Origin: Tubiluchus corallicola
Taxonomy: Eukaryota > Animalia > Priapulida
DNA: 64,000 nt
Direction: 5' to 3'
NCBI GenBank assembly: GCA_030141605.1
Contig: JAQGDQ010000830.1
Coordinates: 26,779-90,778 of the forward strand
Shown here: piece after piece, positions 1-64,000 of the stretch
Layout: each line of letters starts with the position of its first letter
Numbering within the stretch: position 1 is the stretch's first letter
Made by a program: the position numbers and the translations under genes
The notes under the pieces: generated by a model
The model's input: the letters and a program-made list of their open reading frames with translations, nothing else
What the model was told of the DNA's origin: nothing
Database searches by the model: none

Positions 1-1148
1 TAGTAAACCTATCTTAACGCGTTTACTGTCTGATCGCATACAGTTTCGCGATTGTAACTTTGTCTACGATATATTTGTTTTTTATTAGGTTGTAAATCTC
101 TAACTGCATGTACTTAAGTAACACAAGTAAATACTGAAAAGGTTCAATGTTTATAAAAGTTCATACTGGGATTTTTACGCAATGCGCAGCTACACGCACT
201 CTGCAGGAAAAAATGATAAACGTTGATGTTCTATAACGAGAGCTGGAGCCCTGGTATTGCGCGTGATTCTGGCAGACCCTTGCCGCCAGTAGCGTGGAAC
301 GAAAATAGTAACATTAAATAAAAACTGTCTGCAGCTGTGCAACTTCCTAACTCGTTTGCCTAGAACTTCTTGACCTGAAAAGCTAAAATTAATATTGCAA
401 AGTCTATTTTCATTTTTAGCCATTCAAGAGTGATGATACAGTGTTTAAAGCGCGCACAGTACTATATTTTAATAAATATTGTTTGCTAACTCATACATAG
501 TATGATGCCTTTGTTTATCTCTAAATTTTATGGACTAAATAGGCTAAATTTTAGTACTAAGTTTTAGTCCAAATTCAGTAATCCATATCCTGGCTGTAAA
601 ATTTCACAAAAATTTCACAGATTAGATACTGCTGATCAGATCTAGAAATCCCTAATTTAACAGAATTTAATTCCCAACCAGGTTGCAACTGAACACGTTG
701 GTTTACCTTTTTATTGCTATTTCGTAATACGTTTAATATATATATATATTATATATATTAATTCTTCATTTCTCATAAAATGGTTCACTCATTATAATAA
801 AATTGAGTAAGCCGCAGCGTAATGTTAAAATAACCACACTGTTCAAGACAAATGCGTCCAGTGCATACTAAAAAAACTAAAGTGCAAAACTATATACAAT
901 AAATGAACATATATACAAACATCATATTAAAATATTTTTACAAAACAATTTTACGAAAGTACATTAAATTTTACATGACATATTTTACACTATATATACA
1001 TTTGACATGACACAATTAACAGAAACATGCTTTACATTACATAAATTTCACTCATTACATTTACACTATTTATACATTTGACATTACAAAACTAACACAA
1101 CACGAATTACATTACATAATTTTTTTATAAAATTTTCATTTTTAATCG

Positions 1149-2478
1149 TTATATGGAGCCAGATGCACAATGTGGAAGTTGAAACCTGTTATATTGATAT
1201 TCTTTTAATTTCTTTTTAAAGTGGTATAATATATTGATATATTTATAAAGAAATATCAGTGTTTTGTAATCTCGATAGGCTTCTAATATTGGTATTTTTG
1301 TGGATGTTCTTAAGCTTGTTGCAGAACCAGCATGTTGTTTAGCAGTTTTGTTAGAGTAGCCATGAATTAATCTAAGTGCGTAGTCTTGCATTGTGTTTAG
1401 TTTTCTAAAGTTTTCATATTTAACATTTTGAAGTAAAGTGCAAGCATATAGATAATGTGGTAATATTAGACTTTTGTAGATGAGAATTTTTGTTTTCTTG
1501 GTTAGATAGCCTCTGGTTTGGCGTAAGAATGTCGTGCTTAATGCCATCTTGTTGTGTATTTGATGAAACTATTCATCCCAAGTGAGTTTATTGTCGACAT
1601 TAATGCCTAAAAATTTTACAGTTTTTGCTTGTTCTATGGAACAGCCACCTACTTTTAGTGTTGCATTAGAAGAAGTAATGTCATTTGACTTGGGTGATAT
1701 TACCATAAATTCTGTCTTATCATCATTCATTTTTAAACCAAAATAGTTAAATGCTGCACTTATATTTGTTGCCTTTTTCTAGATTATTTTTTGATGTTAG
1801 AAAGTCTGCGTGTGGTGTATAGAGTGTTGTATCATCGGCATATTGTGTTAAGTCTGAATTATGTAAAACTAAATGAATTTTATTAACGTATAAACAAAAG
1901 AGTAAAGGACCTAATATCCTACCTTGCGGGATGCCTCTCTGTGGTGTGTCCCATGTTGAAAAAGTGTGTTTGCTCAACTTGACTCTTTGTTTTCTATTAT
2001 GTAGGTAATTATTAATTAGTTTGAGCGAAGTATAATCGAATCCTAGTTGGCGTAAGTTGTCTAGTAGTAAATTGTGATCGAGGCTGTCAAAAGCTTTACT
2101 TAGATCTAAAAATGCTGCTGTTATATATTTATTTTTATTTAAGTTGTAACGCCACTTTTCAGTGGCATCAATTATTGCATCTATTGTAGAATGTAGTTTT
2201 CTAAAACCAAATTGATGATTTGACAGTAACTTATTATTTTCAATGTAATGGTTTATTTGGTTGTAGATAACTCTTTCAAATACTTTGGCTAGTGCGTGCA
2301 CTACTGAGATTGGTCTGTAGTTTTTAGCGTCATCTTTAGCATCTTTCTTGTGCTTTGGAGTTATGTTTGCTTGTTTACACACTGCTGGAAATTCTGAGCG
2401 CATTAAGACTTGGTTTGTGATATATGTTAGATGAGGAGTAATGATGCTGGCACAGTCTTTTAAGATTTTTATTGGCAT
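1149..2478 (-). pseudogene. LINE ORF2 reverse transcriptase and C-terminal region (disrupted)
   Basis: ORFs 1747-2478 (RT core, YADD) and 1149-1547, separated by a frameshift/stop near 1750. Confidence 0.9.
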
Positions 2479-2860
2479 GTCTGAGGGTCCACTTCCTTTA
2501 TTTATATTTAAACTGTTTAATATTCTAAAGATGTCATATTCTGTGACGCTAGTAAATGAGAAAGTGGATTGTGTTACTGATTAGTTTTTGTATATATTGT
2601 GTATATATTATATTTTATGTGGGTGTGGCAAGTTGTCAAATTTTCCGAGATTGATAAATGTGGAATTTAATTTGTTAGCAATGTCAACTGGATCAGATAT
2701 TATACTGTCATTTTCTCGTAAACTGTTTATTTGTAATTGATCGTTTCTATATCTGTTAAGTACGTCATTAATTAAACGCCATTTTTGCTTAGGTGTAGTT
2801 GCATCATTGCATTTATTAATATAATATTTATTTTTGAGTTTCCTGTTGTAGTTATTAAAT

Positions 2861-4318
2861 TTATTTTTGTGTATTTTTGTAATTATTGTAATTGCTTTTA
2901 CCTTTTAAATGTAAATATGTTCTATATAATTCATTTTTATTGTGTCTTAGTTTTGCGAGTTCTGTATCCGCCCAAGGGCAAGCAGATTTTGCATTAAATT
3001 GCTGCTGATGTATTTTAATTTTTTTATACGGTGCACAGATATCCAGGCAGTATTCCATATTATTTGTTAGCGTGTGTATTTGTATGTCAATGTCAGTCAT
3101 TGTGTAAATATTACTCCAGTCCAATTTGGTTAAAGTATCTTGAAATATATCTTTATTATATGTAGAATAATCTCTGACTGTTTTCCAGACTGTGCCTGTA
3201 TTGTTTTTGGTTGGTTCTTTTTTGTCTACTATTATTATAAAATCATGATCAGAATAATCACACGAGAAGTTTTCTTGTACTTGGAAATTGTCTTTAGCGT
3301 TTGAGATAAAGTGGTCTATGATAGATGATGTTTTAGTGATTCTTGTGGGTTTATTACTTGCGTTTAGTATTTGCGTGTTATACTGGTCCAAGACTTCTTT
3401 ATACTTTTTGCACTGAGCAGTTTTTGTTGCATTAATATCGATATTAAAATCCCCCATTAATAAAACTGGTTGATTTTCAAGTACAGCACGTTCAAGTTCA
3501 ATTTCAAAATGTTTTAGAAAAGTTTTATATTTTTGATTTGGTGGCTTATAAATGACACCTACAATGTAGTTTTCGATATTATACCAAATTGATTCTATTT
3601 TGTTAGTTTTAATTCCTTTGGCTTCGTTAAATGACATGTGTTTTGGGATGTACATTGCAACCCCTCCTCCACGTTTATGTGTGGGACGGTCTCGACGTAT
3701 GAGTGTATGATGAGGCAGTTGTATGGAGGCATTAGGTATTTGCTTGTGTAGCCAAGTTTCGGTTATTCCAAGGACTAAATTTTCAGATGAACGAACTGTG
3801 TATTTAAGCAATGCATGTTTTTTTGTCAGACTTTGTATATTGATATATAGAAATTTCAAATTCTTTTTATGTTTTTGCATAAAATCTGCCAGCTCTAGAT
3901 CAATGTGGTTTTGCGTGGGGGTTTGATTTAAGGGACCTGGATTAGTTTCAGTACAACCAATTATAAGCAACATTTTTAATACTGTTAGAAAATAATTATG
4001 GTTACAATTATTTTTAATTAGGTAAGGGAGTACACGTAATAAAGTAGGGGAGTACTGAAACTTGTAGTATAAATCTCTAGTATCTGTAAGTGTGCACTTT
4101 CTCACAGATGAATACTGTAAAATAGAAGCAGAATAGCAAAAATTTACGCACGAGTTATTTTCGATCCGATTTTGAGATATTATTACGCAGCAAGACGTGC
4201 ATACACGTTTCAGTGTACCAGAGATTGGCACTGGACACATCTGTCCTGAGTTTGTAATGTCTTTACACAATATTCGTTTATTTTGAGTAAAACTTAAAAT
4301 TTTTCGTTTAAAATTCAT
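2861..4318 (-). pseudogene. LINE ORF2 N-terminal part: leader peptide, 2A-like motif, APE endonuclease
   Basis: 485-aa ORF with all APE motifs; ends prematurely at 2861, and RT continues downstream in a separate ORF. Confidence 0.9.
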
Positions 4319-4366
4319 GATTAAAATATATGTATATATATCACGCTTATTACAGTTATTTACAGT

Positions 4367-4800
4367 TTAGTTCATTCGTGTCATCTTAAATAAACTGTTT
4401 AATAGTTTTTCAAACTTTGAAATGGATTCTTTTACTAATCCGGTAAACAGATTTTCAATTTCTGATTTTAATGCCTCTTTTTGAATGGGCTTAGTATCAC
4501 CTGAAGGTTTATCAGAGTCATTTGAATAATTTACAGGAGTTGGTAGTAATGGTAATCTTTTAACTGCATTCGCGTAACTGGCTGGTTTATAATTATATTG
4601 ACTTTGTGTAAAGCCACGAGTAACTGTATCTTTGTTTTGATTAGTCTTAACCCTACACCATCGATTTGGGTCATTAAACAAACATAGTTTAATGCATTCT
4701 CGCAACTTTTGTACACCTAATCTACTCAGGTGTAATCCGTCTCTCGCAATTAAATTATCATCTTCAAAATGACATTGCAAATTGCACAAAATGGTATTAG
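4367..4800 (-). pseudogene. LINE ORF1 C-terminal remnant, SGNH/GDSL esterase-like
   Basis: Motif ARDGLHLSRLG matches the DxxH block of the SGNH esterases found in CR1/L2 ORF1 proteins; lies immediately upstream of ORF2. Confidence 0.7.
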
Positions 4801-7731
4801 TTTTAGTTGTCAGAGTGTCAAAGGTTTTAAGGTTTAAGATTTAAGGTTTTTAACAGATGGTTATGTTAAAGGACAAGAAAATAGGTACCTGAAGTAAGTT
4901 TCAGGAAAATCGCCATAAAAAATTATATTACTTTACAGCAATTTTATGTATATATCGTACTCATGTTAAAAGGAATTTTTGTTTGTTTTCATTTTAAATC
5001 TCCCGCATGTTCCGAAGTCGCCATTACATGACGTCATCTGCGCAAACGTAAATCAGAGGAAGAAAAGGCAATGTTAAATTATGTCCCAAAAAACTTTCCA
5101 TGCAAATCTATATTACTTAGCATTTCGCTTACCTGCTGGAAAGGCCTTATGTAATTAGAAATAATAAATTAAAATGTTCGTGTCAATTGGTAAAATGTCA
5201 CTGGCTCACCCTCCAGGGTGCGCCACTCACTGACCAAAAACGTATTTTTAATCTTATTGACAAAATACAGTAATTTAAAATTTTACTTAGTTAGTAACAT
5301 GTGTGCTATGAATGCTCTGATTATTTTTTCAAACTTCACGCAATGTTATCTAAACTTGTATCAAACAACCTACCATTAAAATGGCTAACGGTCATCGCGG
5401 GAGTTTAAATTTACAAGTTTTTACACAGCATTATTGCCGACGCAAGCCCTGCATGCAAAAAGGCAGTATGTAAGGATATAAAATTTCACGACGAACTTTT
5501 AAAGCTTTATGTAAGTGGAGGGCTTTCTTGTGCTTTAATTAACATTAAAATTTGTAATACTGTATTCTGTGTAATGTTTACAACAAACAATATTTCCAGT
5601 TCTAATGAATGACGTCATACTGTATAAAACGAGGAGGGTTCAAATGTTTTATTTGCATTCTTCAATTTCCACTTTAAATCCGATATTCAATTATTCACTT
5701 TTTCAAATTACAATTCAGTGTTTCTTCGCCTTTCATTGTATTACAATTCATATTTGTTGAAATAAAGACCATGGCCCTGATTCATCAAACTTGCATATAG
5801 TAAAGAGAATGTATTTCAAATTTATGATTAAAGATCAAACTATTGCCTCAGCCGGAAGTCGAGTTAGGTGGGGCACATCACGCTACGATCAGCTGATGTG
5901 TGACCCACTTACGTGGGGACGCGTTGCGATTATAGATTTGATGACGTAGCTCCTATGTGCAGAGATTCAGTACGCATCATAAGAATTACAAAAGCAGTTG
6001 GAGCCGGCAACTCAGGGCGACCAGAGAGATAATCTAGAGACTGAGGGTTAGTCTGTTACTCGTTATTTGTACTTGTATCTTACGTTTAATAAACGTGCAA
6101 TTTTATAAATAAGGACTTGCTAGTTTGTTATGCCCTCTCGGCTGTTTACCTCGCAACACGTCAGAAGCCATACAGCCACAGCAGCTATAAACTATTACAA
6201 ACTCAATTTTTTTTACTCGTATATATACGTATATATATCGTACGGAAGTATATTATTTGCGACTATCATTACTCGTTAGTGTTCTGCTCTAAGGCGACTC
6301 ATCAAGCGTAGTTAATATAGTCTTAAGTGGTATAGTCTACACGAATACCATTATTTTAGAATAATGATAAACATGATTTATTAGTGCCAGATAGTATGTT
6401 CGTATATTTTTGGAAAAAAGGTGTAAGCAGCACCTAAATGTTCTTCTGATTCATATCATAAGCATGGTACCACCACTTACTGGTGAAAAGTGAAACTAAA
6501 ACAAAGTTTGATATATAAACCACGTTCAGAACAAATTGTGACACATCGACATCGACAACTGAGAAAATCAGTGTAAAGACACTAATGGAGAAAATCAGTG
6601 AAAAAAAGTGTGGGAATCTTAAATAATGTTGGAAGCCTTCAGCATAGCTTTGGATTACGTTCCACGGCACAAAACTTCACCTGAACGAAATCACCTGAAT
6701 ATAATATAGCACGTTATAAAGCTTTATTCCAAAAAATTTAATGTTTCGTAAATGCAAGCAACTCTGTGTCTGTCTCCTGTCTCTGCAATTTCTGTAATCA
6801 GAAATTACTTGTCAAATCATATCAATATGATGTCTCGAAGGTGAAAGAGCTGTTACCAACAAGTTTACCTAAAAGTGGCCACGTCAAGCAAAAGAAAGTC
6901 TACAAGAAATATTCTGCTGAAACGAATAGTCAAAATTTGATTAGAACTTAACTTTCGTGGTATCTGTAATGGTGCGCATGCGCTATATCTACACAAACAA
7001 AGCCTGTTACATCACAGTTAAAAATATGTACATATACAAAGCTCAGAACAGTAATTAATTTTGCAATATCTTGACAACAAAAAACTCACACAAAAAAATT
7101 TTTACATCTTTGTTTAACTAGTAACGTTACTAAAAATTAAAAATTCAGACAATAACGCTAGTTAATAGCATTAAAAATTGACGACTTTCTGAACAAATAC
7201 GTTCTATAAGGGAGATATAATAATTATTTCGAGAATATTTTAAACTGTAGGAGTGAACGTTACTAATTGTTTGAAAATTTGAAATAAGTGCAAATGGAAG
7301 TATCATAAATATATGACGAAAGCGATATATAAAACTCAGGCAGCGAGCAGAGCATGGCTCGATAAATGCCAGATCAAAAATCCGATTGTCACTTGACGCA
7401 GAATTTGTTATGGTATCACTTCCGGTAAAGTTTCTCTTGCGAATCGGGGGAAAATTAGGCTTGTTTTGAAAATGATGTTATTGACCCCGTCTTAAATTCA
7501 AAATGGTGGATTTAAAATCTGACTCCATCAATCGATGCAGAACTTCTTCTTGTACATTTCGTCGGTGACATAAGCTCTTGCAGCTTGTAGATCTGCGTTT
7601 TTGAAATCGACGTAGAATAAACATCGATCTTATAAACTTCGGGTTGAGTTTGATGACGATCAATTGCGTTTTAGTCTTTAAGCTATTTATAAGCACAAGT
7701 ACATTACGTTATCACAGACGTTCTTAATTGA

Positions 7732-8760
7732 CTAATAAAACCAATGGCGTCCAAAACCATTACCTCCTTCATACCCTCCATATCCGTGTCCAGAGCTAGC
7801 TAGGTTATGCCCACCATAATCATAACCATCAATCCCAACGGTAAGATATCTACCATATATACCGTATGGGTACGTGCTAAATCCACCATGACCTCCATAT
7901 CCGTTTCTGCCAGCTCCATGTCCACCGTAACCGCCAAAGCCGTGTCTGTGATATCCACCATGACCTTTAAATCCTCTGAAATCATGATTGCCAAATCCAC
8001 CATAATTATGGTTATTGTATTTGTGTTTGCGACCCAATTTGTTTCTACCATAGCTGGTATACGGCAGTTCAGTATTCACGTTTGCACCATAACCACCCAA
8101 TCCATATCTCAGCCCGTTGTGACCGTAATTTCCATGCCCGCTAGTAAGCGAACTATAGCTGTCATCTCCATGACTATCCACGTCGTATCTTTTATCGCCA
8201 TAACCATGATATCTGCCGTAATTGTGACCACTGTAACCTCCATATCCTTGCCCAGAATGCCCATTAAAACTGAGCTTCCCGTATTCTCTTTTGCTAGGTA
8301 TGTCTAAATTGATGTTATTATGAAAAAAGTTTGCTTTACCGCCGTATTTACCTAAGCCAGATCTATGATCATAGCTGTCCGGACCTTTCTGCTCAAATTT
8401 TCTGTTATACGAAACGCGTTTATTGCCATCGCCAACGAGCTCATCTCTTCTAGCTTTTTTGGTGGCATCATCATAGAAATTGTCAAATCCATATGGATCG
8501 TAGCGGAACTCCCCATAGCTCTTTCGTCCAACTCTGCTTATGAACTCGTCACTTTTCTCATCTTTTGCAGCCTTATTCTCTGAACCAGAAACTCCATAAT
8601 CTTTTTCATTGAATTCACTTGTGCTACGATGTTCATAATTTACAACAAAACCTGCTGGGTAGACTTCTTTCCTGTTATGAGTTTCCCGCCTTGCGTTTTG
8701 AGGAAGAGGATTTGAGTAAACTGTCCCTGTAGGTACGAGACCCTAAAACAATCAAGAGAC
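7732..8760 (-). CDS. Large exon of a secreted Gly/His/Tyr-rich low-complexity protein (gene A)
   Basis: The frame is open from 8742 to the stop at 7732 (336 codons, longer than the ORF track shows): GLVPTGTVYSNPLPQNARRETHN...GHGGYHRHGFGGYGGHG...GRHWFY. Acceptors TTTCAG (exon start 8760) and TTTTAG (exon start 8742). Confidence 0.82.
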
Positions 8761-8857
8761 CTGAAACATCTATAAAAACAAAATTTAATGTGTAATTATT
8801 GCCACGGCTTAAAACACAACTGAACTTCAAACTAGTGCAACTAGAAACAAATTCTTC

Positions 8858-9447
8858 AAGCAAAACCGGACCCAATTTTAAACTGTAGGTCAAAACAATC
8901 TACTTTTTAAGATATTGAAAGGAAACATACTATATTTTTAAAAATGACTTACGTGAAAGAATTATTACCACACAAACACAGTTTTGCGTTCGCACCATTA
9001 GTTCTTCGCTGTTACATGGATTTCGCCATTCGCTAGTTAGACGGGCACGAACTCCTGCATTTCGGAAACGCATTGCACAAAAACAGGTGCTGTACCTCGC
9101 AGTTCAAATGTATTAGTTTGTGACGAGTTAGTTAGTTTAGTTCATGCGTGTGTTCAGCGGTAAATTTGAAATTTAAATTTTTATCTTATCGCTTGCCTAG
9201 TACTACACACTGAATACCTTACAGTAGCGCTACTGTACTTCAATTTAAATTTTCGTAAACACGTGCAACACGCTCGTACAATATTTTTGCTGTTGGAAAT
9301 GTTAGTTTGTAATCTCGTCAACAGTTGGGCTCGCTCGTCGTTAATTAAGTTTTTAGTTTTTGCAGTATTAATTGTGTTAAAATGTATACTTTTTTATCGA
9401 ACTTGAAAATAGGGTAGTATACAAAAAATCAACCTGTCTTCCTTTAA
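8858..9447 (+). mobile_element. Non-autonomous DNA transposon, Kolobok-like family, copy 1
   Basis: ~600 bp homologous to 27555-28166 and, inverted, to 59175-59785. Ends AAGCAAAACCGGACC... and ...GTCTTCCTTTAA; TTAA-flanked AG...CT termini are Kolobok-like. Confidence 0.6.
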
Positions 9448-9605
9448 ACAATTAAACAGTTGAAGGGTCAACAACTGATCATCGTCAAAGTGCAAGAGAA
9501 AAATAGTGAAATTTTATATATAACAAACAACAGCATTATAAAAAATTATCTTGTCTTCGTTTAAACGTCTGGGAAAATTATCGTAAGAGTTAAAATAAAA
9601 CTCAC

Positions 9606-9686
9606 AAGATATCGTGGCAACAATTTTTTTACATTTAGTTCGACGTGTTCAGCTCCCTTAGCCAATGATAGAAAGTAAAAATTCAT
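9606..9686 (-). CDS. Candidate first coding exon of gene A
   Basis: GTGAGT donor at 9605-9600. Either MNFYFLSLAKGAEHVELNVKKLLPRYL (phase 0 to 8742), or MKKIVATIS from ATG 9634 if one extra T is removed (phase 1 to 8760). Confidence 0.45.
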
Positions 9687-9779
9687 TTATTTTCATCAGT
9701 AATTTTCTCATTTTGAACTCCTTAACTATGTCGACGTAAGACATAATTGTATGTAGACGAGAACACATACGTTACAGCT

Positions 9780-10560
9780 GCCTCTTAGCAAAGCCTTCGA
9801 CAGCCTGATCCACACTTTATTATTACAAAATTTGAAACAAGCAGAATTTGATAAAACATTTTTTCGGATGAAACAAGCACATTTGATAAAACACTGGCAA
9901 ACTGACACAAAAGGCATTCCCAAGGAACCCTGTTAGGACACCTATTATTATACTCGTCCAATGAAGATATTTATTTAGCCAGATACAATTTTGAACAAGA
10001 TTATAGTAAATATAAATACAGCCTTTGACTTCTATGAGTTGAGAATGAACAACGAAAAAACAATAGACATACAACTTTCATCAATAATAACACCAACAAT
10101 ATCTCTAAATTTGCAGTTAAAAGCTCATATTCTTGGGTATCAACATTGACGAACAATTATAGTGGGACCAACAATTTAATGAAATTTATAAAAATATGTC
10201 ATCCAGTATATCGTTTCTACGACAAGTAAAGTGGCAACTAAATTGGCAAACCAAAGTTCAGATCTATAAAGCATTTGCAATGCCTCGCTATATCTATGGA
10301 TGGAGTTCATATCAGAACATCTCAAGAGAAAACTTCTATAAATGAAATACTTCAAAATTATGGCCTCCAAATGATTTCTGGATAATCACACAGGACTACT
10401 AAGAAAAATAAGCTAAATAGTTTCTCTGCTACACGAATAAGACCCTCGCTGAAAACACCACTTTTGGAAGTACATAGATATTACCACACTTTAATTTTTC
10501 TCTACAGGTACATAAAGCAGATTAGCGTGCCATTTACTCGTTTCCAAAATTTAAAACTAA
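9780..10560 (+). mobile_element. Heavily decayed CR1/L2 RT fragment
   Basis: Recognisable remnants LSKAFDSL (9785), GIP-GTLLG (9913) and FLGINID (10130), similar to the LINE at 1-4 kb. Confidence 0.7.
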
Positions 10561-11035
10561 TTTAAAAGCTCTCTACATGAACCGGTATGACCAACCAAGC
10601 AACAACAATTGTGTTTACCCCCAGCCAGCATAAATCATTAATAATATAATTATGCTTTATATATTGCTGCTTCGTAATGTGTTAGAATCTATTTAATTTT
10701 CCGCCCTCTTGAACATATGTATATGTTACGTGCATCAATAATCATATCCTTCGGTGCATTTTAATTTATGTTTAATTCACTTTAATGTATGTGATTCTTT
10801 GTGCCTTCGACGACATGTGTATTATGTATATGTACAATTTATTTTTCAGTGCATTTTAATGTTCTTCTAAATATATTTTAATGTGTCACTTCTGCCCTTC
10901 TTTACCCCTCATCTATTTTAATTAAAACTATATGTACGTGTAGTATATTGTATAACAAATGTGCTTGTACATTTGTTAGACACGAATTAATGAATTGTGC
11001 TGTTTGCCCTATTGTCATTGTCATCATCGTATTGC

Positions 11036-11422
11036 CAGGGCCTATTTCAGCCTAGGCGAGGCCCGGGGAAGTGGGGCGTGTGAGGCCCCAATGGGGGGGG
11101 GGGGTGGCGTTCGCTACCAGAAAATTTTTGAACTGCTAGAACGCCGGAGAAGCATTTTCGAAGAGAAAATGTGGAGTTATACAGTTGTTGAAGGAAAGAA
11201 CAATTGAAAGAAAAACTGCTTTATTCTCAAGACCAGTCCTTAATACTTGTTAATACTGGCAAACGTGCGAGACGAGACGTGGAAACGGGCAAGAGAGAGA
11301 GGGAGAGAGGAGGCAGTATGTTCGCATAAAGCAAAAAAATATTACCTTGGCGCGAGGCCCCCGTGGAGGGTGAGTCCCCGGGGAAGACCCCACTCCCCCT
11401 CCCCCCCTTGAAATAGGCCCTG
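11036..11422. mobile_element. hAT-type MITE
   Basis: Perfect 14-bp TIR CAGGGCCTATTTCA / TGAAATAGGCCCTG and 8-bp TSD CGTATTGC at 11028-11035 and 11423-11430. Confidence 0.9.
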
Positions 11423-12749
11423 CGTATTGCTAATTATCATGCTTGTGCTTGTACATCTTATCGTATGCTGTAATTTTATCTTTATTTTAAATGCTTGTAT
11501 TTTATGCGCTACATTGCTAGTAGTTTTAATTTGACGCATTTGCGAGCTAACAGCGTAAATCCTTAGTTAGATACACTGAATGATATAACGCACTGTATGA
11601 TGTTTATAATCCCTACTTTTTATGACAAATAAAGATATTCACACACAGATATATATGATATTTATAATATATTATATTAAGATTATTTAAGATTACGGTA
11701 AATAATATATCAAGATTAAGGTAAACCACGAAATACGCGCTGTGAAGTAATTTTCTAATGTGTGAGTTTTCGAACTTAGCTCCACAATAAGAACCTCTTC
11801 CTGAACAATCAAATGTTGAACAGTAACATTTCATTCTATAATCTTATGCCATCCAACCATAATGTCAGTATCGTGATGTGATATATAATGCCTTTATTTG
11901 CCATTAAAACCATATAGTATATATTATATATAAAACGTACCATTAATATAAACAATTTTATATAAAATATCATCTTTTCGAGATTTCTTCAAAATTGACA
12001 ATGTGATGTATCAGTAGGATGTAGTGTAGGGATACCCTGAAATAAGAAAATTTGATACGTAACTTCGTATTAAATGGTGAGCAGCACGACAATGTTGGAG
12101 ACAAATACTATCATATTAATGTAGACTACTAATGATAAGGCTAACTTTTAAATGGCTGCAACTTGTTATCATGAAAAGAAACTAAATAAACTGAATGTTA
12201 CCTTAATTCATGTAATTACTTTTAGTTACGGAAATCTACTGATATGCTGCTGCAACACTTGCGATTCGGCGTGGCTCCACTTTCATCATTTGTACTATAA
12301 ATTGTTCTAGATGTGGTATAATATACTCCCTCGGGTGACAATGGATACTGTATCAACATTTTCAGACTATTTTAATAATAAAGATGACTTTATACTAGCT
12401 AAGTGTCTGAACTGGGGCATGTGTGAAGAAGAGCTAACAGAGCATGACGTTGCAGAAAGAGTTACATTATATCTCAATTGTCTTGAATGGGTGACAGATA
12501 TTTCGGCTTAGATCATGGCGTGTTGGTCTCTTATGAGCTTCGTCAGACTTATTGAAAATGTAATGCAGTTTTTTAATTTATAATTTATTTAGATTAGATT
12601 GTCCTTGGTTAGATTACATTTTATTTTAATTCAGTATACATAGTAACATATTGCATTTATTTACAAGAATTATTAATAAAACAGAATAAGACTGAATTAA
12701 TAATGCAACTAGCCAAACCCCACAAAAAGAATTTTGTGCACAAATCAAC

Positions 12750-13400
12750 ACAACCCACACCACACCACTCCACCTCATCACACCACACTGCACCACACCA
12801 TACCACTCCACCTCATCGCACCACACAATACCACCACACCGCACCGCACCACACCACCCACACCATACCACTCCACCACATCACACCACACTGCACCACA
12901 CCATACCACTGCACCACCCACACACCACACCACACCACCCACACCATAATACTCCACCACATCACACCGCACAGCACCACACCATAACACCACACTGCAC
13001 CACACCACCCACCCACCTACACACCACACCACCCACACCATACCACTCCACCACATCACACCACACCGCACCACACCATACCACTGCCGCACACCGCATC
13101 ACCCACACACCACACCACACCACCCACACCATACGACTCCACCACATCACACCACACTGCACCACACCATACCACCGCACCACACCACACTGCACCACCC
13201 ACACCATAATACTCCACCACATCACACCACACTGCACCACACCATAACACCACACTGCACCACAACAAACACACCACGCCACCCACTCCATACCACACTA
13301 TCCACACCACACCCCACACACCCTATCACCCCACCACACCATCCATAGCACAACACACAAAGCACACCACCACCACACCACATCAAATCCACCACCACCT
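12750..13400. repeat. Complex (CACCA)n-like microsatellite
   Basis: Degenerate CACCA/CACAC pentamer tract; overlapping ORFs are repeat artefacts. Confidence 0.9.
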
Positions 13401-13524
13401 CAAATTTTGTAACCGTTAATTATTCAATTAATGAATGGCAACAAATGTAACAAGTATAAATATGTAATTCAAGATGTACTGAATATGGTGACTCACACAG
13501 CTTCACCCACGTATTTGCTAAACG

Positions 13525-13694
13525 CATACATACATACATACATACATACATACATACATACATACATACATACATACATACATACATACATACATACATA
13601 CATACATACATACATACATACATACATACATACATACATACATACATACATACATACATACATACATACATACATACATACATACATACATACA

Positions 13695-13723
<29 letters not shown>
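13525..13723. repeat. (CATA)n microsatellite
   Basis: Pure tetranucleotide tract of ~200 bp. Confidence 0.97.
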
Positions 13724-13730
<7 letters not shown>

Positions 13731-13989
13731 GAGAGAGAGAGCTAAGTTTACCATCTCTGGTACCTGTAATTACTGTTGATAATATTTTAAGAAATAGTTG
13801 AAAATTAAAAATTGCTGACCCAAAAATAAGTTGATTTAAATGTTAAACTTACGCGAATAGAAAAAAAGCAGGGGTCACAAAGTTCGCCCGTATAAGCATT
13901 AAAAAATGTTTAAAAATCATTAGCAAGACTGTAAGTATTGCGAAAGAACTGTTACTTTCTGACCAAGTGTACATTTGCATATTAGCTGG

Positions 13990-16900
13990 TAGATGTTAAA
14001 CCAGTGTACATGCCTACCTGTTGTAACGCATTCTAGACCCTTACTTGCTGTAACTCATGTTAACATTCTAAAAACATCTACTTGCTGTAATGCATGTTAA
14101 CATTTTAGACACATACCTGCTGTAATGCATGTTAACATGGTGCACACCTATCTGCTGCAACATATGTTAACATTCTAGACACCTACCTGCTGTCACGCAT
14201 GTTAACATGGTGCACACCTACCTGCTGTAACACAGGTTAAACCAGTGTACACGCGTACCTGTTTTAACGCATGTTAACATTCTAGACACCTATCTGTTGA
14301 AACGCATGTTAACATTGTGCGCACCTACCTGCTGCAATGCATGTAAACATTCTAGACACCTACTTGTTGTAATGCATGTTAACATTCTAGACACCTACCT
14401 GCTGTAACATATGTTAACATTCTAGACACTTACTTGCTGTAACGCATGTTAAAATTATAAAAACACCTACTTGCTGTAGCGCATGTTAACATTCTAGACA
14501 CCTACCTGCTGTAACGCATGTTAACATTCTAGACACCTACCTGCTGTAACGCATGTTAACATTCTAGACACCTACCTGCTGTAATGCTTGCTAACATTGT
14601 GCGCACCTACCTGCTGCAATGCATGTAAACATTCGAGACACTTACCTGTTGCAATGCATGTTAACATTCTAGACACCTACCTGCTGTAATGCATGTTAAC
14701 ATGGTGCGCACCTATCTGCTGCAACATATGTTAACATTCTAGACACCTGCCTGCTATCACGCATGTTAACATAGTGCACACCTACCTGCTGTAACATATG
14801 TTATCATTCTAGAGACCCACCTGCTGCAGCATATGTTAACATTCAAGACACTTACTTGCTGTAACGCATGAGAGCATTCTAGACATCTACCTGCTGCAAC
14901 GCATGTAAACATTCTAGACACCTACCTGCTGTAATGCATGTTAACATGGTGCACACCTATCTGCTGCAACATATGTTAACATTCTAGACACTTACCTGCT
15001 GTAACGCATGTTAATATTCTAGACGCTGACTTGCTGTAACACATGTTAACATTGTAGACACCTACCTGCTGTAGTGCATGTTAACATTGTGCACACCAAC
15101 CTACTGCAACGCATGTCAACATTGTAGACACCTAAATGCTGTCGGCATGTTAACATGGTGCACACCTACCAGCTGTAACACATGTTAAACCAGTGTACAC
15201 GCCTACCTGTTGTAATGCATGTTAACATTCTAGACACCTATCTGTTGAAACGCATGTTAACATTGTACACACCTACCTGCTATAACATATGTTAACATTC
15301 TAGACACCTAAATGCTGTCACGCGTGTTAACATGGTGCACACCTACCAGCTGTAACACATGTTAAACCAGTGTACGCGCCTACCTGTTGTAACGCATGTT
15401 AACATTCTAGACACCCATCTGTTGAAATGCATGTTAACATTGTACACACCTACCTGCTATAATGCATGTTAATATTCTAGACGCCTACTTGCTGTAACGC
15501 ATGTTAACATTCTAGACACCTACCTGCTGCAACGCATGTAAACATTCTAGACACTTACCTGCTGTAACGCATGTTAATATTCTAGTCGCTGACTTGCTGT
15601 AACGCATGTTAACATTCTAGACACCTACCGCTGTAGTGCATGTTAACATTGTGCACACCAACCTACTGCAACGCATGTCAACATTGTAGACACCTAAATG
15701 CTGTCGGCATGTTAACATGGTGCACACCTACCAGCTGTAACACATGTTAAACCAGTGTACACGCCTACCTGTTGTAATGCATGTTAACATTCTAGACACC
15801 TATCTGTTGAAACGCATGTTAACATTGTACACACCTACCTGCTATAACATATGTTAACATTCTAGACACCTAAATGCTGTCACGCGTGTTAACATGGTGC
15901 ACACCTACCAGCTGTAACACATGTTAAACCAGTATACACGCCTACCTGTTGTAACGCATGTTAACATTCTAGACACCCATCTGTTGAAACGCATGTCAAC
16001 ATTGTACACACCTACCTGCTATAACGCATGTTAATATTCTAGACGCCTACTTGCTGTAACGCATGTTAATATTCTAGACACTGACCTGCTGTAATGCATG
16101 TTAACATTGTGCACACCTGCCTGCTGTAACATATGTTAACATTCTAGACACCTATCTGCTGTCACGCATGTTAACATGGTGCACACCTACCTGCTGTATC
16201 ACATGTTAAACCAGTGTACACGCCTAACTGTTGTAACGCATTCTAGACCCTTACTTGCTGTAACTCATGTTAACATTCTAAAAACATCTACTTGCTGTAA
16301 TGCATGTTAACATTTTAGACACCTACCTGCTGTAATGCATGTTAACATGGTGCACACCTATCTGCTGCAACATATGTTAACATTCTAGACACCTACCTGC
16401 TGTCACGCATGTTAACATGGTGCACACCTACCTGCTGTAACACAGGTTAAACCAGTGTACATGCGTACCTGTTTTAACGCATGTTAACATTCTAGACACC
16501 TATCTGTTGAAATGCATGTTAACATTGTGCGCACCTACCTGCTGCAATGCATGTAAACATTCTAGACACCTACTTGTTGTAATGCATGTTAACATTCTAG
16601 ACACCTACCTGCTGTAACATATGTTAACATTCTAGACACTTACTTGCTGTAACGCATGTTAAAATTATAAAAACACCTACTTGCTGTAGCGCATGTTAAC
16701 ATTCTAGACACCTACCTGCTGTAACGCATGTTAACATTCTAGACACCTACCTGCTGTAATGCTTGCTAACATTGTGCGCACCTACCTGCTGCAATGCATG
16801 TAAACATTCGAGACACTTACCTGTTGCAATGCATGTTAACATTCTAGACACCTACCTGCTGTAATGCATGTTAACATGGTGCGCACCTATCTGCTGCAAC

Positions 16901-17860
16901 ATATGTTAATATTCTAGACACCTGCCTGCTATCACGCATGTTAACATAGTGCACACCTACCTGCTGTAACATATGTTATCATTCTAGAGACCCACCTGCT
17001 GCAGCATATGTTAACATTCAAGACACTTACTTGCTGTAACGCATGAGAGCATTCTAGACATCTACCTGCTGCAACGCATGTAAACATTCTAGACACCTAC
17101 CTGCTGTAATGCATGTTAACATGGTGCACACCTATCTGCTGCAACATATGTTAACATTCTAGACACTTACCTGCTGTAACGCATGTTAATATTCTAGACG
17201 CTGATTGCTGTAACACATGTTAACATTGTAGACACCTACCTGCTGTCACGCATGTTAACATGGTGCACACCTATCTGCTGCAACATATGTTAACATTCTA
17301 GACACCTACCTGCTGTCACGCATGTTAACATGGTGCACACCTACCTGCTGTAACACATGTTAAACCACTGTACACACCTATCTGTTGTAACGCATGTTAA
17401 CATTCTAGACACCTATCTGTTGAAACGCATGTTAACATTGTGCACACCTACCTGCTGTAATGCATGTTAACATTGTGCACACCAACCTGTTGCGACGCAT
17501 GTTACCATTCTAGACACCTACCTGCTGTAACGCATGTTAACATTCTAGACACCTACCTGTTGTAACGCATATTAACATTCTAAGCACCTACCTGCTGTAA
17601 CGCATGTTAGCATGGTGCATACCTACCTGCTGCAACTCATGTTAACATTCTCGCCACCCACCTGCTGCAACATATGTTAACATTCTAGACACCTACCTGC
17701 TGTAATGCAGGTTAACATTGTGCACACTTACGTGCTGTAGCACATGTTAAACAGTGTACACGGCTGCTTGTTGTAAGGCATGATAGCATTCTAGACATCT
17801 ATCTGCTGTAATGCTTCTTAACATTGTGTGCACCTACCTGCTGCAACGCATGTAAACAAT
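13990..17860. repeat. 35-bp minisatellite array (~110 units) with higher-order structure
   Basis: Unit ACACCTACCTGCTGTAACGCATGTTAACATTCTAG; period 35 verified at 14501/14536/14571. Confidence 0.96.
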
Positions 17861-19247
17861 GCTGTAATACATTAAGATTGATGCACCACCTACCATGGTG
17901 GCGGCCAGTGCCGATAGTACCTTTGATTGTCTATCTCACTGTTTGCGTGTTGCTGCCACCTGCTTACGGTTGTTGTGTAAAGGTCGCTTTTCCAAACACT
18001 TTCCTACCATAGAAACGTATAGGGAAGCCAAAACCTTATTCCCAGTTATCCAGGTAGGTATAGAAAGAAAGGACGACTTTGAGGAGACGTTGCTGACTAA
18101 TGAAGCAGTTTCCAACCATCTCCGCTCTAGTGCTAGTGTTGATAGTCCAGGCAATGCATTATCCACATCCTAAACCAAGACCTCCCTCAATGTTCAGCAC
18201 CTCTTCCGCAATTAATCTACGACGATGAAAGGGCACACTGGCGAAAAGACGCAGAGGACTAAGTGATGTTCACCACGCCATTACCAGTGCAACAAGTGAC
18301 AAGGTCAGCGTTACCTGAATAAATCACATACGTGTCATGTAAAAGTTTTCTTAAATCAAAATGATCTTCAGGAAGACATTGGAAGTATACCATCTACATC
18401 ACTGACATCATGATATAAACGATACCTACTAGGCCTACGGTAAAATGTTACATGATGTCATAGATTTTCATATCCCCGTTAAAACAAAACCAAAATTGTC
18501 GCAGAAAAGTGGCCATTCATGATTGGACAGCTTCATAGAGCTGTAAATCACGAAAAAATCACGAGTGCAGCCGATTTAAGTGCGCAAGAAACTGGAACAA
18601 CTATCGTAAACAGGGTTATTTATAAAATAAATTGAAACGACGGGTTGTCCGAATTTATTTTCGCGAAAGTTGTAGCGGCGGGCCAAAGTCGAAAGAGTTC
18701 TGGCCAATCATCAAGTCATTTCTAACGAACAAATGAAGTTAATAGAATACATCAATCATTCTGTAATATTAGCAACATTTTCACATCAGTGCAATGTCTG
18801 TAAATTTTTTAACGACCACTTCACGAGTGGGGCTAACAATATTGGAGAAGCTACAAAATTTAAGCTACTTAACATGCTTAAAAACTGGGACTATCCCACC
18901 AGGCGAATTTCGCTTCAGACCAATAAACGAATTTGATGTCAGCAGATCTTAGAAACAAATACCTCTCCGTAACCCCACTGGCTTTGACGGAATATCTATT
19001 GAGACGTTTGAACATGCTGAAACCTGCAATTATCACATCGCTAGCAAACACTGATTCAGCATATCGTTGCTCGATGGGTTCTAGTTTCATAAAACGCAGT
19101 TACATAAATTTTAGTTAAATTGAACAAGTTTTTCCTCATCTGTTATTTTAGTTTTGCATGTTCTTTTTCAAGTAACAATTGTGCTCATAATAATTAGTTA
19201 CTAGCTTAACAGCTGCAGCCTGTACACTACAGGAGTTTTAATTACTA

Positions 19248-19520
<273 letters not shown>

Positions 19521-19835
19521 TATTTATAGGCATTAAATTTTCGTTTACTAATTCTTTATTTTTGTAAAAGCACTCTAAAAACGTTTATTTACTTTTCCTG
19601 GTAATAATAAAAGCCATAAATTTATATTAGAAGTAACATGACTTGCCATCGACTTTAGTAATACAAAATAGTAATGAAAAATAGATGTATTTTGTAAAAC
19701 AACGAAATTTTAAAACTTAACGATAACAAGAAACATCATAAAAACATTTTAACAACACTGTATAAAAACGTAAAGCAACTAATGTGTCAAGTCAAACATT
19801 AAGTCTATACTTCGGTTTGATGTACAGTTAACCTA

Positions 19836-20273
19836 TTAGTTGTAACCTGCATAGCCTCTAGCAGTAACATAAGTTTTGCCACCGGTAACATATCCAAAAC
19901 CTCCATGATAAACTGGCCGAGACTTGTATTCACCACCAAACCTACCACGCCCTCCTCCATATCCACCACCGATAAACGAACCTCCATATCCGGCTCCAAA
20001 TCCACCTTCATAGCCTTTAACAGGTCCACCACCACCGCCTACATATCCTCCTGTCAAGCCAAGCTGACCCACTCCGGCTCCAATAATTCCACCACCATAG
20101 TGACCTCCGTAGCCACTGCCAAATCCACCATAGTCGCCATCGTATCCACTATAACCGCAACCACTTCCATATCCGCCACCATATCTACTATAACTGCCAT
20201 AATTACTGTAGCGCCCACAGTAGTTAATTCCACGTCGTCGATATCCGGAAGGATAAACAAAAGAAACCATCGC
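19836..20273 (-). CDS. Exon 2 of a secreted Gly/Tyr-rich protein (gene B, ~156 aa)
   Basis: Acceptor TTTTTGTAG|GCG at 20274/20273; AMVSFVYPSGYRRRG...YGGGYGSG...GGYGGGRGRFGG...YAGYN*. Confidence 0.88.
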   Translation of the reverse strand, partial: AMVSFVYPSGYRRRGINYCGRYSNYGSYSRYGGGYGSGCGYSGYDGDYGGFGSGYGGHYGGGIIGAGVGQLGLTGGYVGGGGGPVKGYEGGFGAGYGGSFIGGGYGGGRGRFGGEYKSRPVYHGGFGYVTGGKTYVTARGYAGYN

Positions 20274-20332
20274 CTACAAAAACATTGATGGAATGAAATC
20301 ACAATAATTATTAAAACTTATTTACTAAAGAG

Positions 20333-20990
20333 AATAGAAATAGAAATAGAAATAGCAATAGAAATAGCAATAGCAATAGCAATAGAAATAGAAATAGAAA
20401 TAGAAATAGAAATAGAAATAGAAATAGAAATAGAAATAGAAATAGAAATAGAAATAGAAATAGTTATAGAAATAGAAATAGAAATAGAAATAGAAATAGA
20501 AATAGAAATAGAAATAGAAATAGAAATAGAAATAGAAATAGAAATAGAAATAGAAATAGAAATAGAAATAGAAATAGAAATAGAAATAGAAATAGAAATA
20601 GAAATAGAAATAGAAATAGAAAGAGAAATAGAAATAGAAATAGAAATAGAAATGGAAATAGAAATAGAAATAGAAATAGAAATAGACATAGACATAGACA
20701 TAGACATAGACATAGACATAGACATAGACATAGAAATAGAAACAGAAAAGAAATAGAAATAGAAAAGAAATAGAAATAGAAATAGAAATAGAAATAGAAA
20801 TAGAAATAGAAATAGAAATAGAAATAGAAATAGAAATAGAAATAGAAATAGAAATAGAAACAGAAACAGAAACAGAAACAGAAACAGAAACAGAAACAGA
20901 AACAGAAACAGAAACAGAAAGAGAAAGAGAAAGAGAAACAGAAACAGAAATAGAAATAGAAATAGAAAGAGAAAGAGAAAGAGAAAGAGA
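20333..20990. repeat. (ATAGAA)n hexamer microsatellite with ATAGCA/ATAGAC/ACAGAA/AGAGAA variant blocks
   Basis: Directly visible; lies in the gene B intron next to the acceptor. Confidence 0.96.
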
Positions 20991-22180
20991 ATTGAAATGT
21001 AATAGAAATGACATTGTTTTGTTTTGTAGTAATTTGTTCAGTGAAAATTAATATAATGATATCTTAATTGAGAAACTAACCACTTGTGCGTGAACGGTTT
21101 ACTTCAATTATATTAAGTTTAACATATAAAGTACCCTATCTGTATGCCATCATGCTGAGACAAAACAGTGCAAAGCGTTGATTGCTTTTTCAACTTTGTG
21201 GCTAAAAACGGAATCATGTGACGGAGGATGTGGTCAATAACCAGTGCCTTGTATGCAGGTGTAGGCATTGCCAGTGTCATGCCTGCAGACGTGGACAGTG
21301 AACAGTGCCTTGTCAGCAGACGTTGCCAGTGACCTGCACCTTGTCTATACATGTGGACAAGCGTCATGTCTACTGATGATTAAATCCAGTACAATATGAC
21401 GAGAACTTCAATTATTTAATAAGCATAAATGAAGTTGGTAGAATAAGTAGCAGTTTGTTGATTTGCTTAATGAAATGGACACATTAAATTCTGTCTCAAA
21501 CCAGTAAGTTGCTGAACACATCCGTATCTGCGAGAAAATTTTAAAATTTTTAAATAAATACCATTTTTAAATGTAGCAGTTCTTAGAATCAATAATGTTC
21601 TAAATACTGTAGCTTGCAGAGGCAACTAGATTTTAACAGTGCTGATAGGCCTAGACATAAAAAAACGTTTTGTAAAACGTATCATTTGCTGAACTTCTTG
21701 ATACGCCTCATATGAACACAGAATCTAGGCCGCAGACTAAAGCTTCGCCACGCAGCGTTATCTAAAGCTAAAAAATCCAACCATTAATGTTTTGGGTTCA
21801 CTACTGCGGGGGAAATAAACACCACGGGGGAAATAAACACCATTGGTCTTTCGAATTTTCGGTTTTCGACCACTTCTCTGTAGTGCAACTGACATCACAC
21901 TGGCATATTAAACAACGTCAATATCTAATAATTCTACCTGTTTAACCATATCTTACTGATTCGCTAACTTTTCACCGCAGCCTGGATTATAAATATCTGG
22001 GATATTATCTTCCCCACCAAACAAATATCATATCAAATAATCTTCAAAATTTGTATATACACTAACTCTGTATGCGAGTGAAAAGTAACTCTCCTTTGAA
22101 AAGATAGATGGCGCAATTTACTCGAAAATTACAGCACTTGCACAAAAACTAGTTTGTCAGTTCCGCAAAGACAGATAAAT

Positions 22181-22320
<140 letters not shown>

Positions 22321-25300
22321 AGTTAGTAGGAAGCTAGTTCCAATTGTAATATGTGAAGCATGCTACGACAAAAACAACTCAATGGACATACAGCCAGGAA
22401 TCAGCAGAGAAAGAGTAAGTTCTGTTTCCTTAACCAGCGTAGTTGGAGCGATATCGACAACCTAAAAACGCAGATAACAGAATTAGTCGAACAGGAAAAA
22501 AATCAAGCAAAGTTACGTCATATATTATAATGGTTACTAGAGAATCAAGAATATGTAGTGCAAAAGTCTGTATTAGACAAACTGTCCAAAATGGACTTGG
22601 AAATAGGAAAAATACGAGACAATTTAACGAAAATGTCAAACAAACAAAAAGCGTCTTATAGCTCAGTGGTGTGGGAAAGCAGAAGAAAGCGGCAATCTAC
22701 CGTCATGGTTAAAACTGCTAGTGAGGGAAAATCCACAAACAGAATTAGCCGCAAACCTGAAAGTGCAATGACAGATATGCATTATAAACCCGAGTACACT
22801 GTGATTATTGAAAATGTCACTGAGAGAAAAATTGGGAAAAATAGTATGAGTATTAAGAAACATATAAGTGAAGTATTTCCTAGAGTTAGATTTGACACGG
22901 CATATAAAACAGCGAGAGGAAAGATACAGCTTCAACTTAAGAATGAAGATGATGCAAATGCAATAGTAGGTGGTTGGCAAGCTAAATTCTTAGGTACAAA
23001 CACAGTGGCTTGAAAGACAAAATTAAATGCCGTGGGCATCCTGAAAGATGAAAGATACATCTTTGACAGATGGGGAGGTAGAAGAAGAAATTATCGCAAT
23101 ATTTCGAGGTGTCAAAGTTGACAGGTTGACGAGATGCCAAGACAAAACCCCATTGCCATTAGTCAAAGTCAGTTTTCCTTCAGATAACGATCTGGATTTA
23201 GCAATCAGAGAAGGCATACCATTTGGGAATATATACAGTAGAGAAATTCATCTTCAAAAATGACCATTATTATGTCATAGATGTTACTCTTTTGGTCATG
23301 TGGCTAAATTGCTGTGACCATAAAACTGTATGCGGAAAGTGTGCAATGAATTATAGCTCGAATGCATGTCAGACAGACAGAATGAAGTGTAAAAATTGTA
23401 AGAACGAACACCAACCTTGGTCTCGTGATTGCCCAATTTACAAACAACAGGAAGACCAGTTAAATGGATACCATGAGGAGTACATTCAAGATGGCTAGTT
23501 CAAGCAAACGTTTAAAAGTTTGCCGATTAATAGTAACAGTTTTCCTGTGGGTCCAAAATGGCGATTGAAAAGTTTGTGAATGAGAATAACGGTGATGCAA
23601 TTGCTGTATAAGAAACTAAAGTAATTGAAAAGGATTTGGGTGAAATATCTTTAACTAATTATAATAGTTTTGCGAAAGCTTCTAGGGGATACCCGGGTGA
23701 ATGCGCTGTACTAATTAGAAAAAGCATTACTTGCTGTCGAGTACGAGAGTTTGAGCTTCCGGAACTGGATTCAGTATGGATAACAATGCAAGCATATGGT
23801 GACAAATATTTAATGAATTCAATATATGTGACACCAAACTCAAAAGAATTGTTACAAAAATATATATAAAATAACGCTGGAGACGCCCAAAAGTTTGCTA
23901 ATACTCATGGAATACGTAACTTAATATCTATTGATGATCTTAATGCTCGCAGTTACCAATGGGGGTGTAAATTCTAATGAACATGGGCTATTAATAGTAG
24001 ATCTACTAACTGATATTAGCTTGGACTTAACAATACTTGTTGCCAACACTGAGAAGTTCAGTTCTATAACTGGCAAAAGTATTATAGATGTTATTATAAC
24101 AAATAATTTTACAACAGCAAAAGTTTTATCTCATACAGTAGACAAAGATGTAGAACTTTTTGCCGGGTTCCCACAATGGGGCATTATCCTGTTAGAACAG
24201 AGTTTAATGTAAATCGGAGCAGGCTAAACAACCGACGTACGAGATTTGACTACAAGCGAAGCAACTGGATGTTTTGGAGGAGAGAATGAGAGCAGTATAT
24301 CCGACAGTCACAACGGAGCTACAAAACGAAAATGCCAATAACGTGTGGGCGTTATTTTTAAACGCTATTCAGGAAACCAACAATGAAGCCTTGGTAACAA
24401 AAACGATTTCGGCACACAGTAAACCCTTCTGGACACCTCAGCTGTCAGTGCTTTCCAGCGAATTACGAGAACTGAAAAGAGCCTACAAACAGCATTCTAA
24501 TTACATAAACCTAAATGCCTACCAGAGTAAAAAAGAACAATTGCAAAACAAACAAATTATCCAAAATACTGCAGTTTTAAATGAGAGAAAATGACTTTTG
24601 GAAAACTTATTGGAAAGTGTTTGGAGATAGCAGTGAGAACGGTGTAGATATTCTAAAGGTAAATGATGTTTATTATACAGACGAAAACGATAAAAGTTGG
24701 ATATTGTATGAAACATTTTTCAATGGTAGTCATGTAAACAATAATGCTTTTGATTATGCTTCGTTTGAATATGTAGAAAATGATGTAGCTGAAGCAATTA
24801 ATTTAAATAAAAAAACTAATAGTGGTTTAACGAAAATTTGGCAATAGTTAAACTCACCTTTGCGATAAAAAACATTAAGGTTTCTAATAAAAGCATTGAC
24901 TGTGATGGATGTCACCCACTCATGTTGAAACACATGGGTTTCTGTGGGAAGAGCTTATTATTAAACCTAGCTAGCTTTAAAAACTGGTAAATGGCCGTGG
25001 AACAGCGCAAAATTGATATTCTTCCGTAAAGATGGAAGAAACGATTACAGTGACCCATCAAATTATAGGCCAATTACGTTTGGCATGATTATGGCAAAAT
25101 AGTATAGAAAAACTCATAGAGATCAGATTGAGAACCTGCTTAAATAACAGCAACATTTTAGATCAAGAGCAGGAAGGATTTCAACCCTTGCGTAGCACAA
25201 ATCGGTATCTGCTTTGACTAGTTTCCGCTATTGAAAGAAACAGGCTTCAAAACAGTCCCGGAATTGCAGTCTTTTGTCACTTCACAAAGGCCTTCGATAG

Positions 25301-26820
25301 CATTTGGGTGAACAGTTTAATATTTAATATTTAATAATAACAGGTTAAGTTTGCCCAAGCAGGCAGGCTTTTGAAACTGATTTGCTCATTTATGAAAAAC
25401 TGGCATATTAAAATACGAATAGAAAATTATTTGTCTGAAGAATTGTTGTGTCACGTAGGTGTACCGCAGGGATCTGTCCTGTCACCACAATTGTTTATTC
25501 TGTATGTGCCAGATATGTTTAGTGAAACAGACCCAAACAGAAATGTTTTGAAGTTTAAATTTGCTGATGACGGCACAATTTATGGGTACGCAAACACAAA
25601 TAACGAATGCTACGAATTGGCTCAGTTGTCATGTGATAAACTCCATGCCTGGTGTTCTAAATGGAGGCAGATGTTGAACTGTAATTTAAACAAAACAGAA
25701 GCTATTGTTTTTGAAAATGATGAAAATTCCAGCTTGCCATAATTACGTTTTGGTAACGAAGAGATAAATTATGTTAATAACATGAAAGTGCTTGGAATTA
25801 TTGTCGATAAACATATGAATTTTAATAGCCATACTTCTAGAACCAGGCAAAGTGTTTGGAAGAAGTGGGCTAAACTCAAGAGCGTATTTTGTAAAAATAA
25901 AGGTTTAAGAATGACAACCATTATCAGATTATTCCAATCTGTTCTGATGTCAAGTATATTTTATGATGCGCCGAGCTGGATGAACAGAAAGCTCGGTGAT
26001 TTTGATGATTTATGGTATGACGTAATGAAAGCTGCTGCGGGGGTGGGTACGATCACCGGAAATCTGATATTGAATGTATTTGTGGAATGGCTCCAGTAGA
26101 CATAGTTTTTTCGTACATAGTCAGTAAACTTATACTAAAAACGTTGAGCTTTATGGATGAGGACTTACTTAAGCAAGAAATACTTATTTGTGAAATAATT
26201 GCCTCTAAATCGTCGAATAAACAATCACCCTGTAACAATTCATTTGGCTACGGCAAAAACTTTCTTAAAAATATGCAAAGGGCTTAATATGAGAAACGAA
26301 AATTTCAGTAACCTGGAGTATATTAATTCGCGCTACACCAGACAAGAATGTGTCAAATTTCAAAGCTCGCAACAGAGGCGTAGAATCCAACATAGCAACC
26401 AATAGATGGCATAGCCACAGATATTATAACCCCAGAACTAAAGCCACTATAGTTAATCATTTAACAGTAAGCAGAGGTGCGTTGAAACCAAAGCACTAAA
26501 CTGGTTGTTGACAAGACACGGTCTTTTTTATACAGTATTGGGGAAGCAGCCACAAATGTTGCGCATGTCATAGTGAGGATGCACAAACTTCTGACCATCT
26601 ACTCTTTAATTGTAGTTTAGTTGACCAAGAAGCCAGAAAAAATCTTATCGATGTTCTGCCCAACCGGGAATTAAGAGAGATTTACTTTAAAAGAAATGTA
26701 CTAGTTTGTGGTAAATTTATACAAGTGGTGAAAGACATTATTTACAAAAATCTAATGTAGTTTTTATTACTTCGGGTTAGGTGAGCATATACAATGTGTA
26801 AAAAAGTAAGATAAATAAGT
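22321..26820 (+). mobile_element. Near full-length decayed non-LTR retrotransposon (I/Jockey group)
   Basis: ORF1 fragments with gag-like Cys knuckles (CGKC...CKNCKNEHQPWSRDCP); ORF2 fragments APE (ETK, DLNA, IIDVII), RT (NYRPI, QEGF, FTKAFD, GVPQGSVLSP, FADD) and C-terminal DHLLFNC. Many stops and frameshifts; clade assignment is tentative. Confidence 0.85.
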
Positions 26821-27554
26821 TTCTATATTTTGTTATAAATATAAGGATGCATAGTAAGCGTAACATAAATATGGGCAAGTTTTCTGAACCATAGTTGCTA
26901 CTAGTCGTAGTTGTGATTATTCATATAGCTTGTACGTGATTGTTGTATTTTGTGTAATTATTTTTCTTGTATCATATGTACAAACAACATCTGAGTATTG
27001 CGTGTCAACTTATTCTTACCATTGTGTGCAGTAATTCATAATATCTTTTTGTGTGACTTGCTTTTGGATCTAGTTACCTGTGTCACAATATATACTTGTA
27101 TTTCTTTTGGATGTATTAGATTGAAATGATACCTTGTATCCTTCTTAACAACACGAACTGTGCCTGCTGCAAATGCAGAATTATGGTAAAACAATAATTG
27201 AGCCTTTTACAGTGTTCAAAATAACAAAACTGAATGGTGATGATAACGGTTAATCACAGGAGCACAATTCTCTAATTATTTGTTGAGACTAACTTGTTTA
27301 AAGCCCAAACTATTACAGTAGCTTTAAAACCAAAAGTTGTGCCGCCGCTGTTGGTATTCTCAATTGTGTCAATGTTTCTCTATAACATGAGCTTATAAAG
27401 GTGTGTTCAATGTCCAATTACGGATGTGCACTTGTATATATTGAAGTAAGTTACTGTTTAGCGAAGCAAAACTACAAGAAGGCTAAGTGCTAGAGATGCT
27501 TCTTCAAAAACTGAAATAATTGGTCAATTTATAATAATATTTCCAAATATTCTT

Positions 27555-28166
27555 TAAAGCAGAACCGGTCGCAATTTTAAACTGTAGGTCAAAACATCTA
27601 CTCTTAAAAATATTGAAAGAAAACATACTATTTTTTAAAAAATGACTCTTAGGGAAGAATTATTAACACAAAAATACAATTTCACGCTCGCTTTACTTGT
27701 TCTTCGCTGTTACATGCACTTCGCCATTCGCTAGTTAGACGAGCACTACCGCTAGCATTTCGGAAGCGCATTGCTAAAAACAAGTGCTGTGCCTCTCAGT
27801 TCAGATGTGTTAGTTTATGACGAACTACACAAGTTCGGTAGCTCAGGCGTGAGCACAGCGGTAAATTTGAAATTTGAATTTTTATCTTAAAACTTGCTGA
27901 GTTTTAGCACAACACACTGAATCTCTTACAGTACTGTACATCAATTTTTGCTTTCGCAAACACGTGCAACACGCTCGTGGAATATTTTGTAGTTGAAAAT
28001 TATGTTAGTTTGTGAGGTCATCAATAGTTAGGCTTGCCGTTAATTAAGTTTTTAATCTATTATTTAATTATCAGCAACGCTTTTGCAGTATTAATTGTGT
28101 TAAAATGTATACTTATCGAACTTGAAAATAGGGTAGTATATGAAAAATCATCCTGTCTTCGTTTAA
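27555..28166 (+). mobile_element. Kolobok-like family, copy 2
   Basis: Homologous to 8858-9447; begins TTAAAGCAGAACCGG and ends GTCTTCGTTTAA. Confidence 0.6.
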
Positions 28167-28532
28167 ATCATTAAACAGTTGAACGGTCAACAACTGATCA
28201 ATAACATTTACGCAAATTTTAAATATAGCAAAAAATAGCATTATAAAAAAATTAAATTATTTTGGATCCAGCTGAATCCCATAAGTTTATAACAGAAAGA
28301 GACTGCATGCAAGCACATTAATTGAGAATGCCTGCACAACAGCAGAGCGGTAGCTTTTACAACGATAGTACGGTTTATTTAATGATTTATATATAATATT
28401 TATATATATAGTATATATATAGTATATTTAATGCAATATATAGTTTTCTGACTAAGTGACTATATAAACTATATATAGAGACAGAGGTAAGATAATCCAT
28501 TTGATCTCAAAAAGAAAACATTAATTACATAC

Positions 28533-28565
28533 CACTAGTGTGAGTGCAAAGGAAAGTGACTTCAT
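28533..28565 (-). CDS. Exon 1 (signal peptide) of gene B
   Basis: tcaaaATG AAG TCA CTT TCC TTT GCA CTC ACA CTA GTG|GTATGT = MKSLSFALTLV, phase 0. Joins exon 2 to give the signal-peptide-like MKSLSFALTLVAMVSFVYP; implies an 8.26-kb intron. Confidence 0.72.
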
Positions 28566-31039
28566 TTTGATTTTTTAACTGCTCTGCAAGGTAAAAGAAA
28601 ATGTTAATTTATTTAATACGTCGTCGTCACAATTAGTACAATTTCACTGTGAACAATCAGATTAAACTAGGTTTCCTTTTAATGATATTAGTAGCATTAA
28701 TGATGACAAATTAATGTCAGCTCTGGTTAAGGCAATTGTTAGTTTCGTTTATGGAGAAAGTACAGCTATTCATAAACAATCAGTTACATCTGAATTTTAG
28801 CGCAAGCCTCGATCTTAAGTGCATCAAGGATGTTACCAATTGTGCTACCAAAGCTTGAGCATCTGAAAGGAGAACCTCTTTCATTATTTTCTCATTCAAC
28901 GAACGTCACACAAATGGTTTCAAATAAACGTGCAGATATGGTTAAGCACTAATTAATTATATAACACATATGATACCCTCACTCAATTGTTCAACTCAGA
29001 GCGCTGAGAATTTTTACTTTATAAAATTAAGCTTGCTCATTCAATAATATTCTATCGAGCTAGCAACGTACTGAATAGTTTACGACTAGATAAGAAATTT
29101 TAATTAGAACAATACCAGTCGCATTGCTAAAATTAATCATTTCTATTAATAATAATAATGACAAAAGTAACTATTAAGAATTCGTTTTATCGTTTTATAA
29201 TGCAAGTTTACACCTGGTTACCTTTTCTGTTTAATTTATTTTGATCTTTTTAACTGTTTAACTGTATTTTGACTATTTTACAACGTTGCGGTTTACTCAC
29301 TCACAGTTCTTCTAAACTATTATTTCTACACCTATTACCATTATTTGTGATTTTGTTAGATTAATTTGTGTCTTATCATTGCCAGATTGTCGATGAATTT
29401 TAAATTGTAATTTATCATTATTTTGCATGATTAGCTTAGTCATTATATCATCTTATGTTTCATGATTTTCTGATATCTAGATTTTGCATCTTTCTAATTT
29501 GATAATGTCAGATTTAGGATGTACAGGATCATCTTGTAAAAAAGTTGCTTTGTATTAGCTTTCTGTATAAAAAATGAAATAAAAAGTAACTATAAAATAC
29601 GCCTGCAACAGTGTGTTTTAAGAAATTAAAAAAAAAAACTTACCCGCGTACACTATAATTAACAAGCACCAATAGATTTTGTGCGTCATGTCATTTTAGT
29701 TTGTTCTTTTATACGTGCGACCCAGTTTAGTGACATCATTGTAATCATTGTCTCCTTGCTTTCACTTTTCTACTTTTGTTCTAAGCAGGCTAACCGTTAA
29801 TGCCTCCAGCTTGTGCTAAAGATTCTTAAAAGTTCTTGTTCTCTGTGTAGATTTCTGGCATGACTGCGAAATAATTAACCGTTCTTGGGTTTATATTTTT
29901 AGTAATTAATATGTTTACGGCTAAACTGCCGGCGATGTTTTCTTAGTTTGGTCAACAGTTTCGAAAACGGTGCATGTGTAAAGCATGCGACCAGAAATGG
30001 TACGGTAATCGGTGCTGGACTTGGTTGACCCTCAGCTTTCCAGTTGCCTTCCTTCTTCGTCTTCATTCAGCTGTGTAAAATAAGAACCCTGTTGAATTAA
30101 TTTTAAAAGTTTGTTTTTTTACAGAAAATTTTATTACATTTTAATTCATATTTTCCTTGTTTTTTCTTTGTTGTCAAGAAGTCATTTATTCATCATAAAG
30201 AGTGATATGTTTTTTAATGTATGTTTGTGTGTGAGTGTATGAGGAGGGGGGGGGGAGTTGGTAGTGGTCAGTGTGTGAATTTAGTATCCTCAAAGAGCGT
30301 TTGTATCCTCTAGTGACGGACAAGTATCAGAACAATGAAAAGCAGATAGCTATAGTCATTCTTTACTAAAATTGCAAAATCAACTCGCACTGCTAATCAC
30401 GCAATTTTTGAACTGCGCCGGGAATATATTTTTATTCGTTAATTAATTAATTCTGGAGTTAATTCTTTGATTCATTTTTTCTTTCTTCATTTATTCATTT
30501 GTTCATACATTAACTCATGCATTATTTCCTTCATTCATTTACTTAATTCATTCATACATTCATGCATTTGTTTTAGTATTACTTTATTCGTTTGCTTATT
30601 TATTCATCACTGCAACATTGTGTAAAATGATGACCGATACCTTAGCTTATGCACATTGAACGACGAACCATCATATGCGTGATCTTATGATATTTTATAA
30701 ATGATGAAACTGGGCATCTCTAAAGCACTTATAGCGCAAAGAGCCTGTGGCTAGTTGTTGCTCACAAAATGCATGAGTCGATCCTCTCTATTGATCTAGA
30801 CATTCGTGTGAAGCTCACTGCTATTACTAAGTAAAATAACGCTGACTTATTTCTGCCTAATAACTTATGCTAGTTCAAATGTATATTTTCTCACGAAGAT
30901 TTATAATATAAAAGCGTCAGCGATTAGATAAATCGATTAATCTCTCATCTTTTAGGATGCTGTTCTTTCATTTTTATACAGTTTAGCAAGCCATGATTCA
31001 GCACTGAATGTAGACGCTTATGGCAGGACCGGATACGAA

Positions 31040-31622
31040 GGATAAGCTCGAAAGACATGATTTGTTTTAAATTTGATGGCAGGGTATTCCAAAGTTGAAC
31101 TCCTTGTTTAGTGATAGAATTGTTGCAGTATTTGTTATTAGTGCGTATTTGTTTAATATTGTGTGTTCTTGGATTTAATGTTGGCTCCAAGAGGAGTGGA
31201 AGCTTATTTTTGACGAAGTGCGTGTTAATATTGTTGATGCATTTCTATAAAAACAGGATTGTGTAGAAGTCTTTGTGTTCTTGTAAAATAGGGATTTTAA
31301 ACATTGTTCTTAATTCTGTTGCAGAGGTTTGATTTGTTATGAGGGACGTTTTATTTGAATAGCCAGCGACTAATCTTAATGCATAATTTTGAAGACTATT
31401 TAGTTTGTTATAGCTGTCTCTTGAAACTTCATAAAAAAGTGTGCATCCTTATAAAAAGTGCGGTGGAATGAGAGTTTTAAAAATTAATAACTTTGTTTGT
31501 TTAGTTAGTTGACCTTTTACCTGCCGTAAGTAAGTTGACCTTTTACCTGCCGGATTTACCGCATGCCATTTTATCGTAAATTTTATTAAAGTGGTTATCC
31601 CAAGAAAGTTTGTTATCTACTG
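31040..31622 (-). mobile_element. CR1/L2 ORF2 C-terminal fragment, cut by the assembly gap
   Basis: VDNKLSWDNH, FKTLIPPHF, KLNSLQNYALRL, GVQLWNTLP; same family as the 1-4 kb LINE. Confidence 0.8.
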
Positions 31623-31625
31623 NNN

Positions 31626-32599
31626 GACGCTCAGGCTTATTTTAGGCCAGGTTATGTAACTAGTTCCTACTGTTATAATTCCACCATTTATAAAAGAAGT
31701 TTAGTTAAGATGTTTAACGATATAATGACAGAAGCCAACCTGTTCTGAAATCAAATTTCACCTGTACATTCAATGATACTGTTTATGCATTACTTCTATA
31801 CCATGTGATTGAAGCCACGTAAACGAAATTTTGGCTGTTCAGTTCGCCCCGGGATTCCGCTTGAAGTTGTCGAGTTAAGCGGACGTTCACATGTCATAAA
31901 ATGATGGTTTAGTAGTAATAGTGCTTGCTTGTAGAAAAGCGATCTGTCTACCTGGTTACGACAGAGACGATAGTTGCATTCTAGCGATGATACTTACCTG
32001 TTGCTGATTATATTTTCCTGACGCTGATGATACATCACTTACCAGTTGTCGATCTACTGCTGATGGTACTTACCCGTATTTACCTGATACTGTCGTTGGT
32101 GCTTCCATGCTGTGATTGCGGAATTGGTGGTCCTTGCCTTGCGGCGAGTGCGGGAGCTTGGATGCAACCCTGTTTTGGCGTCGTGTAAGTGGAGGCGTGT
32201 GCATAGGGAGTCGTCGGGGTTTGGAGACGTCGTCGTCCACGTGGTCAGATCCATCAAGAGGTAGTGTAGTCAACCGTTCTATGGTGCACCATCCCTTGAT
32301 CAAGCCCCTGGTGAGGAGATGCCGCGGAATGGGAGCAGGAGAATAGTCACTTGATGATGCCAAGACAGGACTGGTGAAAACGTTACGTTGTTCTTTCTCT
32401 TCTTAGCCGGCTTAGTCTTTATTATTAACAGTTGTCTCGTAATGTGTTTTGAAACATTCATTAAATTGTTATATTATTTTATTAATTCAGTGGTTTCTTC
32501 TCAGTGTTTTCGACTAAGTGTTTTATTCTTTACCTAAGGGTTACACTTAAGTCACGAACCACATATTTACAATAACGGAACTTGGACTACATCGTCACA
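31626..32599 (+). repeat. 5' LTR (first TGT lost in the NNN gap)
   Basis: Direct repeat of 38617-39600; ends CGTCACA. Confidence 0.95.
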
Positions 32600-32602
32600 T
32601 TA

Positions 32603-32620
32603 TGGTGTCAGAAGTGGGAT
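32603..32620 (+). promoter_or_regulatory. Primer-binding site complementary to the tRNA-Leu 3' end
   Basis: TGGTGTCAGAAGTGGGAT, 3 nt after the LTR, is the reverse complement of ATCCCACTTCTGACACCA, the 3' end of animal tRNA-Leu (CAG/CAA type). Confidence 0.88.
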
Positions 32621-33161
32621 TTTTGACTTTATTTGGTGTAACTCGGTAGGAATAAAATTCTTTGTCAGCATTTTGAGAATTTAATGATATTTACTTTCAG
32701 GTAATTAGTTACATAGCTAATTTTCTGGGGGAATCTTTGGGCAAAAGCATATCGAAAGAACATAGCATCTTCCGTTGAGTGAATTTATTGATTACTCAGT
32801 TGAATGTGTTTTGTCCATGATTTAAATAGGCTTCCTGCAGATTTTGTAAACGCTATAATTCCAGGTGTATGCCGACTTGAATGCCGATTTGTCCTTGATT
32901 ACACTGTAGACGTTTCAAGTGCTAGTGAAACCGTTATTTTGTTGCAGGCTAGTCAAAAGTCTTGGCCTAGATTTTGTATATTCCTAGTTTGCTACTTTGT
33001 TTGATTTGCACTTACTTTACCCCTAATATACAGTATTTTTGTATGTCTGTATGCGCTGAGCCAGTGTGGGTCAGTTGAATGATAGATCTATAAATATTCT
33101 GCAAGCATAAAGTTTTTTTTTACTGTAACTACTATTTGTCCTATATTATCCTGTGATTAGA

Positions 33162-36100
33162 ATGTCACGCGTTTACGTGGAGAGTGAATTGCAGCAACTA
33201 ACTGTACCTGTCTTAAAGCAGATAACTGTTGAACGTAGGCTAACTTTACCACAGGGTACAAATAAGGCCGGAATAATTGATATAATCATGAATGCACAGG
33301 GTAACCCTGTGACGACAGGTGAACCTAGTGTTAGACCGAAAGAAGTTGGAGGTGTGTCAAGTACACCGAGTGTGTCTGTTGCGCAGATGAGTGGGCGCAG
33401 ACGTGTGTCTGATCAACTGTTAGCAACTCCCCCTCCTGCCGACCTTACCTTGCATTCTGCTATTAATGGTAAACCTGCGGATGATGAGATGACAGAACGT
33501 TCAGTACCTCTTTACAATATTGAAAAGTTAAAGTTAGTAGAGCGGCGAGAAAGAGCGTGAATGGGAACGGGAACAGAAACGTGAAGAAAGGCGTGAACGT
33601 ATGCAACGTGAAGAGAGAGAATGGGAACGTGAGCGTGAGGAACGCAGAGAACGAATGCAGAAAGAGCAGTATCAGTTTGAGTTGAAGCTTCGTGAGCTGG
33701 ATGCCTCATCTCCAAGTCACGTGACACAGGTTCCTCCTCAATCACCTGATGGCATACTTACTACAACCGCATCTCGAATACCCCGTGTAAAGTTATCACG
33801 TGTATTTACAGAGGAAACCGATGATCTGCATACTTTCTTACAGTGGTTTGAAGCAGTAGCCAAAGCTAATGGCCTTGAAGAGAAACACTTTGCTGCATCG
33901 CTGGGCCCAGCTTTATCCGGAAAAGCAGCCCAGGCTTTTCAACAAGTACCACTTGACAGCATGCAAGATTACAATGTTTTAAGGAAGACTTTGTTAGCTG
34001 CCTATGTCCTCTCCAGTGACATGTATCTTGAGCGTTTCCGCAAGATTACTCGGAGACCGGATGAAACATTCCGTCAGCTTTTTGTACGGCTTGATCGTGC
34101 CCTGCAAGAATGGCTGAAAGCCGAAGAAGCGTCCACCTTTGAGAACATTTGTGAACTGCTATGTATTGAGCAGGCCCTTACATTGATGCCCCGTGAAATG
34201 AGCATTTGGGTCAGGCAGCAAGGGCAAAAGACAATGGAAAAGGTGGCAGAGAAAGCCGATTTGTACATTGCTTCTAATGCATTAGGTACAGCTTCAAAAC
34301 TTAAACCAATGCAACAACAGCGTGGAAATTTTAGGCCGGCAGTTTTTTCAAATGGTTCTGGAAAAAAGATGAATAATGACGTCATGAAGAAGATACGCTG
34401 TAATACTTGCGGAGAACTTGGACACAAAAGGACCCAGCGCCCGAAACGCCCTAATTATGGTGAAACTAGTGGCAAGAGTAGAAATCCTAGTCGTCAATTC
34501 TTGGCCAAGACAGGAAATACTGGTCACCAATCCAGTCACTCTACCAGTTCACCTGCGGCTATGCCTGAGTGTGTGCATGAGTCTGATGAGTTTAGCTTTA
34601 AAGCTAAAATTAATGGTATCTGGATTGATGGTATAAGAGATTCTGGTGCTAGCGTGAGTTTGATCCAACCACGTTATGTCCGTCCAGAACAGTTTCTACA
34701 AAGTGAAAATTGTACCAAAATTTGGTGTGTGCATGGCGATGTTAAAAATACACGTGCGGCTGTTGTTGAGGTGGAATGTACACTAGTCAATGGTAGATTG
34801 AGAGTGGCAGTGTCTGATAGTCTTCCTGTGCCCTTTTTGCTAGGTAATGATTACCGAACTGCTGTGACACCATTTAGCATTAAACAGAGTTTTAGTACAC
34901 CACCTAAGTCAGTTGATTTAGAATGTATCACACCTGAAAATTCAGATACGTCACATTGTTCTGATGAACTTGTGAGTGGAAATATAAATGTCGCGAAACA
35001 AGCTGGTAATTCGAAAAAAGCTTTTGCTGTAACCCGATCAAAAGCAAAGCAGCTACAAGCAGAAGCTAACAGCGAGAAACAATTACTAAGTAGTTTAAAC
35101 GCTGATCAAAATGCGGAAAAAAATATTGCATCTGGCATAGCTACTAAAGCACAGCAACAGCAGCTGTTACAGCTTAGTAAAGAACAATTGCAGCAAGAAC
35201 AGCGCGATGATGTTAGTTTGCGCAATTTACGTGATCACGCAGTCACAGAAACAGTAGCTCATGCCCAAAGAAAGGGTTACTTCATTAAAGATGGGGTTTT
35301 ATATTACCTGACACGTGAAAAGCGCGATGCTGAACCCCGCGAACTTTTGGTTGTACCCAAGTCTAGACGTTTGGCAGTCTTATCTTTGGCACATGATGCG
35401 CACATGGCTGGTCACCTGGGCATACGTAAAACTACCCAACGTGTTTTACAAGAATGTATTTGGCCTAGAGTTAAACGTTCAGTGATACAATATTGCCGCT
35501 CGTGTGTCCCATGTCAGAAAACGGCGAGAATTAAACGTTCTGATAAAGCAAAATTAAAGCCATTGTCCATACCTTCGATTGCATTTCGAACTATAGCCAT
35601 GGATATTATTGGGCCTATGAAGAGAACACCCTCGGGGAATAAGTACACGTTAGTAATAATAGATCATGCTACGAGGTACCCCGATTGCTACCCGCTGCCA
35701 AATATTGAAACCACTACTGTTGTTAAAGCTTTATTGCAATACATATGTCGACATGGCATCCCGCGTGAGATTTTAACCGACATAGGTACTCAATTCACCT
35801 CGCAGTTGATCCATGATTTAGAACAGGCCTTGGGTGTAAAGGGAATTTTCACTTCCCCATATAGCCCACAGGGGAATGGGTTAACTGAGAGATTTAATGG
35901 CTCATTAAAATCCTGCATTTTAAAAGTCATGCAAAATGAGAAACATTTACCCTGGGATGAAACTATTCCGTTCATTTTATTTGCTTTCCGGGAAGTACCC
36001 CAAGAATCCACTGGGTATGCTCCATTTCAGCTAGTTTACGGTTTTCCCGTGCGTGGGCCTTTGGCTGCCCTAAAGGAACGTTGGGGCTCTGTAGAAGCTC

Positions 36101-38019
36101 CTAAGTGGGAGGAAATTGATGATTACGTGACTCGCATAATTAACACTGTAGAAGAGTCAACTGCTGATGCCCATGAAGCTTTGCAAAAAGCTAAAATATC
36201 ACAGAAAAAGTGGTATGATAAAACCACTTCAGAACGCTCGCTTGAAATAGGGCAAAAAGTTCTTGTTTTAATGCCTGAAGGTAAAAGCAAAATGCAAAAG
36301 CGCTATCGTGGCCCCTTTATAGTTGTTGATAAATTGTCTGATTGGACATATAAAATACATTTAGGAGGCAAAAGTGCACGCAAACGCGATACAAGAACAT
36401 ATCATATCAACATGTTGAAACCATTTGTTGAACGCGACGAGCACATGGCTTTGTTTGCAAAGTGTGAGGAATTTAGTACAACGTCACTAGACAGTGTTTT
36501 GTCTGAAGGTGGTTGTGGTGATGTGAAGATGGATGAGCAGGAGGAAAATGAGTGTTCATTGAAACTTCCTGAATATGCATTCCCGCCTTCTGCCTCACCC
36601 ACCCAGTCTCTCAATGATGTAGCATATGATTCTCATCTCAATGATGAACAGATCAGTGAGTTGGCAGCAGTACTTGCAGAATTTTCAGAGATGTTCACCG
36701 ATCTTCCCGGGTGCACTGAATTAGTTCAACATCGTATTACTCTAACAAATCCTACACCAGTTAGACAGAGGCCATACCGAACTCCTCATGCTCGCAGAGA
36801 GGTTATCAGAAAAGAATTAGAAGAGATGCAGAAATTACAAGTGATACGCAGATCTAATTCTGAATTTTCTTCACCAGTTGTCCTGGTACCAAAAGAAGAC
36901 GCTGCATCAGGTTTTCGTTTCTGTATAGATTATAGGCTTTTAAATGCTCAAACGGCTTTCAATCACTATATCATGCCTCGGGTAGATGACATCGTGGACG
37001 GCATGCATGGCGCTCTGTGGATAACCACATTAGACCTTTCAAAGGCGTACTGGCAAATAAAACTCGCCAAAGAATCCCAAGCATACTCTGCTTTCGTTAC
37101 AGAATTTGGAAAATTCGAATTCGTTGTGATGCCTTTTGGCCTTGTCAACAGTGCACAAACCTGTCAAAGTTTGGTAGACAGGGTGTTAGAAGCTGCAGAG
37201 GAATATGCCCACGGATACATTGATGATATCATGATTAAATCAAACACTTGGCAATCCCATCTGCAACATATTCGGTTGGTATTAGCCCTGCTACGACGTG
37301 CTGGTCTTACACTTAAACCAAAGAAGTGCAACTTCGCCCAAACTGAGACCAAATTTCTCGGATATGTTGTTGGAAAGAATCGCTTACGCCCACAGGTCGA
37401 GAAGATTCAAAAGATTCATGAAACCCCTCGTCCTCAGACCAAAAGACAAGTACGAGCTTTCCTCGGTTTAATCGGTTTTTATCGACGGTTTATTCCGATG
37501 TTTAGTTCTATTGCGGTACCCTTGTATGCACTGCTTGAGAAAAATGCATCTGTACACGTTGACTGGAATGAAGAGTGTGAACGCAGCTTTATAGAACTGC
37601 GCACTGCACTGAACTCAGACACGGTGCTTCACTCACCTGATTTTTCGCAGAAATTCGTTCTAACAACTGATGCTTCATTTAGTGGTATTGGTGGAGTGCT
37701 GACACAAGTACAGAGTGAGTTAGGTGAGGTGCCAATTACACATGTGAGCAGAAAGTTAACTACGTGTGAACGAAATTATAGTGTTGTGGAAATTGAGTTG
37801 TTGGCAGTAGTGTATTCTGTATCTAAGTTACGTTACTACTTAGAAGGTCATGAGTTCATAGTACGAACTGACCAACGTAGTTTGCTAGCACTCCCACGCA
37901 TGAAGAGAAATAATCGCCGCCTTTGTACATGGGCGCTTATTTTGCAAGAATTCCACTTTACTGTAGAGAATATTGCTGGAAAAGATAATATTGTAGCAGA
38001 TTCTCTTTCACGTCTATGA
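33162..38019 (+). CDS. Gag-Pol polyprotein with one apparent +1 frameshift at ~33545
   Basis: ATG 33162 MSRVYVESEL...; E/R coiled coil; capsid/SCAN-like region; degenerate knuckle CNTCGELGHKRTQR; protease DSGAS; integrase HHCC and D,D,E (MDIIGP, TDIGTQF, TERFN); RT (FCIDYR, LDLSKAYWQ, MPFGL, YIDD); RNaseH (TDAS, EIELLAV, TDQ, ADSLSR). Confidence 0.93.
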
Positions 38020-38613
38020 ATGGGTAATTCCAACCACTAAAGCCCAAGTTAGGTGATTAAAGATCACCTCTGACCAGTTTGAAACATTTTCTTTTACATT
38101 ATATGAAGCTAATTCATTAGAAATGAATTACAAATAATAAAATTTTGTTGCAAAATTAGTTTAATGTATTCGCAATGCCATCTAGGAGTGGTAATAGAAA
38201 ACATGATGTGTTGTTGTACTGTATTATTTTAATCTTGTTAGGCTGGTTAATAGTAAAGATGTTTCTCCTTTGTTTAAGACAAAACAGCGTTTTATTTTTA
38301 GTTTATTGATTTATTTTGAAACCGAGATTTGAACCTTGCGTTGTAAGCTTAAGAGTAAACAAATACTGTATTACCTGATATGTAATTATTTCATGAGTGA
38401 AGAAATTCACAAAGATTTGTTGAGGAAGACAATGATTGAGTATTGTATTTTTTGTCATTGACATTAGTTATTTTGGTCTATTATTGTGATGAATATGTAT
38501 CATGATTTTTTGTGTAACTAGTTTATTGCCCTGACCTATTGTGTTAAAAGTCTTGATATCACATTTTAGTAGTAAAAATTTGATGGATCAAGCTTTTGTA
38601 ACGGAGGATGCTA

Positions 38614-39600
38614 TGTGACGCTCAGGCTTATTTTAGGCCAGGTTATGTAACTAGTTCCTACTGTTATAATTCCACCATTTATAAAAGAAGTTTAGTTAAG
38701 ATGTTTAACGATATAATGACAGAAGCCAACCTGTTCTGAAATCAAATTTCACCTGTACATTCAATGATACTGTTTATGCATTACTTCTATACCATGTGAT
38801 TGAAGCCACGTAAACGAAATTTTGGCTGTTCAGTTCGCCCAGGTATTCCGCTTGAAGTTGTCGAGTTAAGCGGACGTTCACATGTCATAAAATGATGGTT
38901 TAGTAGTAATAGTGCTTGCTTGTAGAAAAGCGATCTGTCTACCTGGTTACGACAGAGACGATAGTTGCATTCTAGCGATGATACTTACCTGTTGCTGATT
39001 ATATTTTCCTGACGCTGATGATACATCACTTACCAGTTGTCGATCTACTGCTGATGGTACTTACCCGTATTTACCTGACTTTGATGATACTGTCGTTGGT
39101 GCTTCCATGCTGTGATTGCGGAATTGGTGGTCCTTGCCTTGCGGCGAGTGCGGGAGCTTGGATGCAACCCTGTTTTGGCGTCGTGTAAGTGGAGGCGTGT
39201 GCATAGGGAGTCGTCGGGGTTTGGAGACGTCGTCGTCCACGTGGTCAGATCCATCAAGAGGTGGTGTGGTCGGCCGTTCTGTGGTGCACCATCCCTCAAT
39301 CGGGCCCCTGGTGGTGAGATGGCGCGGAAGGTTAGCGGGAGAATGGTCGCTTGATGATGCCAAGACTGCACTGGTGAAAAACATTACGTTGTTCTTTCTC
39401 TTCTTAGCCGGCTTAGTCTTTATTATTAACAGTTGTCTCGTAATGTGTTTTGAAATATTCATTAAATTGTTATATTATTTTATTAATTCAGTGGTTTCTT
39501 CACAGTGTTTTCGACTAAGTGTTTTATTCTTTACCTAAGGGTTACACTTAAGTCACAAACCACATATTTACAATAACGGAACTTAGACTACATCGTCACA
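38614..39600 (+). repeat. 3' LTR
   Basis: TGTGACG...CGTCACA 7-bp terminal inverted repeat, preceded by a weak purine tract (AACGGAGGA). Confidence 0.96.
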
Positions 39601-39973
39601 GACGGGTTATGGAGAGGATTAGGGTAGAGATAGGGTTAGGGTTGTGGTTAGGGAAGGGTTATGGAGAGGATTAGGGTTGAGATAGGGTTAGGGTTAGGGT
39701 TGTGGTTAAGGTAAGGGTTATGGAGAGGATTAGGGTTGAGATAGGGTTAGGGTTAGGGTGTGGTTAGGGTAAGGGTTATGGAGAGGATTAGGGTTGAGAT
39801 AGGGTTAGGGTTAGGGTTGTGGTTAGGGTAAGGGTTATGGAGAGGATTAGGGTTGAGATAGGGTTAGGGTTGTGGTTAGGGACGGGTTATGGAGAGGATT
39901 AGGGTAGAGATAGGGTTAGGGTTGTGGTTAGGGAAGGGTTATGGAGAGGATTAGGGTAGAGATAGGGTTAGGG
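39601..39973 (+). repeat. Telomere-like (TTAGGG-containing) minisatellite, ~7 units of 52-59 bp
   Basis: Unit GGGTTATGGAGAGGATTAGGGTTGAGATAGGGTTAGGG(TTAGGG)TTGTGGTTAGGG. Confidence 0.92.
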
Positions 39974-40554
39974 TATTTAAATTGTGTTGGGAATTGTAAA
40001 CTCATTCTAATTATACGTTGCATATTCACATGTTACATTGTTGAATCTCTCCAACGGAAGGTTAAAGGTTTTACTTTCTTTCAAATGTGCCGTAGCCTGC
40101 TTAGAATAACCTAAATTCCTTTAAAAAGCTTAACGTCAACATCCAGAGCACCATCTAAATAACAATAATTATTGTAACTGAAATCGTAACAAGAAGTATT
40201 ATATTTAAAAAACGTAACGTAATTCATGTAAAAACCGAATTTCGGGAGGCGAATTATTCAGAGAAATTTAGTTGCAACTTTTCTTTAAATCGAATGTGAG
40301 GAAAGGAAGTTTTTCATTGTTCTTTTCACAGCAAGTCTTTTCATTTAACGCAAAATATGTTCTTTCCTACTGGTTTTGTCTTCTCAATAAACATTGTTCT
40401 CACTTGAAAGACAATGAGAATAGTCACAATATCTACTATTGTTTTCAACACGGCAGTAATTATCTAATTACTTGAACAGTTGCTGTTCTTTTAAATAGGT
40501 TTACAAGAAGTTTGTAAGCATCTTCGATGCAGCTTTCTTGATTTTAGTGTAGAG

Positions 40555-41149
40555 ATGAACAAGTTAACAGTTGTTTGTGCTTTAGCAGCGTTTATTCTTT
40601 GTTCATCACGAGAATGTCCCGATGACGTAATAAAAGTCAGTAAACGTGCAATTGCATGTGATTATGAAACAACGCGTTATGATTCTAACAAATGCGATGT
40701 TAATTGCAAGTTTATTTCTACTAGGCAAGATCTGGCAGAGATTGCTTCAAATCTAAGTGGAATCATTGATACACTAAATATTTTTGACTTTAAGGACACA
40801 GAATTGCCTGATGATTTCTTTAAAGGAAAAGAAGTTAAGTCTTTAAAGATAAGTTACTCTAATATAGAAACGTTAGGAGAAAATGCTATTGGTGGTGTAA
40901 CAAGAGAACAGCTAGCGTTTGAGTCGAACGAGAAGTTATCATCGATACATCCAAAGGCTTTTTACAAAGCTAAATTTTCTTCTCTTATCATAAGAGGAAG
41001 TTCAAGCTTGATAGGTGCACCAGAGTTCGACTTTTCCAATAACCCGAATTTTCAGTTCCTGAAGATATCCAGCAGTGGAATAGAAGGGCTGAAACCTCCA
41101 AAACTGCACAGGAGTGTTCTGATTAAAGACATTATGGTGAAATTAGAGG
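40555..41149 (+). CDS. LRR transmembrane protein, exon 1 (signal peptide, Cys-rich cap, LRRs)
   Basis: MNKLTVVCALAAFILCSS signal-like start; LRR-type segments (ELPDDFFKG, SLKISYSNIETLGENAIGG, LSSIHPKAF). Donor G|GTATGT after 41149, phase 1. Confidence 0.85.
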
Positions 41150-41574
41150 GTATGTACTATTTGAATATTATAGTTCTATATTAGTACTCACGGAACTAAT
41201 TAATTTAATTAAGTAATTGGAAACTCATGTGCAAGTTTTTCTAACTGTAGCATGGCACTGTTCTGTTCTATTTGATGAAGTTAGCATCTCCAGTTTGTGC
41301 ATTTGAAAGACATTAAAAAAGCCAGCTCTTGCGTGATTTTCACATAAGCGTTGAGAGATGCACCACTTCAATTTCAAGCTTGGATTGTGGTGTAAATTGC
41401 ATGGCAGTAAGTACTTGGTACCCGGGGGGGGGGGGGTTGCAGGAAGAAATAAAGAGTCCAAGGCAGGCAGGAGACCTTTGCATTACACGATTCTTCCAAT
41501 CAGTTCTTTCCCATAGTAACACGCTTGCATTCTTGACAGTGGTGTAAGCACAACCACATAGCGCCTAGTTCCAA

Positions 41575-42200
41575 ATGAGTTCAACTGATCCACCAGAAGT
41601 TGGTCCAGCGTCCAGGATTCAGTTAATCCTAACTAAGTTCAACTTATCCTTCAGAAGTTAGGACAAAAGTCCAGGATGCTACTAATTCCGTCTGAGTACA
41701 GCTGCCCACCAGAAGTCGGTCTAGAGGCCAGGATTCAGTTAATTCTAACTAAGTTCAACTTATCCTTCAGAAGTTGGTCCAGAGCCCAGGATTCAGTTAA
41801 TTCTAAGTTCAACTGATCCTTCAGAAGTTGGTCCAGAGCCCAGGATTCAGGTAATTCTAAGTTCAACTGATCATTCAGAAGTTGGCCCAGAGCCCAGGAT
41901 TCAGTTAATTCTAACGAAGTTCAACTGATCCTTCAGAAGTTGGTCCAGCGTCCAGGATTCAGTTACTTCTAACGAAGTTCAACTGATCCTTCAGAAGTTG
42001 GTCCAGAGCCCAGGATTCAGTTAATTCTAACGAAGTTCAACTGATCCTTCAGAAGTTGGTCCAGAGCCCAGGATTCAGTTAATTCTAACTGAGTTCAACT
42101 GATCCTTCAGAAGTTGGTCCACAGCGCCAGTACTTTGTCCAGCGTCCATGCTTTAGCTAATGCCGATTTAGTTCAACGAATCCTTTAGAAGTTAATCCAG
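41575..42200. repeat. ~58-bp intronic minisatellite
   Basis: Unit AGTTCAACTGATCCTTCAGAAGTTGGTCCAGAGCCCAGGATTCAGTTAATTCTAACGA. Confidence 0.93.
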
Positions 42201-42868
42201 TAACAAGAGGACGGTTTCACAAAGCTGTCACTAGGTTAACAATGTCGTTATTACATTCACTTAACCATTAATAAGAACGTCGTTGAGTTGGAGACGGCTA
42301 TGTGAAACTGGGCCCAGGATTCAGTTGCTTCCACAGTCAGATTCAGATTCAGGCTTATTTTATTTTCCTTACATACATATATATATATATATATCACATA
42401 TATATTCACATTTATAGTTGCATCAAAAACATGCATAATTGTAATAAACAAAAATAAAAGGAAATGCTAAATTCTGCAAAAAGCAAAACAAAACAAAAAC
42501 AAACAATATACAATTCTAGCACAGATTCATGAAATATACTGGATTCTGCCAATCAAGGATGCTATAATTTTACAATTTTAGCTAAAATTTTCATTAAAAA
42601 ACTAAATAAAAATAAAAAATCGGCAGCACAGCAAAACCAACTATCAAATGAATGATGAAATATCATACTTTGATGATGAATAATTTTACAGCTGTTTTTG
42701 TTATTTTTGTACATGCATCAATGAGAAAGAGAATCAAAATCACATAATTTTCACAATGTAAATTATAAAATTTTCCATCATTATTTTCATCACTTAAATT
42801 TCCAAACATCCAATTTAGGTGCTAAACAGACGCAGCGTTTTTTCTTTAACATTTTCCTTAATTTTCAG

Positions 42869-43317
42869 CAAATCCCAGACTGAGTTGTGACTGCGATTCT
42901 GTGTGGGTTAAAACTTGGACAAACAAGGACAGTTTAGTTGACTGTGGTTCGACATTCATTGCAAATGCTCAGTTCAAAGATTTCCGCTGCGCCCACCCTC
43001 CAACGCCGCCATCAATAACAACAACAACAACAACTACGAAGTCAGCATTCATTCTAGGAAGAGTGAGCGCTACAGCAAGCATAGCCATTGAAGCTGTCGA
43101 ATTTGCAGCTACGGCGAGTATCAGCGTGTCCACCAGTATGGTCATCGTCTCCATCGGCGTCGGCACTGGTTTGATATTGTTGATTTTGGGGGCTACATTA
43201 TTGGTCATTAAAATGAGGGAGAGAAATGAGAGACCGGCACAAGTTGCAACTTCAATGACGTGGAGTTCAGAAGTTTCTGAATCTTCTAGATCTAGTAAAG
43301 CCAGTAGCTCAGTGTAA
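42869..43317 (+). CDS. LRR transmembrane protein, exon 2 (LRRCT, Thr/Ser stalk, TM helix, short Ser-rich tail)
   Basis: Acceptor TTTTCAG|CA, phase 1 matching exon 1; the join reads KLEANPRLSCDCDSVWV. TM VIVSIGVGTGLILLILGATLLVI. Total 347 aa. Confidence 0.87.
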
Positions 43318-43849
43318 CCAAGAAAATATTGACTTGTAACCTGAGTGACTATAATAATAGTATTGACTAAGACTATAATAATAGTATTGACTAAGACTAT
43401 AATAACAGTATTGACTAAGACTATAATTTTCTGTGAGATGTTTTTCCCCTGAATTTTTTTTTACAAACTGTTGACGTTTTTTTAATGTTTTTGTTAGTTG
43501 TTTATTTTCCATAATTATTTGACATAAAATAAACGTTATTACAAACTTTCAAATGAGTTTTAAATTGTAAAATATAATTAAGTTTCTTTACGGGGCGAAA
43601 TGCCATTTATTTTCGACCCAGTTTACATTGTGTGTCGACGTACCGTGCAATGCCATTACATAGTGGTGTAGAATCTCACTGTGTATAACACTGTTGCTAG
43701 GACTGGCATCATCAGTTCAGTACGCTGACGGGCAGATGGTATGCAGTCGTGGCTAGGAAGAAAACTAATGTTAGGAAATTAGATCTTGCAACGCTAAAAA
43801 CAGATAATCAAAAATAATCTAAATAATCAATTAATTGATGTTTGTGATA

Positions 43850-43852
<3 letters not shown>

Positions 43853-43904
<52 letters not shown>

Positions 43905-43905
43905 T

Positions 43906-43962
<57 letters not shown>

Positions 43963-43996
43963 TGAGAGGGGAGGGAAGGAGAGACAGAGAGAGAAA
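43853..43996. repeat. (GA)n microsatellite
   Basis: Directly visible. Confidence 0.95.
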
Positions 43997-44069
43997 GAAT
44001 TTTTACGAACAACAGTAAGACATATACAACATACAGACAAGTTTTAAGGCTTGTAATCTCTGTAATCGT

Positions 44070-45378
44070 TGAGTTCTTGAGGTTGTAGTAGCAGCAGCAG
44101 CAGTCTCTTTGAAAGCTGCTGAGAGTTCTTGAGGTAGTAGTAGTAGCAGCAGCAGTCTCTTTGAAAGCTGATAAGAGTTCTTGAGGTAGTAGTAGCAGCA
44201 GCAGTCTCTGTGAAAGTTGCTGAGAGTTCTTGAGGCAGTACTAGTAGCAGCAACAGTCGCTGTGAAAGTTATGAGAGTTCTTGAGGTAGTAGTAGCAGCA
44301 GCAGCAGTCGCTGTGAAAGTTGCTGAGAGTTCTTGAGGTAGTAGTAGCAGCAGCAGTCTCTGTGAAAGTTGCTGAGAGTTCTTGAGGTAGTACTAGTAGC
44401 AGCAGCAGTCTCTGTGAAAGTTGCTGAGAGTTCTTGAGGTAGTACTAGTAGCAGCAGTCTCTGTGAAAGTTGCTGAGAGTTCTTGAGGTAGTAGTAGTAG
44501 TAGCAGCAGTCTCTGTGAAAGTTGCTGAGAGTTCTTGAGGTAGTAGTAGCAGCAGTCTCTGTGAAAGTTGCTGAGAGTTCTTGAGGTAGTAGCAGTAGCA
44601 GCAGTCTCTGTGAAAGTTGCTGAGAGTTCTTGAGGTACTAGTAGCAGCAGCAGTCTCTGTGAAAGTTGCTGAGAGTTCTTGAGGTAGTAGTAGTAGCAGC
44701 GGTCTCTGTGAAAGTTGCTGAGAGTTTTTGAGGTAGTACTTGTAGCAGCAACAGTCGCTGTGAAAGTTGCTGAGAGTTCTTGAGGTAGTAGTGGCAGCAG
44801 CGGCAGTCTCTGTGAAAGTTGCTGAGAGTTCTTGAGGTAGTACTAGTAGTAGCAGCAGTCTCTGTGAAAGTTGCTGAGAGTTCTTGAGGTAGTAGTAGCA
44901 GCAGCAGTCTCTGTGAAAGTTGCTGAGAGTTCTTGAGGTAGTACTAGTAGTAGCAGCAGTCTCTGTGAAAGTTGCTGAGAGTTCTTGAGGTAGTAGTAGC
45001 AGCAGCAGTCTCTGTGAAAGTTGCTGAGAGTTCTTGAGGTAGTACTAGTAGCAGCAGCAGTCTCTGTGAAAGTTGCTGAGAGTTCTTGAGGTAGTACTAG
45101 TAGCAGCAGCAGTCTCTGTGAAAGTTGCTGAGAGTTCTTGAGGTAGTACTAGTAGTAGCAGCAGCAGTCTCTGTGAAAGTTGCTGAGAGTTCTTGAGGTA
45201 GTACTAGTAGTAGCAGCAGTCTCTGTGAAAGTTGCTGAGAGTTCTTGAGGTAGTACTAGTAGTAGCAGCAGTCTCTGTGAAAGTTGCTGAGAGTTCTTGA
45301 GGTAGTAGTAGCAGCAGCAGCAGTCTCTGTGAAAGTTGCTGAGAGTTCTTGAGGTAGTACTAGTAGTAGCAGCAGCAG
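44070..45378. repeat. ~46-58-bp minisatellite with an internal variable (TAG)n(CAG)n tract
   Basis: Constant part TCTCTGTGAAAGTTGCTGAGAGTTCTTGAGG followed by variable TAG/TAC/CAG triplets; ~25 units. Confidence 0.94.
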
Positions 45379-45617
45379 GCAATATTTTCTTTAAGAACGA
45401 CTTGTTTTTCTTTCTTTTTGTTGTTCTACTTTTTATTTTTTGTATTTATGGACGTTTATGTATTTTTACTTGTCAGCCTGAGAAGGGTGGTTGATCTTTA
45501 TCCCCACCCTTTTTCCTATGTTTATTTGTATTTTTTATATTTTATTGTTAAATTAATGTAAATCTATGGAGAACAATAAAAAATTACGTACTTGCTTCTG
45601 CAGGCCATGCTAACAAG

Positions 45618-46057
45618 TAAGGGTCAGCATTCTCTACCAGAAAGCGAATTCGAATCGAACCGAATTTGTGACTTTCGAGTTCGAATCTAACCGAACTTCA
45701 GTGTTTCGAATTCGAACCGAATTCTAATTGAGATTAAACGATTTTCGAGCTAGTTTTCGAACCACTTGTAAAAATTAATCTTACAAAGATCATGCATATC
45801 ACTAGATTTTGTTCTGCAATAAAACGACTAGTAATTTGTTTAAAATTGTGCGCTGAAATAACAACTAAATTATGTTAATTGCATGATGTTTCAATCGTTT
45901 TAATGATCAGGAACATATGTGATTGAAGTGCTGAATTATTCGAATCTATAGTTTTGGATTCGAATCGAGTTCGAACTAAAAAAACCCGTTCGAATCGAAT
46001 TCGAGCGTTCGAATTCGATTCGAATGTTCGAACTCGAACGTTCGATGCTCACCCCTA
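45618..46057. mobile_element. hAT-type MITE with TTCGAA-rich subterminal repeats
   Basis: Imperfect TIR TAAGGGTCAGCAT / ATGCTCACCCCTA and 8-bp TSD CTAACAAG at 45610-45617 and 46058-46065. Confidence 0.88.
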
Positions 46058-46747
46058 CTAACAAGGCAAATATTGTCTTATTTAGTGTAATATGAACCTC
46101 GATGCTGACTATAGATCTGGAAATGCACTCTAACCGCGAAATTATCACTCGACCTCGATATATATTTGCGTGATGTAGCAGCTTGCAAAGATTTCGCTTC
46201 TTGCTTTCGTTCTATTGTAAAAACTAATTTGTGTTCGTTTAAACCGACGATTGTTTAGACTCAGTCTGATTTTAATTTAGTGTCCAAAATATGCACCTTC
46301 TTGGCTAGAAAAGTTAACAATTGTTCTTTATATTTGAATAATTAGCTTAGAAAGTTAATTAATGGCAACTGAACACAGCTATTACTTATGACAGAAACTA
46401 ACCACAGTTTGTGCGATGGCAGGCAGCTGTCTTTGCGCGTCAAGCAAGTCACGGAAAATGGACACTACGTCATATGACGTCAGAAACTAACACTGCAGTT
46501 TTTGATGAAGGTTATCATGCTACCGCTTTCTGTTTATCTGCCACGCGAATTTGACAAAAAGGCACCGCTGCCAATCTTAGTAGATTCACCGAGTCGCAAG
46601 TAACATTGAAAGTTTAACAAAATTTGAGTATCCGAGGTAATTTTTATTTAATCTAAGGTTTGATTTACAATAAGCTATTCCAGTTTTCAATATTTTAGAA
46701 CATTTTTTCTTCTGAACTCGTGAGCTTCTTTACTTGGCTATTTTCAT

Positions 46748-47080
46748 TTAAGCATCAGCTGGTTTATCATCAACTGGGTCAACATCGAGATGTGAAGCTT
46801 GTGGTTGTGCCGTAACTTCTTCTGTTCCATTCTGCTGTTCTCCAGTTGCATTATCATGTGATCTTTTTCGAACAACAATAAAACAGCATACAAGTGTAAT
46901 AATTATCAGTATTGTTGCAACGACTCCAGTTATAACCCCAATTTTCCAAACTGCCATATGCGTCTCAGGTGTTTCTGTTGCTGTTGTCTTTTCTGTCAAT
47001 GTTGTTGTTGTTGTCTTTTCTGTCAATGTTGTTGTTGTTGTCTTTTCTGTCAATGTTGTTGTTGTTGTCTTTTCTGTCAA

Positions 47081-47119
<39 letters not shown>

Positions 47120-47271
47120 CATCGTCGTAGGTGGTGAATCGCAATCAAAATCAGCAAGTGCAGCATGACGGATATTTGTGGGCCATGTACAGTCAACTAT
47201 GGTATCATCATTGTTCGTCCATGGCGGCATAACAATCCAGACCAAGTCGCAGTCACATCTCAGGTCGTTTG
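46748..47271 (-). CDS. Terminal exon of a paralogous LRR-TM gene (LRRCT, poly-Thr stalk, TM, acidic tail)
   Basis: Acceptor CTTTTAG|CA AAC GAC CTG AGA TGT GAC TGC GAC (NDLRCDCDLVW), with the same phase and position as exon 2 of the + gene. TM IGVITGVVATILIIITLVCCFIVV followed by RKR. No intact upstream exon was found. Confidence 0.82.
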
Positions 47272-47717
47272 CTAAAAGTTGAAAGAAAAACGTTCAAAAA
47301 TCGAGGCTAAATTTACATTGTACTTTGTGAATCTACAATAAACTTTACCTACATAGCAACGAGTAGTATATAAAACAATTAGTAAAAAAGAATTTGAAAT
47401 AATTGCAAATAGAAACCATGCAATCATGACGCAATCACACAGATTGGCATTTTTCTCATTTTCAGAAATTAGTGTCAAATTTGATCGGCTAAATACGGAG
47501 ATTTAGCTTTTCATTTGGAAACAGAGTTGGAATGAGTGTATGAATGGAAACAAGCACTAATATTGATGGCATCGTGTTGGCATATGTTGAGAAAGTGATG
47601 AAATTGAATTGGGAAACTGCTTTTGGAACGGGAATGCCTTATAATCAAATACAAAGTGGAGTGTTAGCTACTTGGCTAATGTCATTTGTAGTTGTTTAGC
47701 CAGTGTGTCAGTATTAT

Positions 47718-48297
47718 ACCTGTAGGGTGGTTCATCAGAACAGGTTGAACAGCAAAGCCTGCAGGGTGGTTCATCAGGACAGGTTGAACAGCAAAGCCTG
47801 TAGGATGGTTCATCAGGACAGGTTGAACAGCAAAGCCTGCAGGGTGGTTCATCAGAACAGGTTGAACAGCAAAGCCTGTAGGATGGTTCATCAGGACAGG
47901 TTGAACAGCAAAGCCTGCAGTGTGGTTCATCAGAACAGGTTGAATAGCAAAACCTGTAGGATGGTTCATCAGAACAGGTTAAATAGCAAAGCCTGCAGGG
48001 TGGTTCATCAGAACAGGTTGAATAGCAAAGCCTGCAGGGTGGTTCATCAGAACAGGTTGAATAGCAAAACCTGTAGGATGGTTCATCAGAACAGGTTGAA
48101 TAGCAAAGCCTGTAGGATGGTTCATCAGGACAGGTTGAGCAGCAGTACCTGTAGGATGGTTCCTCAGGACAGGTTGAACAGCAAAGCCTGCAGGGTGGTT
48201 CATCAGAACAGGTTGAACAGCAAAGCCTGTAGGATGGTTCATCAGGACAGGTTGAACAGCAAAGCCTGCAGTGTGGTTCATCAGAACAGGTTGAATA
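47718..48297. repeat. 39-bp minisatellite (~15 units)
   Basis: Unit CCTGCAGGGTGGTTCATCAGAACAGGTTGAACAGCAAAG. Confidence 0.94.
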
Positions 48298-49627
48298 GAC
48301 TGAAGTAAATATAAATATAAATGTAATATTATCCAGAAATTACAAAAGAGATTCTTATGCAGCATATACACGTGCAAATTACATTACAGAGTAATTTTGA
48401 TGCCTACAGTTTGAGCCTAAAAGCATAGCTTGACAGGCCAAACTGTACGTGGAAATCTTAAAGAAGTGATTAATAATTGAGATAATGATAATATATACAT
48501 AAAAGTGGGAGGAGTGAATGAAAGATAAAATGGAGTGAGAACTAAAAAAAACTGTGATCATGATTATAAAGTGTTCAGTAACCTGTTGAGCATAGTCACG
48601 CTTTATTAAGATTACTGTGGAAAAAGAATGCAGGTGATTACCATTATCAAACTGTGTTACTCTCAATACTTTTGAAATATTTCTTTTCTGACGATAATTT
48701 TAAAAGTTGAAAGGGATTGACTAAAGTACTTTTTAGTAACAAAGTACCACTGTCGCAATTAACTAACTTGAAAAAACTGTCACTTTAGTGATTTTGTGTC
48801 CTTTATTTCAACGTCTGCATACTTATTTGACGACGTAATTGCATGCATTTGAGATTTGTGAGTGGCTAACACCCCCCCTCCTCTATTGGATGAATGTCCC
48901 GTTTTATAAGATTCTCCGTTATAAGAACATAGAGTGTGTCTGGAAATGCCGGATCAGATTAAACAGGCCCTGTCGTTTAGAGCTGTATACTGACTTGGAA
49001 AATCTCGAACTGTATTCAAAAGTTCAGCCGATTTTGGTATAGAAATTGATCTTCTAATAAAGCTCCATCCACAGTACTTAAGGATTACAGCCAAATATGA
49101 ATGAAACAGCAGAAGACTGCTAGATGATGACACCGATGATCTTTATTATTTTGTTTTTGGTAATTTATCTTCTAATAAAGCTCCATCCACAGTAATTAAG
49201 GATTACAGCCAAACATGAATGAAACAGCAGAAGACCAGGCGCATGCGTACATCTCAACATACTGCCAGTTACATCGGAAGCAAAGCCATTCTATAGGCTC
49301 AATACAGTGGCGTCTCTCTAAATCATCTGTCATGAATATCTCATCACATTTGTACAGACGGTTACGGCTAAGGCTCACTTAATGTCGATTATTTCTAACA
49401 TAGTGACAAACATATGTCATAGATGTAGCAACGCCGATGTTTAGGGCCAACTGAAAAATGCAAAGAATTCGCTTCGTGCATCCAAGGCGGGCTGACGAGC
49501 AAGGAGTCATTCTATAGGAGCTAGGTCATCAATAAGTTATAGTTTATTCAGAATTTCTGTCAGATTTTCAGATCCAGGGTATCAATTCCTTACTTTTTTG
49601 TCTTTTTATTATTACATTATAATACAA

Positions 49628-50350
49628 TGTTGTTGTGTTGTGTTGTGTTGCATGTATTGCGTTGTATTGTGTTGCGTTACGTTTTGTGTTGTGTTGTGTT
49701 GTATTGTATTGCGTTGTATTGTGTTGAGTTACGTTTTGTGTTGTGTTGTGATGTGTTGTGTTGTATTGTGTTATGTCGTATTGTGTTGTGTTGTATTGTA
49801 TTGTGTTATATCGTATTGTGTTTCGTTTCGTTTTGTGTTGTGTTGTGTTGTATTGTGTTGCGTTGTATTGTGTTGCGTTACGTTTTGTGTTGTATTGTGT
49901 TGCGTTACGTTTTGTGTTGTGTTGTGTTGTATTGTATTGCGTTGTATTGTGTTGAGTTACGTTTTGTGTTGTGTTGTGATGTGTTGTGTTGTATTGTGTT
50001 ATATCGTATTGTGTTTCGTTTCGTTTTGTGTTGTGTTGTGTTGTATTGTGTTGCGTTGTATTGTGTTGCGTTACGTTTTGTGTTGTGTTTTGTGTTGTGT
50101 TGTATTACGTTGTATTGTGTTGTGTTGTGTTGTATTGTGTTATGTCGTATTGTGTTGTGCTGCGTTATCTTTTGTGTTGTATTACATTGTATTGTGTTGT
50201 GTTGTGTTTTGTGTTGTATTGCGTTGTATTGTGTTGCGCTGTGTTTTGTGTTGTGTTGTATTGTGTTATGTCGTATTGTGTTGTGTTGTATTGTATTGTA
50301 TTGTTTTATATTGTATTGTGTTTCGTTGTGTTTTGTGTTATATTGTGTTA
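49628..50350. repeat. Degenerate (TTGTG)n pentamer microsatellite
   Basis: Directly visible. Confidence 0.93.
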
Positions 50351-50507
50351 AATTGCGTGTTGCAGCAACAGAATTTACTCATTTGTGCAATTCTATGAAA
50401 AATACGGTATGATGAGTGTTTCACGTTTAAATATTGTCCGTCGGTAGTAAGAAAGTTTGGCATTCATTTACGAATTTTTGCACTTAAACATCTTGAAAAG
50501 CAAAGAG

Positions 50508-51575
50508 GTTTGTGGTGTACTAGAGGAAAGAACAAGTCACTCAGTGGGTTGGGTTCATCACTTAAACTGTTTGTAGTGTGCTAGAAAAAAGAACAAGTCA
50601 CTCAGTATGTTGGGTTCATTTTACTGTTATCACTTAAACTGTTTGTGGTGTGCTAGAGGAAAGAACAAGTCACTCAGTATGTTGGGTTTATTTTACTGTT
50701 ATCACTTAAACTGTTTGTGGTGTGCCAAAGGAAAGAACAAGTCACTCAGTATGTTGGGTTTATTTTACTGTTATCACTTAAATTGTTTGTGGTGTGCTAG
50801 AGGAAAGAACAAGTCACTCAGTATGTTGGGTTTATTTTACTGTTATCACTTAAACTGTTTGTGGTGTGCTAGAGGAAAGAACAAGTCACTCAGTATGTTG
50901 GGTTTATTTTACTGTTATCACTTAAACTGTTTGTGGTGTGCTAGAGGAAAGAACAAGTCACTCAGTATGTTGGGTTTATTTTACTGTTATCACTTAAATT
51001 GTTTGTGGTGTGCTAGAGGAAAGAACAAATCACTCAGTATGTTGGGTTTATTTACTGTTATCACTTAAACTGTTTGTGGTGTGCTAAAGGAAAGAACAAG
51101 TCACTCAGTATGTTGGGTTTATTTTACTGTTATCACTTAAACTGTTTGTGGTGTGCTAAAGGAAAGAACAAGTCACTCAGTATGTTGGGTTTATTTTACT
51201 GTTATCACTTAAACTGTTTGTGGTGTGCTAGAGGAAAGAACAAGTCACTCAGTATGTTGGGTTCATTTTACTGTTATCACTTAAACTGTTTGTGGTGTGC
51301 TAGAGGAAAGAACAAGTCACTCAGTATGTTGGGTTCATTTTACTGTTATCACTTAAACTGTTTGTGGTGTGCTAGAGGAAAGAACAAGTCACTCAGTATG
51401 TTGGGTTCATTTTACTGTTATCACTTAAACTGTTTGTGCTGTGCTAGAGGAAAGAACAAGTCACTCAGTATGTTGGGTTCATTTTACTGTTATCACTTAA
51501 ACGGTTTGTGGTGTGTTAGAGGAAAGAACAAGTTACTCAGTATGTTGGGTTCATTTTACTGTTATCATTTAAACT
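50508..51575. repeat. 72-bp minisatellite (~15 units)
   Basis: Unit GGTGTGCTAGAGGAAAGAACAAGTCACTCAGTATGTTGGGTTTATTTTACTGTTATCACTTAAACTGTTTGT. Confidence 0.95.
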
Positions 51576-52073
51576 TGGAAAAATATAACTAAGAAATTTG
51601 CAAAGAAACTGCCTATAAAACCTAAATCTAGAATATGCCACTTCTGAATAGAAATTTTCACGCGTAATGGTTGCCACCATTCACTTGAAAATTATAACGT
51701 AACTGGTAAACTTCGTGACTTTTCGTAACAGCGTCGTAGCTTTCCGTAAGCGCGTGCTGCTTAAACTAATTCAAACATCTACAGTTCGCGAAATGTTAAC
51801 AGGATGTACAGTTTTGAGTTAATAGATGTCATAGGGAAGAATAAATAAATAAATAATGACACTTTTTGACTTATTGAATGTCGCAAAGAAAAATAAATAT
51901 CGAAGATAAACATAAAAATTCTGCAAATTTTTGTTGGAATCTCGTTATTTACCTTTCAGTGAAAATCACTTGAAGCAATAAAGAAAGAAAAAATGACTTA
52001 CAAATGGCTAGAATAAATTTCTAACTTTGATATATTAATTATTAAATTATCCGGTTTGGCAAATAAATGTAAC

Positions 52074-52380
52074 TACATCAAAATGGAATTTGTTGCCGAC
52101 AGGTTTCGAACAAACTGTTCATTGTCAAGGCATCTAGAACAAAGAAATTTACCAGAATTTAGAAACATCGAAACACAATTCAGTAGTTAGATAGCCAAAA
52201 GATATCATTTTATAGATAATTTAACATTTTACCTTACAGACTACATATTCTGAATTGTTAAATTGTCCATCTAACTACTGAATTGTATTTCGAAAGTATT
52301 TCTGAATTTCTTTGTTTTAGACGCCTTGATAACGAACAATTTTGTTCGAAAACGTGGGCAGTAAATTCCACTTTGATGTA
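52074..52380. mobile_element. ~300-bp imperfect palindrome, possibly a Penelope-like inverted terminal remnant
   Basis: Arms TACATCAAAATGGAATTT...AATTCAGTAGTTAGAT and ATCTAACTACTGAATT...AAATTCCACTTTGATGTA. Each arm has CCTTGA-NAA-N-GAACA-loop-TGTTC-GAAA. Confidence 0.55.
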
Positions 52381-53532
52381 AATAATTATTATCTCACAGT
52401 TTTAGACTTGACTTTGATCATTTTTCGAACATATTTTTTATTTGTTCATATTGTAAAAGACTAAGGTGAAAAGACTAAAAAGTAGTCGTAATCATGGCTT
52501 AGCTGTTGAGTACCAGAGAGGAGTGTTCATACTTTATCGTATTGAAATCAGATACGAATAAATCATAGAGTTTTCGATAGAGTTGGCTTCTACTTGCAAT
52601 ATACAAAGAGCAATGCAATATTTTACGTGAATATTTTAGCATGATGTCCACACAAATAACTTTTACTAAGAAAGCGCAAAATGTCCAAAAGAAAAATCCT
52701 GCATTACGTGGTGCGAAAAACCAGAAATAAATTTATTCAGTATAAAGACGTGATTCAACAACAAAGAGAAGCAAATAATAGAAAAATAATTAACATATTA
52801 ACAGGCGAAAATTACAGTAGCTAAGCAAAAATATGACGTATTTCCAATAATCGCCTAATCGATTTCTGATCTAAAGCAAAATTAGCAGATTATTGTATTA
52901 ATTTACAAGACAAACGTAATTTAGTCTAAATTAATTAACAAAACTTGCAATTTGATGATTAAATGGCATCCTGGATAGTAAAAAACAATAACTAATAGGA
53001 TCACTAGAACTACGGCAGGTAGAAAGGCTATAATGCGTGTATACGTGTAAGTATGAACAGGTAAAACAGGTCATGCAAGTCACGTGACTATACCTAAAGT
53101 TGGCTTCTGATTGGCTGTAATGAATGACAAAGTTCAAACAGGTTGAAACAAAAAAGATTTGAGAAACGTTACCTAGGTGCCGCCACATTTACTAACAATA
53201 TTTCCATCAGTGTCTTTACAACCAAAGCTATATAGTTGTATAAAAAAAGCTGCAAAAAATCAAGGTTTAATTTATTTTTAATTTAAAAGGCTTAATAATT
53301 TTCAAAGTTTAATTAGTAAAATTCACATTTATTTGTCGTAATCTTTACAAGAGTTGATTACCAGCAGGACGAAAATGCAGTTGTTAGAAAAATTATTTTA
53401 AGCATATTTTGAGTAAAAATTTAGAAAATTATTTTTAGCGTATTTATCTACGATGTTCTGGGGCTAAATAATCTTCTTTTTCTCCATTGTTATGCTGTCA
53501 TGTTAATAAAATTAAGGCAACCACAAAAGCTA

Positions 53533-53554
53533 TGTCTGTCTGTCTGTCTGTCTT

Positions 53555-53636
<82 letters not shown>
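53533..53636. repeat. (TCTG)n microsatellite
   Basis: Directly visible. Confidence 0.95.
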
Positions 53637-54083
53637 CGTTGTTTTTCATTTTGGCTTTATGAAAAAATAACTCCGTACAGTCACCCAGAGAGAATAAATA
53701 CGTAATGCGATAGGGAAGGATGTTTACCTAATTCTTTCTACAATTATCTTAAATTAGAAAGATATCCAGTAATGAACAAAAGTAAATTTAATCTTAAGGT
53801 AAACAAAAACAAATTAAGCCTTGAGAAGATGTAAACAAACAAAATAACACCATCACCCTCGATTACAAGGACCAGAGTTCAACTCCCTCGCTGTGTTTAC
53901 CTTTCACGTTTTTTTTGCATAGATTATCAGTGAGTGTTTAATATAATGTGATGACTTAGTTTACCTATAAATGTAACATATGACTAGTTCGTATCTTATT
54001 ATTGTACACTTAAATGTTTTAATATAGTTCTACAGGGGACCATATGAATTCACAAAATCTTACATCAGATCCAAACTTTGACC

Positions 54084-55968
54084 TGTCGCACAATTTGGAT
54101 AAAACACGCTGCACCTTGTACTTCAGTTTTAGAACTTACTCAAAACGTGTCGCATAATTTGGATGAAACACGGTGCGCTTGTACTTCACTTTTAGAACTT
54201 ACTCAAAACGTGTCACACAATTTGGATGAAACACGGTGCGCTTGTACTTCACTTTTAGAACTTACTCAAAACGTGTCGCATAATTTGGATGAAACACGGT
54301 GCGCTTGTACTTCACTTTTAGAACTTACTCAAAACGTGTCGCATAATTTGGATGAAACACGGTGCGCTTGTACTTCACTTTTAGAACTTACTCAAAACGT
54401 GTCGCACAATTTGGATGAAACACAGTGCGCTTGTACTTCAGTTTTAGAACTTACTCAAAACGTGTCACACAATTTGGATAAAACACGGTGTGCTTGTACT
54501 TCAGTTTTAGAACTTACTCAAAACGTGTCACACAATTTGGATAAAACACGGTGCGCTTGTACTACTTTTAGAACTTACTCAAAACGTGTCGCATAATTTG
54601 GATGAAACACGGTGCGCTTGTACTTCACTTTTAGAACTTACTCAAAACGTGTCGCATAATTTGGATGAAACACGGTGCGCTTGTACTTCACTTTTAGAAC
54701 TTACTCAAAACGTGTCACACAATTTGGATGAAACACAGTGCGCTTGTACTTCACTTTTAGAACTTACTCAAAATGTGTCACACAATTTGGATAAAACACG
54801 GTGCGCTTGTGCTTCAGTTTTAGAACTTACTCAAAACGTGTCACACAATTTGGATAAAACACGGTGCGCTTGTACTTCAGTTTTAGAACTTACTCAAAAC
54901 GTGTCACACAATTTGGATGAAACACGGTGCGCTTGTACTTCACTTTAGAACTTACTCAAAACGTGTCGCATAATTTGGATGAAACACGGTGCGCTTGTAC
55001 TTCACTTTTAGAACTTACTCAAAACGTGTCGCATAATTTGGATGAAACACGGTGCGCTTGTACTTCACTTTTAGAACTTACTCAAAACGTGTCGCATAAT
55101 TTGGGTGAAACACGCTGCGCTTGTACTTCACTTTTAGAACTTACTCAAAACGTGTCGCATAATTTGGATGAAACACGGTGCGCTTGTACTTCAGTTTTAG
55201 AACTTACTCAAAACGTGTCACACAATTTGGATAAAACACGGTGCGCTTGTACTTCAGTTTTAGAACTTACTCAAAACGTGTCGCATAATTTGGATGAAAC
55301 ACGGTGCGCTTGTACTTCACTTTTAGAACTTACTCAAAACGTGTCACACAATTTGGATGAAACACGGTGCGCTTGTACTTCAGTTTTAGAACTTACTCAA
55401 AACGTGTCGCATAATTTGGATGAAACACGCTGCGCTTGTACTTCAGTTTTAGAACTTACTCAAAACGTGTCGCATAATTTGGATAAAACACGGTGCGCTT
55501 GTACTTCACTTTTAGAACTTACTCAAAACGTGTCACACAATTTGGATGAAACACGGTGCACTTGTACTTCAGTTTTAGAACTTACTCAAAACGTGTCGCA
55601 TAATTTGGATGAAACACGCTGCGCTTGTACTTCAGTTTTAGAACTTACTCAAAACGTGTCGCATAATTTGGATAAAACACGGTGCGCTTGTACTTCACTT
55701 TTAGAACTTACTCAAAACGTGTCACACAATTTGGATGAAACACGGTGCGCTTGTACTTCAGTTTTAGAACTTACTCAAAACGTGTCGCATAATTTGGATG
55801 AAACACGCTGCGCTTGTACTTCAGTTTTAGAACTTACTCAAAACGTGTCGCATAATTTGGATAAAACACGGTGCGCTTGTACTTCACTTTTAGAACTTAC
55901 TCAAAACGTGTCACACAATTTGGATGAAACACGGTGCGCTTGTACTTCAGTTTTAGAACTTACTCAAA
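54084..55968. repeat. 63-bp minisatellite (~30 units)
   Basis: Unit GAACTTACTCAAAACGTGTCGCATAATTTGGATGAAACACGGTGCGCTTGTACTTCACTTTTA; period verified at 54132/54195. Confidence 0.96.
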
Positions 55969-56289
55969 AATGAACTACAATGTATGCAATTGTGGCTCAA
56001 CATCACAGCATATTTGCCTCTGCGAATACAAAGCTTTTTGTTTACACACTTTTACTAATGTAATTAGCGGCAGTTCATATTTGTGTATTTGTTTTGGGAA
56101 CGATAATTGCCTTCTTGAAGTAAACAATATATAATAGGTATTTGTGTTCGGAACTTGCTGTAGTCATAATTCACAAAATCGGTTTCTGCCGCGGTTACTC
56201 TATTTAAACGAAGCGCTCAAAACAAACAAGTGTTACAATAGGGAGGACTTCACAATCTTCTGACTAGAGCTTTTTGACCTAAGAGCAAA

Positions 56290-56720
56290 TTATATATATA
56301 TATATACATAATAATCTTTATTTGCATTGAAAAATCGATATTCATAGCTATAAAAGCATAAAAGAACATCGCAGCATGAGAATAAAATTCACACAACTGT
56401 TAAAGGCAAATGCGTCCAGTGCAAACTAAAAACTACTGTGCTAAACATTTAAAACAAAATATACATTATAATATTACACGGAAATTATAATAGACTATAT
56501 ACAATAAATACATATAATTTAAAATGGACGTGGGTAAATAAAAATTGCGGATGAATATATATTATCGTTTACGTATGTTGGGTTTTCAAAACGATTTAAT
56601 GTGTGTATTTTTAATTTTGATTTGAATTCGTCGAAAGACTTGATTTGTTTTAAATTTGATGGCAGGGTATTCCAAAATTGAATTCCTTGTTTAGTGATAG
56701 AATTATTGCCGTATTTGTTG
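56290..56720 (-). mobile_element. CR1/L2 3'-end fragment (last codons, 3' UTR, AATAAA, (TA)n tail)
   Basis: 56640-56718 matches 31058-31137 (GIQFWNTLP); 3' UTR motif TGCACTGGACGCATTTG is shared with 848-865. Confidence 0.75.
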
Positions 56721-56944
56721 CCGTATAATAAGATCTGTAAGATTTTATTGACACGCGAAGGACAATAATAAGATTGGATAACAAAAAATAGTCAAGCAAT
56801 GGAATTCTCTTCCTCTGAACGTGTGAATGAGTCCCCTCCAGTAACTTATTGAGTCAAAAATTACTGAAAATTAACTCTCCAACACATTTGCAGACACGTA
56901 TAAGTTGTAATTTTACTCTTTGTCTTTCCCCGTATCCATTTCAA

Positions 56945-57575
56945 CCTTACCTTAGACCTTAGTCCTTCCTGCGCATTGATGCACATTGGGCAGACAGCAT
57001 TTTCCACTGAGTTCTATCAGCGGCTTCGTTCTCTACGTTTTCCCAACGTATGTTGACAGCTCGAAGGTCTTCTTTGAAGGATCTGCGCCACGTTGTTTTT
57101 GGCCGACCTCTTTTTCGTTTCCCACCAGGTGGTTCCCACTGTACTGCTGTTTTGGCGTAACGACTTTCTGATAGACGGAGAATATGTCCAGCCAGTTTCA
57201 TTCTTCTCTCTGTAACTATATCTTGTAACCGCAATGACTGCGCTCGTTGTAGAACTTCTACATTGGTGACATGGTCGCGGTAGGAGATTTTTAGTATCTT
57301 TCGAAGGCATTTTTGGTGGAAGACGTTCAGTTTCTTTGATAACTCCGCTGTGACTTTCCAGGTTTCGCTGGCATAGAGAGCCGTTGGCAGCACAATGGCG
57401 TTGTACAGACGAAGTTTGATTTTCATGTCAATTTTCTTGCTTGTCCAGATTTTTCCCATCTTCCTAAATACTGCTGTTGCTTTGCCGATTCTCCCCCTGA
57501 TGTCATTTTCTGTACCTCCATTACAGGTCATCACACTGCCCAGATATGAAAAACTGGTAACGTTCTTAATCCATT
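56945..57575 (-). mobile_element. 5'-truncated RTE-clade LINE (ORF C-terminus with TAAGG-type tail)
   Basis: VTSFSYLGS, RIGKATAVF, KLRLYNAIVLPTALYASETW, GHILR, KRKRGRPKTTW; ends TAAGGTCTAAGGTAAGG. Confidence 0.9.
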
Positions 57576-57607
57576 TCAACATCTCTTGTTTATTATTGTG
57601 ACGGGAA

Positions 57608-57996
57608 CACAAGTCACAAATCACAGTCACAAGTTACAGTCACAATCACAAGTCACAGTCACAAATCACAGTCACAAGTTACAGTCACAAGTCACAGACA
57701 CGAGTCACAGTCATAAGTTACAGTCACAATCACAAGTCACAGAGACAAGTTACAGTCATAAGTCACAGTCACAAGTCACCACATGAAGTTACAGTCAAAA
57801 TTACAGTCACAATCACAAGTTACACTCACAAGTGACAGCCGCAAGTCACAGTCACAAGTCACAGTCACGAGTCACAGTCATAAGTTACACTCACAAGTGA
57901 CAGTCACAAGTCACAGTCACAAGTTACAGTCACAGTCACAAGACACAGTCACAGTCACAAGTTACAGTCTCAAGTCACAGTCACAGTCACAAGTCA
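57608..57996. repeat. (GTCACA/AGTCACA)n degenerate microsatellite
   Basis: Directly visible. Confidence 0.92.
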
Positions 57997-58444
57997 AATT
58001 ACATAAACATTGGCTAACTTATACATATAATTATAAAATCTAGGTATCTAACAGAATTCAAATTTTGATAATAGATTAAAGTTCTTAAATTTTGGATGTT
58101 AATGTCGCGTATTTTGTATTTTTTCTTAAATAGCAACTAGGTAAACCGTTTCCTTGCTTTGTAATTTTTGTATTTTCAGGTTTTCTTTGTGCTTAACATA
58201 TATTTCAAATAATCATTATATTTTTTTAAGATCACTATAGCAAATTAAAATTGGTGCATATTCATATTCATATTCATATTTGTATTCGTTCTCATTCATA
58301 TCATTTCACTAATCTAACCCTACTAATTTCCATCTCTTGTGCTCTATATTATCAAATCCATCATTTTTACCTTCCCTTTTGCATCCTAACAGCTGCTCCA
58401 TTAATTGCATCAGAGTCGCGCAAGCAATGCTTTTTTCACTAGAA

Positions 58445-59239
58445 TGCAAGCAACAATTTATGTAGTTGCAAGCAACAATTTATGTAGATGCAAGCAACAA
58501 TTTATGTAGTTGCCATGTCATGCTTATTTTATTAAAATATTGTGCAGCGGTGTATGCATTCTATTTACCGTGGCTATTATAATCGTGTTTTGTGTTGTTT
58601 TGTGTTGTTTTGTGTTGCTTTGTGTTGTTTTGTGTTGTCATAGTGAAATAAACAAGGTGTAAATAAGTCGAATAAATTACAGTAAACAGCTGAAATATTT
58701 CTATTCTTTGCTCTATTCATTTACCTCAATTATTTTACAAAAAGGATCCGCCCCGCGTCTTAGCAACGCCCCGTTGCAGCTTCCGAAGCGAACTCAGCGT
58801 CTGCATCTTATTAATTCAGGGCGTGATAACATCTCCTGCGCTGATTGGACAACAAACAAACAAGGAAAGATCCTAGGGAGAGATCCCGCTGACATCACAA
58901 CATCATCACATTTTTGTATCCGTACGTTAGGACCTGTATTTGTTGATATTTACGTCGTTAGCTTTGTTTACCACGCTGCTCATCACCTCGTATGTGTAAA
59001 CAATAATTTGATTCATAATAATTACAGTGGCAGCCATCTTGGAAATATTCTCTGCAGAAAAGTAATAATAACGTGATTTCAATTCAATTCAAGATTCGTT
59101 TATTCCACTTAATACCACACATCACAGAGTCAATGTTACAGTTCGAAATAATTTAGTTTACAATTCAACAATTATTTAAAGGAGTATAGAAGACATGATG
59201 ATGTTTCATATACTATCCCATTTTCAAGTCCGATAAAAA
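58445..59239 (+). repeat. Left arm of a ~0.8-kb near-perfect inverted repeat
   Basis: Reverse complement of 62895-~63706; the 122-aa ORF is identical in both arms. Confidence 0.95.
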
Positions 59240-60152
59240 GCATACATTTTAACACAATTAATACCGCAAAAGCGTTTCTGATAATTAAATAATAGATTAA
59301 AAACTTAGTTAACGACGGGCGAGCCCAAGTATTGATGACATCACAAACTAACATGATTTTCAACAGCAAAAATGTTCTACGAGCGTGTTGCACGTGTTTG
59401 TGAAAGAGAAAATTGAAATACAGTGTTACTCTAAGATATTCAGTATGATGTACTAAAACTAGGCAAGTTTTAAGATAAAAATTCAAATTTCAAATTTGCC
59501 CCCGTACTCACGCATGAGCCGTCGAACGTGTGTTGTTCGTTAGAAACTAACGCATCTGAACTGAGAGGTACAGCACCTGTTTTTGTGCAATGCGTTTCCG
59601 AAATGCAGGCGCTAGTGCACATCTAACTTGCGAATGGTGAAATGCATGTAACAGCAAAGAATTAGTGGCGCGAACGCGAAATTGTGTTTGTGTGGAAATA
59701 ATTCTTTCACGTAAGTCATTTTTGAAAAAAATAGCATGTTTCCTTTCAATATTTTAAAGAGTTGATTGTTTTGACCTACAGTTGCACCAGTACGACAACA
59801 TACACACTAATTCAGAATTCATATATCCACGGCCATATTAATTAAATCTTAGTCTTTTCATTTTTTTTTGTGCATAGTTGTAAATACGTTTGATTTTATT
59901 CGTCGTTACTTTCCATTACTGCACAGTAGTTTAGATTGCACTGACGCATTTGCCTTTAGCAGTGTAAGTTTTTATTAACTAACACTGATTGATCATTTCT
60001 GTAAAGTTTTTATCAGTGATTATCAATGTATTTTAATGGCAAATAAAGATTATTATATATATCACCTTTGCCTGTTATATATATTTATATATATATTATA
60101 ACTTTATTATATATATTATATAATATATATATATGTATATATATATTGCTTG

Positions 60153-60187
<35 letters not shown>

Positions 60188-60202
60188 TTATTATAACTTT
60201 AT

Positions 60203-60235
<33 letters not shown>

Positions 60236-60364
60236 AGAGGCAAAGGTGATTTATTCATACACCTTAATCATTCATTTGTATACAAGTATGACGTTAGCTC
60301 ATATTTCTTAGTACATATTTTATATATATATACATAGTTTAAGATTGGGTCCGGTTTTGTTTTA
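59175..60364 (-). mobile_element. Kolobok-like family, copy 3, interrupted by a LINE 3'-tail/(TA)n insertion
   Basis: 59175-59785 is homologous (inverted) to copies 1 and 2. The missing terminus (GTTTAAGATTGGGTCCGGTTTTG) resumes at 60337-60360, after a CR1/L2 tail (59918-60062) and TA repeats. Confidence 0.6.
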
Positions 60365-61179
60365 GTTACAATTTAACAATGTAAATAATGTAGAGAAAGC
60401 TACCATAATGTGTTGTGTCACAAATCCCGCTGAAGCCTAGCTTGACTGGAAACTTGAAAGGCGAAATAGAAGGCACAGTCTAACAGTTATGCTTAGTGAA
60501 AGGAGAAAAAATTAGGAGAGAAGGAAAAAAGAAAATTTGATTGACTACAAAATAATTACTTATTTTAAAACGCCACCCTGTATAATTATTTAAATGAATT
60601 GTATCATTAGCGTTCAAATGCTGCTATAATGTTCTAGTTATCACACTAACTAGGCTATGAATTATCGTATGGAGGAATACACTGGATTGTTTTCCCCCAT
60701 AGTATTGGGTCTGGTTTTGCTTTAAATTTTCCACTTGTAGGACATAGTTATTGTTATTGGTTAATGTATAGCACGAAACTTTTCCTCTTTCTGTAACCGT
60801 CAGAGGCATTGGTGTAACAAAGGGGTTGTAACGAAGACATATTATGGGATACTGGATTGTTTTCAAAGTTAATTCATTTAGTTTATCTATATTTGTCTAG
60901 AATTTTCTTTTTTTCTTTCTTAAACTTTAACTCGGTTAGTTTCCTTGGAGTAAAAGATGATTATTTTAAGTCAACTTTTAATGCAAAACATTTATAGTTA
61001 AAAACAACGTAACTTTACTGAAGCTTTCACGTTAAAAAGTTTAAAATCATGCCAAATGCTTCTACTAGTTGCTGCTGTCATCATCAGTGGTAAATTTACA
61101 AACAAACAACCAATTTATATAAACAGAGCCTGTTATGTACTAATTAAGTTGTTAACAGAAGCCAAATAGGTAATGAATA

Positions 61180-61424
61180 AGCATCGTCATCACCCTAACT
61201 ACTGTCATTATCATTATCGTCATCATCAGCATCATCACCATCGCCATCATTGATATCATTTTTATCATCACCACCACCATCTTCTTCTTCATCATCATCT
61301 TCATCATCGTCATCATCATTGTCGTCATCATCATCATCATTATCATCACCACCATCATTATCATCATCATCTTCTTCTTCTCCTTTTTCTTCGTCATCAT
61401 CACCACCACCATCATCATCATCAT
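61180..61424. repeat. Degenerate (CAT)n microsatellite
   Basis: Directly visible. Confidence 0.92.
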
Positions 61425-62037
61425 AGTTTATTTCAAGACCGGTTTTAATGCACGCAGCTCACTATTTTGCACCAACCTTTCTGACGCGCATCAAGGGGGA
61501 TACTTTTTAGCGCTTACCACGCTGCCAATGATTTTGCACAGATGATCTTTATTGTGTTAAATTCGCACCATGTGCCCGAGAAAAGAGGTTCTTTTACACA
61601 AGGCGAGGAGTGATAACTAAATGAAAGGCACCAGTTTGTGATTACGTTTAACTGCGCGAAACTAACTCGAAATGCACGACGGGTAATTGTACGAATCACC
61701 TGATAATTTCTTAAACATGATTCGAATTTGTTTCGCAAGCAATAAACATTATAACAGTGGCAAAAACCAAACGAGGCAGATTAGAGCCATTATGGGGCGC
61801 GTGGTTTTCATGAATGCGTAAAGCGAAACCGAGTGAGAACGGGGCAATAATCTAGTCACTGGGTGGATTCTTAGGGCAACTTGTGGGAGGTGGGGAAGGT
61901 GGGAGAGGCATTGCGATCTACACTATAGATTGTTTTGATCTACAGTTTATGATTAGGTCTGGTTTTGCTTTAAAGAATGGTAAATAAAACGACAGTAAAA
62001 GCAAGAACGCAGTAACTGAATATCTGGGATATCATAA

Positions 62038-62146
62038 GGATGATGATGATAAAGATGATGGTGATGATGATGAAGGTGACGACGACGACGACGACGACGA
62101 CGATGATGATGATGATGATGGTAACGACGACGACGACGACGACGGC

Positions 62147-62242
<96 letters not shown>

Positions 62243-62254
62243 AATGATGATGAA

Positions 62255-62342
<88 letters not shown>
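62038..62342. repeat. (GAT)n/(GAC)n microsatellite
   Basis: Directly visible. Confidence 0.95.
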
Positions 62343-62894
62343 GCGAAATTAAGGCACAAGAAAACACTTTACATAGATAAAGCTCAAAAAAATCAAACGT
62401 GACTGAAAAGTAAAGATGTCGCTTTTTCACATTTCCTTTCTTTCAGTGAAAAACCATCATTAATTTAACATCTTGAAATCAAGATTATAATTAATGAGGC
62501 AACACAGTGTTCGTCAGATGCAGTGACGTAACATCAGTTTAAATCTGTGATTATTTGCTGAGTGTGACGGTAATTAAGACGAAACACGGGAATTTGCCTC
62601 TCCAGCCGTTCAGTACTGGATGCTGAGGGTAATTTGAGCAGCAATGTAAGAATTTAAAGTTGTTAAGCTTCTTCTAGACGCCACGGGGATTACAACTGTC
62701 TCACGACCATAGGTGAGGAGAGGCTTCTCTTCCAGATGTCTTCTCTTCCACTGGCGCTGGTTTCATTCTGTAAGCCTTTATCATAATTACTTTGTGTATT
62801 AAAAGAGGGAGGTACGTTAAAATTTACTCCTTTTCTTTTCTATATTTTTCACTATTTTCTATTCTTACCTGTGGGTTTTTTCGTCTTTCGTTAG

Positions 62895-64000
62895 TTTTTA
62901 TCGGACTTGAAAATGGGATAGTATATGAAAAATCATCATGTCTTCTATACTCCTTTAAATAATTGTTGAATTGTAAACTAAATTATTTCGAACTGTAACA
63001 TTGACTCTGTGATGTGTGGTATTAAGTGGAATAAACGAATCTTGAATTGAATTGAAATCACGTTATTATTACTTTTCTGCAGAGAATATTTCCAAGATGG
63101 CTGCCACTGTAATTATTATGAATCAAATTATTGTTTACACATACGAGGTGATGAGCAGCGTGGTAAACAAAGCTAACGACGTAAATATCAACAAATACAG
63201 GTCCTAACGTACGGATACAAAAATGTGATGATGTTGTGATGTCAGCGGGATCTCTCCCTAGGATCTTTCCTTGTTTGTTTGTTGTCCAATCAGCGCAGGA
63301 GATGTTATCACGCCCTGAATTAATAAGATGCAGACGCTGAGTTCGCTTCGGAAGCTGCAACGGGGCGTTGCTAAGACGCGGGGCGGATCCTTTTTGTAAA
63401 ATAATTGAGGTAAATGAATAGAGCAAAGAATAGAAATATTTCAGCTGTTTACTGTAATTTATTCGACTTATTTACACCTTGTTTATTTCACTATGACAAC
63501 ACAAAACAACACAAAGCAACACAAAACAACACAAAACAACACAAAACAACACAAAACAACACAAAACACGATTATAATAGCCACGGTAAATAGAATGCAT
63601 ACACCGCTGCACAATATTTTAATAAAATAAGCATGATATGGCAACTACATAAATTGTTGCTTGCATCTACATAAATTGTTGCTTGCAACTACATAAATTG
63701 TTGCTTGCAACTACATAAATTGTTGCTTGCAACTACATAAATTGTTGCTTGCAACTACATAAATTTTTGCTTGCAACTACATAAATTGTTGCTTGCAACT
63801 ACATAAATTGTTGCTTGCATCTACATAAATTGTTGCTTGCAACTACATAAATTGTTGCTTGCAACTACATAAATTGTTGCTTGCAACTACATAAATTGTT
63901 GCTTGCATCTACATAAATTGTTGCTTGCAACTACATAAATTGTTGCTTGCAACTACATAAATTGTTGCTTGCATCTACATAAATTGTTGCTTGCAACTAC
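62895..64000 (-). repeat. Right arm of the inverted repeat, ending in an expanded 22-bp tandem array that runs off the window
   Basis: Unit TTGCAACTACATAAATTGTTGC, about 16 copies from 63641 to the window end versus 3 copies in the left arm. Confidence 0.95.

What the first reader, a model, noticed from the sequence alone, without database searches (positions are those of the whole stretch)
32251..32385. Directional A/G hypermutated patch inside an LTR hairpin: possible editing scar (ADAR or cytidine deaminase) in an invertebrate retrotransposon
Seen: I count ~7 substitutions and 2 indels between the LTRs over ~860 bp outside this patch, but 20 substitutions within 107 bp (32263-32369 vs 39263-39369). 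Eleven of them are A in the 5' LTR and G in the 3' LTR, with only one in the opposite direction. The patch coincides with a fold-back: CATCAAG/CTTGATG closes it, and 39271-39280 CGGCCGTTCT pairs with 39340-39349 AGAATGGTCG. In the 5' copy three of these G-C pairs are A.C mismatches. Known: ADAR prefers UAG contexts and A opposite C in dsRNA (three sites are TAG; only one has a 5' G), while APOBEC-type deaminases give GG>AG (7 of 11 sites; TGG>TAG at 32344-32346). Inference: a localized editing event fixed by reverse transcription, or a hypervariable structured LTR module swapped between subfamilies. LTRs are normally identical at insertion, so gene conversion, template switching or a chimeric assembly next to the gap is also needed to explain the difference.
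Basis: partly seen in the sequence, partly recalled or inferred. Interest (0 to 1): 0.8.

Follow-up and report, generated by a model that had tools for sequence, protein, structure and literature searches.

The report
Editing-scarred retrotransposon subfamily, hybrid LTR
The two end repeats of this jumping gene differ because they come from two co-existing subfamilies, and the rarer subfamily carries a one-strand run of A-to-G changes that was likely left by the RNA-editing enzyme ADAR and then likely spread to several inherited copies.

Summary
The counts hold: 20 substitutions in 107 bp against 7 elsewhere, 11 of them A(5')/G(3'). The patch did not arise in this copy. Public contigs from two studies hold both versions as separate high-depth haplotypes. 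The 3' version is a minority subfamily (B). Both LTRs are B-type upstream; the 5' LTR switches to the majority type at 32245-32262, so it is a hybrid.

Three differences are CpG-decay forms outside B. Ten A/G sites are B-specific, and more distant relatives lack B's G, so the direction is A>G and APOBEC is unlikely. B reads G at 10 of 21 A's and C at 0 of 18 T's, and avoids a 5' G (1 of 10 against 7 of 11, p=0.024). The skew extends upstream to about 39118.

No RNA was testable.

Best reading: an ADAR scar fixed in a Gmr1-like gypsy LTR lineage that then amplified (about 0.6). Such scars are known in retroviral U3, and this scan noted them before in LINE, SINE and Penelope copies of other genomes.

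The parts
31623..31625 (.). NNN gap where the first three bases of the 5' LTR would stand; it makes the target-site duplication untestable
31626..32599 (+). 5' LTR, a hybrid: minority (B) type up to 32244, majority type from 32263
32245..32262 (+). Switch interval between the last B-diagnostic site and the first majority-type site; inferred to be the U3/R boundary (untested)
   Evidence: rows 32243, 32244, 32263; depth arithmetic
32263..32369 (+).
32169..32369 (+). Predicted domain of about 200 nt closed by a 16-bp helix (32169-32184 with 32354-32369, 3 G-U pairs); candidate double-stranded substrate
   Evidence: 3 of 300 shuffles of the module and 4 of 40 shuffles of the whole LTR reach 16 bp
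32603..32620 (+). Primer-binding-site-like stretch beginning TGG, three bases after the LTR end; the tRNA was not identified
   Evidence: sequence
33129..33560 (+). Short upstream gag-region ORF without a Pfam hit; its frame differs from that of the long ORF
33541..38019 (+). 1492-aa ORF: SCAN, integrase (zinc finger, core, C-terminal), then RT and RNase H; this is the Gmr1-like order
38614..39600 (+). 3' LTR (TG...CA), B-type throughout where testable
39118..39345 (+). A>G-skewed module of subfamily B: 17 tabulated sites, with more suggested by loose ends
39604..39974 (+). 52-bp TTAGGG-like tandem array that begins right at the 3' junction and has no counterpart on the left flank

Best explanation
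This Gmr1-like gypsy retrotransposon has a hybrid 5' LTR that exposes the difference between two co-existing LTR subfamilies, and the minority subfamily (B) carries a sense-strand A-to-G run that ADAR likely wrote into the element's RNA before reverse transcription likely fixed it in a founder that then amplified. For steps 3-4 I give about 0.45, against 0.3 for a conversion tract in the 5' LTR and 0.25 for other routes.
For: The 3'-type patch is one unbranched contig: X1 139 bp at depth 1535, where low-depth pieces lie at 83-212; X3 (another sample and study) 278 bp at depth 320, beside a 5'-type contig at depth 403. At 32302, 32303, 32314 and 32337 a single contig per run carries G, which is 5% (X1) and 17% (X3) of the depth at 32302. 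G at 39121, 39130 and 39136 has depth 51.3-51.4 in X2 and 16.9 in X4, matching B's depth (57.5; 17.9-22.6), and G at 32243/32244 in X3 equals B's 319.7 exactly. Contigs only about 80-87% alike (X1 record 2, X3 records 11 and 15) add no depth to the G rows at 32263, 32273 or 32337. 10 of 21 A's change against 0 of 18 T's (p=6e-4). A 5' G stands before 1 of 10 changed and 7 of 11 unchanged A's (p=0.024), a 5' T before 4 of 10 and 0 of 11 (p=0.035); the extended set gives 1 of 17 against 16 of 33 (p=0.004). Of the 29 variant rows, 16 are purine transitions and 1 a pyrimidine transition (p=3.5e-4). Depletion of upstream G is the pan-metazoan ADAR motif (PMC5625713, passages). Conversion of nearly 50% of A's is described for RAV-1 and avian leukosis virus (PMC12925331, passages).
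Against: Six B-specific transversions lie in 32315-32369, and ADAR cannot make them. The local hairpin is no more stable than shuffles, changed A's are predicted paired less often than unchanged ones (0.36 against 0.59), and no inverted partner longer than 12 nt exists in the window. The reverse (G>A) reading gives a borderline GG context, 7 of 10 against 7 of 25 (p=0.053). The 3' neighbours are G 6 and A 2 of 10, whereas invertebrate hyper-editing favours a 3' A. The samples are small, about ten tests were run without correction, and the extended test is biased: the upstream site list is incomplete (45 rows hidden) and neighbours are read from B-type sequence. Haplotype linkage rests on depth arithmetic, not on full-length copies, and the tool warns that depth is no copy number. 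In X1, 503 of the 3484 G depth at 32243 is not assigned to the two B contigs.
Confidence: 0.6

Rival explanations
1. No editing: B's module is a fast-evolving promoter or RNA-structure segment that diverged gradually, or was imported from a diverged sister family, and purine changes were kept because G can still pair with U or C.
For: Six B-specific transversions sit in the same tract. The two types use alternative pairing partners for 32274-32280. The 3' fold is about 9 kcal/mol more stable.
Against: There are 0 B-specific C/T changes against 10 A/G. The 5'-G avoidance is not predicted by selection on pairing. The extra stability is no more than the base composition gives (z -0.56). The unbranched 278-bp contig in X3 shows no B module in other flanks.
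Confidence: 0.2
2. A burst of reverse-transcriptase misincorporation (for example dG opposite T during plus-strand synthesis under skewed dNTP pools) made the A>G run without a deaminase; the mechanism is recalled, not tested.
For: It would be strand-specific and local, and could make transversions in the same pass.
Against: It does not predict 5'-G avoidance with 5'-T preference or a conversion rate near 50%.
Confidence: 0.1
3. An APOBEC-type cytidine deaminase changed G to A on the line leading to the 5' (majority) type, and B is the ancestral form.
For: The GG context holds at 7 of 10 sites against 7 of 25 (p=0.053).
Against: The A state is the majority and is shared by more distant relatives, which fails the consensus filter of PMC4866542. 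That screen found no such editing in 19 invertebrate genomes (passages; its supplementary note was not read). A TAG>TGG change yields GG contexts as a by-product.
Confidence: 0.05
4. The hybrid 5' LTR, or the pairing of these two LTRs, is an assembly or gap-filling artefact. This concerns only the chimera and is compatible with an ADAR origin of B.
For: The NNN gap lies exactly at the LTR start, no target-site duplication is visible, and a satellite stands on one flank only. In X3 no laid contig joins B-type 32243/32244 to the majority patch. Chimeric assembly of LTR elements is a recognised problem (PMC7251063, passage).
Against: The switch lies in an 18-bp window inside the most diverged module, too short for a k-mer join. 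The majority-type part carries copy-specific CpG-decay forms, not majority letters. The upstream part differs from the 3' LTR by 2 substitutions and a 9-bp indel, so it is not a plain copy.
Confidence: 0.25
5. One LTR of this very insertion was hypermutated at or after insertion (the literal first reading).
For: BLV proviruses with A>G clusters reported in the 3' LTR give a precedent for clusters seen in single proviruses (PMC8025556, passages).
Against: Both forms are high-depth haplotypes in two studies.
Confidence: 0.03

Closest known systems
ADAR-type A>G hypermutation in retroviral LTRs: RAV-1 U3 and avian leukosis virus (Felder 1994, Hajjar and Linial 1995, seen only as described in PMC12925331, passages); BLV 3' LTR U3 (PMC8025556, passages)
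   Same: A short, sense-strand A>G cluster inside the LTR, about half of the A's changed, fixed in DNA by reverse transcription.
   Different: Those are sporadic proviruses of exogenous vertebrate retroviruses. Here the scar marks an inherited gypsy-retrotransposon subfamily present at high depth in two samples, it is mixed with six transversions, and it is exposed by a hybrid LTR.
APOBEC 'DNA editing' fossils in vertebrate LTR elements (PMC4866542, passages)
   Same: Clustered, strand-biased purine transitions between copies, polarised against the family.
   Different: The direction is opposite (A>G, not G>A) and the context is ADAR-like. That screen kept only G>A and reported none in invertebrates.
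Gmr1-like Ty3/gypsy retrotransposons (PMC3587641, PMC8220671, PMC4131045, passages)
   Same: Integrase upstream of RT, a SCAN domain, TG...CA LTRs and a primer-binding-site-like stretch.
   Different: RT/RNase H is at most 49% identical to any listed protein, so this is a new family member. No tree was built.
Non-identical LTRs through gene conversion, ectopic recombination or chimeric assembly (PMC7251063, passages)
   Same: LTR divergence that does not measure age; intact-looking elements without a target-site duplication.
   Different: The switch is mapped to 18 bp inside the most diverged module, which suits a strand-transfer origin better than a homologous crossover at that spot (inference).

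Membership tests
Gmr1-like Ty3/gypsy | Integrase upstream of RT in a gypsy-type Pol | tested here: met
   rve at residues 684-776, RVT_1 at 1116-1276, RNase H at 1342-1471; feature from PMC3587641
Gmr1-like Ty3/gypsy | SCAN domain (over half of frog Gmr elements, PMC4131045) | tested here: met
   PF02023 E=2e-14
Gmr1-like Ty3/gypsy | Placement in the Gmr1 clade on an RT tree | not tested
   only a similarity list: the most identical hits, 45-49%, include SCAN-bearing proteins of amphioxus, fish and sponge
Single intact LTR insertion | Target-site duplication on both flanks | tested here: inconclusive
   no match is visible, but NNN hides the left junction
ADAR hyper-editing footprint | Strand-specific excess of A>G over T>C | tested here: met
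   10 of 21 A's against 0 of 18 T's, p=6e-4; 16 against 1 transition rows
ADAR hyper-editing footprint | Direction A to G relative to the family | tested here: met
   G is confined to minority contigs and more distant relatives lack it; indirect, no rooted tree
ADAR hyper-editing footprint | Depletion of G immediately 5' of changed A | tested here: met
   1 of 10 against 7 of 11, p=0.024; extended 1 of 17 against 16 of 33, p=0.004 with stated bias; motif from PMC5625713
ADAR hyper-editing footprint | Cluster free of other substitution types | tested here: not met
   six B-specific transversions in 32315-32369; this lowers 'one pure editing event', not 'contains an editing scar'
ADAR hyper-editing footprint | Double-stranded RNA substrate | tested here: inconclusive
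   local hairpin not significant; 16-bp closing helix 3 of 300 shuffles in the module, 4 of 40 over the LTR; no long inverted partner in the window
ADAR hyper-editing footprint | A-to-I editing of these sites in RNA, dependent on ADAR | not testable with these tools
   needs stranded RNA reads with matched DNA
APOBEC DNA editing (PMC4866542 criteria) | G is the family state and the A-bearing copy is the derived one | tested here: not met
   A is the majority state at all 10 B-specific sites
APOBEC DNA editing (PMC4866542 criteria) | Deaminase dinucleotide context (GG or GA) | tested here: inconclusive
   GG 7 of 10 against 7 of 25, p=0.053; GG plus GA p=0.29

The most novel reading that the evidence does not exclude
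ADAR hyper-editing founded a transposition-competent gypsy subfamily: one edited RNA rewrote about 230 nt of the LTR's promoter/R region, created new motifs (such as an E-box palindrome at 32237-32244), and the edited LTR went on to amplify and to recombine with unedited relatives at the U3/R boundary. RNA editing would then be a source of heritable regulatory change in LTRs, not only a restriction mechanism.
Probability: 0.3. Interest if true: 0.75.

Novelty: new variant of a known kind. Interest (0 to 1): 0.5.

Why it matters
ADAR-type scars in LTRs are documented for sporadic retroviral proviruses, and the one genome-wide screen I read looked only for G>A. An A>G scar that defines an amplified, inherited LTR-retrotransposon subfamily would show that edited LTR RNA can stay mobile, and would give an easy genome-scale test: screen LTR families for A>G-derived subfamilies with 5'-G depletion. 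The hybrid LTR also predicts the transcription start to within 18 bp. It is a caution for LTR dating too: about 3% LTR divergence here reflects subfamily mixing, while the unmixed 637 bp differ by 0.3%. Four literature searches listed no paper whose title or abstract start reports this for an LTR retrotransposon; the library lacks most subscription papers, I read passages only, and I opened no supplements (the invertebrate note of PMC4866542 and the BLV figure of PMC8025556 may bear on this).

Tried and rejected
No whole genome is held for this window, so full-length copies could not be aligned. Rfam over 31400-39900 gave 2 matches at E 3.5 and 4.6, both outside the LTRs: no ribozyme or known RNA family. 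No further LTR copy lies in the window. The metagenome pattern scan returned 120 loci, 0 of 120 similar to the LTR by blastn. Exact-pattern scans of genome contigs and viral contigs found 0. No RNA holder was listed; runs X5 and X6 laid 0 contigs; neither is evidence on expression. Sliding 200-nt folds showed no window of either LTR with unusual stability (9 windows each, z from -0.34 to +1.86 against mononucleotide shuffles). Rejected: CpG decay as the cause of the whole skew (3 of 10 sites against 3 of 25, p=0.32; it does explain 32297, 32349 and 39298); GC-biased conversion (no T>C partner changes, and three B-specific G>T); my first idea that the 3' LTR was the chimera (note), which the depth arithmetic reversed. 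Dropped before the context counts: 32349, 32297 and 39298, because they are not B-specific. Dropping 32314 as a possible slippage product gives 0 of 9 against 7 of 11 (p=0.005), but that is post hoc and not relied on. The host taxon was not determined. A look-up of earlier findings by sequence found nothing.

Full report
The element. The patch lies in the LTRs of a 8-kb retrotransposon (31626-39600). The long ORF (33541-38019) has SCAN, integrase, RT and RNase H in that order. Integrase upstream of RT defines Gmr1-like gypsy elements (PMC3587641 and PMC8220671, passages), and SCAN is common in them (PMC4131045, passages). The most identical listed proteins reach 45-49% and come from amphioxus, fish, sponge and unnamed assemblies. 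No tree was built and the host taxon was not determined. The 5' LTR begins at an NNN gap, the 3' LTR runs into a TTAGGG-like array, and no target-site duplication is visible.

The observation. Alignment gives 27 substitutions, 20 of them in 32263-32369 (11 A/G, 1 G/A, 1 T/C, 7 transversions) and 7 outside, with two indels (p=6e-15). Outside the patch, 2 lie in the 637 bp upstream and 5 in the 230 bp downstream (p=0.016). The fold-back exists but is no more stable than shuffles (z -0.41 and -0.56).

Both versions are family haplotypes. No genome is held, so I laid public contigs: X1-X4 on 38900-39800 and X1, X3, X5, X6 on 32195-32410. X1, X2 and X4 are one sample; X3 is another sample and study; X5 and X6 laid nothing. 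The 3'-type patch is one unbranched contig in X1 (139 bp, depth 1535; low-depth pieces lie at 83-212) and in X3 (278 bp, depth 320). X3 also has a 5'-type contig at depth 403. At 32302, 32303, 32314, 32315, 32322, 32330, 32332, 32333 and 32337 the 3' letter is on one contig per run. At 32263, 32272, 32273, 32281, 32345 and 32369 it is on one contig in X3 and 2-5 in X1; at 32268 on 2 and 11. It makes up 5% (X1) and 17% (X3) of the depth at 32302. I call this minority type B. Depth is not a copy number, but several copies are implied. Three differences are not B-specific and sit at CpG: 32349 and 39298 were seen in no laid contig, and T at 32297 is minor (C holds 91% in X1). Site 32367 is a common polymorphism. 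That leaves 10 A/G sites and 6 transversions. Four of the downstream differences (39377, 39383, 39502, 39557) are family polymorphisms too.

The 5' LTR is the hybrid. Upstream of the patch both LTRs share G at 39118, 39121, 39129, 39130, 39136, 39243 and 39244, where many contigs have A. In X2 the G depth at 39121, 39130 and 39136 is 51.3-51.4, against 57.5 for B in the patch; in X4 it is 16.9 against 17.9-22.6; in X3 the G depth at 32243 is exactly B's 319.7; in X1 two B contigs give 2981 of 3484. Both LTRs are therefore B-type upstream, and the 5' LTR turns to the majority type between 32244 and 32263. The patch is the exposed right part of a B-versus-majority module of about 230 nt. Loose ends, compared by eye, agree. 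One contig behind 39112 differs at 6 of 28 letters, all A against the window's G. Two contigs before 32231 show five such differences besides one C/T, at least two transversions and a 3-base gap. One search hid 45 variant rows, so the upstream list is incomplete.

Direction. Contigs about 80-87% alike (X1 record 2, X3 records 11 and 15) add no depth to the G rows at 32263, 32273 or 32337. Six loose ends behind 32292, which differ from the 5' type by C/T changes, a transversion and an insertion, have A at 32302, 32303 and 32314. Site 32268 is ambiguous. The A state is thus both the majority state and shared with distant relatives, so the change is A>G in B. This fails the consensus filter for APOBEC editing of PMC4866542 (passages), which also found no G>A editing in 19 invertebrates.

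Signature. In 32263-32348, 10 of 21 A's read G in B and 0 of 18 T's read C as a B-specific change (p=6e-4). A 5' G precedes 1 of 10 changed and 7 of 11 unchanged A's (p=0.024); a 5' T precedes 4 of 10 and 0 of 11 (p=0.035). Adding the seven upstream sites gives 1 of 17 against 16 of 33 (p=0.004), a test biased as noted above. Of all 29 variant rows, 16 are purine and 1 a pyrimidine transition (p=3.5e-4). Upstream-G depletion is shared by ADARs across animals (PMC5625713, passages). Against this reading: the 3' neighbours (G 6, A 2) do not follow the invertebrate 3'-A preference of that paper; the reverse GG context is borderline (p=0.053); the tests are small and uncorrected; and six transversions need another cause. 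Sites 32314-32315 could be one slippage between triplets, and 32330-32333 one local event (inference).

Substrate. In the 106-nt fold, changed A's are paired less often than unchanged ones (0.36 against 0.59), and the window has no inverted partner longer than 12 nt. A 16-bp helix (32169-32184 with 32354-32369) closes a domain of about 200 nt; 3 of 300 shuffles of the module and 4 of 40 of the whole LTR reach that length. The 5' domain folds at z -1.57 and the 3' domain at +0.13. An antisense transcript is the other candidate: four donor-like sites lie on the minus strand just left of the module. Neither is shown, and RNA could not be tested.

Mechanism. Shown: two haplotype classes, the hybrid 5' LTR, the direction (indirectly), the strand bias and the 5'-neighbour bias. 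Inferred: ADAR edited LTR RNA, RT fixed inosine as G, and the founder amplified. Also inferred: the hybrid arose at minus-strand transfer between co-packaged RNAs, because the switch lies in an 18-bp window inside the most diverged module, where homologous crossover or a k-mer join is unlikely and where a U3/R boundary is plausible (a poly(A)-like hexamer lies at 39461). Such a transfer gives two equal LTRs, so a second step, crossover or mis-join with a pure-B insertion, is needed, and the unmatched flanks fit it. Conversion of the 5' LTR and an assembly artefact remain open (PMC7251063, passages). If U3 and R edits came from one event, strong-stop DNA must have jumped early (recalled mechanism); otherwise there were at least two rounds.

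Comparison and verdict. The closest cases are ADAR-type A>G clusters in RAV-1 and avian leukosis virus (as described in PMC12925331) and in the BLV 3' LTR (PMC8025556; the lead came from earlier finding e1-8615262). This scan has noted similar scars in LINE, SINE and Penelope copies of other genomes (unchecked AI notes, not used as support). What differs here is an LTR retrotransposon, a scar that marks an amplified subfamily, and a mapped hybrid LTR. Searches listed no report of that, within the library's limits. It is a new variant of a known kind, with interest 0.5.

Noticed in passing
window 38983-39077 (and 31992-32074), minus strand: Four splice-donor-like sites (8 or 9 of 9 matches to the recalled consensus) within about 90 bp on the antisense strand of the 3' LTR and none on the sense strand (three exact GGTAAGT per LTR). 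They lie in an imperfect repeat just left of the A>G module and could end an antisense exon that would pair with the sense RNA. No significance test was done for the cluster.
   Followed up: partly
window 32281-32292 and 39282-39291: A palindrome is kept in both LTR types (12 nt in the majority type, 10 nt in B). It resembles retroviral RNA dimerisation signals (recalled).
   Followed up: no
window 32237-32244 and 39237-39244: B's G pair at 32243/32244 completes an 8-bp palindrome that contains a canonical E-box (motif name recalled); most other copies have AA there.
   Followed up: no
window 39604-39974: A 52-bp TTAGGG-like tandem array starts at the 3' LTR junction; related arrays have high depth in the runs.
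   Followed up: partly
window 33541-33560: The upstream gag-region ORF and the long ORF overlap in different frames; whether this is a break or recoding was not examined.
   Followed up: no
window 32292-32345: A low-depth relative skips 52 bases of the patch in both X1 and X3 (joints), so the region also varies in length within the family.
   Followed up: no
window 40495-41184, 42862-43317 and 46748-47293 (minus): ORF pieces that look like leucine-rich-repeat transmembrane proteins with Thr-rich stalks, beside long tandem arrays (by eye, not searched).
   Followed up: no
window 58445-59239 and 62895-63709: An inverted pair of about 800 bp at 97% identity.
   Followed up: no
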